From: Malacoraja senta
Taxonomy: Eukaryota
Length of the DNA stretch: 64,000 bases
Assembly (NCBI GenBank): GCA_038087875.1
Contig: CM075991.1
Coordinates: 6,324,001 to 6,388,000 of the forward strand
Direction of reading: 5' to 3'
In this document: positions 1 through 64,000 of the stretch, piece after piece
Position numbering within the stretch: the stretch's first letter is position 1
Layout: every line of letters starts with the position of its first letter
Notes under the pieces: model-generated
The model's database searches: none
What the model was told of the DNA's origin: nothing
The model's input: only the letters and a program-made list of their open reading frames with translations
Translations under genes and position numbers: made by a program

Positions 1-329
1 TTCTTTCTATAGGTATGACCTTTTATTCTGGCCCCTCCTACCAGTGGAAACATCCTCTCCACATCCACTCTATCCAGGCCTTTCACTATTCGGTAAGAAT
101 ACATCACCACAATTGGTGCCAGACCAGTGTTTCATGCTTATCCATTCTCCCCCCTCTCTTAAATTAGCGTTAGTTAATTTGCATTGGTTAATTTTCAGAT
201 TTAATCGTGCCTCCTTTCAGCATCTAAATACAAATGAACGGAAAGGGAGAGCAAAGAGGCCCAGATCTGTTAAGTAACTGTTCGCAAAATCTTGCACTTT
301 GCTTAACGCTTGGATAGCTCAGAATGTGA

Positions 330-695
330 AACAAACGCCCACTTCCTTATCAAGTACTTTCAAAACTGTACTTTCTTTGCAACTTTAGCAAGCAATGCAA
401 CTGCCGCACCTGTCCTCATGAAACTGAAAAAAAAGAGCTGTCGGAGTGGGAGAAGCGAGTGTGCCCAACCTCCACCATCTCTTTCAAAATATATGAACTG
501 AAACACAGGGTGCACCATCTCTTGCTTGCTTGTGCGCGCTGGGCTAGCGTCTGGTCACGGCAGAGTTGTACAGGAACAAGGATGTGGGCTGGCAGACAAC
601 TGCATAGGCTGAGACAGGGACTTGCCCTAACCGAAGAGAAGAGCGTGCACTTTGAAGACAAGCTATCTCCTCCGCGCTTTCCGAAGAGGGAGATC
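330..695 (+). promoter_or_regulatory. Putative ARHGAP25 proximal promoter / 5' UTR
   Basis: Repeat-free region upstream of the ATG, with an ETS core CACTTCCT (340-347) and an IRF-like GAAACTGAAA (420-429). TSS not determinable. Confidence 0.4.
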
Positions 696-759
696 ATGTC
701 ACTGAAGCTGCCACGCAACGTCTGGGATTTCAACCTTAAAACAGATTCTGCACGAATAG
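696..759 (+). CDS. ARHGAP25: ARHGAP25 coding exon 1 (MSLKLPRNVWDFNLKTDSARI-G)
   Basis: ATG at 696 in context ATCATGT; donor G|GTATGG at 760; phase 1. Confidence 0.9.
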
Positions 760-1127
760 GTATGGTGGGGGCATAAACCTGGTCTGTTAACCCATTAAAC
801 ATTTCCTCCTCTCTTACCAGTTTGTTTAGTCCATGACTGAGACTAATGTGGGATCACTCTCATGTTGCAGTTTATGCGTTTATCTGGTTTCATGACTTAG
901 ATGAGATAGTGAGATTGGGGGAGAGAGGGGAAGTGTCACGCTTCAACAAATGTTGTATTGTAGTGTAGTGCAGGCACCAGGAGTGAACGTGGTGGGAATT
1001 AGTGACAAATGGCACATGTCTAGATATTCCCAGGGATCTGTTGGTAATAGACTGATTGAGAGGTTAACTGGAGAGTTTGTGCGATTCACAACGTTAGGGA
1101 CGCAGCAAGGTATTATATTTAACTGGG

Positions 1128-1342
1128 ATAGACACAAAATGCTGGAGTAACTCAGCAGGTCAGGAAACACCTCTGGAGAAAAGGAATAGGTGACGTTTTG
1201 GGTCGAAACCCTTCTTCTTTGAAGAAGTTATCTTTCTCCCTCCGATGCCTTTTCTACAGAGATGCTGCCTGACCCGCTGAGTTACTCCAACATTTTGTGT
1301 CGAACTTCAGTGTAAACCAGCATCTGCAGTTCCTTCCTACAT
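1128..1342. mobile_element. Penelope-derived short element, inverted pair. Family representative; further copies near 6.9, 8.9-9.2, 10.6, 12.5, 14.4, 15.1, 16.6, 22.4, 23.6, 26.3, 31.9, 32.4, 36.7, 37.7, 39.4, 40.9, 43.7, 45.7, 46.8, 47.1, 48.4, 53.1, 54.3 and 55.1 kb
   Basis: Shared unit GACACAAAATGCTGGAGTAACTCAGC...GCAGCATCTCTGGAGA...GGTGACGTTT.GGGTCGA.ACCCTTCTT, the same type as the terminus of the GIY-YIG-bearing copies. Confidence 0.8.
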
Positions 1343-2025
1343 AGTTTACTACATGTTGGTTTATTCATCTTCATGCTCTTCTGATGCACAGCATTCTGTG
1401 GAGCAATGTATGACAATTGCTTGTAATAATTAAAATATATTTAATTATGTCTTTATATCACAAGGATCTCAACTGTAGACCGTGTGCGAGCTTTGGGGGA
1501 AATAAATCTAGTTGCAACAATATTTGCTGAGAGTAGGATTGGATCAGTGACCTACTTAATGTTTCTCAGAATGTAGGGCGGCTGCATCATTTGAAATGAC
1601 TTTGCTGCTGCAGTTTTTCACTCGTTTGGATATTCCTGTCGATGAGCTTTTTGTATATGTAACATTTGTACTGAATCTGCTGCTGGGGTAGTACATACTG
1701 ATGGTGTGATGGAACATGCTGAACTGTCAGTTTTAATCAGAGAGTTAAACATTTCAGTGCATTATACAGAATCCATTTCTCTTCCAATTTATATGTCTCC
1801 AAATCCCTCTTCATTTCACTCTCCAACATCTTTGCTCTTTCATTCACTGGCGTCTTGTTGTTTTTATCATTTCCTTCCTAAGTTTCTCTTTCACTTCTTG
1901 GTCTTCACAAAACATCTCAAATCTACTCATTACCAAGAACTTTGGTCCCTGTCTCATAAACTCTTATTTCCCTGCTTGCTGTACACTTTCTTACTGTTGA
2001 TGTTTTGACGTGGTCCATAGGAATT

Positions 2026-2380
2026 AATAATAATAATGGATGGGATTTATATAGCGCCTTTCTAATACTCAAGGCGCTTTACATCGCATTATTCATTCAC
2101 TCCTCAGTCACACTCGGTGGTGGTGAGCTACTTCTGTAGCCACAGCTGCCCTGGGGCAGACTGACGGAGGCGTGGCTGCTAATCTGCGCCTACGGCCCCT
2201 CCGACCACCACCAATCACTCACACACATTCACACACATTCACACACATTCATACACATTTATACGCAGGCAAAGGTGGGTGAAGTGTCTTGCCCAAGGAC
2301 ACAACGACAGTATGCACTCCAAGCGGGATTCGAACCGGCTACCTTCCGGTTGCCAACCGAACACTTAGCCCATTGCGCCA
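2026..2380 (-). mobile_element. tRNA-derived SINE with L2-type tail, copy 1
   Basis: A box TGGCGCAATGG, B box GGTTCGAATCC, central GTGTCCTTGGGCAAGACAC, (TTA)n tail; near-identical to 12747-13112. Confidence 0.85.
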
Positions 2381-2383
2381 AGG

Positions 2384-2857
2384 TATTCCCGGGATGGCGG
2401 GACTGTCATATGCTGAGAGAATGGAGCGGCTGGGCTTGTAAACTCTGGAGTTTAGATGGATGAGAGGGGATCTTATTGAAACATATAAGATTATTAAGGG
2501 TTTGGACACGATAGAGGCAGGAAACATGTTCCCGATGTTGGGCGAGTCCAGAACCAGGAGCCACAGTTTAAGAATAAGGAGTAAGCCATTTAGAACGGAG
2601 GCGAGGAAACACGTTTTCTCACAGAGAGTTGTGAGTCTGTGGAATTCTCTGCCTCAGAGGGCGGTGGAGGCTGGTTCTCTGGAAACTTTCAAGAGAGAGC
2701 TAGATAGGCCTCTTAAAGATAGCGGAATCAGGGGATATGGGGAGAAGGCAGGAACGGGGTACTGATTGGGGATGATCAGCCATGATCACATTGAATGGCG
2801 GTGCTGGCTCAAAGGGCCGAATGCCCTACTCCTGCACCTATTGTCTATTGTCTATTG
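2384..2857 (+). mobile_element. CR1 LINE 3' end
   Basis: RGDLIETYKI...RTRSHSLRI...FSQRVV.LWNSLP; (CTATTGT)n tail. Confidence 0.85.
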
Positions 2858-5800
2858 TTGCTTGCTTTAGTGACCCCCTTCTATGATGTATCAATCCACG
2901 ATACTATGTGTCATGCAGTCTCTCTATAACCCACCCTGTCCATACCAACAATCAAGTAACCATTGATACTAATCCTATTTACCAGGACTCAGTCCGTAGC
3001 CCTCTATGCCATAGTACTTCAAATGCCTAGATTATTTGTGTCTAGATTGTAAATGTGACAGTCTCTGCCTCCAACATCCCTTCATGCAGTGAAATCCAAA
3101 CTCCAACCATCCTCTGACAGAAAGAAGTCTTGTTACATCACGTCTGAACCTCCTCAGCCTTACTTTTAAATCGTGCTCTCTGGTTACTCCATTGGGGAAA
3201 CATTTATGACTGCCAATCCTATCAACTTGCTTTGAAATTTTGTGTGCCTTCATTATATTTTATAATATTGTATAACATTCTGCAAAGTTCATGATCAAGA
3301 CTCAACTTAATTTCAAAAGAGTTTGTTGGCAGCGATTCAGTGCAAATTCTGGAACAATTCCTCTTTCATGGATCATCATAGGGCACATACATGTTTTCTC
3401 TGATTTAGCAAGTACAAGTGCCCTCTCCCAGGTAAGTAACATTGCATGACAAACCACCCATCGTAAATATTAATAGTATACTATCACAGTATATTATGCA
3501 GAGTGGTGCAGCGGTATGGTTTCTGCCTTGCAGCATCAGAGACCCGGGTTCGATCTTGACTATGGGTGCTGTCTATACAAAGTTTATATGTTCTCCCTGT
3601 GACCAGGAATGTCGCAGTATAACACGTGGCATTAACTGCAACAACACCATGGACAAAGCACCTTCAGCAATAATGAACTGCATGGAATGTACTGCATGCG
3701 TCAACCACAGGATATTGACTATTACTTAACTTACACTGCTGTATCTGATATGTACAATGTATTGGTCAATATAATCTCAATAGGATTGTGATCGAGATGT
3801 GGCCCAACACCGTAAGACATGACATCCATTGTCAAAAGGGGATTGTTCCAATTCTACAAAAAAAGAATATTTAAGAGGTGATAGTGATGCATTACTGGGC
3901 AGTGATGCAGAGCATTAATTGAAATAATACTTGTAACATATTTGAAAGTACATTATTGTCAGCAATGCAATTTGGTGAGTAATAACTGGAGATATAAGTT
4001 CCAACTCTCTCACGGTAGCTGAAGAATTTAACTTCAAGGCAGAGACAGGGTAGACAGTCAGAACCTTCTATCCAGGGTGGAAATGACTAGGCATAGCTTC
4101 AAGGACAGAGTGGGAATTTTAAAAGAGATTTGTGGGACATGTTTATTTTACACAGGTGGGTGCCTGGAACATGCTGCTGGGGTAATGGTGGAGGCAGGCT
4201 TGATAGTGGTGTTTAAGAGGCTTTTAGATAGGCACTTGGATATGCATTGAATGGAAGGATATGGATCATGTACAGGTGGAGGAGACCAGTTCAATTGGGC
4301 ATCATGGTTGGTATAGACATTGTGGGCTGAAGGGCCTGTTCCTGGGCTGCACTCTTCTATGTTTTTATGTTTTGCCCAGACGTACGGTGGGGCAGTGGTA
4401 CAGTTGCTGCCTTAGAGTGCCACAGACCTGGGTTGATCTTGACAACGGGTGCTGTCTGTACGGAGTTTGTATGTTCTCCCCGTGGCCTGCGTGAGTTTTC
4501 TGCTGGAGCTCCGGTTTCCGTCCACACTCCAAAGACATACAGGTTTGTAGGTTAATTGGCTTGGTATAAATGTAAATTGTCCCTGGTAAGTGTAGGATAG
4601 TGTTCGTGTGCGGGGATCGCTGGTCGGCGCAGACTTGGTGCGCCGAAGGGCCTGTTTCCGCACCGTATCTCTACACTAAATTAAACTAAAGTGATTAAAT
4701 GTGATTCTTGGATGAATGGATTTTACCGTCTATTTTAGGAAGTCAGTGAGCCTGCTTGTGTGTGAGTCATATCACTAAAATTCAGATGGTTTTCTAATAG
4801 TGATTTTGTAATGTCGCTTGGAACCGTTCGTCTGAGTCATGTTGTTTTCAGATCTCAGCGAACAAAGCGAACGTTGATTGGCTGAGTGCTGTGACAGGAT
4901 GTGGGTTGGCGATAAGACTGCAGTGTTAAAGGAAACACCAGAGCACAACGAGAAGTGTGTCCATTTTCCCATGCCGTCCAGCTGACCAATGTGATTCAAC
5001 GGCTGATGCGATTAGATCCAAATAAAGGCTTGATGAGCAAAGAATTTCTGGGCACAGTGTGAAATGAGCGATGACAATCAGATCACACCAGGATCACAAC
5101 CGGTGATTGATTGTGGACAATCAATGTATACACTGTGCACACACGGACAACCAGATCACAAAAGGGCAGCACAGTGGCGTGGCGGTAGAGCTACAGCCTG
5201 ACAGCGCCAGAGACCTGTGTTCGATCCTGAGTACGGTTGCTTGGCTGTACGGCATTTGTACGTTCTCCCCGTGACCTGCATTGGTTTTCTCCAAGATCTT
5301 CAGTTTCCTCCCACACTCCAAAGCGTACAGGCTTGTTGGTTAATTGGCTTGGTATGAATGTGAAGCAAATGTTTTAAAACGTATAAAAATTGTCCCTCAT
5401 GTGTATAGGATAGTGTTGGTGTGCAGGGATCGCTGGTCGGTGGGGACTCAGTGGGCCGGAGGGACTGTTTCTGCATTGTATCTCTAAATGGAATTAAACT
5501 AAACTAAACAATCAATTAATTTGCAGAGCACGTTCCAGAGGTTGAGAAGCCAACTGGCCTCTTCCTGTTCCTAATTTATATATATCAACAAATACTATAC
5601 ATGTATTCAAAGAGGAACAAAAAGCCCCTGAACTGAATTCTACTTCTTATGTTGATACAACTTTAGTTTAGTTTAGAGACCCAGCGCGGAACAGGCCCTT
5701 TGGCCCACCGAGTCCGCACATTAACACTATCCTGCGCACACTAGGGACAATTTACAATGTAATCGAGCCATTTAGCCGACAAACCTTTCTATGTCTTTAG

Positions 5801-7480
5801 ATTGTGGGAGGAAACCAGAGCACCCGGAGAAAATCCATGCAGGCCTCGGGGAGAATGTACAAACTCCATGCAGACAGCACCCGTAGTCGGGTTCAAACTT
5901 TGGTCTCTGGTGCTGTAAGGCAGCAACTCTACTGCTGCGCCACCGTGCCGTCCATACTTAGTGGGTAAAATTCAAAAGAGAGAGTTTTCAAATCTCTCAA
6001 AATCTACCCCTTATATCCAATAACTCCTTAGTTTAGTTTAGTTTAGTTTATTATTGTCACATGTACCAAGGTATTGTGAAAAGCTTTTGTTTGTGTGCTA
6101 TCCAGTCAAAGAAAAGACTATACATTAATGCAATCAAGGCGCCAACAGTGCCCACATGGGTTTCTACCAAGTGCTCCACCTTACTCATATATCCCAAAGA
6201 CATGCCGGTTTGTAGTTTAATTGGCCTCTGTAAATTGAGTGGATAAAAAAGTGGGATTAATGGGTAATAAATGGTCAGCTTGGATTTACTGGTGCGAAGG
6301 GCCTGTTCCTGTGCTGGATCTCTACTAAGTGAAATACACACACACACTAATGGACAGATAAGAAAATGTGTACATGCACACAGGTAAAATACAAATATAC
6401 TCATGCACACATAATTGCACCAAGCACACGTGCTGTCAGGAAATGTAACAGGCTGACCAGAAGTTACTGGAGTGCAATGAGTTTTGACAATTCATATTGC
6501 ATCAGTCAAATTATTTTTGTTTTTGTTTTTGACTCCAGCTTTCTTCCTGCTGAGATGCAAGGAAGGAAGACAGTTATTCCTTATGCATCAGGCATGGCCC
6601 GTCTGGTAATTTAAAAAAAAACTTAGCGGCAATCCCTGTATGTAAAAATAGGGTGTGAATAGGGGGCAATGGCAATTTCTATCACCACGAGCCTGATATC
6701 AGGTGTAGGTGGATGAAGCCATCGATTTATGGTATCTGATGCATCAGAAACAGGCTGAGAAAGTTTAGAGGAAGACTAATTCCATTAAAGATCAAGAATC
6801 TTTGCTTAAGGAAGTTAGAAGAACTGTTCCTGATCTCTGATTGTGCTGAAAAGGACACAAAGTGCTGGAGTAACTCAGCAGGTTGGGCGGCATCTCTGGA
6901 GAACATAGAGAGGTGATGTTTTGGGTCAGGACCCTTCTTCAGACAGGGTTTCGACCCGAGAAGTCACCTATCCTTTTTCTCCAGAGATGCTGTCTGATCT
7001 GCTGAGTTACTCCAGCACTTTGTGTCGTTTTGTGTATGAACCAACATTTGCAGTTCTTTGTTTATAGACTCTTGTTGAGCTGAGCAGCCGCAGGGAAGAC
7101 TTGATATTTGAGAGTTGGTGGAGGGGCTGTGAGAGGAGCTTGTACCAGGCGGCAGGTAAGTGAAGTCATTAACTAGATGGTCATGCTGAATCACACAGCA
7201 GGATGACAGCATAGCCTCAGCAATCAATAGGAGTAGCACTGGGAGAAGATATCAAGGAAGGTGCCGTGATTTCTAAACTCCCAGTAAGATGTTTGGAAAG
7301 ATAAATTTAGTTTAGTTTAGAGATACAGAGTGGAAACAGGCCCATCGGCAAATCTAGTCCAGGCCGACCAGTGTTCATCAGTACACTAGTTCTATCCAAC
7401 ACACTAGGGACAATTTACAGAAGCCAATTAACCTACACACCTGAACATTTTTGTCATGTGGGAGAAAAGGAGATGAGGAG

Positions 7481-7650
7481 GTAGACAAAAGTGCTGGAGA
7501 AACTCAGCGGGTGCAGCAGCATCTATGGAGCGAAGGAAATAGGCAACGTTGCCTATTTCCTTCGCTCCATAGATGCTGCTGCACCCGCTGAGTTTCTCCA
7601 GCACTTTTGTCTACCTTCGATTTTCCAGCATCTGCAGTTCCTTCTTAAAC
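7481..7650. mobile_element. Penelope-derived inverted short element with 15-bp TSD
   Basis: Direct repeats AAAGGAGATGAGGAG at 7466-7480 and 7651-7665; internal perfect palindrome. Confidence 0.85.
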
Positions 7651-9359
7651 AAAGGAGATGAGGAGTTTCTTTAGCCAGAGGGTGGTGAATCTGTGGAATT
7701 CATTGCCACAGAATGCTGTGGAGGCCAAGTCATTGGATACTATTAAGGCGGAGGTTGACAGATACTTGATTAGTGTCATGGGGAGAAGGCAAGAGAATGG
7801 GGTTGAGAGGGAAAGATAGATCAGCCATGATTCAGTGATGGGCCGAATGGCCTAATGCTTTTCCTAGAACGTTTGAACTTATGCAGGAGGAAACCGGATC
7901 ACCCGGAGAAAACGCACGTGATCACAGGGAGAATGTACGAACTCCGCGTAGACAAGAACCCGCAGTCAGGAGCGGGTCTCTGGCACTGTGAGGCAACAAG
8001 TCTACCGCGCCGCCACTGTGCCGTCCTGTAAAAGGGGAAGAGAAATGAATGTTCCCCAAAAGAGGAAGTCTCACCTTCAAGAAACAAAATACTTGGTGTA
8101 TTTCGAGTAGTGAAGGAAGTCCACATTTAAAGACATTTAAAAAAGCCCACATTTTGCCCTCGTACAGCTATTTCTGAAAGCAAATGAAAGATTTCAACGT
8201 GTATATTTTAACTGTGGACAGTATCCAGCACATGAGGGAAGTAATTGGGTGCTGCAGGAGAGATGAATGCATTACCTGCACCTGGAAATCCAACAAAATG
8301 AAAGAAAATTAATATTTAGATATGACAATCTGAAGCACAAGGATGTAGTGTGTTGACAGCAACTTCCTGATCTAAACTTCCTGCTGTGGTTGAGTGATCA
8401 CAGCCGTAACTGGGGTTTACTAAGAGGAGGGTTATCGGCACATTGGATGCGCGTTTCTCTGGAGGAATATTCTGGTGGGCGAGCAAAGCAAATGCCTTGC
8501 ATTCTTTGTGTCAGCCTCTGGTATAAGATGCGGACACCCATAGTGTCAGGAACCACTGATAACATTTTTTAAAAAATCTGACTAATACCTTCACAGATCT
8601 GTACCAGTCGTGCAGGTGCAGGAAAGATGTAATCAGAGGTGGTGATAGAAAAGTCAAGAGCAACTTTTTTTTTAAACCATGAAAGACAATAAAAATAGAA
8701 TGCATTTTTAGAATACATTTCACAGCCTCGCGAAATTCCAAGCCAGTGAAGAACGTCTTGTCGCCTTTATAAAGGCAGCTGAATTCTTTCCATGGCAGCT
8801 GAATTCCCCAAAGTACAGTTTCAATGATAGCAACGTAATGATCAGATTATCTGCCTCGGTTGTTGATTAACAGAATCAGTCTGAAGAAGGGTCCCGACCC
8901 GAAACGGCACCTATCCATGTTTCGGAAGGAACTGCAGAATCCGAAGATTGACACAAAAAGCTGGAGTAGCTCAGCGGGACAGGCAGCATCTCTGGATAGA
9001 AGGAATGGGTGACGTTTCGGGTCGAGACCCTTCTTCCCATGATCCATGTTTACCAGGGATGCTGCCTGACCGATGAGTTACTCCAGCATTTTGTGCCTTT
9101 CCTTTCCCATAACACAAAATGGATATAACGCAGATGATGAATAATGTGGATGATGAATAACAGGTGATGAATTCCGTCACAATCAGTCTGAAGAAGTGTC
9201 CCAACCTGAAATGTCACCTATCCAAAGCATTTATTCAAAGCATTTGAAAATACCTGGTGCAGTTTTCCAGCTTTTTAGTTTAGCTTAGTTCAGACATACA
9301 GCATGAAACCAGACTGCTCTGCATAAGGAATGCGTCGGAAGGAACTGTAGATGCTGGTT

Positions 9360-9725
9360 CAAAGGTTCAAAGTTTCATTCATTGTCACATACACCAATTG
9401 TTGTAGTGAAATTCAAGTTGCCACTGCAGCACATTAATAAGAATACAACATAACATTATAAAGAAATTTAACATAAGACATAAAAACATCCCCCCACAAT
9501 GGTTCCCACTGTGAGGGAAGGCACAAAGTCCAGTCCCCATCCCCTTGTCCACCCATAGTCGGGCCTATTGAGGCCTCCGCAGTCGCCACTACGGGGCCCG
9601 ATGTTTCGGGCCCTTCTCGCCGGGTGATGGTGCTCCGGCGTCGGGAGAACCCTCTCAGCGGCTTGGGATGCCTGGAACGGCCGCATCCTTACCGGAGACC
9701 GCGGCTTCCGAAGCCGACAGGCCGC
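9360..9725 (-). mobile_element. GC-rich non-coding retroposon with (TTTGAACC)n tail, inserted in a Penelope short element
   Basis: 7-bp TSD GCTGGTT at 9353-9359 and 9726-9732; its 3' hairpin resembles the tail at about 20565-20640. Confidence 0.65.
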
Positions 9726-10221
9726 GCTGGTTTAAACCGAAGATGGACACAAAATGTTGGAGTAACTCAGCGGGACAGGCAGCATCTCTGGAGAGAAAGA
9801 ATGGGCGATGTTTCGGGACGAGACCCTTCTTCGGCACAATGGGTCCATCGCTGACAATCGATCACCTGTTCACACTAGTTCTATGTTATCCCACTTTCTT
9901 ATTCCCTCCTTACATACTATGGGAAATTTACAGAAGCCAATTAACCTACACATCTTTGGGATGGGAGAGGAAACCGGAGCCACCGGAGGAAACTCCGCGC
10001 TTTCACAGGGAGAACGTGCAAACTCCACACAGGCAGAAGCCGGGGTCAGTATCGAGCATGTGTCTTTGGCGCCGTGAGGCAGCAGCTTTACCCGCTGCGC
10101 CACTGTGCCGCCCTTTGCACCGTTGCAGACTCAATGGGTGCAGAGGAGCCTCTGGATAATTGAATAGGTCTCACGAAGGCGCAGTCTTAGAATGCTTATC
10201 CTTTTCATTATTTCCGATTCA

Positions 10222-10508
10222 TTGCGACCGGGCCTTTGCGGTTGCAGCTCGTAGACTGTGGAACAGCATCCCTGTTCCCATCAGAACTGCCCCCTCCATC
10301 AACTCTTTTAAGTCGAGACTTAAAACTCATCTTTACTCTCAAGCCTTTCTTGACGTCCTCTGAGGGAGGGCTATATGTATGTATTTATGTATGTACTTAA
10401 TCTATGAACCACTGTTGTATAACGTTAGTACCTCCACCAATGTAAAGCACTTTGGTTAACAAGAGTTGTTTTTTAAATGTGCTATAGAAATAAAAGTGAC
10501 TTGACTTG
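10222..10508 (+). mobile_element. Short L2-clade 3' fragment
   Basis: DRAFAVAARRLWNSIP...FKSRLKTHLY; TGTAAAGCACTTTG...GTGCTATA 3' motif. Confidence 0.7.
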
Positions 10509-11544
10509 ATTTTTTCTTAAAAAACAATAAAGCTTGGGACAGCGGAATCATCCAGACCCCAGACCTATTTTAGGCACCTATGTTCCTTTTTACATCTCTC
10601 ATTTCCCTCTCCTCTGACTCTCAGTCTGAAGAAGTGTCTCGACCTGAAACGTCATCGATTCCTTCTCTCCAGAGATGCTGCCTGACCCGCTGAGTTACTC
10701 CAACTTTTTGTGTCTGTCTTCGGAGTAAACCAGCATCTGCAGTCCCAGTCCCTTTTATTGATCTGTCACTATGTACGTGCCTTGGTTTGACATTCCTTTA
10801 TGTGTTTGTCGGACAAAATCACACTTTATATGTCCTAGATTTTCAAACCCCACACACAGTAAAATTCTTATAATATGTTCTCCTGTTATTTGGAAATCCC
10901 CTTGGCTGGGCATCTGGTTTACAAGTGCTGATTCCCACACTCCCTTTAACATAATGGAGCCCCAGTTCCTCAGCACACTGGGATCCCATTTCCCGCGCAG
11001 CCTTTAAACTCACTAGTGCCTTGTTTCCTGTCCTCTCCTGACACTCACCAGGTGCTATTTCCTGTGCTCCTTGAAACTCACCCACGTTATGTTTCCCATG
11101 TCCCTTTTTAAACCCACCAGGGCCCAGTTTCCCGCTCTCCTTTTGGATACAAAGGGCTGGAGTAACTCAACCGTTTTAGGCGGCATCTCTGGAGAACATG
11201 AATAGGTGACGTTTTAGGTCAGGACCCTTCTTGAGACCTACCAGGTTTGCTGGAAAGATTATTATAAGACTGCAGAACATTAAAAAAAAAAGTACTACCA
11301 ATGTGTTGGAGGAGTGCTAGTACAGTGGAATAACATATAACAGAACACAAATCTACCACTCTGGCACAGTTAAAGTCCTGGCCATGCTGGAATGACAGGG
11401 AGTTTGGTGAGGGAGAGAGTGCCAGATATCAGTTACTGGACCTGATGCTGGGTTGTCACCCAAAATGTCGACTATCCCTCTGCCTCCACAGATAACACCT
11501 GACCTGCTGAGTTCATCCAACAGTTCGTTTTTCATTTGAGGCCA

Positions 11545-11930
11545 CACGCAAATTGGGCAGCTTACAACCCAGCAATATGAATATTTATTTCTCTCATTTC
11601 AGGGAGCCACTGCATTCCCTCTCTCTCCATCCCTCACCCACCCTAGTCGTCCTGCTGGCTCCACTGATTGCATCCATTTATATCATCGTCATCACCTCTT
11701 CCACAGCCAACAATTGACCATTGTGGGCTCCACCTTTCCTTGGTCATTGGTGCCGGCTCTGAATTGTTCTGAACCTGTTCATACCTTTAGATGCCCCCCT
11801 GCCCAGTCTCAGTCTGAAGTAAGGTCTCGACCCGAAGCGTCACCAATTCCTTCTCTCCAGAGATGCTGCCTGACCCGCTGAGTTACTCCAGCTTTTTGTG
11901 TTTATCTTCGGTGTAAACCGGCATCCAGAT
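11545..11930 (+). mobile_element. Penelope-like 3' end fragment
   Basis: TTGGGCAGCTTACAACCCAGCAATATGAATAT (LGSLQPSNMN) followed by UTR and terminal unit. Confidence 0.65.
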
Positions 11931-12746
11931 TCCAGCAGAGTTTTACATCTCATGTTTCACTATCAATCGCTCTAAGTATGAGGGCTTCAGAATATCAACC
12001 ATGAATTTCCAGGCATTGCTACGACACAGAAACAACTCAAGAATGTGATCTTATTGTAAGTCACACACCATTGACTGGAAAGGAAGCATATGGAGTATAT
12101 ATTTTTTATTTCCGTTATGAATATTAATGGTGTTAGTTAGTTTAGTTTATTGTCACATGTACCGAGATATAGTGAAAAGTTTTTATTGCATGCTAACCAG
12201 TCAGCGGAAAGATAATATATGATTACAATTGAGCCATCCACAGTGTACAGATACGTGATAAAGGGAATAATATGAAACGCTAGTGTTGGAGTAGAAATTT
12301 TAATAGAATGGAATGATGGTAATGCATGATTGCAGATCTACTTCTGTGACCAAAACACAAAGAGTCTCCAGGCATGGCCGCCATCTTGGATTGCGTGTTT
12401 CTTCATCATTAGAGACTGCAGTTTTGGGAATCTCCTTGGAGTGAGTTTGTTTCGGTTAATGAGCCATGGTCAGTGCGTGGGGGTGGTTGTTGGATCTGGT
12501 GGTTAGATTGAAGAAAACACAAGATTGCAGATGCTGGAACCTTGAGCACAAATAAAAGTGCTGCAGGAAGTTAACGGGTCAGGCAACTTCTGCGGAGGGA
12601 GATGGACAGATGACGTTTTGTGTTGAGACGCTTCTTCGGACTAATGGAGTAGTTTAGTTTAGAGATAGAGGGCAGAAATAGGTCCTTTGGCCCAACGAGT
12701 CCGCGCCTTCTAGTGATCCCCATTACACTAGCGCATACCACACACT

Positions 12747-13112
12747 AATAATAATAATAATGGATGGGATTTATATAGCGCCTTTCTAATACTCAAGGCG
12801 CTTTACATCGCATTATTCATTCACTCCTCAGTCCCACTCGGTGGTGGTGAGCTACTTCTGTAGCCACAGCTGCCCTGGGGCAGACTGACGGAAGCGTGGC
12901 TGCTAATCTGCGCCTACGGCCCCTCCGACCACCACCAATCACTCACACACATTCACACACATTCACACACATTCACACGCAGGCAAAGGTGGGTGAAGTG
13001 TCTTGCCCAAGGACACAACGACAGTATGCACTCCAAGCGGGATTCGAACCGGCTACCGTCCGGTTGCCAGCCGAACACTTAGCCCATTGCGCCCATTGCG
13101 CCATCTGTCGTC
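12747..13112 (-). mobile_element. tRNA-derived SINE with L2-type tail, copy 2, nested in an HE1-like SINE
   Basis: As copy 1; host SINE sequence flanks both sides (about 12651-12746 and 13113-13265). Confidence 0.85.
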
Positions 13113-13662
13113 CTAGGGACCATTTACAATATTTACCAAAGCCAATTAACCTTCAAACCTGTACGTCTTTGGAGTGTGGGAGAAAACCGGAACACCCGGG
13201 GAAAACCCACACGGTCGCAGGGAGAACGTACAAACCCATTCAATAGTGCTGTAAAGCAGCAACGCTATCATGAGGGAGGAGATGTGGGGATAGGTGTTTT
13301 TCCTCCAAAGGTTGTAGAGGAAAGTGCCTAGGGAGCGATGAGCGAACCAGGGAATTGTGGAGAGAGTGGGCAACAGAAAGGGGTGGGGAGGGGAAGATGC
13401 AATTGATGGTGAGATTGCATTGTAACTGATGGAAATGTTGACAAACAACGATTTGGATGTGAACGCCGGCTGGGTTGAAAGGGAAGAACTCAGGTTCTAG
13501 AATCTGAAATCTCTTGTGCCATCATAAATTTGTTTATTGGCTCTCAACCTTTCCACCAATAGACCCTACATTATATTGAACCCCTTCATATAGTCAGTCT
13601 TTTCAGCAACCTCTAAAACCATATATTACATTGTTACTAACGCTAATACAGCTTGTACCTAA

Positions 13663-13939
13663 AGCCCCTGTCCCACTTTCCCAAGTTACTCACGAATTCT
13701 CCCGAGTTTTCCCCTTGATTCAAACTCGGAAATGCCAGCCGTAGCTATTTTTTTTACTCGTGGACATTTTTCAACATGCTGAAAAAACGTCCCGACTTAC
13801 CTGATGCCCCGAGTGCCTACGGCTGGCATTACGAGCCACTACGAAAATTCTACGGCCTCCTATAGACATTCTCCGAGTTTCAATCAAGGGGAGAACTCGG
13901 GAGAATTCGTGAGTAACTCGGGAAAGAGGGACAGGAGCT
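13663..13939. mobile_element. Harbinger-like MITE, family B
   Basis: TIR ..CCTGTCCCACTTTCCC.AGTTACTCACGAATTCTCCCGAG. Confidence 0.7.
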
Positions 13940-13942
13940 TAA

Positions 13943-14256
13943 TAGCCCTGTCCCACTGTACGAGTTCATTCAAGAGTTCTCCAGAGTTTGCCCTGATTCG
14001 AACTCAGAGATTTACGGTAATGGCCGCTCGCAGGTACTCGGGGCTCTCGTGGACATTTTTCAACATGTTGAAAAATCTTCACGAGTCTTCCCGAGCTTAC
14101 CGCATTTCCCGAGTACCTGCCGTTAGCTTTACGAGCCGCTAAGAGACGTCCCCGAGCTCCGACGTCCCCGCTACGTACAGTCTACGTGCTTCCACGAGTT
14201 TGATTTTTTTTTAACTCGGGAGAGCTCTTGAATGAACTTGTACAGTGGGACAGGGC
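13943..14256. mobile_element. Harbinger-like MITE, family C, abutting the family B copy
   Basis: TIR AGCCCTGTCCCACTGTAC.AGTTCATTCAAGAG. Confidence 0.72.
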
Positions 14257-14692
14257 TTTTAGATACTGTACAATTCAAGACAAAGGGTGAAGATGAAAAG
14301 GAGACCACAACCCCTCTTTGTCCACTCATCTGCCACCCTTCACCTGTATCCACCTATCACTTACTAGACTTTGTCCTGCCCCCCACCTCCTTACCAGCTT
14401 TCTCCCCCCAACTACAATCAGTCTGAAGAAGGGTCCCGACGTGAAACGCTGCCTATTCCTGTCCTGCAGAGAAGCTGTCTGACCCGCTGAGTTACTCAGC
14501 ACTTTGTGTGTGTTTTTTTGTAAACCAGTATCTGTAGTTCCTTCCTAAAATCTGAGTGGCCTTTGCTGTAAATTAATTCCTTTTTTGGACATCGGCATTG
14601 TTGGCGAGGCTAACGTTTGGCTTGAGAAGGACATGCTTTCATGAAGAGACGGACTACAGAAACCGTCGCTGAAGCACTTCATAGGAGTTTTA

Positions 14693-14940
14693 AGGGCCTG
14701 TCCCACTTTCACGACCTAATTCACGACCTCTGCCAAGTTTGCCCTTGACTCATACTCGCAGCATGGTCGTCACAAGGTCGTAGGAGGCCGTAGGAGGTCC
14801 TAGGTAGGTCGTAGGTAGGTTGTGATGCTAGTCGTAGGTACTCGTGGCATCAAGTAGGTCGGGGCATTTTTCTAGCCTGATGATAAATGTCCACAAGTAA
14901 AAAAGGTCGTGAATTAGGTCGTGAAAGTGGGACAGGCCCT
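14693..14940. mobile_element. Harbinger/PIF-like MITE, family A
   Basis: TIR AGGGCCTGTCCCACTTTCACGACCTAATTCACGACC; TTA on both sides (14690-14692 and 14941-14943). Confidence 0.8.
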
Positions 14941-15889
14941 TTACGCTGAGCTGCGTAGGATGCAATTGGCAGGATTTAGCGATCGGCTTAACTGAGGGGA
15001 GAAAGGCAATGGGATTTACCGAAGAAGATCACGAGCTGAAGGGCTTGGAGGGAAAATGTCAGCCTCCACTGAGGGGATCCGATGAAAATCAGAGAAGCGC
15101 AAGGGGTGCTGTCATTCGAAGGTAGACACAAAATGCTGGAGTAACTCAGCGGGTGAGGCAGCATCTCTGGAGAGAAGGAATGGGTGCCGTTTCGGGTCGA
15201 GACCCTTCTTCTTGTAACTCACCAGTTTGTCATTCCACAAAATGTCTAGGTTTACAACAAGGATTGTTTGGAATTAAAGAGGGTGATTCGGGGAATGTTG
15301 CCTTTCCTTTTCCCATGATGAAACACATCAGCTTCCTGCCAATGCAATGATAGTGTAGGCATCTGGAAAGCTTGTTTCTATTTTAAGCAGCAACTTCCTC
15401 CGTTTGGGACGACAATGACTCCCACAGATCAATTACACGTTCTACTGTTCGAATGCGATACTGTAAACAGCACAGATCAGAGTGCAACAAAAAAGCACTG
15501 GCCTTTCAGAAGAGTGACTCAGTCGTGCCACTGGTCTAATGACTGGGTTGTGGTAACATTAAAATCATGGTCGCGTAAACTTTCAATAGGGCCCTCAAAC
15601 ATGAATAAAGAGGCCAACAAATTCAATATCAAAACACTAGAATTCCATGTCCAAAAACTAATGCTGATGGTTCTAGGACAGATGGCCCTACTCATCAATA
15701 AAAGTAATATCTGCAAAGATTTTTGAAAGTACTTTCCTAAAACTGTCTATGTATTATTTGTCGAGGCCCTTGTTGGTACAATTGAGGGCCTTGTTGGAGC
15801 GCCCAATAGTACTCGTGCTCCCCGCACACACTGGCGTGAGCAATCCTTTAATCCCACTGCTTTCTTTTCAAATTGTGATTCCGATAATT

Positions 15890-16520
15890 CTGATTTGTGA
15901 GACACGACCTCCCACGTACAAATCCATGCTGACTATCCCTAATCAGCCCTTGTCTGTCTAAATGCCTGTATATGCTATTCCTCAGAATATTCTCCAGTAA
16001 CTTTTCAACTACAGATGTTAAGCTCACTGGCCTATAGCTCCCAACATTTTCCCTGCAGCCCTTCTGGAATTGAGGCACAACATTTGCCAACCCCCAGTCT
16101 TCCGGCACCTCTCCCGTATTTAAAGACGACACGGAAACTTCAACCAGGGCTCCCGTAATTTCCTCTCTGATTTCCCACATCGTCCTCGGATATATCTGAT
16201 CAGGCCCTGGAGGTTTGTCTACCTTCATACATGATAGTACCTTCAGCACCTCTTCAACCATGTCACTGTCTACTCTCAAGACACTTCCATTGACTGCCCC
16301 AAGTTTCTTTGTCCTCTTGTCTTTCTCCTTGGTAAATACTGAGGAGAAATACTCATTGAGGACCTTGCCCATCTCTCGTGGCTCCACACAGAGTTGACCA
16401 CTTTGATTCCTGAGGAGTCCCACTCCCTCTCTAGTTACCCTTTTTCCCCTTATGTATTTATAAAATCACTTGGGATTGCCCTTAATGCTCTCTGCCAGAG
16501 CTATCTCCTGGCCCCTTTTT
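15890..16520 (-). mobile_element. CR1 LINE ORF2 internal fragment (region N-terminal to RT core)
   Basis: LNEYFSSVFT, K.PGPD.I.PR, GEVPEDW..ANVVP, YRPVSLTSVV.KLLE, SQHGF..GRSCLTN. Confidence 0.88.
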
Positions 16521-17252
16521 GCCAAGCTTCCTTACAAACGTTTGCCTGCCTTGTCCCTCACTCTAGGAACATGCATATCCTGAGCTCGTGTCTATCTTCA
16601 GTGCAAACCAGCCTCTGCAGTTCCTTCCTACACTAGGATTGGTGACATTTGGGTCGGAACACTTCTTCAGTTCCAACACAAAACGTCACCTATCCATGTC
16701 CTCCAGAGATGCTGCCTGACCTACAGAGTCACTCTGGCACTTTGTGGTTTTTTTGGTTAACCAGCATCTGCAGTTCCCTGTAACTGCGTATTATGTTTGT
16801 TAAGGTAATAACAGCATCTCAAAGGCACAATACTTCCCTTGATACATAATAAAAGCAACAAAACTTGCTAAAGCTTTAATGAATATTGGATTTTTTTTCT
16901 GATGGCTATTTCTTGATTAGTTCATCGTGTTGTTAGAAATGCTATCTTTCAGATGTAATGTTACTAGACACCGTTTGCTCTTTCAGGATGATGTAAAAGA
17001 TTTCACAGCACTATTATGGAGACCTTATTTTTGTTGGCCTGATTAATACTTATCTTTCGTTCAATCAGACCGAACTGAATTAGTCATTATTACTATGAGG
17101 CATTGCAGAATTCCAATAAACTACTTTGTTTCCGACATTATGATGCGTTATAACTATTCAAAGGTGCTTTGATGTCTTTAAAGTACTTTATTGGGGCGGA
17201 AAGACACGTGAAAGATCCCCTGTAAAAGTTATGTCTTTCTTCTTCTTTGGAG

Positions 17253-17446
17253 GCCGTTCTAAGAGTGTGATGCCTGGAGAACACAGTTCCAATAGACCGT
17301 CGTCTCCCAATACGCTGGACCGTCCCGTAAAGTCGGGCTGGCTGAAGAAGAAGAGGTCTTTGGTGAAGCAGTGGCAATCTCGGTGGTTCGTTCTTCGAGG
17401 ATTCTACCTGTCGTACTACAAGGAGGAGGAGGATGGGAAGCCACAG
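17253..17446 (+). CDS. ARHGAP25: ARHGAP25 exon 2, start of PH domain (RSKSVMPGE...KSGWLKKKRSLVKQWQSRWFVLRG...KPQ)
   Basis: Pyrimidine tract + GAG acceptor; PH motif GWLKK...W..RWFVL; donor CAG|GTAGTT; phase 1 to 0. Confidence 0.92.
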
Positions 17447-18077
17447 GTAGTTCACCATTGATTGTCAGTAACAAAAGTGCTTAGCAATGGAAGTAAGATG
17501 TTCCTTTCTGATCACCACCCGGATGTCAGCACAGATGCACGGGATGCTGCAATATTGAGCTAAATCAAAGCGCTGGAGGAACGCAGCATCTGTCAGGGAA
17601 TGGACAGAAGACGTGTTGGGTTGAGACCCTTTTTCTGTAGGAATTCCTACAGCAGTTTGATTTTTGATCAACATCTGGTTAGCAATGGCTGCACATGGAG
17701 AGAATCTTGTTTTCATAAAATTGGATAAATAAACTTCACATAAATGTCGTTTAACCATGCAGTTTTCCATTGTTGACGGAAAACCTTTGTTGCTGAAGCG
17801 ATATTTATGAGACTGGCCACTACTTTGAACATTAGGACATTCTTCTACGCCAAATGCACTACACAATGAAAGCTGTTGCTACTTTTAACCAGAAGGCCTC
17901 ACGATAACCACAACATGTAAAAGGTATTTGGACAAGTACATGGATTGGAAAGGTTTAGAGGGATATTGGCCAAACGCGGGCGGGTGGGACTAGTGCAAAT
18001 GGGGCATCTTGGTCGGCATGGGTAAGTTGCTGTGTGACTCTATGACTCTATAACACTTGCATCTGTTTTACCCTCAG

Positions 18078-18165
18078 GGTTCCATTGTTCTCCAGGACTG
18101 CAAGGTCAATGAACATTCCGCAAACCCGGAAGATCCAGGAAAGTTCCTCTTTGAAATTGTCCCAG
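18078..18165 (+). CDS. ARHGAP25: ARHGAP25 exon 3, PH domain (GSIVLQDCKVNEHSANPEDPGKFLFEIVP)
   Basis: CCCTCAG acceptor; donor CAG|GTATGT; 88 nt; phase 0 to 1. Confidence 0.93.
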
Positions 18166-18596
18166 GTATGTCTCACTGTTCTCTTGGGTCATCAAACCAT
18201 GTTTTCCCAGGGATTCATTTCAACCCACTGTGTATTGGGAAGCCCAGGAACATTCCCAACTCAATCACTAGACAATGCCTAGATATTTCATCCGGAATGA
18301 ATGCTGTAATTATGCACTACATTCCTGGGTTACAATGGGGAAAATAGTTAGTTTGGGTAGGATCGTTTCTGTATGAAACCTTCAGTATATGTATAGATAT
18401 GTTGAATGAGCTTTGGTTGTCATGATACCTGTGACTAATCTTCATTGTTATTGAATTCACCATTTCAGTGATTTGACTTCCGATATGAAATCAGGAGATG
18501 TTGTTGGTACATCCCAATGTTGTGCATCAGTCATGGAATAGCTGGATCAGTGAGGACCCAGTTATGAGCGAACTAATGCCATCTCCTCCTCATCCG

Positions 18597-19270
18597 ATGT
18601 ATAAGAAAGAACTGCAGATGCTGGTTTAAATCGAAGGGAGATACAAAATGCTGGAGTAATCAGCGGGTGAGGCAGCATCTCTGGAAAGAAGGAATGGGCA
18701 ACATTTCGGGTCATGACCCTTCTTCAGACTGACGTCAGGAGAGGGGGCGGGACAAAGATAGAATGTAGTCGGAGACAGTAAGACTGGTGGGAGAACAGGG
18801 AAGGGGAAGGGGATGGAGAGAGAAACCAAGAGCTATCTGAAGTTAGAGAAATCAATGTTCATACCGCTGGGGTGTAAACTACCCAAGCAAGATATGAGGC
18901 TCTGTTCCTCCAATCTGTTCCTCACTCTGACAATGGAGGAGGCCTACGACAGAAAGGTCAGATTGGGAATGGGAGGAGGAGTTGAAATGCTGAGCTCAGG
19001 TAGGTTCAGGCAGACTGAGCGGAGGTGTTCAGTGAAACGATCGCCGAGCCTGCGCTTGGTCTCGCCGATGTAGACACCTGCAACAGCGGATACAGTAGAT
19101 GAGGTTGGAGAAGGTGCAAGTGAACCTCTGCCTCACCTGGAAAGACTTTGGGTCCTTGGATGGAATCGAGGGGGGAGGTAAAGGGACAGGTGTTGCATCT
19201 CTTGCGGTTGCAGGGGAAAGTACCTGGGGAGGGGGTGGTTCGGGTGGGAAAGGACGAGTTGACCAGGGAG
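18597..19270 (-). mobile_element. Degenerate Penelope-like GIY-YIG fragment plus terminal unit
   Basis: SFQVRQRFTCTFSNLIYCIRC homologous to the 21.6 kb copy; frameshifted. Confidence 0.8.
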
Positions 19271-19522
19271 TTGAACTCCTCCTCCTGAATCTTATTGTCA
19301 TTCTGTCCCGTATAGAGATTCTATACCGTGCCTGTTTAAGGGCTTGTCTAAATGCTCCTTAAATATGATGACTGTATCTGATTCCAACTCCTCTGGCAGC
19401 ATCTTCCAGATGTCAACCATTGTGTTTAAATCCCCTTTAAATGCTAAATCCCCATCTGTTCACCTTAAACTGCACTTTATATGCTTATTTATGTGTATAT
19501 ATATATATATTCAATGGTATAT

Positions 19523-20014
19523 ATCCCCACACCAAATCCTGGCACCACATCACCCCAGTTCTCAAAGAACTTCACTGGCTTTCCATTTCCCACCGGATCA
19601 CCTACAAAATCCTGGTCCTCACCTACAAAACCCTCAACAACCTGGCCCCCCCTTATCTCATTGACCTCCTCTCCCCCTACCAACCCTCACGGTCCCTCAG
19701 ATCCACATCAGCTGGTCTCCTCTCCACTCCGAAATCAAACCTCTGCACTTTTGGAGGCAGAGCCTTCTCCAGGGCAGCTCCCAGGCTCTGGAATTCCCTC
19801 CCACAACCGGTCCGAAATTCTGAGTCCCTCACCATCTTCCAGTCCCGCCTCAAGACCCATCTCTTCACCTCTGCATACCCTTAGTCCCATGTTCCCCTCC
19901 CCTCTGTCTTACTGCTCTATTTTGTTTTGTTTATTCCTGACTCTCAATTGTAAAGCGACTTTGAGACCTGAAAAGCGCTATATAAATAAAATCTATTATT
20001 ATTATTATTATTAT
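19523..20014 (+). mobile_element. L2-clade LINE 3' fragment with (TTA)n tail
   Basis: HITPVLKELHWL...LAPPYL...RAFSRAAPRLWNSLP...LKTHLF; flanked by TATAT on both sides. Confidence 0.85.
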
Positions 20015-20954
20015 TATATGGACACACTGATCTGTTCTGTATTATTCATGCCTGCAATATTCTGTTGTGCTGAAAGCAAAGCAAGAATTTCATTGTTCTA
20101 TCTGCGACACATGACAATAAACTCTCTTGGAAAGAGAAATCATTTGGATTTGGAAACCAATGCCCTCTTGTTTTTGATATGTCTACCATGGGGAAAAAGG
20201 CCGTCTACTCTGTCTATGCTTCTCATAACCTTATGTCTTCCATCAGTGCAAGCTATCCAATCTCTCCCCATAACAAACGTCCTCCAATCAAAGCAATAAC
20301 ATGGTGGAGATAGACATTTTAAATAACTCAGCACTCTCTCCAGCACAATCACTTCCTCTCCATAGTTTGGCGACCAGAACTGCACAAAATATTTGAAATG
20401 GAACCTTTTTTAAACTTTAGTTGATAACTTATCCCTTTCAATGAAGGTAGTGAAGAGAGTTTACAGGTACACCACTGATATAAGTCTTTGGATTCCTGGA
20501 TGACAGGAACAAGTAATTTGGCATTGATTGTATTTTCTCCAGTTGCATTTAAAAGTGGCAAGTCAAATGGCAAGTCAAATTTCACTACACCAATTGGTGT
20601 ATGTGATAATAAATGTCCTTTGTGTCCTTTGTATCCTTTGTAAGTGTTGGAGAATGGGAGTGGGTGATGTAAAAATGGGATCAGAGAGTCATGGAGGGAA
20701 TTGTCCCTCTGGATGATGTGATGGGGAGGAGAAGATATATCCGGTTGTTGTATCACCGTGGAGGCATTGGTAGTATCAAAGATGATCCACTGACTGCAGA
20801 AGCTGGTGAAGAAGGGGGTGGCGGTGGGGGTGGGGGTGGGGGTGGGGGTGGGAGTGGGGGAGCAGAGGAATCTGAAGTATGGGCATTGTTCTACTGTAAT
20901 GCATTCTTGATCTAATAATATTTACATGCAAGAATATTGAACATATAAATCATG

Positions 20955-21052
20955 CTAGGATTTAAGGAAGCCTCCTCTCAACCTCCCTCCCACCCACATT
21001 TAATTCCTTAATTAAGGAAGGGAGGTTGAGAGGAAGTTTCCTTAAATCCTGG
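20955..21052. repeat. ~100-bp foldback / tiny MITE-like element
   Basis: Arms AGGATTTAAGGAA.C.TCCTCTCAACCTCCCT and AGGGAGGTTGAGAGGA.G.TTCCTTAAATCCT. Confidence 0.65.
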
Positions 21053-21374
21053 GTCTACCATCTAACCACTCGCCTTCCATCTTTCATGTGCTTCTTATCC
21101 AACTCTCTCTGAAATGTATCTCCACTATTACTGAAACACTCCCTGAACTGTTCTCCCAGCACTATGTTCTCATCCACTGTCTTCCAAATATCCTATTTTA
21201 GTTTTTGGCAACTGTCATATCTTGATAATGATGTTGCAAAATAAACCTTAAAGGAGCGTCAACTTTGCTGTTAATTGAATTCTCTTTCATTTCATAAGAA
21301 CAAAACGAATTGGACTTTTTAATAATAGATAAAGCAATTGAGGCACTATTAAGTGTTGTCCAACAGTATAAATA

Positions 21375-22040
21375 TGAAGGTACACAAAAATGCTGGAGAA
21401 ACTCAGCGGGTGCAGCAGCATCTGTGGAGCGAAGGAAATAGGTAACGTTTCGGGCCGAAACCCTTCTTCAGACTGATAGGGGGTGGGGAGAAGAAAGGAA
21501 AAAAGGAAAAGGCGGAGGAGGAGCCCGAGGGCTGGGGGAGAGGAGGAGACAACCAGATGGCTGATGAAGGGGAGGGGACAGCCAGGGCTAGCAGAATTGG
21601 GAGAATTCAATGTTCAGGCCACCAGGATGTAGACTGCCCAAGCGGAATATGAGGTGCATTTCCTCCAATTTACGGTGTTGCTCGCTGTGGCCATGGAGGA
21701 GACCCAGGACAGAGAGGTCAGATACGGAATGGGAGGGGGAGTTGAAGTGCTGAGCCACCGGGAGTTCAGGTTGGTTATTGCGGACCGACCGGAGGTGTTC
21801 GGCGAAACGATCGCCAAGCCTCCGCTTGGTCTCACCGATGTAGATCAGCTGGCATCTAGAGCAGCGAATGCAATAGATGAGGTTGGAGGAGATGCAGGTG
21901 AACCTCTGTCGCACCTGGAACGACTGCTTGGGTCCTTGAATGGAGTGGAGGGGGGAGGTGAAGGGACAAGTGTTGCATCTCTTGCGGTTGCAAGGGAAAG
22001 TACCAGGGGAGGGGGTGGTATGGGAGGGAAGGGAAGAATT
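21375..22040 (-). mobile_element. Penelope-like element 3' part: GIY-YIG endonuclease fragment plus 3' UTR/pLTR
   Basis: ORF 21588..22091(-) contains CxxxxCxxC, NLIYCIRC..C..IYIGET.R.L..RF.EH and GLN.EF, typical of Penelope endonucleases; followed by the short terminal repeat unit. Confidence 0.88.
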
Positions 22041-24106
22041 AGTATAAATATGATTTAGGTTAAATACAGTATGGGTTTGGAATTTAAACATTTGAATAAA
22101 TGATCTTTAAAATATTGAAAGGCTAGCAATAGTCAACATAATCGATGGCCATCGGGAAAATGAAACAGGCTCTAGAAAAGGGATAACTTACATTTTTAAG
22201 AAAGGGTTCAGATATGAGGAAAATGTTTCCAAGTGATCACTAATAAATTCAATCGGAAATTCACAGTTAACTTTACACAGGGAATGCTTGAAATGTGGGA
22301 ATTACATTGAGGTAAAAAGATTTGAATTTCAGGAAGCAGGATACATTTTGTCAGGGAGAAAGAAAGAATCTGATGAAGGGTCTCGGCCCAAAACATCACC
22401 TATCATTGCTCTCCAAAGATCTTGCGTGACTCGTTGAGTTACTCCAGCTATTTGTGTCTTTTCGTGTACTCACCAGCATCTGCAGTTCCTTCTTTCTACA
22501 GAAGGAAATGTTGCTGGGCTGAGGTGTTCATGTACAAACTTAGGCATGGGTTTACTAGGCTGATTCTATGCTGTCAATACTCGGTAATGAAGTCCAGAGG
22601 TTTTTACTTTGACTACTGTTGGGATTTAGGACAAGTGCAAAGTACAGATTTGTAAAACATATTAAATTGGCTTATTTACCAAATTATTCCCCCTGATTGT
22701 GTGGTTGCAGATACATTGGAAATAGTTCAAAAATACTGACTGTATATATTGAACCCATGGTCATTGGAAACAGACACAAGTCTAGCAGCCTTGGAGCCAA
22801 CAATGAGCATTTCATGTCTGTTTTTGGCACTCTACCAAATGTTTCTGGCCAGATGGACATTGGATGTTTTAATGTTTACAGCAAAGTTTCACACAATGCC
22901 ACAACAAAGGAAAGTGTTAGAAATGGAAAATGGGCAACAAAAAATATGTTGTTCTTTCTGCAGAGGGAGGTGCAAAGATTACATCTCAGTATTGCATCTG
23001 AGGCTTCAAGTCACCAGTCGTTTTTGTCAGTGGAATTTGTATTGTCGAGCTCTCCACCACAGATGGAGTGATAAACTAAAGTTAAATGCAGCTGGTGCTC
23101 CGCACCAACTAATACAGTGGACCCTCCTTTTATTGAACGAAGATTATAGCAAACTGCAAAAATGAGGGCGGGAGCTTTCAATTTTGAAAGTGAGATGCTA
23201 AAAACAGAAACAGAACAGATCCATAGCTACAAGCAAGGGGTGGAAGATTGCAACCTTCACGTGGTCTGCCCTGTTTCGACGAATGCAATCAACCCGGCGT
23301 GCACAATCAAATAAGATCAAATAGAACAAGTTGTCCTTCAACTTTAGGCTGTGCAGGCAAGACGAAGAAGAAGAGGCCACAAGCAGCTAACTGAACCCTA
23401 TTTCATGAGTTTCAGGGGCTGGTAATGCAAGTTTGTTCTCATTGCCCACTTTCTTTCTCCCTCGCTGCCCCAACCAAGGTCAGCGTTGTCTCTGGTCCCC
23501 GTTGCGCTCCTTGGGCCCCTTGCAGCTGTTGGGCCTGGAGCACAATGGTAGAGATGACCGAGCAGAAACAAGCAACTGCAGATGCTGATTTACACGATTG
23601 CACACATGGTGCTGGAGTAGCTCAGTTGGTCACGCAGCATCTCTGGAGAACATGGAAAGGTGACGTTTTGGGTTGGGGGATTCTTCTCCAGATTCAGGTC
23701 CCTTGACTCGAAACGTCACCTGTCCATGTTCTCCAGAGATGTTGCCTGACTTACAATTTTACCTAAGCCAATAAATCTATAAACCTGTACGTCTTTGGAG
23801 TGTGGGAGAAAACCGGAGCACCCAGAGAAACTCATGTGGTCAGAGGGAGAACGGACGGAAATAGGAAGCATATAAAGTTAACGTCTAGTTTAGTTTAGTT
23901 TAGAAATACAGCGCGGAAACAGGTTCCCGGCCCAGCGAGTCCGTGCCAACCAGCGATCCCGGCACACTATCCTACACACTAGGGACAATCTACATTTTAC
24001 AGAAGCCAAATTATCCTACCAACCAACGTCGTCATGGGGAAATCGTACAAACTCCATACAGACAGAAACGTAGACAGGATTAAACCAAAGTCTCTGGCAC
24101 TGTGAA

Positions 24107-24327
24107 AGTCCTGTCCCACTTTCACGACTTAATTCACGACCTCTGCCGAGTTTGCCCTTGACTCATACTCGCAGCATGGTCGTAACGAGGTCGTAGGTAG
24201 GTCGTAGCAGACCGTGATGCTAGTCGTAGATACTCGTGTAGGTCGGGGCATGATGAAAAATGAAAATGAAAAATGTCCACGAGTAAAAAAGTTCGTGAAT
24301 TAGGTCGTGAAAGTGGGACGGGCCCTG
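24107..24327. mobile_element. Harbinger-like MITE, family A copy, inserted in an HE1-like SINE
   Basis: Same TIR and internal sequence. Confidence 0.75.
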
Positions 24328-24925
24328 AGGCAGCTGCTCTATCCATGCACCACTGTGCCATAGTTAGGGAAGGAATTCCACAGCTTAAGATTTTAGCAGC
24401 CAAAGGTCAAATCACAGAGATCTCAGAAGGGTGGGGTGGGGGGAGGTGATTACTAAGATGAAAGTGTGACACGGTGGAAACATTGGGGGACATGAAGTTT
24501 TTGAATGAAGATGTTTTTTTGATTGATTGTTCATCTTCACACAAAGTCTGTGGAATTCTCTGCCTCAGAAGGTGGTGGAGGCCGGTTCTCTGGATGCTTT
24601 CAAGACAGAGCTGGATAGGGCTCTTAAAGAGAGTGGAGTTAGGGGATATGGCGAGAAGGCAGGAACGGGGTACTGATTGTGGATGATCAGCCATGATCAT
24701 GTTGAATGGCGGTGCAGGCTCGAAGGGCCGAATGGCCTACGCCTGCACCTATTGTCTATCTTCTATTGTCTCAATGGATACATTTCGCTAATGTAAAAAT
24801 AGTAAAATGTAGGATTAAAGGAAGATCAAGGACATTTTTATCTAAAATCCTAATGACTGGGAAAAATTGATCAAACCCACTTACATCAATACTATCTTTG
24901 AGTGATCAAACCCACTTACATCAAA

Positions 24926-25252
24926 TCAAGTGAGTTTATTGTCATGTGTCCCTGATAGGACAATGAAATTCTTGCTTTGCTTCAGCACAACAGAACATAG
25001 TAGGCATTGACTACAAGGCATTCTATAAATATATACACACATGAATCAATATACTGATAAAGTGCAAATAACAGTTAATTGGCTAATAAAGTTCAGTGTT
25101 TTGTCCGAGCCAGGTTTAATAGCCTGATGGCTGTGGGGAAGTAGATATTCCTGAACCTGGTCGTTGCAGTCTTCAGGCTCCTGTACCTTCTACCTGAAGG
25201 TAGTAGGGAGATGAGTGTGTGGCCAGGATGGTGTGGGTCCTTGTTGATACTG
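24926..25252 (-). mobile_element. Rex1/Babar-type LINE 3' end, same family as the 28.7 kb copy
   Basis: Reverse complement of the 28790-29850 sequence without the L2 insert. Confidence 0.75.
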
Positions 25253-26978
25253 CATCAATACTATCTTTGAGTGATCAAACCCACTTACATCAAAACTATC
25301 TTTCGCACCATCAAAGTATGCAGAGTTTAAGAGTTCTGTTGCATTGCGCTGAATGAAACTTGACATAATCTCATATTCACTCATGGACACCACATCCTCT
25401 ACATACAAGTTGAGAGACCAGTTTTGAGCTGAGCCTCTAGGCACCTAAACCATGGGTCTTTGACTGTCGGAAATGTTTGCACAGAATGTAAGCTGTGATC
25501 CATGATCCCACCTACACATTGCTGCAGATGATTCAAACACTCAGGGGTGAACTGATTGCACCTCAACTGGTTTCTCACCCTTAATCAAATGTCGATGAGG
25601 TTCAACACAACTGTTGACCAAATATGGGTGGAGGCGCAGCGGTAGAGTTGCTGCCTCACAGCACCAGAGACCCAGTTCGATCCTGACCACGAGTGCTGTC
25701 TGTACGGAGTTTGTACGTTCTCCCTGTGACCGGGTGAACTAAACTAAAATAATATCTTGATCATCAAAATGCAAAAAATATATATCAAGAATAATGTCTT
25801 CAAAGTACTACAAGAAAAGTTGCAATTCAGTTTAGTTCATAAGTCATAGGAGAAGAATTAGGCCATTCGGCCCATCGAGTCTACTCCATCATTCAGTCAT
25901 GGCTGATCTATCTTTCCATCTCAACCCCATTCTCCTGCCTTCTCCGCATAACCTTTGTCACCCTTACTAAGCAAGAATCTGTCAATCTCCACTTTAAAAA
26001 TACCCAATGACTTGGTCTCCACAGCCGTCTGTGGCAATGAATTCCACAGAATCACCTCCCTCTGAATATAGAAATTCCTCCTTATCTCCTTTCTAAAGGT
26101 ATGCCCTAGACTAGGATTCTCCCACTAGTGGAAACAACCTCTCCACCCACTCTATCCAGGCCTTTCACTATTCGGTATGTTTCAATGAGGTTCCCCCTCA
26201 TCCTTCCAAACTCCAAGGAGTACAGGCTCAGAGCCGTCATACGTTTCAGAAGTCCCTGTGCTCACATTCTTTAGGGCATAAATGGCAAGGAAATTACTGA
26301 AGATAGATACAAAAAGCTGGAGTAACTCAGCGGGACAGGCAGCATCTCTGGAGAGAAGGAGTGGGTGACCTTTCGGGTCCAGACCCTTCTTCAGACTGTT
26401 GTGGGTTGCTGAATCCTCTGTTTTAGAGGTGCAAGAAATATAAACAACTCCATCGTGGCTTGGGCGTTGTTCAGACAAGCTGCACCCCCAATTGCTTAAA
26501 ACAGATGTTGGGCCCCTAACAGCCGTCAGGCTTAGAACACAATGATAGAGATGACATTGAGTCGAAACAAGGAACTGCAGATGCTGGTTTACACAAAAGG
26601 AGACTAGGCTTTGACCACGTAGGTCTGTGGGTTAATTTGGCTTCCGTAAATTGTAAATTGTCCCTAGTTTGTAGGATCGTGATAGTCTACGGAGATCGCT
26701 GGTTGGTACTGTCTCGGTGGGCCGAAGGACCTGTTTCCGTGTTGTATCTCCACAGTCTAAAATCTGGTCTAAAAGTCTAAAGTAAGCCTCCCTGCCTCTA
26801 CCTTCTTGAAGTTTTGTTGAAATTTTAAAATATTTTCTGGTTTTATTTCAGATTTTGAGCTCTTCTTTTGTTTTTGTTTCTTGCTGTTGTTGGAAATTAA
26901 TCTAGGCTATGTGTAGCCATAAAGTACATGAAACCTCAGACATGAGGAAGTATAAGCATGAATTAACATTGAGCGGCA

Positions 26979-28296
26979 AATCAAAAATAAATGGAGGTTT
27001 GGTTTTACCAAACTTTTTGTTTTATTTTTGGGCAGTTAACATTAAAAATATGAATTTTTGGTTGAAGAAATAGATCAACAACCAGATTGGTTAAAAATGG
27101 AAAAGGAAGATTGCTCACCTTTTGAAATCGGCTCGATACTATTTGCTACTTCTAAATTAAATTAAAAAATTTATAGGGAAAATCCGATAATATATAGTAC
27201 TATGCGAATTTGGAAACAATTAAAAAAGACATTAAAACTAGATAATTTATCACTTTTTCTTCCAATTGCGAATAACCCTTTGTTTAAGCCCTCATGGTTG
27301 GACAAAGGTTTCACACAATGGAAAAACTATGGAATTAAAAAGATGGGACACCTTTATAAGGAAGGCACTTTTCTTTCATTTCAGGAGTTGCAACAGATTT
27401 ATGGACTTCAAGTAAATGATTTTTTCAGATATCTCCAACTTAGAGATTACGTAAAAGCAAATACTCTAAATTTTAGAATTAGAAATTCAGACATTTTTGA
27501 CGACTGTTGGAATAAACATCCTAATACAGAAAAACTAATATCTTATATATATAATATTTTATTAGACAGCGATATCCCATTGACGGACTTACACAGACAA
27601 ACTTGGGAAAAAGAACTAAATCAAATAATAACGAAAGATACTTGGGAAGAAAGTTTACAACACATACATCAATGTTCATTAAATGCCAGACATTCTCTAA
27701 TACAATTCAAAGTAATACATAGGTTACATTATTCTAAAACAAAATTAAATAAAATCTTCCCACATATCTCACCAATATGTGATAAATGTCAACATTTAGA
27801 AGCTAACTTATCTCATATGTTTGCAAATTGCATAAAAATTAAAAATTTCTGGGTAAATATTTTCACAATAATATCTAAAGTGACTAGCATTCAATTGGAC
27901 CCGGATCCAAAATTGATAATACTTGGAACATTAGAACTAAATCAAACATTTACAACAACTCAAAGAAACTTTATTGATTATAGCATAATAACTAGGAAAA
28001 AATTAATTCTAAAATTTTGGAAAGGCCCTATAACCCCCACAATTAAAATGTGGATTATAGAAATGACGGAGACCTTACACTTGGAAAGAATTAGACTTGT
28101 CCTGTTGGACAAACAGGAACTATTCGTCGGAACATGGTCTCCCTTTATTGACTATTTAAAGGGTCAGAATGGTTCAGCACAGGAACCTGACTAACACCCG
28201 TGCCAAGGAATAGATGAAAGGTTATACTCTGAAATGTACGAATATATCTCGAATGAAGTTTTTTATCGTAGTAAATTATTCCATTCTTCTTTATTA

Positions 28297-28335
<39 letters not shown>

Positions 28336-28564
28336 GTTTTTTTGTGGTTTTTTTTTCTTGTTTCTTCTCTTTTCCCTCTTTCTTTCTTTATTTCATCTAT
28401 ATCTTTTTAGTTCTATTTAGTTTTTTAAAAAAAATTAAAAAAAGTATTGGAGACATTGTAATAATAATGGACAATATTTGTAATTTAAAAATGTAAGACT
28501 GGTATCGATTTTAATATGATATGTATCTACCTCCAATAAAAAATATCTTAAAAAAAAAAAAAAA
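26979..28564 (+). mobile_element. 5'-truncated L1/Tx1-clade LINE (ORF2 C-terminus, 3' UTR, poly-A)
   Basis: ORF 27202..28194 with zinc-knuckle-like C-terminal CDKC...HMFANC; AATAAA and poly-A at about 28535-28564; 14-bp TSD AACATTGAGCGGCA at 26965-26978 and 28565-28578. Confidence 0.88.
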
Positions 28565-28737
28565 AACATTGAGCGGCACAGTGGCACAGCTGGTAGAGCA
28601 ACTAAACTGAACATGGCGCCAGAGACCTGGGGTTCGATCCTGACCTCAAGTGCAGTCAGTTTACACGTTCTCCCTTTGACCGCGTGGATTCTCCCCCAGA
28701 TGATGTAGTTTCCTCCCGCATCTCAAAGATGTTTAGA

Positions 28738-29850
28738 TCACCATCGAGGTGGATCTATCGCAGTCGCTGCCTCAAAAAGGCTGGCAGTATCCTCAAGGAC
28801 CCACACCATCCTGGCCACACACACATCTCCCCGCTACCTTCAGGTAGAAGGTACAGGAGCCTGAAGACTGCAACGACCAGGTTCAGGAATAGCTACTTCC
28901 CCACAGCCATCAGGCTATTAAACTCGGCTCGGACAAAACTCTGAACATTAATAGCCCATTATCTGTTTATTTGCACTTTATCAATTTATTTATTCATGTG
29001 TGTATATATTTATATAATGGTATATAAAGGCAGCTGGCAAAGGTGAAGCCCATTCTTGAACGACAGCATTTTGAAACAGTAATCCATGCCTTCATCACGT
29101 CTCGGCTGGATTACTGTAACGCACTATATTTTGGAGTTAGCCAATCATCCCTTGCACATCTCCAGTTGGTTCAGAATGCTGCTGCTCGCCTTTTAACTGG
29201 AACACGTATGAGGGAGCACATAACGCCTATTCTGGCCTCCCTCCACTGGCTGCCTCCGTACTTTAGAGTTCATTTAAAGATTCTTTTATTTGTTTTTAAA
29301 TCTTTAAATGGTCTCGCCCCGCCTTACCTCTCTGAGCTGCTTCATCCCTACGCTCCCGCTCGGTGCCTCAGGTCAGCTGATCAGCTGCTCCTGGAGGTAC
29401 CGAGGTCTAAGCGGAAGCTCAGAGGGGATAGAGCCTTCTCTGTTGCTGCTCCGACATTATGGAACACTCTACCTTTGCACATTAGACAGGCCCCTTCACT
29501 GTCCATTTTCAAAACTAGTCTTAAAACCCTTTTCTATTCCTTGGCTTTTGACCCTGCATGAGACTTTGCTCCGGTTTTAGTGTTTCTATTGTTTTTTTTA
29601 TTGTTTTTACTGTCTTTAATGTTTTTACTGTTTTGTTTTATGTTTATGATTAGTCATGTACAGTACTTTGTTGCAACAGTGGTTGTTTTTAAAGTGCTCT
29701 TTAAATAAAGTTCAGTTCAGTTCAATATATGGACACACTGATCTGTTCTGTATTCATGCCTACTATGTTCTGTTGTGCTGAAGCAAAGCAAGAATTTCAT
29801 TGTCCTATCTGGGACACATGACAATAAACTCACTTGAATCTCTTGAATCT
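28738..29850 (+). mobile_element. Rex1/Babar-type LINE 3' end, interrupted by the L2 at 29026-29725
   Basis: RCLKKAGSILKDPHHPGH....LPSGRRYRSL...TTRFRNSYFP.AIRLLN; the 3' UTR resumes at GGACACACTG and ends ACATGACAATAAAC..CTTGAATC. Confidence 0.78.
29026..29725 (+). mobile_element. L2-clade LINE 3' fragment, different family, (GTTCA)n tail
   Basis: ORF 29043..29561: IHAFITSRLDYCNAL...LQLVQNAAARLL...HITPILASLHWLP. Confidence 0.87.
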
Positions 29851-30054
29851 TGAATTTTCAAGTTTGTAGTTTAATTGGTTTCTGTAAATTCCCCCTCGTG
29901 TACAGGACGTGAAAGTGGGATAATAAGCTAGTATGAACGGGCGATCGATATTCAGCGTGGACTCAGTGGGCCGAAGGGCCTGTTTCCGCGCTGTACCTCT
30001 AACATAAACTAAACATTTCCCTGAATCTTTCTGCCATCTGGTGCTTTTCAACAG

Positions 30055-30180
30055 GTTGCGGTGACCGAGATCGGATGGGGAACGTCCAGGACTCTCACAT
30101 GCTGATGGCCAATTCGCAGAGTGAAATGGAAGAATGGGTGAAAGCTATCCGTAGAACGATGGGAAATCTTTCCACTGGAG
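30055..30180 (+). CDS. ARHGAP25: ARHGAP25 exon 4, end of PH domain (CGDRDRMGNVQDSHMLMANSQSEMEEWVKAIRRTMGNLSTG)
   Basis: TTTTCAACAG acceptor; PH C-terminal helix EMEEWVKAIR; donor GAG|GTACCA; 126 nt. Confidence 0.92.
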
Positions 30181-31520
30181 GTACCATCATACACACAAAC
30201 GTTTCCTGAATTGCTGTTTATAACAGATTCTGGTTGTGAGAAAAATATCCTGCAAGTGATGCACATGAATGTTATTATGTGTGCATGCAATCATTTAGAC
30301 CATATTGCCTGTGTTGTAAGGGAGTTGCGGCAATGTCGATGGTACTCAATTTCAAGTGGGACTTCATACGGAGTTCATGTCCTCTATGGTGGAAAGTTCC
30401 CAAGCACTATTTGTAAAAGAGGACATTGGCTTGGGCAAGTTGGTCTGAAGGACCTGCTTCCCTGCCATATGACTCCCTGTTCTTTAGCAGAGTTGTCTAA
30501 AGCCACAAGGCATTGGTTAGAGTAAGGGGCAAGAGGTGTCGGAGGGATTTGAAGAGGAACACTTTTACTCGGAGAATGGTTGGAATCAGAACCAGAGACA
30601 TAGAGCATGGAAGCAGGCCATTCTGCCCTAAACATCCCTGCTGACCAGTGGGCAAGCATTCGTATTAATCCTATCTTGGAATTTGGATTGTGGTGTCTGT
30701 GTGGGGCAGAGATACTACTCTACCACATTTAAGAAGTATCCAGATGAACATTTGAATCAACATGACATTAAAAACTCCAGGCCAAACACAGATAATAGCG
30801 ATTAAAATAGATAGGAACATTGATGGTCAGCTTGGACATGGTATGGTATGGTACTTTATTTATCACGTGTACCAAGGTGCAGTGACATTTATTTTTGTAT
30901 ACAGTTCAGTACGTATCACTATACATAAGTATTTTGATACATATTAGACAAGCATCTCAGATACAGTCCACAGTGGTGGGCTGATGGGCTGACCCCAATA
31001 CTTTTATTCCAGACTAATGTAATACGTTTAAGTCAGATTTCCAGGCTGTTATCTCCAGCTCATGCCCAGCTCACCAGCCGTCACAGCGGGTCTCTTCCAC
31101 ATTGGATAACTCTCTTCAGAACATCTCCATTTAGTCCACAAAAATGTGTTTTATAACTTTCCCGTTTCCAATAAAGGATCATTGACCTGAAACATTCTTT
31201 CTCCAAACTTGCACCCCTGACCTTGTGAGTAATTCTAGCAACTTCTGTTTTTGTTTTAAATAACACGCCAGGCCTCTTGATTACTAGGATAGAAACTTAA
31301 TTCCTCCACTATTTCCTTTAAATAGCAACCACATAATATGCGAGGAAAGCGTTTTCATGAATCGTCCGATAAAAGACTTCTGCTATTTAATAATGTATTC
31401 AGCTCAAATGCCTGACCTGACCTGGTCTATCGTATGTTGAAATAACCAGTTTAGTTACCATTGTTCAACGTCTAGGGCTTGGTCACATTAAATGTTGAGA
31501 GTTTTCTAGCTTTACTCTTA

Positions 31521-32212
31521 AGGGCCTGTCCCACTTGGCCGTCATTCGCACGCCATTTACGCGACCTGCTAGCGCGTGGGTAGCGTGTGGGTAGCACGTG
31601 GGTAGCGTGTGGGTAGCACGTGGGTAGCGCGTGGGTAGCACGTGGGTAGCGTGGGACGGGCTCATGGAGTGGTGTGGAGGAGTGTGGAATGGCGTGGAGG
31701 AGTGTGGACTTCGTCCTGCACGAAATCTTTGCGCGCCACCGGCCTGTCGCGTAACTGACGGCAAAGTGGGACAGGCCCAAGACCCTGGCGCGGCGCAACG
31801 TCTCACCTCCAACAGCAGCAGAAGCAGGCAAATGATCGCCGAGTTCGGCCTGGGGCTCACGGCCGTTGCCCCCACTCCTACTCCCAGAGCGGGGCCAAGA
31901 TGATTGGAGATAGACACAAAATGCTGGAGTAACTCAACGGGACCGGCAGCATCTTTGGAGAGAAGCAATGGGTGATGTTCCGGGTAGAGACCCTTCCTCA
32001 GACTGAAGAAGAGTCTCGACCCGAAACATCATCCATTCCTTCTCTCCAGAGATGCTGCCGGTCCCGCTGAGTTACTCCTGCATTTTGTGTCTATCTTCAA
32101 ATGACGTCACGCGCTCCAGACGGCTGTGCGGACGCATGATGACGCTCGCGACCATCGCGCGTCAGTCACTACCGACCTGTCGCGTAAATGACGGCCCAAG
32201 TGGACAGGCCCT
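31521..32212. mobile_element. Harbinger-like MITE, family D, with an internal TIR copy and a nested Penelope inverted pair
   Basis: TTA|AGGGCCTGTCCCACTT ... AAGTGGACAGGCCCT|TTA; internal (GTGGGTAGCAC)n; Penelope pair at about 31905-32100. Confidence 0.72.
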
Positions 32213-33291
32213 TTAGTTCCAAGTAATCCAATTTATCAGAAAGTATTTTCGGAAGTGTATTATTTACAATGAATCAGTTTACAAAAGCTTCAATTTCCAG
32301 GAAAGAAAGTGGAAGTATGGTATGGTACGGAGGTGTAACTGCAGAAGGAAGCATTAGTACAGCTTCTGGAAAATACTTAACTCTCCCACTACTGGACTGA
32401 CCCTGGGGATAATTGGGTTAACGTATGAGTGTCGTTTGTGTTGGAAGGAACTGCAGATGCTGGTTTACACCAAAGATAGACACAAAATGCTGGAGTAACT
32501 CAGCGGAGTCAGGCAGCATCTCTGGAGAAAAGGAATAAGTGATGTTTTGGGTCGAGACCCTTCTTCAGTTTAGGTTACTCCAGCATTTTGTGTCTATCTT
32601 AAGTGTAGCGTTTGTTGGTTCTGGCCGCACTCACCAGAGTTTAGGAGGATCTCAATGAAACCTACCGAATAATGAAAGACCTAGATGGAGTGGATGTGGG
32701 GAGGATGTTTCCAGTAGTGGGAGTGTCTAGGACCAGAGGGCACAGCCTCAGAATAAAAGGACTTTAAAATGAGGATGAATTTCTTTTACCAGTGAGTGGT
32801 GAATCTGTGGAGTTAATTGCCACAGATGGCTGTGTGGGACCAATCATTAGGTGTGTTTAAAGCAGATATTGATAGGGTCTTGATCAGTAAGGGTGTCAAA
32901 GATTACGGGAAGAAGGAAGGAAAATTGGGTTGAGAGGGAAAAATAGATCAGCCATGATCAAATGGTGGAGCAGACACAATGGGCCAAATGGCCTAGTTAC
33001 TATTTCTGCTGTGCTGGTAGCTTTGCAATTTGCAATGAAGACGATATTTGTGCCGGTTGGCAGTCTAACCACTAACTTTGCAGGAACATCACAAATTGCC
33101 TTCAGGATTCCTCTCATCAGAAGTCAAAAGTAGTGGCAGTAAACTCATCTTCCCTGTTGGAGATGCAAAGAAATCTTCCACCTTGAAATCCAACGGCTCT
33201 CTCTGCAAAGGTGGTGGAATCTAAACCTATAATCTTTGAACTCTTAAGATGCTGGAGGGAGTATCAACTTCAACAATTTCTCTTCCCTCAG

Positions 33292-33498
33292 CTGTCTTTG
33301 GCCAGCGTCTGACAGACACTATAAGTTACGAGCAAAGGTTTGGCCAACATTTGGTGCCCAGTATTGTGGAGAATGTGCAGATTTCATGCGGGAGCATGGG
33401 CTAAAGGAGGAAGGAATCTTCCGCTTACCAGGGCAAGACAACTTGGTGAAGGAACTGAGGGATGCTTTCGATGCTGGAGAGAGGCCATCTTTTAACCG
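33292..33498 (+). CDS. ARHGAP25: ARHGAP25 exon 5, RhoGAP start (VFGQRL...LVPSIVE[K]CADFMREHGLKEEGIFRLPGQDNLVKELRDAFDAGERPSFN) with apparent 1-nt deletion
   Basis: TCCCTCAG acceptor; donor CG|GTATGC; arginine-finger motif GIFRLPG. Length is 207 nt, but the flanking phases require 3n+1; the frame shifts at 33372-33373. Confidence 0.9.
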
Positions 33499-34279
33499 GT
33501 ATGCATCTAAAACACTACCGTGAGAAAATTATTCCTATAACGCCAACACATTTCAGAAAGGATGTGACAATACCCAGCAAGGCATGGAAGAAGTTAGCAT
33601 TTGTGGCATTCCTAACTGTCACCAAGGCAAATTCCTTGTATGTGAATACTTGGCCAATAAACATTCATTCATTCATGGATATTGCTGGGGATAGACTGTT
33701 TTATTTAAGGGTGGTGAATCTGTGGAATTCATTGCCACAGACGACTATGGAGGCCAAGTCAATGGTTATTTTTAAGGCTGAGATTAATAGATTCTAGATT
33801 AGTATGGGTGTCAGGGGTTATGGGGAGAAGGCAGGAGAATAGTGTTGAGAAGGAAAGATAGATAGATCAGCCATGATTGAATGGTGGAGTAGATGTGAGG
33901 GGCCAAATGACCTAATTCTGCTCCTATAACTTATGAACTTATGAGAGAATATTTTCGTGGACTGGGAGATTTAATCAAGGTATATAAAATAATGAGAAGA
34001 TAACATAGGATGAGTTTGATAAACCTGTTCCATGGGGGCGCAGATCAATCACTAAAGGGTATTGTTTTAAGGTGCTTAAAAGGAATATTAAAGGGAGAGT
34101 CAAGGATAAATGGAACTTACCACTTTGAGGGTATTAGTGCACTTACAAATTGGTTGGATGCGCATTGGAGAAGCTCACAAAAGCCATAGACCATGAGCGG
34201 GGAAGTAGGATGAATTTAGCCCGTGCGTTTACAATCAGCACGGGCAAAGTGGGCAAGAATCGTCTCCTTCTGAGCATTC

Positions 34280-34555
34280 TTTTTTCTTCAAAATAGAATT
34301 TATTCAAGTTATAAATATATACAATACGTGTACCTTGCAAAAAACTCCATCCAACATTCTCGGAGGCTATACATACATACAATCCAGTTTCCTCAAATTA
34401 TAATTTTACCTCACTCCTTTGCCACATTTGTGGCCCACTGCCGTGAAATCGCTTCCCTTATTTTGAGGGCATCTCCACCACACCCTGCCCCCCCCCCCCC
34501 CATGTCCAGCAGCAGCAGAAGGACCCTAGACTGTCGCCCTCCCCCACAGAGCCGG
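34280..34555 (-). mobile_element. Short poly-A-tailed retroposon fragment (possibly L1/Tx1-mobilised)
   Basis: Minus-strand AATAAA plus A-tail at the left end; direct repeat GCATTC at 34274-34279 and 34556-34561. Confidence 0.5.
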
Positions 34556-35856
34556 GCATTCACTTTATCAGATAATCACACTATTCAACAACACACTCGT
34601 GGTTGGTGGGTGACGCCATATTGGGCACTGGATCTAATCTTTCAGCAATTGTGTGCATTAGCAACATCAGATCACACCCCTCTCCACTTTCCTGTCAATT
34701 TGAAGTCACCAGAAATAAAAATAAAGTAAAGATGAAAATATATTTTGCGTCATCTAAGAGTAGGCAAAATTAGCTCCAGCGTTACAGCATGAGTATGACA
34801 GAATTACATTTCTCAGGCCTTTTGTCAGCTGAATAACCTTCCAAACCACTTAGTGATTCAGTCATAGCTAATCCAGTCTTGGCCTCGACCACTTTCCCTT
34901 GCTCTCCACATACCTATTGTTCCCTTGTAGTCAAAGTTTCAGTCATTCTCTCCCTTGAATATATTGAATGACGGCCTCCACAAATCTCTGCGGTAGAGAC
35001 TTCCAAAAAAATATTATGATCCTCAAAGAAATTCCTCCTCATCTTTACCTTAAATACCCACTTTCTAAATGTTTCCATTTCTAAAGCAATGGCCCTAGTT
35101 CTAGGCAACTTTATGAGAAGAAATATCCTCTCAGCATCGTTTGTCAATGCCCGACCAAATTCAACATGTTTGAATTCCTCTAAATTCTTTCATGCATTAA
35201 CCCCATTCATCCCAGAAATTGTTCTCATAAACCTTCCCTCCTCTGCTTCCAATGCAAGTTTGCCCTTCCTAAAACATGGAGACCAAAATAACTAAGGAGG
35301 TCATTCCAGGTAACATATCTCACTCATCATAAATGACAGCTTATGGAGAGCAAGAATGTAACTTGAGGTGTGGATTCGGACTACAAATGTACAAATTATG
35401 GAAATAATATCAATCTAATAACTAGTTGAACTTCAATGGGGGATAAAATTGAAAAGTGAATGATTACAGTGTGTTCAATTAGAATAAATTGATTTTGCTA
35501 CATTTGAAACTTGATGTGCTTTTCCAGCTACATACCGTATGTTTGTTTTAAGAAACACTTAACAACAAATTATATCAAAACTGTGGGAATTATATCAAAA
35601 CTGTGGGTTTCACTAATGCAGGAGATGAATGAATGAATAAGTTTATTGGCCAAGTATTCACATACAAGGAATTTGCCTTGGTGCTCCACCCGCAAGTGAC
35701 AACATGATATACAGTGACAGTTAAGAATGACACATAAAACATTAAACATTAATAATAAATGCTTCCTGACCCGCTGAGTTACTTTTTTTTGTAAACCAGA
35801 AACTGCAATTGTTTATTTCTAGATGTCATTGTCATATACTGAAACTTGTCTTGCAG

Positions 35857-35989
35857 AGATACAGATGTGCACACTGTGGCCTCTTTGTTCAAGCTGTACT
35901 TCCGAGAACTCCCAGAACCAGTTGTTCCCTGGTCCCAATATGAAGACTTCCTTGCATGCAGTCAGATGATGGGCAGCAATAACAAGTTG
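35857..35989 (+). CDS. ARHGAP25: ARHGAP25 exon 6, RhoGAP ([44 protein letters not shown])
   Basis: TTGCAG acceptor; RhoGAP motif [17 protein letters not shown]; donor TTG|GTGTGT; 133 nt. Confidence 0.92.
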
Positions 35990-36291
35990 GTGTGTTGTCA
36001 GTCTCCCTGTACTTGATCCTCCACCTTGCTGTTTTTCATTAACATCGAAAAATATGAATTCAATATGCTATCCAAAATTTGCTAAAACATTAATAGTGCT
36101 GTACATTTTGTATGGGGTGGCACGCTAAGTTTAAACAATTGCCCTCTACAGTTCATATTAAGTCACACGAGATGTCAACGAATATTGATTCTGTCTCGTT
36201 TTAATCAAGAAATGGCAACTTCGCAAAGAGATAAAATGTATGTTTTGATCACAGTCTGATTGTGATCAATGGTGTGTTTTTTTCTTGACAG

Positions 36292-36365
36292 GGGCAAAAG
36301 GAGCTGATGAAACAAATATCGCTGTTGCCTCAGGCAAACCACAACCTGCTCAGTTATATCTGCAG
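36292..36365 (+). CDS. ARHGAP25: ARHGAP25 exon 7 (GQKELMKQISLLPQANHNLLSYICR)
   Basis: TTCTTGACAG acceptor; donor CAG|GTAAGC; 74 nt. Confidence 0.92.
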
Positions 36366-37463
36366 GTAAGCCAGTCCACCAGAAACACCTACCAGCCAAC
36401 CCTTTGATTGCACAGTTTGTTACAGTGGAAATCAGAATATAGAGTCACAGAGTCATAGAGTCACATAGCATGGAAAAAGACCCATCGGCCCAACTTGCTC
36501 ACACCCACCAACATGTCCCGTCTACCCTAGTCCCACCTGTCTGCATTTGGCCAATATCCCTCTAAACCTATCCTATCCATGTCTAATGTTTAAATGTTTA
36601 AATGTTTCCTGTTTCCATGCTGTATGGCTCTATGACTTCAATTCAGCCAATCATCAAGGATGTGTAGGAAGGGAACGGCAGATGCTGGTTAAACTGAAGA
36701 TAGACCTAAAATGCTGGGAGTTACTCAGCGGGACAGGCAGCATCTCTGGAGAGAAGGAATGGGTGACGTTTCAGGTCAAGACCCTTCTTCAGACCTTAAC
36801 AATGGGCCAGGCTAAAATCAGCAAGGATGTTCCTCATTCATATATCTGCCTGTGATACAGAACATATATCAATGGAGATGACAAGAGTAATAACTAGAGA
36901 TACGCATTTAAATTATGAACACAATAAATAGATGAAACAATAGGTAAATTAATATTCATGCAGCATGATTAGGGTTTAGAATGCATTGTTTAATACTGTG
37001 GTAAAAACAGATTCAAACTTTGCCTTAAAAAGAGAAATGGATAATATTTAACTAATTTTTCTTCTTTAACTTGGGAAGACTTTGGGAGCAGGACAAACAA
37101 GATTGGTCTTTGTAGGATTCGTCTCAGACTACACAGGCTACATGGCCTAATGATATACAATTCTAGAATAATGGAAGTTTGATGCGAAGATTCTTTCTTC
37201 ATGACAAAATAACTTTGATAATTTGACACCAGTTAGTTAGATTTAGCTCTTTGGGCTAAGGGAATCAAGGGATATGGGGAAAAATGGGGTACTGATTTTG
37301 GATGATCAGCCATGATCATATTGAATGGCGGTGCTGGCTCAAAGGGCCAAATGGCCTACTCCTGCACCTATTTTCTATGTTTCTATGTTTATATGTATTA
37401 CCTTACATAGGTAAGTCTATAATGATGTGATAAATGAATATTTCTGCTCTCTTTCTTGACCAG

Positions 37464-37585
37464 GTTTCTCCATGAAGTCCAGCTGCACTCTGCCATTAAC
37501 AAGATGAGTGTGGACAATTTGGCCACTGTTATCGGGGTGAATCTCTTCAGGCCCAAGATTGAGGATCCAGTGGCCATCATGAGAG
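37464..37585 (+). CDS. ARHGAP25: ARHGAP25 exon 8 ([40 protein letters not shown])
   Basis: CTTGACCAG acceptor; RhoGAP motif [11 protein letters not shown]; non-canonical donor AG|GCAAGT gives the correct phase. Confidence 0.9.
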
Positions 37586-38849
37586 GCAAGTCAGGGCCTT
37601 AAGTGAAACACTAGCCATTTCTGAACATTATAGTTTCAGACAATGACTCAAGATAGACACAAAATGCTGGAATATCTAAACGGGACAGGCAGCATCTCTG
37701 GAGAGAAGGAATGGGTGACGTTACTGGTCGAGAATAATAATAACTCAAGACTGTTCTTGCTTGAACAACAATGGAATGGTTGGCACAACAATGGAATGAT
37801 TGACAGGAGATGGCTCCTGCCTGGTCAATGTCTGGCCACACCGATAGCTTTTGGGAAGTCTGACCATACCTATAGATTCTACCTTTACATACTCTGGATT
37901 TTACTCAGCGATCTCTTCCATCTGTGACCAAGAAATGTCACTTTCATGAGAAAATCCCTGACATAACTGGGAAGAGAGGAATTAGAAAAAACCCAAAGTC
38001 TAATTTTTATGGCCGATATTCCTATTAGCAACATTAGCAACAACTTTGTGAGTTTTGAGTCTGTGGAGTTCTCTGTCTCAGAGGGCGGTGGAGGCAGGTT
38101 CTCTGGATTACTTTCAAGAGAGAGCTAGATAGGGCTCTTAAAGATATCGGAGTCAAGGGATATGGGAGAAGGCAGGAACGGGGTACTGATTGGGGATGAT
38201 CAGCCATGATCACATTGAATGGCAGTGCTGGCTCGAAGGGCCGAATGGCCTACTCCTGCACCTATTGTCTATTGTCTATTGTCTATTGTCTAAATGGATA
38301 CATTTCGCTAATGTAAAAATAGTAAAATGCTCTATGGTTATGCTGACATATTAATGTGTAGTGCACACATAGACCTAAAGGAAGATGTTGCCACTTTAAT
38401 GAACAGGATATCTGCGGAAATGACGCGGTACAATGCTGAGAACTATATTCTGCACTCTGTATCTTCCGCTTTGCTCTATCTATTCACTTGACCTTGACGT
38501 GATTGTATTTAGGTATCATATTATCTGATCTGATTGGATCAGCTTTTGCTTGTACATTGGTACACTTAACAATAATGAACTTAAAGCTATTGTTTTTTTT
38601 AGGATTTGAATAATATGAATTAGCAGGTTAGTTTGTATAAGAAGAAGTGATGTTCATTTATAAAGGGAACCAGGCCATTGTTAGGGTACATGACAAAACT
38701 GTTTTATTCAATTGTTTAAGCCCTGTTATTAAACAAACTGAACCAATTACTGAGTAATCGTCATCTAATAGGCCAGTACCTGAAGGAGCTACTGAGGGGA
38801 AACTGTCTACAGTCTGTACAAAGATGAGAGTTTTATCAGGGAAGCCTCA

Positions 38850-39106
38850 AGGGCCTGTCCCACTTTCACGACCTAATTCACGACCTCTGCCGAGTTTGCC
38901 CTTGACTCATACTCACAGCATGGTCGTCACGAGGTCATAGGAGGTCGTAGGTAGGTCGTAGGAGGTCGTAGGTAGGTCGTAGCAGGCCGTGATGCTAGTC
39001 GTAGGTACTCATGGCATCAAGTAGGTCGGGGCGTTTTTTCAACATGATGAAAAATGTCCACGAGTAAAAAAGGTCCTGAATTAGGTCGTGAAAGTGGGAC
39101 AGCCCT
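38850..39106. mobile_element. Harbinger-like MITE, family A copy
   Basis: Same TIR and internal (GGTCGTAGG)n repeats as 14693-14940. Confidence 0.8.
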
Positions 39107-39589
39107 TAAAGCAGTTAAAATGATCGTTTCAACATATGCCTAGTTCTGTCTGCATCCTCGGGATTCGTGTCATCATGTGAGCCCCACCAGTAGATTTTAG
39201 TTTAAATTTAGTTTGGAGATTAGTTTTTAGACTGGCTTGATCCTGTACCTCATTTATTTTGCAGTTTTCACTTGGTATTTCATATCTGATCGATATGAGT
39301 ATGTTGTTACTTGGGTCCCTAGTTTTACCTAAAGACCAAGCGAAAATTTCACAGGTATAAAACTCGGCAGTGAAATGACTCAAGATAGACATAAAGCGGT
39401 GGAGCAACTCAGCGGGTCAGGCAGCATCTCTGGAGAAACCCTTCTTCAGACTGAATGTAGAGGGGGGAGGGGAGGGAACTAGGGGTTGGAGAAAGTCAGA
39501 AGAAATTGGCTCATGGCAACAGATGACCAAGGAAGTGTGGGGTCCATAATGGGCCAACAAAAGATGACCAAGGAAGGGTGGAGTCCATA

Positions 39590-40130
39590 ATAATAATAAT
39601 AATACATTTTATTTATATAGCGCTTTTCAAGGACTCAAAGTCGCTTTACATTGAGAGTCAAAAAAAACCAAAGCAAAATAGAACAGTAAGACAGAGATGC
39701 AAAGGGGAGGGGGACATGGAACTAAGGGTATGCAGAGGTGAAGAGATGGGTCTTGAGGCGGGACTGGAGGATGGTGAGGGACTCAGAATTTCGGATCAGT
39801 TGTGGGAGGGAGTTCCAGAGCCTGGGAGCTGCCCTGGAGAAGGCTCTGTTTCCAAAAGTGCAGAGGTTGGATTTCGGAATGGAGAGGAGACCGGCTGATG
39901 TGGATCTGAGGGACCGTGAGGGTTGGTAGGGGGAGAGGAGGTCAGTGAGATAAGGGAGGGCCAAGTGGTTGAGGGCTTTGTTGGTGAGGACCAGGATTTT
40001 GTAGATGATCCGGTGGGAAATGGGAAGCCAGTGGAGTTCTTTGAGAACTGGGGTGATGTGGTGCCAGGATTTGGTGTGGGTGATGAGTCGGGCGGCTGCA
40101 TTCTGGACCAGTTGGAGTTGGTTGATGTTG
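39590..40130 (-). mobile_element. L2-clade LINE 3' fragment, same family as 19523-20014
   Basis: LQLVQNAAARLITHTKSWHHITPVLKELHWLP..., nearly the same peptide as the 19.5 kb copy. Confidence 0.85.
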
Positions 40131-40131
40131 G

Positions 40132-40516
40132 TGACCAAGGAGGGTGGGATCCATAATGGGCCAACAAAAGGACCAAGGAAGGGTGGGGTCCATAATGGGC
40201 CAACAAAAGATGACCAAGGAAGGGTGGGGTCCATAATGGGCCAGTACCAGATGACCAAGGAAGGGTGGAGTCCTAAATGGGCCAACAAAAGATGACCAAG
40301 GAAGGGTGGGGTCCATAATGGGCCAACAAAAGATGACCAAGGAAGGGTGGGGTCCATAATGGGCCAGTAACAGATGACCAAGGAAGGGTGGAGTCCTAAA
40401 TGGGCCAACAAAAGATGACCAAGGAAGGGTGGGGTCCATAATGGGCCAGCAACAGATGACCAAGGAAGGGTGGGGTCCATAATGGGCCAGCAACAGATGA
40501 ACAAGGAAGGGTGGAG
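40132..40516 (+). repeat. 41-bp minisatellite (GACCAAGGAAGGGTGGGGTCCATAATGGGCCAACAAAAGAT), about 9 units, plus about 2 units at 39520-39590
   Basis: GACCAAGG recurs at 40171, 40212, 40253 and 40294 (period 41). Confidence 0.92.
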
Positions 40517-40632
40517 GTCATTGAGCTGGAGAGGAGTAAGAATCACAGAGGAGGAGCAGTGAGAGTCTCGCAGAACTCTCGCCTAAGAAATGTCGCACAG
40601 TGAAATGACTCAACCTTTTTGTTTTGTGACAG

Positions 40633-40817
40633 GAGCACCGCAGATTCAGAAACTGATGACTGTGATGATCAGCAACCATGATGAACTATTCCCGAAGCAC
40701 AAGGATAAACCGCCTTCCCCTTCGGCGTCAGACAACAAGAAAGCTTCCGTCCAGCGAAGCATGGTTGGCTGGGGAGCTTCAGAGATTGACGAAGGATCCA
40801 TGACCGATGCTTACAGG
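40633..40817 (+). CDS. ARHGAP25: ARHGAP25 exon 9 (APQIQKLMTVMISNHDELFPKHKD...RSMVGWG...AYR)
   Basis: TTGTGACAG acceptor; end of RhoGAP domain; donor AGG|GTATAA; 185 nt. Confidence 0.88.
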
Positions 40818-43123
40818 GTATAATTGTCTAAGATCTGCATCAATAACCAGCCGACTATAATCATTCTGAATCACCATCAGTAGTCCAACACTCTCACATC
40901 AGGTTCTTTGTCAACAACTACTATTTAGTTAGTGATGATAGACACAAAGTGCTGGAGTAACTCCAAGGGTCAGGCAGCATCTCTGGAGAAGAGGTATGGG
41001 TGATGTTTCGAGTTGGAACCCTTCTTCTGACCCTATTGACTGAAGAAGGGTTCCGACCCGAAACATTACCCATCCTTTTTCTCCAGAGATGCTGCCTGAC
41101 ATGCTGAGTTACTCCTACAGTTTGTGTCTATCTTTGGTATAAGCCAGCGTCAGCAGTTCCTTCCTAACATTGAGTTGGTGATTTTGGTCAGATAGCAAAA
41201 TGGTCCAATTTTTTCAGTTCGAAGAAACAGCCAAAATTTGACATTTTCTGAAAATTTAGTCAAAAGAGGTAGGTTGTGGGAAGCATGTTTGGGAGGAGTG
41301 GCGAGGCCAAGATCTAGAAGAGAGGTCCAAAGCCTGAACCCTAGATTGCTGATTGCCTCGTAGATATGAGGAACCCACCAACACTATCTGTCTTGACTCT
41401 TGCAGGGAATATAGGGCGTTGTCATCAACTAGCCCATTGCCAGCTGACCAGCAGCACAATTTCAATCAGCTGTAAAATGAATTGGCTAATGCTTCCAGGT
41501 TGTAGACTCAAAAGAGAAATCCAACTTGTCCTTGGTTAGGCAAACTAAGCTAACGGTACTCAGCACTGAACGTGAGCCATTGATGGTCTGTGAGGTCAAG
41601 AACGTTGACAGAAAGAAAGAACTAAGCAAATGCCAGAAGGTGTGCTGGGATCGACCAAGTCGGTGACTGGTCTGTAATCTTTTCACTCACACATTTGCCT
41701 CCATATATTTGTGAATTCAGCCAACATTTGTAACAACACGGACATGAAAAGAAGAAGAAGTCAGTGGGCATTGGGAAACATATCAAGGTGATAATATGCA
41801 ATCCAGTTAAGGGGTTATCCAGTTCAGTGGGAACACTCTTGGCTCCGATTCAGAAGTCATGGGTTTGAGTCCAACTCCAGGGTCTTGGGGACATAATCCA
41901 AGCCAATGAAAGAACCGAGTGAAAGAACTGTTTTCTTTCATACAAGATGATAAGGCAGAGATAGATAGATTCTTGATTAGTACGGGTGTCAGAGGTTATG
42001 GGGAAAAGGCAGGAGAATGGGGTTAGGAGGGAGAGATAGATCAGGCATGATTGAATGGTGGAGTAGACTTGATGGGCCGAATGGTCTAATGCTACTCCTG
42101 TTCATTATGACCTTGTGACCTTATAATTCAAAACCATGTCTGCCCCCTCTGGCAGGAGCAAAAGATCCTTGAAGTTATGTTGGAGATGATTGGGTTGACC
42201 TATGAGGAGTGTTTGACGGCTCTGGGCCTGTTCTCACCGGAGTTTAGAAGGATGAGTGGGGATCTCATTGAAACCTGCCAAATAATGAAAGGCATGGATA
42301 GAGTGGATTTGGAGAGGATATTTCCATTGATGGGAGAGTTTGGGACCTAAGGGAACAGCCTCAGAATAAAAAGAATGGAGATGAGGAGGATTTTTTTAGC
42401 CAGAGGATGATGAATCTGTGTAATTCATTGCCACAGACAGCAGCAGAGGCCAATACATTGGATACTTTTAAAGTGGAGTTTGATGGGTTCTTGATTAGTA
42501 AGAGTGTCAAAGATTATGGGGAGAAGGCAAGAGAGTGGGGTTGAGAGGGAAAATAGATCAGCCATGATTGAATGGCAGGGCAGAATTAATGGACGGAATG
42601 GCCCAATTCTGTTTCTTTGTCTTATGGTCTGATGGTCTAATTGGATAATTATCCCTGCAGTACAGGCCATGCTTACAACATCAGTGCAAAATTAGATTTC
42701 AAATGGTGTTTCGATACAGCTGTCTGTTCCACTTACATCGATACTATCCTATCCTCCCTTGTCCAATCCCTTCCAACCTATGTCCTGGACATCTTGCACG
42801 CCCTTCAGCTCTTATAAATTAATAAGTTCTAGGAGCAAAATTAGGCCATTTGGCCCATCAAGTCTACTCCGCCATTCAATCATGGCTGATCTATCTTTCC
42901 CTCACATCCCCATTCTCCTGCCTTCTCCCCATAACCCCTGACTCCTGTACTAATCAAGAATCTTTCAATCTCCGCCTTCTAAATATCCATTGAATTGGCC
43001 TCCACGGCCACCTGTGGCAATGAATTCCACAGATTCCCTACCTTTTATCATTAATATAAATGTAAATGTTTATTTCTAAGCGAAACACTAATAGTATTTA
43101 CAATAATTTCTTTATGTCCCTAG

Positions 43124-43671
43124 TCCAGCCAAGTTGATGAGATTGGCTTCACATTGGAGAGTGATTTTGACAGCTTGAATGTATGCCCCAGGAAAAGGAC
43201 TCAGACACTTCCAGCCAGTAGCTGCATCGTGAGTTCAGCTGGAGAGATGTCCCACAGTGTTATTGCAGGCAGTTCTGGTGCTGACCTCTTCGACAAACGC
43301 AAGTCCTTCCAAGACAATATCACTGAGGGACACAAAAGGAGTTACTCCCAGGACATTATGAAGACTCCCGCTCATGATACCATGATACATCCTGACGATT
43401 CCCAGAGAAAGGACTCAGCAAAATCAGAGTGGCCTCCCGAACAGAGTACGTTACCCAACGTGGAACCGGGGAGTCCTGGTAACCCATGCCTCAAGGTAAG
43501 TCAGTACCTCTCTACAAACACCCAAAAGGACCAGTCAAAGGGGGACAGAAAAGAGGAAGAAGCAGAGTTGGATGTGAGAGAAATGAGCATGGAACAACTT
43601 CGGAGCCAACTTATCGGATTAAGACAGGAGCTAAAGGAGCAGAAGCAGAGCTACGAGGAGAGAATTGAAAG
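43124..43671 (+). CDS. ARHGAP25: ARHGAP25 exon 10, linker and coiled-coil start (RKRTQTLP...EGHKRSYSQD...LRQELKEQKQSYEERIE)
   Basis: TCCCTAG acceptor in frame with ORF 43154..43675; family motifs RKRTQTLP and EGH.R..SQD; donor AG|GTAAGC. Confidence 0.9.
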
Positions 43672-43895
43672 GTAAGCTTCTGTTACAACCGGCTGAGTTT
43701 TCCAAACCAGAAAGACACAAAATGCTGGAGTAACTCAGCATTTCTGGAGAACATGGATAGGTGACATTTTGGGTTGAGACCCTTCTTCAGACTCTGTCCC
43801 TTCCCGAAACATCACCTATCCATGTTCTCCAGAGATGCCGAATTACCCCGGCATTTTGTGTTGTTTTATGTAAACCAGCATCTGCCGTTCCTTAT

Positions 43896-44418
43896 TTGCT
43901 ATTGAGGGAGTGCAGCGTAGGTTTACAAGGTTAATTCCCGGGATGGCCGGACTGTCATATTCTGAGAGAATGGAGCAAGTAAGCTTGTACACTCTGGAGT
44001 TTAGAAGGATGAGAGGGGATCTCATTGAAACATATAAGATTGTTAAGGGTTTGGACACGCTAGAGGCAGGAAACATGTTCCCGATGTTGGAGGAGTCCAG
44101 AACCAGAGGCCACAGTTTAAGAATAAGGGGTAAGCCATTTAGAACGGAGATGAGGAAACACTTTTTCTCACAGAGAGTGGTGAGTCTGTGGAATTCTCTG
44201 CCTCAGAGGGTGGTGGAGGCAGGTTCTCTGGATGCTTTCAAGAGAGAGCTAGATTGGGCTCTTAAAAATAGCGGAGTCAGGGGATATGGGGAGAAGGCAG
44301 GAACGGGGTACTGATTGGGAATGATCAGCCATGATCACATTGAATGGCGGTGCTGGCTCGAAGGGCCGAATGACCTACTCCTGCAACTATTGTTTATTGT
44401 CTATTGTCTATTGTCTAT
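43896..44418 (+). mobile_element. CR1 LINE 3' end
   Basis: ORF 43910..44314 is a CR1 ORF2 C-terminus; (CTATTGT)n tail. Confidence 0.85.
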
Positions 44419-44465
44419 TATTGCTACTTTTCCAAGGTAGATTTGGCTTAGTGGGCAGTACTCTA

Positions 44466-44745
44466 AGTACCAAAATACATTTCTGATCTTCTGCTTAACT
44501 ACGAACCACCCAGACCTCTCAGATTGTCTGGGACAGGTCTGCTCTGTGTCCCCAGAGTCAGAACTAAACATGGAGAGGCAGCATTTAGTTTTTATGCACC
44601 ACATATCTGGAACAAACTCCCAGAAAACTGCAGGTCTGCTGCAACTCTCAGCTCTTTTAAATCTAGGCTGAAGACTTTTCTGTTTGCCGCTGGGTTGAAA
44701 AGTGCTATACAAATAAACTTGCCTTGCCTTGCCTTGCCTTGCCTT
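44466..44745 (+). mobile_element. Short L2-clade 3' fragment
   Basis: GTGLL.VPRVRTKHGEAAFSFYAPHIWNKLP...FKSRLKTFLF; (CTTGC)n tail. Confidence 0.7.
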
Positions 44746-46099
44746 ACTCTCCACCCTGAACTAGAATGTTCCCTGTTCGAGTCCCTTTCCAGCCTGTAGC
44801 TCAAGTTTCTATTCCAGTACTGAGGATGGGCAGCACTGTTGTAGATGAAATACCAAAGATCCCGCAACACTACTTGGATAAAGAGCAGCATAATTATATC
44901 TAGAGATCTGGCCAATATTCAAACTGCTATTAAGGCATCTAAAAATAGATCTGAGCATTATTGCATTGTGCGTAGGAGCCTGCTGTTTGCAATTTAGCTG
45001 TTGAAATTCATAGCCTACAGCAGCAGATACAGTTCAAAAACCTCATGTGGTATAAAGTATTATAGACCATACTGAGTGGGTTACCGAAATTCAAATCTTT
45101 CTTTCAACTTCTCCGCAAGTTTGCAAGCGTTTAATGGGTAGAGTCGGTAAGTAGGGATTATGGAATAAAGACAGAAAATGGAACAGGAACGAAGAAAGAG
45201 GTAGCCAGAGAAACAGAGATATGGCTTCAGATCCTTGATCTTCTTCAATGTTAAACTAGTGCCATTTTCAAATAATTCCAATATTCGTGCACTATTTCAA
45301 TAATAATTCAAATATGTAAACAACAGGAGTGGGGCTTTTAATGTAATACTGTAATACTGTATTTTTTCCCAAAGTGTGTCTTTGGGAAATTTCCAAATTT
45401 GAACCACATGGATTGCCTAAAGAGAGAAAATAAAGAATAGTAATAAAGGGGCCATTCTTAGTTGACACACTATTGTTAGTGCGGTGTCCCAGGATTGAGG
45501 ACTGGGCCCTTGGATGGTTTTAATTTGTATAAAAGAGCTATAAAAGATTTAACTATCCAGCAAAGAGAGCAATAACCACGAGAACTGTCAACATAAATTC
45601 CCCCTTTTATCCCTGAGCCTTGTAAATCTAAGAACATAACAGAAGTAATCTACATTCACATAATGTCAATATCTGAAGAAAGACTGAAGAAGGGTCTCGA
45701 CGTCACCCATGTATTCTATTCAGAGATGCTGCCTGTCCCACTGTGTTACTCCAGCATTTTGTGTCTATCTTCGGTAAACCCACGCCTGCAGGTCCATCCT
45801 ATACATTCTTAACGAAACATCCTGAAGCATTTCTCGGAGATGATTATCAAGCAGAATTTGTCGATCTGCCACAAGAGGAGACAACAGATAAGACAACCAA
45901 AGCAATAACAGAGAGGCGGAATAATTTCAAGACCTATGGTGTTAATAGCTAAAGGAACAGCTGTCCATTGTTGAGTTCTGTAGGGTGTGCGACTGCAAGG
46001 GACTGCAAGGTAACACAGAATGAGAACTTTGGTGATAAGTGGCAAATAGCACATCTAACACATCCATTTGCATGGTTCATTTTGCATCTATTTTCTTTC

Positions 46100-49000
46100 T
46101 CATTAGATGGTACACCAGGTTCATCATCAGTCCCGTTAGATGGTACATTGTGTGCCTGTCGTCACTTTAGTTAGGTGCTTCACTGCATCATGCTGTCAAT
46201 TCTGCTAGATGGGGTACTGAGTATCTCCATCAATCCTGTGAAGGTGCACTGTGCTTCAATCAATCCCTTAAGATGCTGCAGTGTTGTGTCTACTTCCATT
46301 CCTCTCAGATATTGCTCTGGGCACATACCTTCGATCCTGTTAAATGGTTCATTATGAGACTACCATCAATTCTGTGAGAGTGTGTAGTGCGTGACAGCTA
46401 TTCATGTTGTTAGGCAAAGCCCAGCATCAGTTCTGTCAGAGAATCTACCGAGTATCTGCAATCGATCATGAATTCTATTAGTCCTGATGGAGGATGCACT
46501 GTGTGACTATCGTTAATCCATTAGCCACTCCATTTATGTCAACGATCAGACATTTCACATAGTATCTACTACAGAACATTAATACAGAACATTGTTGAAA
46601 CAATATCTGTTTGCTTTGAACTGAGATTTTAAAAAAGCAGCATACTCCCAGCCAACAATGATCTATTATAGATTTTCCTTGATTTCTATTCCCTTTGTCC
46701 TATTTTCACACCTTACACTTCCTTATCTATGTTTCCCCTCTTCCATGTTTCCTCGGCTTCCCCTCTCCTCTGACGTCAGCCTGAAGAAGGGCCTCGACCC
46801 GAAACGTCACCCATTCCTTCTCTCCAGAGATGCTGCCTGTAGTAAAAAATGCTGGAGAAACTCAGCGGGTGAGGCAGCATCTATGGAGCGAAGGAAATAG
46901 GAAACGTTTCGGGTCGAGACCCTTCTTCAGAAAGAAGAACACAGTGCATCATCTGTTTAGAACTGGTGGTGGATTTAAGGCAACTTCTAACAATTTTGAT
47001 GGCATATACCTAGTACAACATTCAGCAGAATTGACAGTAGAAATGCAGTCTCCCTTCTAACAGAAGTGACAATAGATACAGTATACCATATTTAGACACA
47101 AAAATTCTGGAGTCACTCTGGAAAGAAGGAATGGGTGAGGTTTCGAGTCGATACCCTTCTTCCGACTTGAACCGAAACGTCACCCATTCCTTCTCTCCAG
47201 AGATGCTGCCTGTCCCGCTGAGTTACTCCAGTATTTTGTGTCTATCTTCAGTTTAAACCAACATCTGCAGTTCCTTCCTACACATTGATGCACTGGTTGC
47301 CTGCTGTTAATCCTGTTGGATGATGCACTGTGTGATTAGGATCAGTCATGTTCGATATGGCACTATGTTTCCTCCACCAGCCTTATTAAATGGTCCGTTG
47401 CGTATCTATCATCGATCTTATCAGACGGCACATCATCAGTCCTGTCAGAAAACGCACTGTGTACTTACTATGAACCTGGCTAAATAGTGTTTGCCATCCA
47501 ATCGATAAGGTCAAGAGAGTCAACAGTCAAGAGTGTTGTATTGTATTGTATTGTATTGTATATCTTTATTGTTATTTCCTGAGTATTCGCATACCCAGAG
47601 GAAACAAAAAAACGTTCCTCAACCAGTGTCCATTTCAGTGTGTGCAGTAAAAAATAAATAGAAGTAAAAATACATATATCATGAACAATTAACACTCTAC
47701 TCTACTAAACATCAACAGGCGTTCCGATCGGCAGCGGCACGACAGTGGCTCTGCTGCAGTGTGTCCAGGTTGGTGGTTGGTGCACGATACTTTGGCAGGG
47801 GACAAAGTCCGTTTATCAGTCTTATAACCTGCGGGAAGAAGCTGAGGGGCATCCTGCTGGTTTTGCACCTAATGCTCCGGTACCTCTTCCCAGATGGCAG
47901 AAGCAGAATAATGAAATTCTTACTTGCACTCTATGTCTAAATTGTGTTTTTACTGTCAATCTTGTTAGATGGTTCACTGTGTACCATCAGTTCCGATAAT
48001 TTTTTTTATTGTGTGTTGTCATCCATTCTGTTCAATTGCGCTTGACTGTCATTAAGAGTCTTATTTGGTGGCATTCTGCATTCCTATCACAGTAGTTGGT
48101 GCTCTTTATGTCATTAGATCTGTTTGATGGTGCACTCTGCATGTCCTCACACCCCTGTTAGTTGGCCTGCTATTTATCCACAATCAAACCTGTCAAAGGG
48201 TCCTGTTAAAGAGCACATTATGTGTCTAGTATCAGTCCCCGCACGTCATACTTGGAAATTGAAACAGTACATTAGAACACATGATACCCTCTGTACACTA
48301 TCAACCCCATCAGATAGTACAATGTATGTATATCATGAGTTCTGTTAGATGTGTTGGGAGGAACTGCAGATGCTGGTTTAAACCGAAGACAGACACAAAC
48401 ATGCTGGAGTAACTCAGCGGGTCAGGAAGCATCTCTGGAGAGAAGGAATAGGTGACGTTTTGGTTCGAGAGGGTCTCTCGACCCAAAGTTACTAAGATAC
48501 TCCAGCTTTTTGTGTTCTGTTGGATGGTGCACTGTACATCTATTATAAGATAGACACAAAATCCTGGCGTAACTCAGCGGAACATGCAGCACCTCTGGAG
48601 AGAAAGAATGGGTGACATTTCGGTTCAAGTCGGAAGAAGGGTATCGACTCGAAACCTCACCCATTCCTTCTTTCCAGAGTGACTCCAGAATTTTGTGTCT
48701 AAATAAAGTATACTGTATCTATTGTCACTTCTGTTGCCACTTCTGGCATTTCTACTGTCAATTCTGCTGAATATTGTACCAGGTATATGCCATCAAAATT
48801 GTTAGAAACTGCATTAAATCCACCACCAGTTCTAAACAGACGATGCACTGTGTACCCACTATCAGTTTTGGTAGTTGGTATATCATGTACTTACTGTCAA
48901 TCTTATGAAATGGTACACTGTGCATCTCCTATCAAACCTATTAGAGACCACGCTGTCCATTATTAAACCTATTAGATGGCGTGTGGGTGTCTACTTTAAA

Positions 49001-49440
49001 TTTGGGTTAATGTTCAATTGTTGACAGGCATATCTACTATCTCTCTTTTTCAGAAAAAACACTGTGTTTACGAGCAATACTGTTAGCTAGGGTTCTTTGT
49101 TTCTTTGGCCAGTGACCTGCTGTGTATCTACCATCAATCCTGTTAAATGTTGCACTGTCTACAATCAGTTCAGTTTTAGGATTCGTTATTGACTATCACT
49201 CCATAGTGCACTGTGTCTGAAATCTTTTGGATGGCGCACTGCAGATCAATCATGAATTGACTTAGATTGTGCACCATGTGTCATTCATGTGCCAGCAAAA
49301 TGGTGCCTGTATGCCAACTACCAAGTGATTACTACATGGGTGCTACCAATCCTGTTAGTTGGTGCACTTTGTATCACCCATCAGTTCTATAAGATGGCAC
49401 ATCCTGTATGTACCATCAGTTTTGTTACATGTTACACTGT
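46100..49440 (+). repeat. Degenerate ~35-bp tandem array (approximate consensus CTACCATCAATCCTGTTAGATGGTGCACTGTGTAT) interrupted by TEs
   Basis: Recurring ATCA.TCCTGTTAGATGGTGCACTG variants, e.g. at about 49355, 49390 and 49425. Confidence 0.7.
47535..47905 (-). mobile_element. Rex1/Babar-type 3' end, second family, (ATACA)n tail
   Basis: Minus strand encodes LLPSGKRYRSIRCKTSRMPLSFFPQVIRLIN. Confidence 0.7.
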
Positions 49441-49930
49441 CAGTCTGCAGCATACAACAGTTCAATAGACAATAGACAATAGGTGCAGGAGTAGGCCATT
49501 CGGCCATTCAAGCCTGCACCGCCATTCACAGTGATCATGGTTGATCATCCACAATCAGTACCCCGTTCCTGCCTTCTCCCCATATCCTCTGACTGCTATT
49601 TTTAAGAGCACTATCTAACTCTCTCTTTTGAAGAGGGAATTGGCCTCCACTGCCTTCTGAGACAGAGAATTCCACAGCTATCTAACTGGTCTAACTAGTG
49701 TGAATGGGTGATCGCTGGTCGGCACGGACTCAGTGGGCTGAAGGGCCCATTTCCACGCTGCACCTCTCAAGTCTAAAGTAAAGTCTAACTAATGTGAATG
49801 GGAGGTCAATAGACAGCGTGACTCGGTGGGCCGTAGGCCCTGTTTCCATGCTGTATCTCTAAACTAAATTAAAACTGTTATGGTCCACATTTTCATGCCC
49901 CTTACAAAATCAATGCACTTTTGTTTGCAG

Positions 49931-50132
49931 CGTTTTAACAGAGAATTACGAAGTTTGGGCTAAAGTGCTGCGACTCAATCAGCAGATGGAGGAAGACAAG
50001 AAGCAGTACAAAGCAATGGAAGTGAAGCTGTGTGACACTACGCGTGCACTAGAGGAGGCCGAGAAACGCAAGATGGGCTTGGAGAAGGAGCTGAAGGACT
50101 TCTTGCAGGCAAAGAACAAAGCCTCAGCTTAA
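49931..50132 (+). CDS. ARHGAP25: ARHGAP25 last coding exon, coiled coil (VLTENYEVWAKVLRLNQQMEEDKK...ELKDFLQAKNKASA*)
   Basis: TTTGCAG acceptor; ENY.VWAKV.RLN motif; stop TAA at 50130-50132. Confidence 0.92.
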
Positions 50133-50414
50133 ACCTCCAACACTGCTTGATACCCAAGAACTCCTTCAAAGGGGCTGAGCTCTTTGTTTGCAAATGAGGA
50201 AATAATAATGTGTCACTTTTACTTTTCTGTCACCAGTTTATCAAAGTGGGGAGACATTATTCACAGAGGCACTGAAGCATTTATTCTGCAGTACTGACTG
50301 TGGAAGGGATGCTTTCCATCAGCAAATAGTTGGTTGTAAAATAACAATGGATTCCCATACACCTACTTCAAAGTGTGTTAACATTTGGGCCTTATGTGTG
50401 CTTAAATGTCATCT

Positions 50415-50420
50415 AATAAA
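50415..50420 (+). terminator. Candidate polyadenylation signal AATAAA
   Basis: First AATAAA I found downstream of the stop codon; usage not verifiable. Confidence 0.4.
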
Positions 50421-51192
50421 GTCAAGGAGTGCTGTTCTGGAATGGAACATGGCTAAGCACATTCAGTACTGATCTCCGGCATGTTGCTCATAATTATGCT
50501 TTATTTCCCTATTTCTGCTGCTCCAGTTCATCATTTGGGATCAATATGAGTTTCCACACGTGGATGGCTCCCAGTTCTATCTGAACACCACCGCCTTTTT
50601 GCTTCCATCAAATTGTCCAATATTAAAAAATGTGCAGGACAAAATGTTCTCTGACTGAATATTGGGAAGATCAAATGTATTGTCTTTGATTGTGTGATCA
50701 AGTCAAGAGTATTTTATTGTCATATGTCCCGAAACGGTGACATTTATATTAGCTGACCACCCATTCTATTCTCCTTAAAATCCTTAAAGTCTTCCCCTTT
50801 CACCAAGCTTTTCTTCACCTGCCTATTTTCTCCTTGTGATTCTCATGTCAATACCCTGGTTTATAATAATATCGTCACTCTGCAAACCTTTGTATCTTTA
50901 ATTATAAATTATACGTTTACAAAATGCTGTTGCTGTAATATCTGACTGCTGTAATGCAACAGGAAAAGTTACTTTTATGTAAAGATGTTATCAGATAAAC
51001 AACATTTTGATAAATGACCTCTAACACCATTTGCCTCATATATAATGCAGTGCGTATGACTTATTTGCTAATTATGTTAATCATTGCCATAACAATAACT
51101 TGAGAAGATACATATTACAACTGGTATGCTTGGGATGATAAAGGTGTCAAAGGGGGCTTATAAATCCTTAAATATCTCCACTGGATTAAATT

Positions 51193-51602
51193 CACTGGAG
51201 TTTAGAAGGATGGGGGGGATCTTATAGAAACATATACAAGTATAAAAGGACTGGACAAGCTAGATGCAGGAAAAATGTTCCCAATGTTGGGCGAGTCCAG
51301 AACCAGGGACCACAGTCTTGGAATAAAGGGGAGGTCATTTAAGACTGAGGTGAGAAAAAACTTTTTCACCCAGAGAGTTGTGAATTTATGGAATTCCCTG
51401 CCACAGAGGGCAGTGGAGGCCAAGTCACTGGATGGATTTAAGAGAGAGTTAGATAGAGCTCTAGGAGGCTAGTGGAGTCAAGGGATATGGAGAGATGGCA
51501 GGCACGGGTTATTGATAGGGGATGATCAGCCATGATCACAATGAATGGCGGTGCTGGCTCGAAGGGCCGAATGGCCTCCTCCTGCACCTATTTTCTATGT
51601 TT
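51193..51602 (+). mobile_element. CR1 LINE 3' end. Other short CR1 tails at about 24545-24770, 25840-26240(-), 32620-33005, 33700-33945, 38057-38290, 41960-42620, 42815-43040(-), 49465-49680(-), 53190-53950
   Basis: Same FFTQRVVNLWNSLP-coding 3' sequence and GGGCCGAATGGCCT..TCCTG 3' motif. Confidence 0.75.
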
Positions 51603-54600
51603 CCACTATTCATAGCTTATTTCTGCCATGCCATTTCTGAGTCAACACTGATGGAAATTGATTGTTCTAAACAGTCACTAACTCAGTTATGGTTGCACCA
51701 TCAAGTCGCAGGGAAGTATAAGGGGAACTGTAATTTTGTATGTTGTTTGTAGGTTAATTGGCTTCTATAAATTGTAAATTGTCCCTAGTGTGTAGGATAG
51801 TGCTAGCGTACAGGATGATGGCCGGTCGTCGCATACTGGGTGGGCCGAAGGGCCTGTTTCCGCGCTGGAATAAATAAAACAGGAAATGCTGGAAACTCTC
51901 AGCAGGTCAAACACCAATTGTGAAAAGAGTTGTGGGGCGACATAGTGGCGCAGCGGTAGAGTTGCTGCCTTACAGCATCACAGACCTAGGTTCGATCCTC
52001 ACTACGGGTGCTGTCTGCACAGAGTTTGTACGTTCTCTCTGTGACCACGTGGGCTTTCTCCGGGCGCTCCGGTTTCCTCCCACACTCCAAGGACGTACAA
52101 GTTTGTCGGTTAATTGGCTTCTGTAAATTATCGCTAGTGTGTTGGATAGTATTAATGATCAGGTTGTCGTTTAGCGCGGACAAAGTGGGCCGAAACATTT
52201 GGCTTTACTAATCTTTTTCCTTTTTACATATCTGTAGAAGCTTTTAGAGTCAGTTTTTATATTCCCCCCAAGCTTTCTTTCATGCTCTTCCCCCCCCCCT
52301 CTTAATTAACCCCTTTGTGCTCCTCCGTTGAGTTTTAAATTTCGCCCAGTCCTCCGGTTTGCTTCTTCCTCTGGCCAATTTATATGCCTCTTCATTGGCT
52401 TTAACACTATCCTTGATTTCCCTCGTCTTTATTAATTATTATTAATTTTTCGCAGGCAGGCATGAACAATTTTTGGAGTTCATCCATGCGGTCTTTAAAT
52501 CTTTACCATTGTATCTCTACTGTCAACCCTTTAAGTATACCGTAACTTGCCAGTCTATCCGAGCCAATTCCCGTCTCATTCCCTTAACGTCGTTGGCATT
52601 CCAGCATACTGCCACCTGGTGTTGATGTGTGGTAAGTGCTGGTTTTACTGTCTGCATTGCTGCTGCAATGAAAGTAAGAAAGTGATGCTCCCTGTTGTGA
52701 AGCTTTATCTGTGGTAGGTGTTGCTTTTTGGGAAGGTGATACATAGTTGGACTTTCACAGTGAATGATAGGGTCCTGGGGAGTGATGCAGCACAGAGGGA
52801 TCTAGGAGTACACGTACATAGTTCCCTGAAAGTGGTGTAACAGGTAGACAGGATGGTGAAGATATGGTCTATATATATATATATATATATGTCAGGTGTA
52901 TATATATGGTCTATGGACCATATACACACTGAACTTTTAACTCCAGTTCTGTATTATGTCTGTTCTGCTGCAGCAAGCAAGAATTTCATTGTCCTATCTG
53001 GGACACATGACAATAAAACTCTCTTGACTCTTGACTCTTGAAGAAGGCTCTTGGCCTGCTGGCCTTCATCAGTAAAGCCATAGAGTATAACGTCCGAAGA
53101 AGGGTCTCAAGTTGAAATGTCACCCATTCCTTCTCTCCTGAGATGATGCCTGTCCCACTGAATTACTCCAGCATTTTGTGTCTATCGAGTTAGAAGTTGG
53201 GATGTTTGTGAGGCCACTATTGGAGCTTTGCGTTCATTTTTAGTCAATCAACTACAGGAAGGGTGCCATTAAGTTGGAAAGAGTGCAGAAATGATTTACA
53301 AGGCTGTTGTCAAGATTCCAGCAACTGAGTTACAGGGAAAAGCTGGGAGAAGCTAGGAAAACTTTATTCCTTAGAGCGTAGGGGATTGAGGGGTGATCTT
53401 ATAGTGGTGTATAAAGGTGAGAGGGGAAAGATTTATTAGGAAACTGAAGGGCACCTTATTCACACAGAGGGTGGTGGGTATGGAATGAGTTGCCAGAGGA
53501 AGTGATTGAGGCAGATGCAACAACACCAGTTAAGTGGCATTTGGACAGGTAGATGGATAGGAAAGGTTTAGAGTGATATGGATCATAGGTAGGGAAACGG
53601 GTCTTATGTAAATGGCCATCATGGTGGGCATGGATGAGTTGGGTGAAAGGGCCCCCGTTTCCATGCTGTATGACTACAACTGGTCTATGCTAAATCTGAG
53701 GGGTAACCTTTTCACACAGAGGGTGGTGGATGTATGGAACAATCTGCCAGAGGAGGTAGTTGAGGCAGGGACTATCCCAACATTTAAGAAGCAGTGAGAC
53801 AGGCATATCGATAGGACCGGTTTAGAGGGATATGGATCAAATGCTGGCATGTGGGACTAGTGTAGGTGGAACATGTTAGCCGGTGTGGGCAAGTTGGGCC
53901 GAGGGACCTGTTTCCACACGGTATCATTCTATGTCTCTATGTCTCTATAGTTGTTCAGAACCAACATAGAAAGGAGCCAATGTAGAAATGTAGGGTTTGG
54001 AGTGGCTTCGATTTTGTCTGGATTGTGTCCAGCATCCATGAATAAGGATGGTCATGTTTCATTTTTCTATGTTCTATTTCCTACTGTTTATGCCGTTGAT
54101 TTGCAACAGTGCCCTGTTAATTTATGATGAATATCACATCTTCACAACATGTATCAAAGGTTTTTTTGTGTCCCAGATTTTACTCTAATTATGATGTCAC
54201 GTGTTTTGAAAAGTTCATCATTACTCCTTCGTCACTCCTGTTTTATACCCCCAGATTTTGTTTTTAATTCCTGCTCAAGGATGGCAAGAGGTCAGGCACC
54301 AGAATCATTTAAGGAATGTAGAAACATCGAACTGCAGATGCTGATTTACAAAAGAAGACACAAAGTGCTGAAGTAACTCAGCGGGTCAAGCAACATCTCT
54401 AAAGAATGTGGATAAATGACATTTTGTGTTGGGACCCTTCTTCAGACTCAAAATCTACAGGGCATAGGATAAGAGATGGTTGGATACTGCAATGGACAGA
54501 ACCTGGCCGGCACTGTGGCACAGCGGTAGAGTTGCTGGCTTACAGCGCTTGCAGCACTGGAGACCCGGGTTCGATCCCGACTATGGATGCTGTGTGTATG

Positions 54601-57009
54601 GAGGTTGTAAATTCTCCCCATGACCGCGTGGGTTTTCTCCAAGATCTTTGGTTTCCTCCCACACTCCAAAATCGTACACGTTTGTAGGTTAATTGGATTG
54701 GTACAAGCGTAAACTGTCCCTAGTGTGTGTAGAATAGTGTTAATGTGTGGGGATCACTGGTCGGTGAGGACTCGCTGGGCCGAAGGGCCTGTTTTCACGC
54801 TGTATCTCTAAGCTAAACCAGAGGGTGGTGATCAGTGCAAGTGAATGAATTGGGATTCTGCTTCCAGTAGATGGGGCTGTATGATCCACTATGACCTGCC
54901 AGTGAGTTCACTTACAACCTGAGCATTGATTTACCATTTTTAAAGGGGTATTGCTCAATAACAGAAGCTGCATTTTTGGGGGGATGTGCCTAAAAGGTTT
55001 TCATGAACCAGTTGAAGAGAAACTTAGGGAGGGGATGCCAGGGATTTGGGACTTACAACTGAAGGCATAGCCACCAAAAGTAAAACAATTAAAATTTGTA
55101 GGTGGACACAAAAAGTTGGAGTAACTCGGTGGGTCAGACAGCATCTCTGGAGCAAAGGAATAGGTGACATTTCTTGTTGAGACACTTCTTCAGTTGACCT
55201 GAAATGTCACCTGTTCCTTTTATCCAGAAATGCTTTCTGACCCACTGGGTTATTCCAGCTCTTTGTGTTTATCTTCAGTTTAAACTAGCAGTTCCTTCCT
55301 ACACATTAAAATTTGTACATGCTTTGTGTAGATCAAACACTATATTACTGATCTGATCCATGCCTGGTTTTACTATATTGCTGACCCGATCCATGATCCA
55401 TGCCATCTTGTGGTATGCGGTTAGCTGGGCAAGGCAGTCAATTTTGATAAGGATGTAATACTAGGCGGAGGCTTTCATGTACTCTCTGCCTTTTATATGG
55501 ATATTAAAGAACTTTATATGAAGTTAAATGACTTGTTGTTTCACTACTTCATACATGGTGTCAGAAGTATTCTTTTGGAAAGACTTTGGCTGATATTTTA
55601 TGAGTTTTCACAGGGTTTATTCGCGACTCAGATATGATGCACTAATATCTTGTAGGTGCTGTTGGGATGATGGGGCAGGCATGGGGAAGACATAGAGGGA
55701 TTTGAAACAAGGGTGAAAATATGGATCATAGGGGTTATGTGTGGACTATATTGATAAGAAGAGCTCTAGTGAACAATAATATTCAATGACCATGTGAAAG
55801 GAATAGGTTTAATACCCTCCATGCTGTTTCATCAAATAAGCCCCCTTGTACAGCATGTGGCACAACAGTAGAGTTTCTGCCTTACAGCGTTTGCAGCTCC
55901 GGAGACCCGGGTTTGATCCTGACTATGGGTGCTCTCTGTATGGAGTTTGTACGTTCTCCCCGTGACTGCGTGGGTTTTCTCCGAGATCTTTGGTTTCCTC
56001 CCACACTCCAAAGATGTACAGGTTTGTAGGTTAATTGGCTTGGTATAAGTGTAAATTGTCCCTGGTGTGTGTAGGATAGTGTTAATATGCGAGGATCGCT
56101 GGTCGGTGTGGACTCGGTGGGCCGTAGGGCCATTTTCCATGCTTTATCTCTAAACTAAACTAAACTAAACTTGTAGAATCCATTCCTGGAATTCTACCCT
56201 ATTGTATCACGCTTTCTTTAAAAAAACGATTGCCTTTCTGCCTCTCACTGTTGTATCAATAAAGAACAATGAACGGTTTCAACAATTGACAACATATTTG
56301 TCATTCTGCACAACGTATCTGTTACTCTGGCTGCTCAAGACTATTTTCCAGACTTCCAGATTTAAACATCCTTATCTTCCCCGATGACATGCATCAGGCA
56401 CCATGTGCAAACCTAGGTGACCTCTGGCAGGACGTTTTCCAACTTTCCATTCTGGTGAGTCACTGTGTCCAGTTTGCATGGGTGGAGAAAGATCCCAAAT
56501 GCCTCTTTAAACAGACTGTGGTTAGATTCTGCCCAGCAACCCATAGACAACGTGCTGTTGGTCACCACACCTGGTGGCACAGTGTTGGTTTGTTCATCCA
56601 CAATTTAAAAAATACGAATTATCAGCAGTAAATAAAGACCACACTGACGAGAGAGTATTTTTCTCAAGGATGTCAAATGATTCCCAGCACGTTCAGCTAA
56701 TCCGTTCCAATTCCAGACCCCCGTTGTTTCCTGAACAAGACATCGTTGCTAAAAATACACTTAGTTTACTAAATGAGTGTGCTTTTTGGGGGGTATTGGT
56801 GCTAAAAATAGAAGGCCAGATTGCACTGAAAAAAATTATAATTTGGCTCTGAGTTTCTATTTGCGTGCAGAATTGCAGTAATATTGCTTGAAAGTGGAAA
56901 TTTATTTGGTTGGGGGGGGGGGTTTAACACCATATTCTTGGCAAAACACCAGATAGAAACAACACAGTGAAGAATCAATAACTTACTTGTTTAATTGCTG
57001 CAGAACCTA

Positions 57010-57317
57010 GGGTCGGCACAGTGGCGCAGCGGTAGAGTTGCTGCCTTACAGCGCCAGAGACCCGGGTTTGATCCTGGCTACGGGTGCTGTCTGTACGGAG
57101 TTTGTACGTTCTCCCCGCGACCGCATAGGTTTTCCCCGGGTGCTCCGGTTTCCTCGCACACTCCAAAGACATACAGGTTTGTAGGTTAATTGGCTTGGGT
57201 AAGAATTGTAAATTGTCCCTAGTATGTAGGATAGTATTAGTGTACGGGGTGATCGGTTGTAAGCGTGGACTCGATGGACCAAAGAGCGGGTTTCAACGCT
57301 GTATCTCTAAACTAAAC
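57010..57317 (+). mobile_element. HE1-like tRNA SINE. Representative; others at about 4385-4690, 5163-5510, 5663-5952(-), 7305-8025(-), 9830-10112(-), 23750-24100(-), 25630-25750, 26617-26780, 51750-52195, 54508-54817, 55850-56170, 61135-61400, 61735-61995, 63657-63845
   Basis: A box TGGCGCAGCGGTAG, B-box-like GGTTTGATCC, conserved body GTTTGTACGTTCTCCCCG, (AAACT)n tail; 3' end resembles CR1 tails. Confidence 0.8.
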
Positions 57318-58673
57318 CTGAACAAAGCTGAACAAAACTCAATTAAGTAATGCAAAAAACTTAGTTCAGTAATCCCAAAGTTTCCTCATTCATTGTACAG
57401 GATTTTACAATGTAGAATCATTTGTGCTTAGATTTAGGATTTCTAAAATCGACGTAAAATCCTAACACTTAATCTATCGCTAGTTCTTATCTACTTTTTC
57501 AATTCAATGATGGTCTTCATAAGGTGCATTGATCCCAAACAAAGGCTTCTCAATTTAAAGATATTGGGGGGGAGGGAGCAGAGATGTTTTCCCAAATAAA
57601 GATTCATTCTTTGCAAATCCAAACGGCCCAACTTGTTGCAAATATAACACAGCATTATTTGTATCTATTACTTTAAGTGCCTACTCCTGATAAGTGCTTG
57701 AAACACTGTCAAAAGTCAGTTTCCAATTAACAGGCGAACACTGCGTAAGAGACCAGCTGACAGCAACATTCTTTAGCCCAGAGATAGCATCGAGTTGGAG
57801 AATTCCAGTTTTTCTAAATGTACTCAGCTGTATGCAGAGGACCCAGGGATCGCTGGTGAGGCAAGTCACATGAAGGCCTGGTTAGTGACATCTTGAGTTC
57901 ATAGCCTTTCAACTGTTGAATTGAGTGTCCCATAACACCAGTTGCCAGGAGTCCAATCTCAGAGCAGACATGGGCTGTCCAATTTATTTCCAATGAGGTG
58001 CTTGTACCTAATTCAGACTAGATTAATCACCATTAATCAGAAGGGCAATTCTGGTCTTTGCAAATTACCAATCGATCGTTTGAATGTAACGAACACCACA
58101 TTGATGTCTTGTATGCAACTCACGCTGTCCACTCTGAAGAAAGACAACATATTTGAAGCACTGGAACTGATCGTTCAGTCTATCCAGTTAAACCAAAGTT
58201 TATGCCCCACATAACCATTCATTTACGCTCACTCTGTCTCACTCTCTTAACTCATAAAGCCAGACTTGCATTTAATGTCTCATGTTTCATGACTTCAAAA
58301 TGCCCCAATGTGTTTTACAGCCAATGAAGTTTGTATTTGTTGGAGTGTTTTGAGAAAGTTACAGAAGGACTGATGAGGGAAATGTGGGAGGTGGACTTGG
58401 GCTCGGGACGCCTTTGTCAAGAATGGAGTAGAGGAGAGATTACTGGTCAAAAGAGGTAAAGGGAATGAGTAGGGCAAGGCAAAGTGGGAATAGTTGGACT
58501 GCTCATTCTTTCGTCAAACTTCGTAAAATGGAATTTAATGTCATGGAACATTATCTGTCTTGCTGTGGGTGCAAAAAATGTCCAGAGAGATTTTAACTAC
58601 TTGTGTTTTTATCCCATTCTTGCCTAGGTTTACTTTAACATGTAATACTATTTATAATTGAGGGAGTTGCTAA

Positions 58674-59178
58674 TTGCTATTGAGGGAGTGCAGCGTAGGT
58701 TCACGAGGTTAATTCCTGGGATGGCGGGACTGTCATATGATGAAAGAATGGAACGACTGGGCTTGTATTCACTGGAATTTAGAAGGATGAGAGGATATCT
58801 TATAGAAACATATAAAATTATTAAGGGATTGGACAAGTTAGATGCAGGAAACATGTTCCCGATGTTGGGGGAGTCCAGAACTAGGGGCCACAGTTTAAGA
58901 ATAAGGGGTAGGCCATTTAGAACTGAGATGGGGAAAAACTTTTTCAGCCACAGAGTTGCGAATTTGTGGAATTCGCTGCCGCAGATGGCAGTGGAGGCCG
59001 ATTCAATGGATGCATTCAAAAGAGAGTTAGATAGAGCTCTTAGGGCTAGCGGAATCAAGGGATATGGGGAGAAGGCAGGGACAATGTACTGATAGTAGAT
59101 GATCAGCCACGACCACGTTGAATGGCAGTGCTGTCTCGAAGGGCCGAATGGCCTACTCCTGCACCTATTTTCTATGTT
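58674..59178 (+). mobile_element. CR1 LINE 3' end
   Basis: ORF 58658..59092 is a CR1 ORF2 C-terminus. Confidence 0.85.
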
Positions 59179-59184
59179 TAATAA

Positions 59185-59715
59185 AAAGGAAATGCAGATG
59201 CTGGTTTATACCAAAGATACATCGAATGCCGGAGTAACTCAACAGGTCAGGCTTCTCTGGAGAAAATGGATAGGTGACATTTCAGGTTGGGACCCTTCTA
59301 CAGACTGATTGTAGAGGTGGTGGTGGTGGGGGTGGGGGGGGGGACACTGGAAGTGAGGACATATCAAGGGTGGCAACAGATGACCTCAGGCAAGGACATT
59401 CCCTGATAGGCCGATTGTTGGCTAGAGATGGTGTGGGCCCATCGTTATGAGCTGTGGAACTGGTTATCGGACTTTTAGTGGCGGAAGAGAGGGGAGGGGG
59501 AGGGGTGGGTAGTGTTTGTAAAAGTTACCTAAAATTGGAGAATTCAACATTCATACCGCTGGGTTGTAAGCATCCCAAAGCAAATATGAGGTGCTGTTCC
59601 TCCAATATGCATGTGGTCTCACTCTGGCAGTGGAGGAGGCCCAGGACAGAATGGTCGTTATGGGACTGGGGTCGGGAAGTTAAAATAGTTATCAACTGGG
59701 AGATCCAGTAGCCCT
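59185..59715 (-). mobile_element. Degenerate Penelope-like 3' fragment
   Basis: SVLGLLHCQSE...LEEQHLIFALGCLQPSGMNVEFSNFR on the minus strand plus terminal unit. Confidence 0.75.
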
Positions 59716-60632
59716 GGGCAGACCAGATGTAAATATTGAGTGAGCCACTATGCCGCCCACTGTGCCTGTTTGATGTCAATCCCCTTGACTCAGTGGACAG
59801 AATGGCCTCCCTCCATGTTATAACCACTCTGATTCCGTGATATGTAATCACTATTGTAATGTCGGCCACGTGTGTGTTTGGGAAATGGGTCTGGAACTGG
59901 AACTATCTGCAACTGGGGAAGGAAGCATTGATTAATCTAACACCCTTCACCATGCTATCATCTCCCCTTCTATCATTATGTTTAAGGAACTTCTTCACAG
60001 CTATTGACCGAGGCTGCTACAGTCCCAGCAGTTGGGCTTTCATCCAATTCCAGAAAACTTTCCCAACTACTGTATCAGATTTTATCAACAACCATTTCTC
60101 ATCCTATCATAACCCTATCTTGTTTTAAGCCCAGGTTTCCCTTTGACCCCCGTGCCTTAAAGTAAAATCCACTCTTTATTGTGGAGTGATAGTTTCCAAA
60201 TCTGCTCAAATGAATGCATGTAGAGCTAACTAATATTAACTGTGTATGTGCCCTGAACCTATGGCTACCAATAATACACTTATTCATAGACGCAATCAAA
60301 TGGTAGCTGGGTTTGTACAAGTTGAAAGAAACGTTATGAGATTTCCATTTAAAATGGACAATCTGGCACTAAAATACTCAGAACAATTGAATGCAAATCG
60401 AACACTTGCATGCAGTGATTGACTGTTACAGTAACTTTCCCGCACATTTTGCCACTTGAATTCCAAAGATTCCACACCACCATTTCAAAGAAGAGAAAGG
60501 TTTGCGTTCCCCAATTTCTGACCAATATTTATTCTTCAATCAACATTAGCAAAAATGAATTATCAGACAATTTCCTTTGTTAAGCATTCTTTTAGTTTCT
60601 CTACATGTGTCCAAGTTTAATACGCAATCTAA

Positions 60633-60956
60633 AGGGCCTGTCCCACTGTACGAGGTAATTCAAGTTCCCCCGAGTTCTCCCCTGATTCAAGTTCGTGTAA
60701 TGTACGTAACGGGTATGTAGGGGCTCGTACGAGTAAAAAGTAACCATTTTTTTCATCACAAGTATTTTTTTACCCGTGGACAATTTTCACAGTGTTGAAA
60801 AAACGTCACGAGTTTTCCGGATTTTCCGAGTACCTAGCGTTACTGGTACGAGCCGCTACATGACATCCACGAGCTCCTACGTACCTGCTACGTACATTAC
60901 ACAAGCTCGAATCAGGGGAGAACTCTTGAATTACATCGTACAATGGGACAGGCCCT
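60633..60956. mobile_element. Harbinger-like MITE related to family C
   Basis: TIR AGGGCCTGTCCCA.TGTACGA.GTAATTCAAG; flanked by TAA and TTA. Confidence 0.72.
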
Positions 60957-62889
60957 TTACATCCTCAATTTAGCCTTTGCCAATTTAAAATCTATCTTGA
61001 AAAGAAGATAGATTGCGTTTAGATTATGCGCTTTATAAACTCAGCGTGCCTCTCGGTGGCAATGAGGCATCCTTGAAATGTTTTTTTTCCTGTGTAGAAA
61101 GCAGAGGACCCAATTTGTTCACATCCATGGGGGAGGTTTAGTGACGCAGTGGTTGACCTTGTGCCTCACGATGCTAGAGACCTGGGTTCAACCCTGACTT
61201 CCAGTGCTGTCTGTGTGGAGTTTGCATGAGCTCCCTGTGACCGCATGGGTTTCTTCCGGGTGCTCCGGTTTCCTTCCACATCCCAAAGACATGCTGGTTT
61301 GTAGGTTAATTGACCTCTGTAAATTGTCCCTCGTGTGTGGGATACGAAGGTGGGATAAACATAGAACTAGTGTGAATTGGTGGTCGATGGTTGCTTGCAG
61401 TATCTCAAAAACCAACCCTCCTCAAATAGTAACAGGATCACTTGATTATCTGATACTGATTGAGGGAGAAATATTGACTGAGATGACTGGCACGAGCATC
61501 CCCTGCCCACTCTTCATTGAAATTTTGCCACAGAATCTTTTGAAGCTGTTTGGAGAGCAAACAGGGATGGAGATTTAACATCTAAACCAGAAGGTGGCAT
61601 ATCTGGCGATGAACTGTGGCAATGCCAAAATGTACCACTGAAGTACGAGCCTAGAATTCTGCAGGTGTGGCCCCAACCTTTTACTTTTGAATACATGAAG
61701 TAGAGCACTGAACCAATAAAGGTAGCACAGTGCCTGTGACCCAGGTTCGATCCTGACTAGGGGTGCTGTCCGTACGGAGTTTGTACATTCTTCCTGTGAC
61801 CGTGTGGGTTTTCTCCGGGTGCTCCGGTTTCCTCCCACACTCCAAAGACGTGCAGGATTGTAGGTTAATTGTCTTCTGTAAATTGTCCCTGGTTTGTAGG
61901 ATAGTGATAGTGTGTGGGTGACTGCTGCTCCCCGTAGACTCTGTGGGCCGGAGGGTTTGTTTCCATGCTCTATCTCTAAATTAAACTAAACTAAATTAAT
62001 TTGCGTTGAATTCAGATCCTATATATGAAAAAGAGCCCCTCTTTTTCGCCCTCCCCCCAGATTCCCATAACTAATAAAATCATGCCCCCACTTGTGTGTG
62101 CCTTGCATGAAAATCTTCTTACTTTAGGATAATAATTCCAGAGGTAAGCGTTTTCAAGACAGGCATAAGAAGAGTGAAAATTCAGAGTAACGTCCATTTC
62201 TCTGACCAGTACCCAAGTAATTCTGTGGTAATTCTAACTTCCGTTCTAAAATCCTGACTGTGTCCGAGCATTAATTGCCCGGTTAATAAAATATTATAGC
62301 ACGTGGGTTTGTGCTGAAAGTTACGTTGAGTGTCGGTGAGAGGCTGCAGTGTGACTGTCTCCTATTCTCTTATTAGGATACATTCCTCTTCCTCTCAATG
62401 GCAGTGGGCTAAGCCTTCTCTAGCACTGAAAAAAATCTGTTGACGTGCCCAATGTGTGGAATTCCAATCCTGAAGCATCACGGCCCTACAACCCAATGGG
62501 AAGGGGGGAGTGGCAGTACCACATTCCACTCATCAGTAACACATTGTTAAATATGAAATGACAAATACGAGATAACACCTCCAGCTCATCCCTGAGACAT
62601 CGTTGATTCATGCAACATCACTTGCCGTGGAAGGACTCATCAGACCTTCTTGACACTGGTACTATCAAGGTTGTGGAATGACACAAATGCACCAAGTCTA
62701 GTAAACTAAAAATGCACTTGTAAACGATTAACTCTTTCGGGGTACAGGGACATGTCCCAAAAGAGCGTGCACCACACTCAGCGCCACCTGTGGCCGCCCA
62801 GTGAACTTCAAGTGCGTTCCCGTCATTTTGTCCGGATGAAAGGAGGTACTGGACCATCAGTTGCTGGAAAATCGGTGGTGGACCTGTAC

Positions 62890-63340
62890 AGAAGGAATGG
62901 GTGATGTTTTGGGTTTAGACCATTCTTCAGACTGAATCAGGGGAGAGGGAGATACAGAGATAAGGAAGTGTAAGGTGTGAAAACAGGATAAAGGGGATGA
63001 AGTTCAAGGAAGATAGATCGTTGTTAGCTACGAGAAGGTAACAACAAAGCAAACAGAGATAAAATGTAAACGAGGACAGTCAGACTAGTCGGAGAACTGG
63101 GAAGGGGGGAGGGATGGAGAGAGAAGGAAGGCAAGGGTTACTTGAAGTTAGAGAAGTCAATGTTCATACCGCTGGGGTGTAAGCTGCCCAAGCAAAATAT
63201 GAGGTGTTGTTCCTCCAATTTGTGGGAAAAGGGAGGGGGAGTTAAATTGTTTAGCAAGTTTAGCGGATGTTCAGGAAGGTTTAGGCGAAACAAACGCCGA
63301 GCCTGTGCTTGGCCTCGCCGATGTATCGGAGTCCACACCT
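62890..63340 (-). mobile_element. Degenerate Penelope-like 3' fragment
   Basis: KLEEQHLIFCLGSLHPSGMNIDFSNFK plus 3' UTR and terminal unit. Confidence 0.75.
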
Positions 63341-64000
63341 GGAACAGATTATGTAATGATACAAACTCACCATAGACTCGTAAATAGAAGAGATGTTCCA
63401 TACCAGGTACAGGATGAGGTCTTCCATACCAGGTCATCGGAGATGTCCTCATTCTTTACATCCAGGATTATTACAAGGATCACAAGGAAATTTATGAGCC
63501 AAGTATATAAGAAGAACATACAAATAATTTGATTTGCCATTTTCAGTCATACCAAGAAAAAGCCGCAAGACAATAGACAACAGACAACAGACAACAGACA
63601 CACAACTACATCAAATTTAACATAAACATCCACCACAGCGCACTGTGATGGAAGGCCACGTGGATTTTCTCCGGGTGCTCCGTTTTCCTCCACCCTTCTA
63701 AAGACTTGCAGGTTTATAGGTTAACTGGCTTCTGTAAATTGTTCAGAGTGTGTCGGATAGAACTAGTACAGATGTTCGCTGGTCGGCGTGGACTTGGTGC
63801 GTTGAAGGGACTGTTTCCAACTTATATCTCCAAAACTGAACTAAACTCAGTGTTCTGACATAGGAAACACAATAGCCAAGTTTGACACAACAAGATCCCA
63901 CAAACTGCAATATCCATATAGACTTGTTGCTTTGGCTGTGGAGAGGATCCTTGCCCTTGCATTGAGTTCTTGTACTTTGGAGCTTCATTATCAGTTTTCT

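Follow-up and report, generated by a model that had tools for sequence, protein, structure and literature searches.

The window, meaning the whole 64-kb stretch of DNA that was analysed, contains copies of a Rex1-like LINE, referred to here as the host, two of which (A and B) are interrupted by L2-type LINEs at the same base of the 3' UTR. The labels L2, CR1, Rex1, SINE and MITE are our own, assumed throughout from sequence features. The features concerned are the following.

19471..19522, plus strand: host copy A, 5' piece, a 5'-truncated Rex1-like 3' UTR that ends in the left TATAT (19518-19522)
19523..20014, plus strand: insert A, a 5'-truncated L2-type LINE with ORF2 C-terminus, 3' UTR and (TTA)n tail
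20015..20129, plus strand: remainder of the host A 3' UTR, beginning with the right TATAT (20015-20019)
24926..25253, minus strand: host copy C, from a common subfamily without the site segment
28741..29025, plus strand: host copy B, 5' piece, ORF C-terminus and 3' UTR, ending in the left TATAT (29021-29025)
29026..29725, plus strand: insert B, from a second L2-type family, with a (GTTCA)3 tail and one extra A
29726..29855, plus strand: remainder of the host B 3' UTR and its (CTTGAAT)n tail, beginning with the right TATAT (29726-29730)
39587..40131, minus strand: further copy from the family of insert A, lying in a tandem array of 41-bp units and outside the host

Both junctions, re-read from the window sequence, have the structure host-AATGG-TATAT-insert-TATAT-GGACACACTG, with a 5-bp TATAT duplication flanking insert A and insert B alike. 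A sequence-only reading had reported identical-base junctions of two different L2 inserts with TATAT on both sides, and its coordinates and duplications are confirmed here. At site A the exact nick is ambiguous by 1-3 nt, owing to tail/target overlap. The same reading took the two events to be independent, and this is upheld: pairwise comparison gives 51% identity between the insert peptides over 105 aa, and hosts A and B have indels typical of different subfamilies, unlike 5' truncation points and unrelated outer flanks. Because the hosts differ in these three respects, the four insertions are independent, and it is ruled out that one host was duplicated locally and its insert then replaced. 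Among the public contigs compared with sites A and B, no piece reaches across either site from unique flanks, whether filled or empty.

The L2 label of inserts A and B is one that we presume from the C-terminal motif and the 3' end; both inserts also carry the short-repeat 3' tail and the duplications of ~3-6 bp (range from PMC4245944) that serve as the criterion for L2-type elements. Longer genomic copies of the two families (L2-A and L2-B) are 52% identical over 452 aa, and identity between L2-A and the host RT is 28%. A long family-A copy (L226) encodes both an APE-type endonuclease and an RT (Exo_endo_phos and RVT_1); a family-B copy (L220), 5'-truncated in its locus, contains RVT_1 only. 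A Pfam search of the short window peptides other than that of insert A gave no match. Two family-A copies have stop-free frames of 1,169 and 1,018 codons (L174:579-4085 and L226:446-3499, both on the minus strand), which suggests recent activity of the family. The host encodes RVT_1 followed by PF09004, an order of domains common to nearly all of the 120 host homologues listed, the named ones being mostly from teleosts; none of these 120 matches is named Rex1, no clade is named by the homologue search, and PF09004 is what we take to link the host to Rex1.

Other features lie nearby. The 41-bp tandem array (~11 units, 39516-40519) is split by the family-A L2, whose tail joins at the ATTAT of a unit. 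An exon-like reading frame at 30057-30182 (plus strand) matches structure 1v89 of KIAA0053 (E 8.5e-8), presumably the PH domain of an ARHGAP25/22/24-type gene, and with such a frame close by, insertions A and B are likely intronic. A different LINE, which we assume to be L1/Tx1-like, has its 3' end at 27500-28194 (plus strand), where runs of T and of A come after a zinc-knuckle-like C-terminus.

The occupancy of the host site was estimated by pattern searches of the genome (1.94 Gb) with exact anchors, which miss diverged copies. Exact matches number 4,123 for the empty site and 5,841 for the right flank; just 76 of these right flanks lack the host GG immediately before them. These 76 broken right flanks are not 76 separate events. 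Judged by eye, 45 have one common junction, and the seven distinct places checked share their downstream flank, so that the 45 are one amplified event; another 18 are, from the listing, host substitutions or indels, and four break elsewhere in the host. Five more were omitted as possible 5'-truncated hosts, a search of 1-10 kb having shown no host flank on the left. The other four are single events with both flanks: A, B, an L2-tailed SINE (L167) and a CR1-like element (L184). Together with the amplified one, five events with both flanks and the TATAT duplication came from the right-flank search. A left-flank search gave 64 rows (12 in a reversed control), and among the 26 examined were two more CR1-like insertions (L361 and L366, the latter with a duplication of 3 bp). 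The site therefore holds at least seven two-flank insertions (two L2, one L2-tailed SINE, three CR1-like and one unclassified), or a fill rate of ~1e-3 per site as a lower bound, from seven events among ~5,800 host copies with the site; no insertion was detected at ~99.9% of host sites. The amplified filled host copy is found ~45-fold on small contigs (C62-C6138; L170, L187, L341, L085-L090) with shared flanks, in short (88 bp) and long (~3.2 kb) forms, and probably belongs to a large repeated segment.

Host copy C had been described as a third related copy that lacks the very segment in question. The absence is real, but it is a trait of the host subfamily: the junction of copy C has at least 2,703 exact matches genome-wide, representing a subfamily without ~25 bp of the 3' UTR that include the TATAT site. 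With a junction common to 2,703 copies, copy C is ruled out as an excision or deletion scar.

Identical junctions of two families, 10 kb apart, could mean that L2 endonucleases recognise the host sequence GGTATAT^GGACAC, that is, LINE-in-LINE targeting, and TATGGAC does occur at or within 6 bp of the junction in four of the five L2-type tails of the window, as was noticed post hoc. The other copies of the two families speak against this. Family-A 3' ends give at least 2,469 pattern matches genome-wide; among the 100 matches listed, none is at the site and two are elsewhere in Rex1-like UTRs. The family-B end pattern has 224 matches, again with none at the site among the 100 listed, and the 3' flanks of the listed copies of both families are diverse. 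The very low occupancy of the site is a further objection, as is its use by CR1-like elements as often as by L2-type ones, and the site-specificity that the sequence-only reading had suggested for L2 is not borne out. TATGGAC was also rejected as a target motif, since only two of the 100 listed (TTA)n-ATGG junctions continue in this way. Neither a majority of copies at one target nor an extended nick consensus, the criteria for a targeted non-LTR retrotransposon, is found. The genome-wide counts exclude L2 targeting of the host, LINE-in-LINE targeting is refuted as a family-wide property, and recognition of the host sequence is scarcely credible as the origin of the pair.

A short target preference is seen instead in the duplications of family A, surveyed in 68 non-redundant copies from 70 of the 100 listed places. 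Duplications of at least 5 bp, mostly 5-6 bp, were found in 20 of the 68, compared with 3.1 in shuffled pairs. They start with AT in 11 and with TA in three (14/20 AT/TA); as AT and TA together make up 12.9% of dinucleotides, this is a bias of ~5.4-fold, and these starts agree with the (TTA)n tail. A C precedes 15 of the 20, partly as an artefact of maximal extension. The signal in these 20 targets is confined to positions -1 to +2, and no AT-rich upstream signal was found in them. Family B has duplications of at least 5 bp in 5 of 29 copies (null 1.3), and their start motif is not clear.

The standing of the site within the host 3' UTR was assessed in the numbering of a natural host copy, in which the TATAT site is position 261. 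When (TTA)n tails were sought in the 130 bp upstream of a conserved anchor, 85 rows from 48 places were obtained, and 32 of the places were examined; judging by the listing, the other 16 seem to come from a more distant relative. A (TTA)n tail adjoins the host in sense orientation at ~24 places, with 10 (nine events) at positions 296-300 and the rest from ~190 to 320. None of these ~24 is at 261, the nearest being at 258-259; insertion A itself was missed through a substitution in the anchor. When the TATGT site at ~300, 39 bp downstream of 261, was searched without regard to family, 13 rows and six two-flank events were obtained for 5,322 anchors, statistically the same as five for 5,841 at site 261 (Fisher p=0.77). 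A control position starting with GG (266, 5 bp away) gave nine rows and no two-flank event (5 vs 0, p=0.06). The per-base background was taken from ~23.5 kb of host sequence whose choice did not depend on an insert, although 28 of its loci were chosen for an intact site; it contains two events, B excluded (95% interval 0.1-3.1e-4). Site 261 is thus used at ~10 times a rough per-base background, with wide error. A 5.4-fold bias multiplied by the two to three nick positions that read as the same TATAT junction would give an 11-16-fold excess, so that the known tail-target overlap roughly explains the ~10-fold one; because the background consists of two events, both the excess and its AT/TA explanation are only rough. 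Site 261 is a preferred insertion position, and to this extent the hotspot proposed by the earlier reading stands, with seven two-flank events against none at the GG control, while its targeting part is not supported by the listed L2 ends.

The preference for site 261 might instead be structural: the alternating (TG/TA)n tract upstream would deform the DNA and make it more cleavable for several CR1-group endonucleases than the short motif alone would. Several element types do reuse the same TATAT duplication, and a hairpin spans the tract in the predicted single-strand fold. However, the TATGT site is filled equally often without such a tract, and the 20 family-A targets are devoid of the AT-rich upstream signal. 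The fold itself is unremarkable (z = -1.35, with 22 of 200 shuffles folding equally well), and a hairpin at the site was rejected as not significant against shuffles. A structural origin is accordingly very unlikely.

Recurrence at one base is also found in other repeats. There are 191 (TTA)n-ATGG junctions in all, of which 100 were listed. Four of these 100 lie, antisense, at one base (C^ATGG) of a CR1-like 3' UTR (L373-L376); these are four independent L2-type insertions, with the host present on both sides in every case and with different inserts. Another three of the 100 are at one base of a MITE-like element, with both flanks in two of the three. The sequence-only reading had named in advance a generic TA preference as the finding that would speak against a targeted hotspot, and it is this preference that emerges from the equal use of the TATGT site and from the same-base recurrence in other repeats. 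Since both L2 families insert genome-wide and other AT-rich spots are reused equally, a generic short-motif preference combined with chance is likely. We therefore favour, with a probability of about 0.8, the explanation that the same base was reached because CR1-group elements ordinarily prefer short AT/TA targets, without recognition of the host. In such a process, the endonuclease would nick beside an AT step, the (UUA)n RNA tail would pair with 1-5 nt of the nicked strand and prime reverse transcription, and a second nick would be made ~5 bp away. A site present in ~6,000 host copies would then collect several insertions at one base, as a short motif preference multiplied by that number of copies implies.

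The closeness of A and B is a separate matter. For site 261, two filled copies within 64 kb are expected at 0.001-0.002, as scaled from the spacing of the first 100 host copies listed, and the GTTCA tail of insert B does not overlap TATAT at all, which leaves B unaccounted for by tail pairing. The 10-kb pair is likely a rare coincidence, picked among many families, sites and genomes, combined with local L2 density. The window might also be a local hot region, unusually open to, or tolerant of, germline L2-type insertion, which would be a regional and not a site effect. It holds five of the seven L2-type tails of a 464-kb stretch (6124001-6588000) of which it is 14%, and two exact L2-A ends compared with 0.59 expected for the whole 464 kb; regional hotspots with twice-used L1 sites are described for NF1 (PMC3219598). 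These counts are small, and the window was chosen for holding two of these tails. A regional effect on its own is unlikely, and it is compatible with generic target preference and not exclusive of it. A combined version, in which a germline L2 hot region is read through a short motif (pyrimidine-AT, here often TATGGAC) together with chromatin and unrelated L2 families converge on the same bases, is also quite improbable. If it were true, nested insertions would provide a base-resolution map of an undescribed C^AT L2 endonuclease signature.

Under the ordinary AT/TA preference favoured here, nested insertions offer a way to determine the short target bias of these L2 families. They also call for caution, since same-base insertions that recur in high-copy repeats are homoplasy for insertion markers. 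Had L2 truly targeted another LINE, a clade held to be non-specific would have gained a new site-specific branch; no targeted L2 element is reported by title or abstract in the literature searched, the coverage of which is incomplete.

Sequence-specific elements are known from R2, R1 and the Tx1 group (e.g. Tx1L in Tx1D), in which most copies are in the target. The insertions described here resemble them in lying at one base of a multicopy target but differ in that none of the 200 listed L2 copies is in it. A closer likeness is offered by L1-endonuclease sites used twice independently (PMC3219598), where in NF1, APC, F9 and BTK different subfamilies likewise inserted at an identical base, some of them in a regional cluster. 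Those cases are alleles at human single-copy loci, whereas here the targets are paralogous repeat copies, so the chance of recurrence is multiplied by thousands. The CR1-group classification, and the coverage of Rex1 in rays, which is among the highest, are given in PMC13343379. The closest match is the vertebrate L2/CR1-clade signature, as set out in two papers: ZfL2-1 duplicates 5 bp of its target, and L2 and CR1 most often duplicate 3-5 bp (PMC4245944); in CR1, L2 and RTE, one to several bp at the 3' end coincide with the target, and the tail repeat is correlated with the base at which the duplication starts (PMC6007223). The window insertions share its duplications of ~5 bp, 5' truncation and tail-target overlap, and nothing essential differs from the signature as given there, apart from insert B having one extra base and no overlap. 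The pair is real and consists of ordinary nested insertions, and the short target bias of CR1-group LINEs that probably underlies it was already known.
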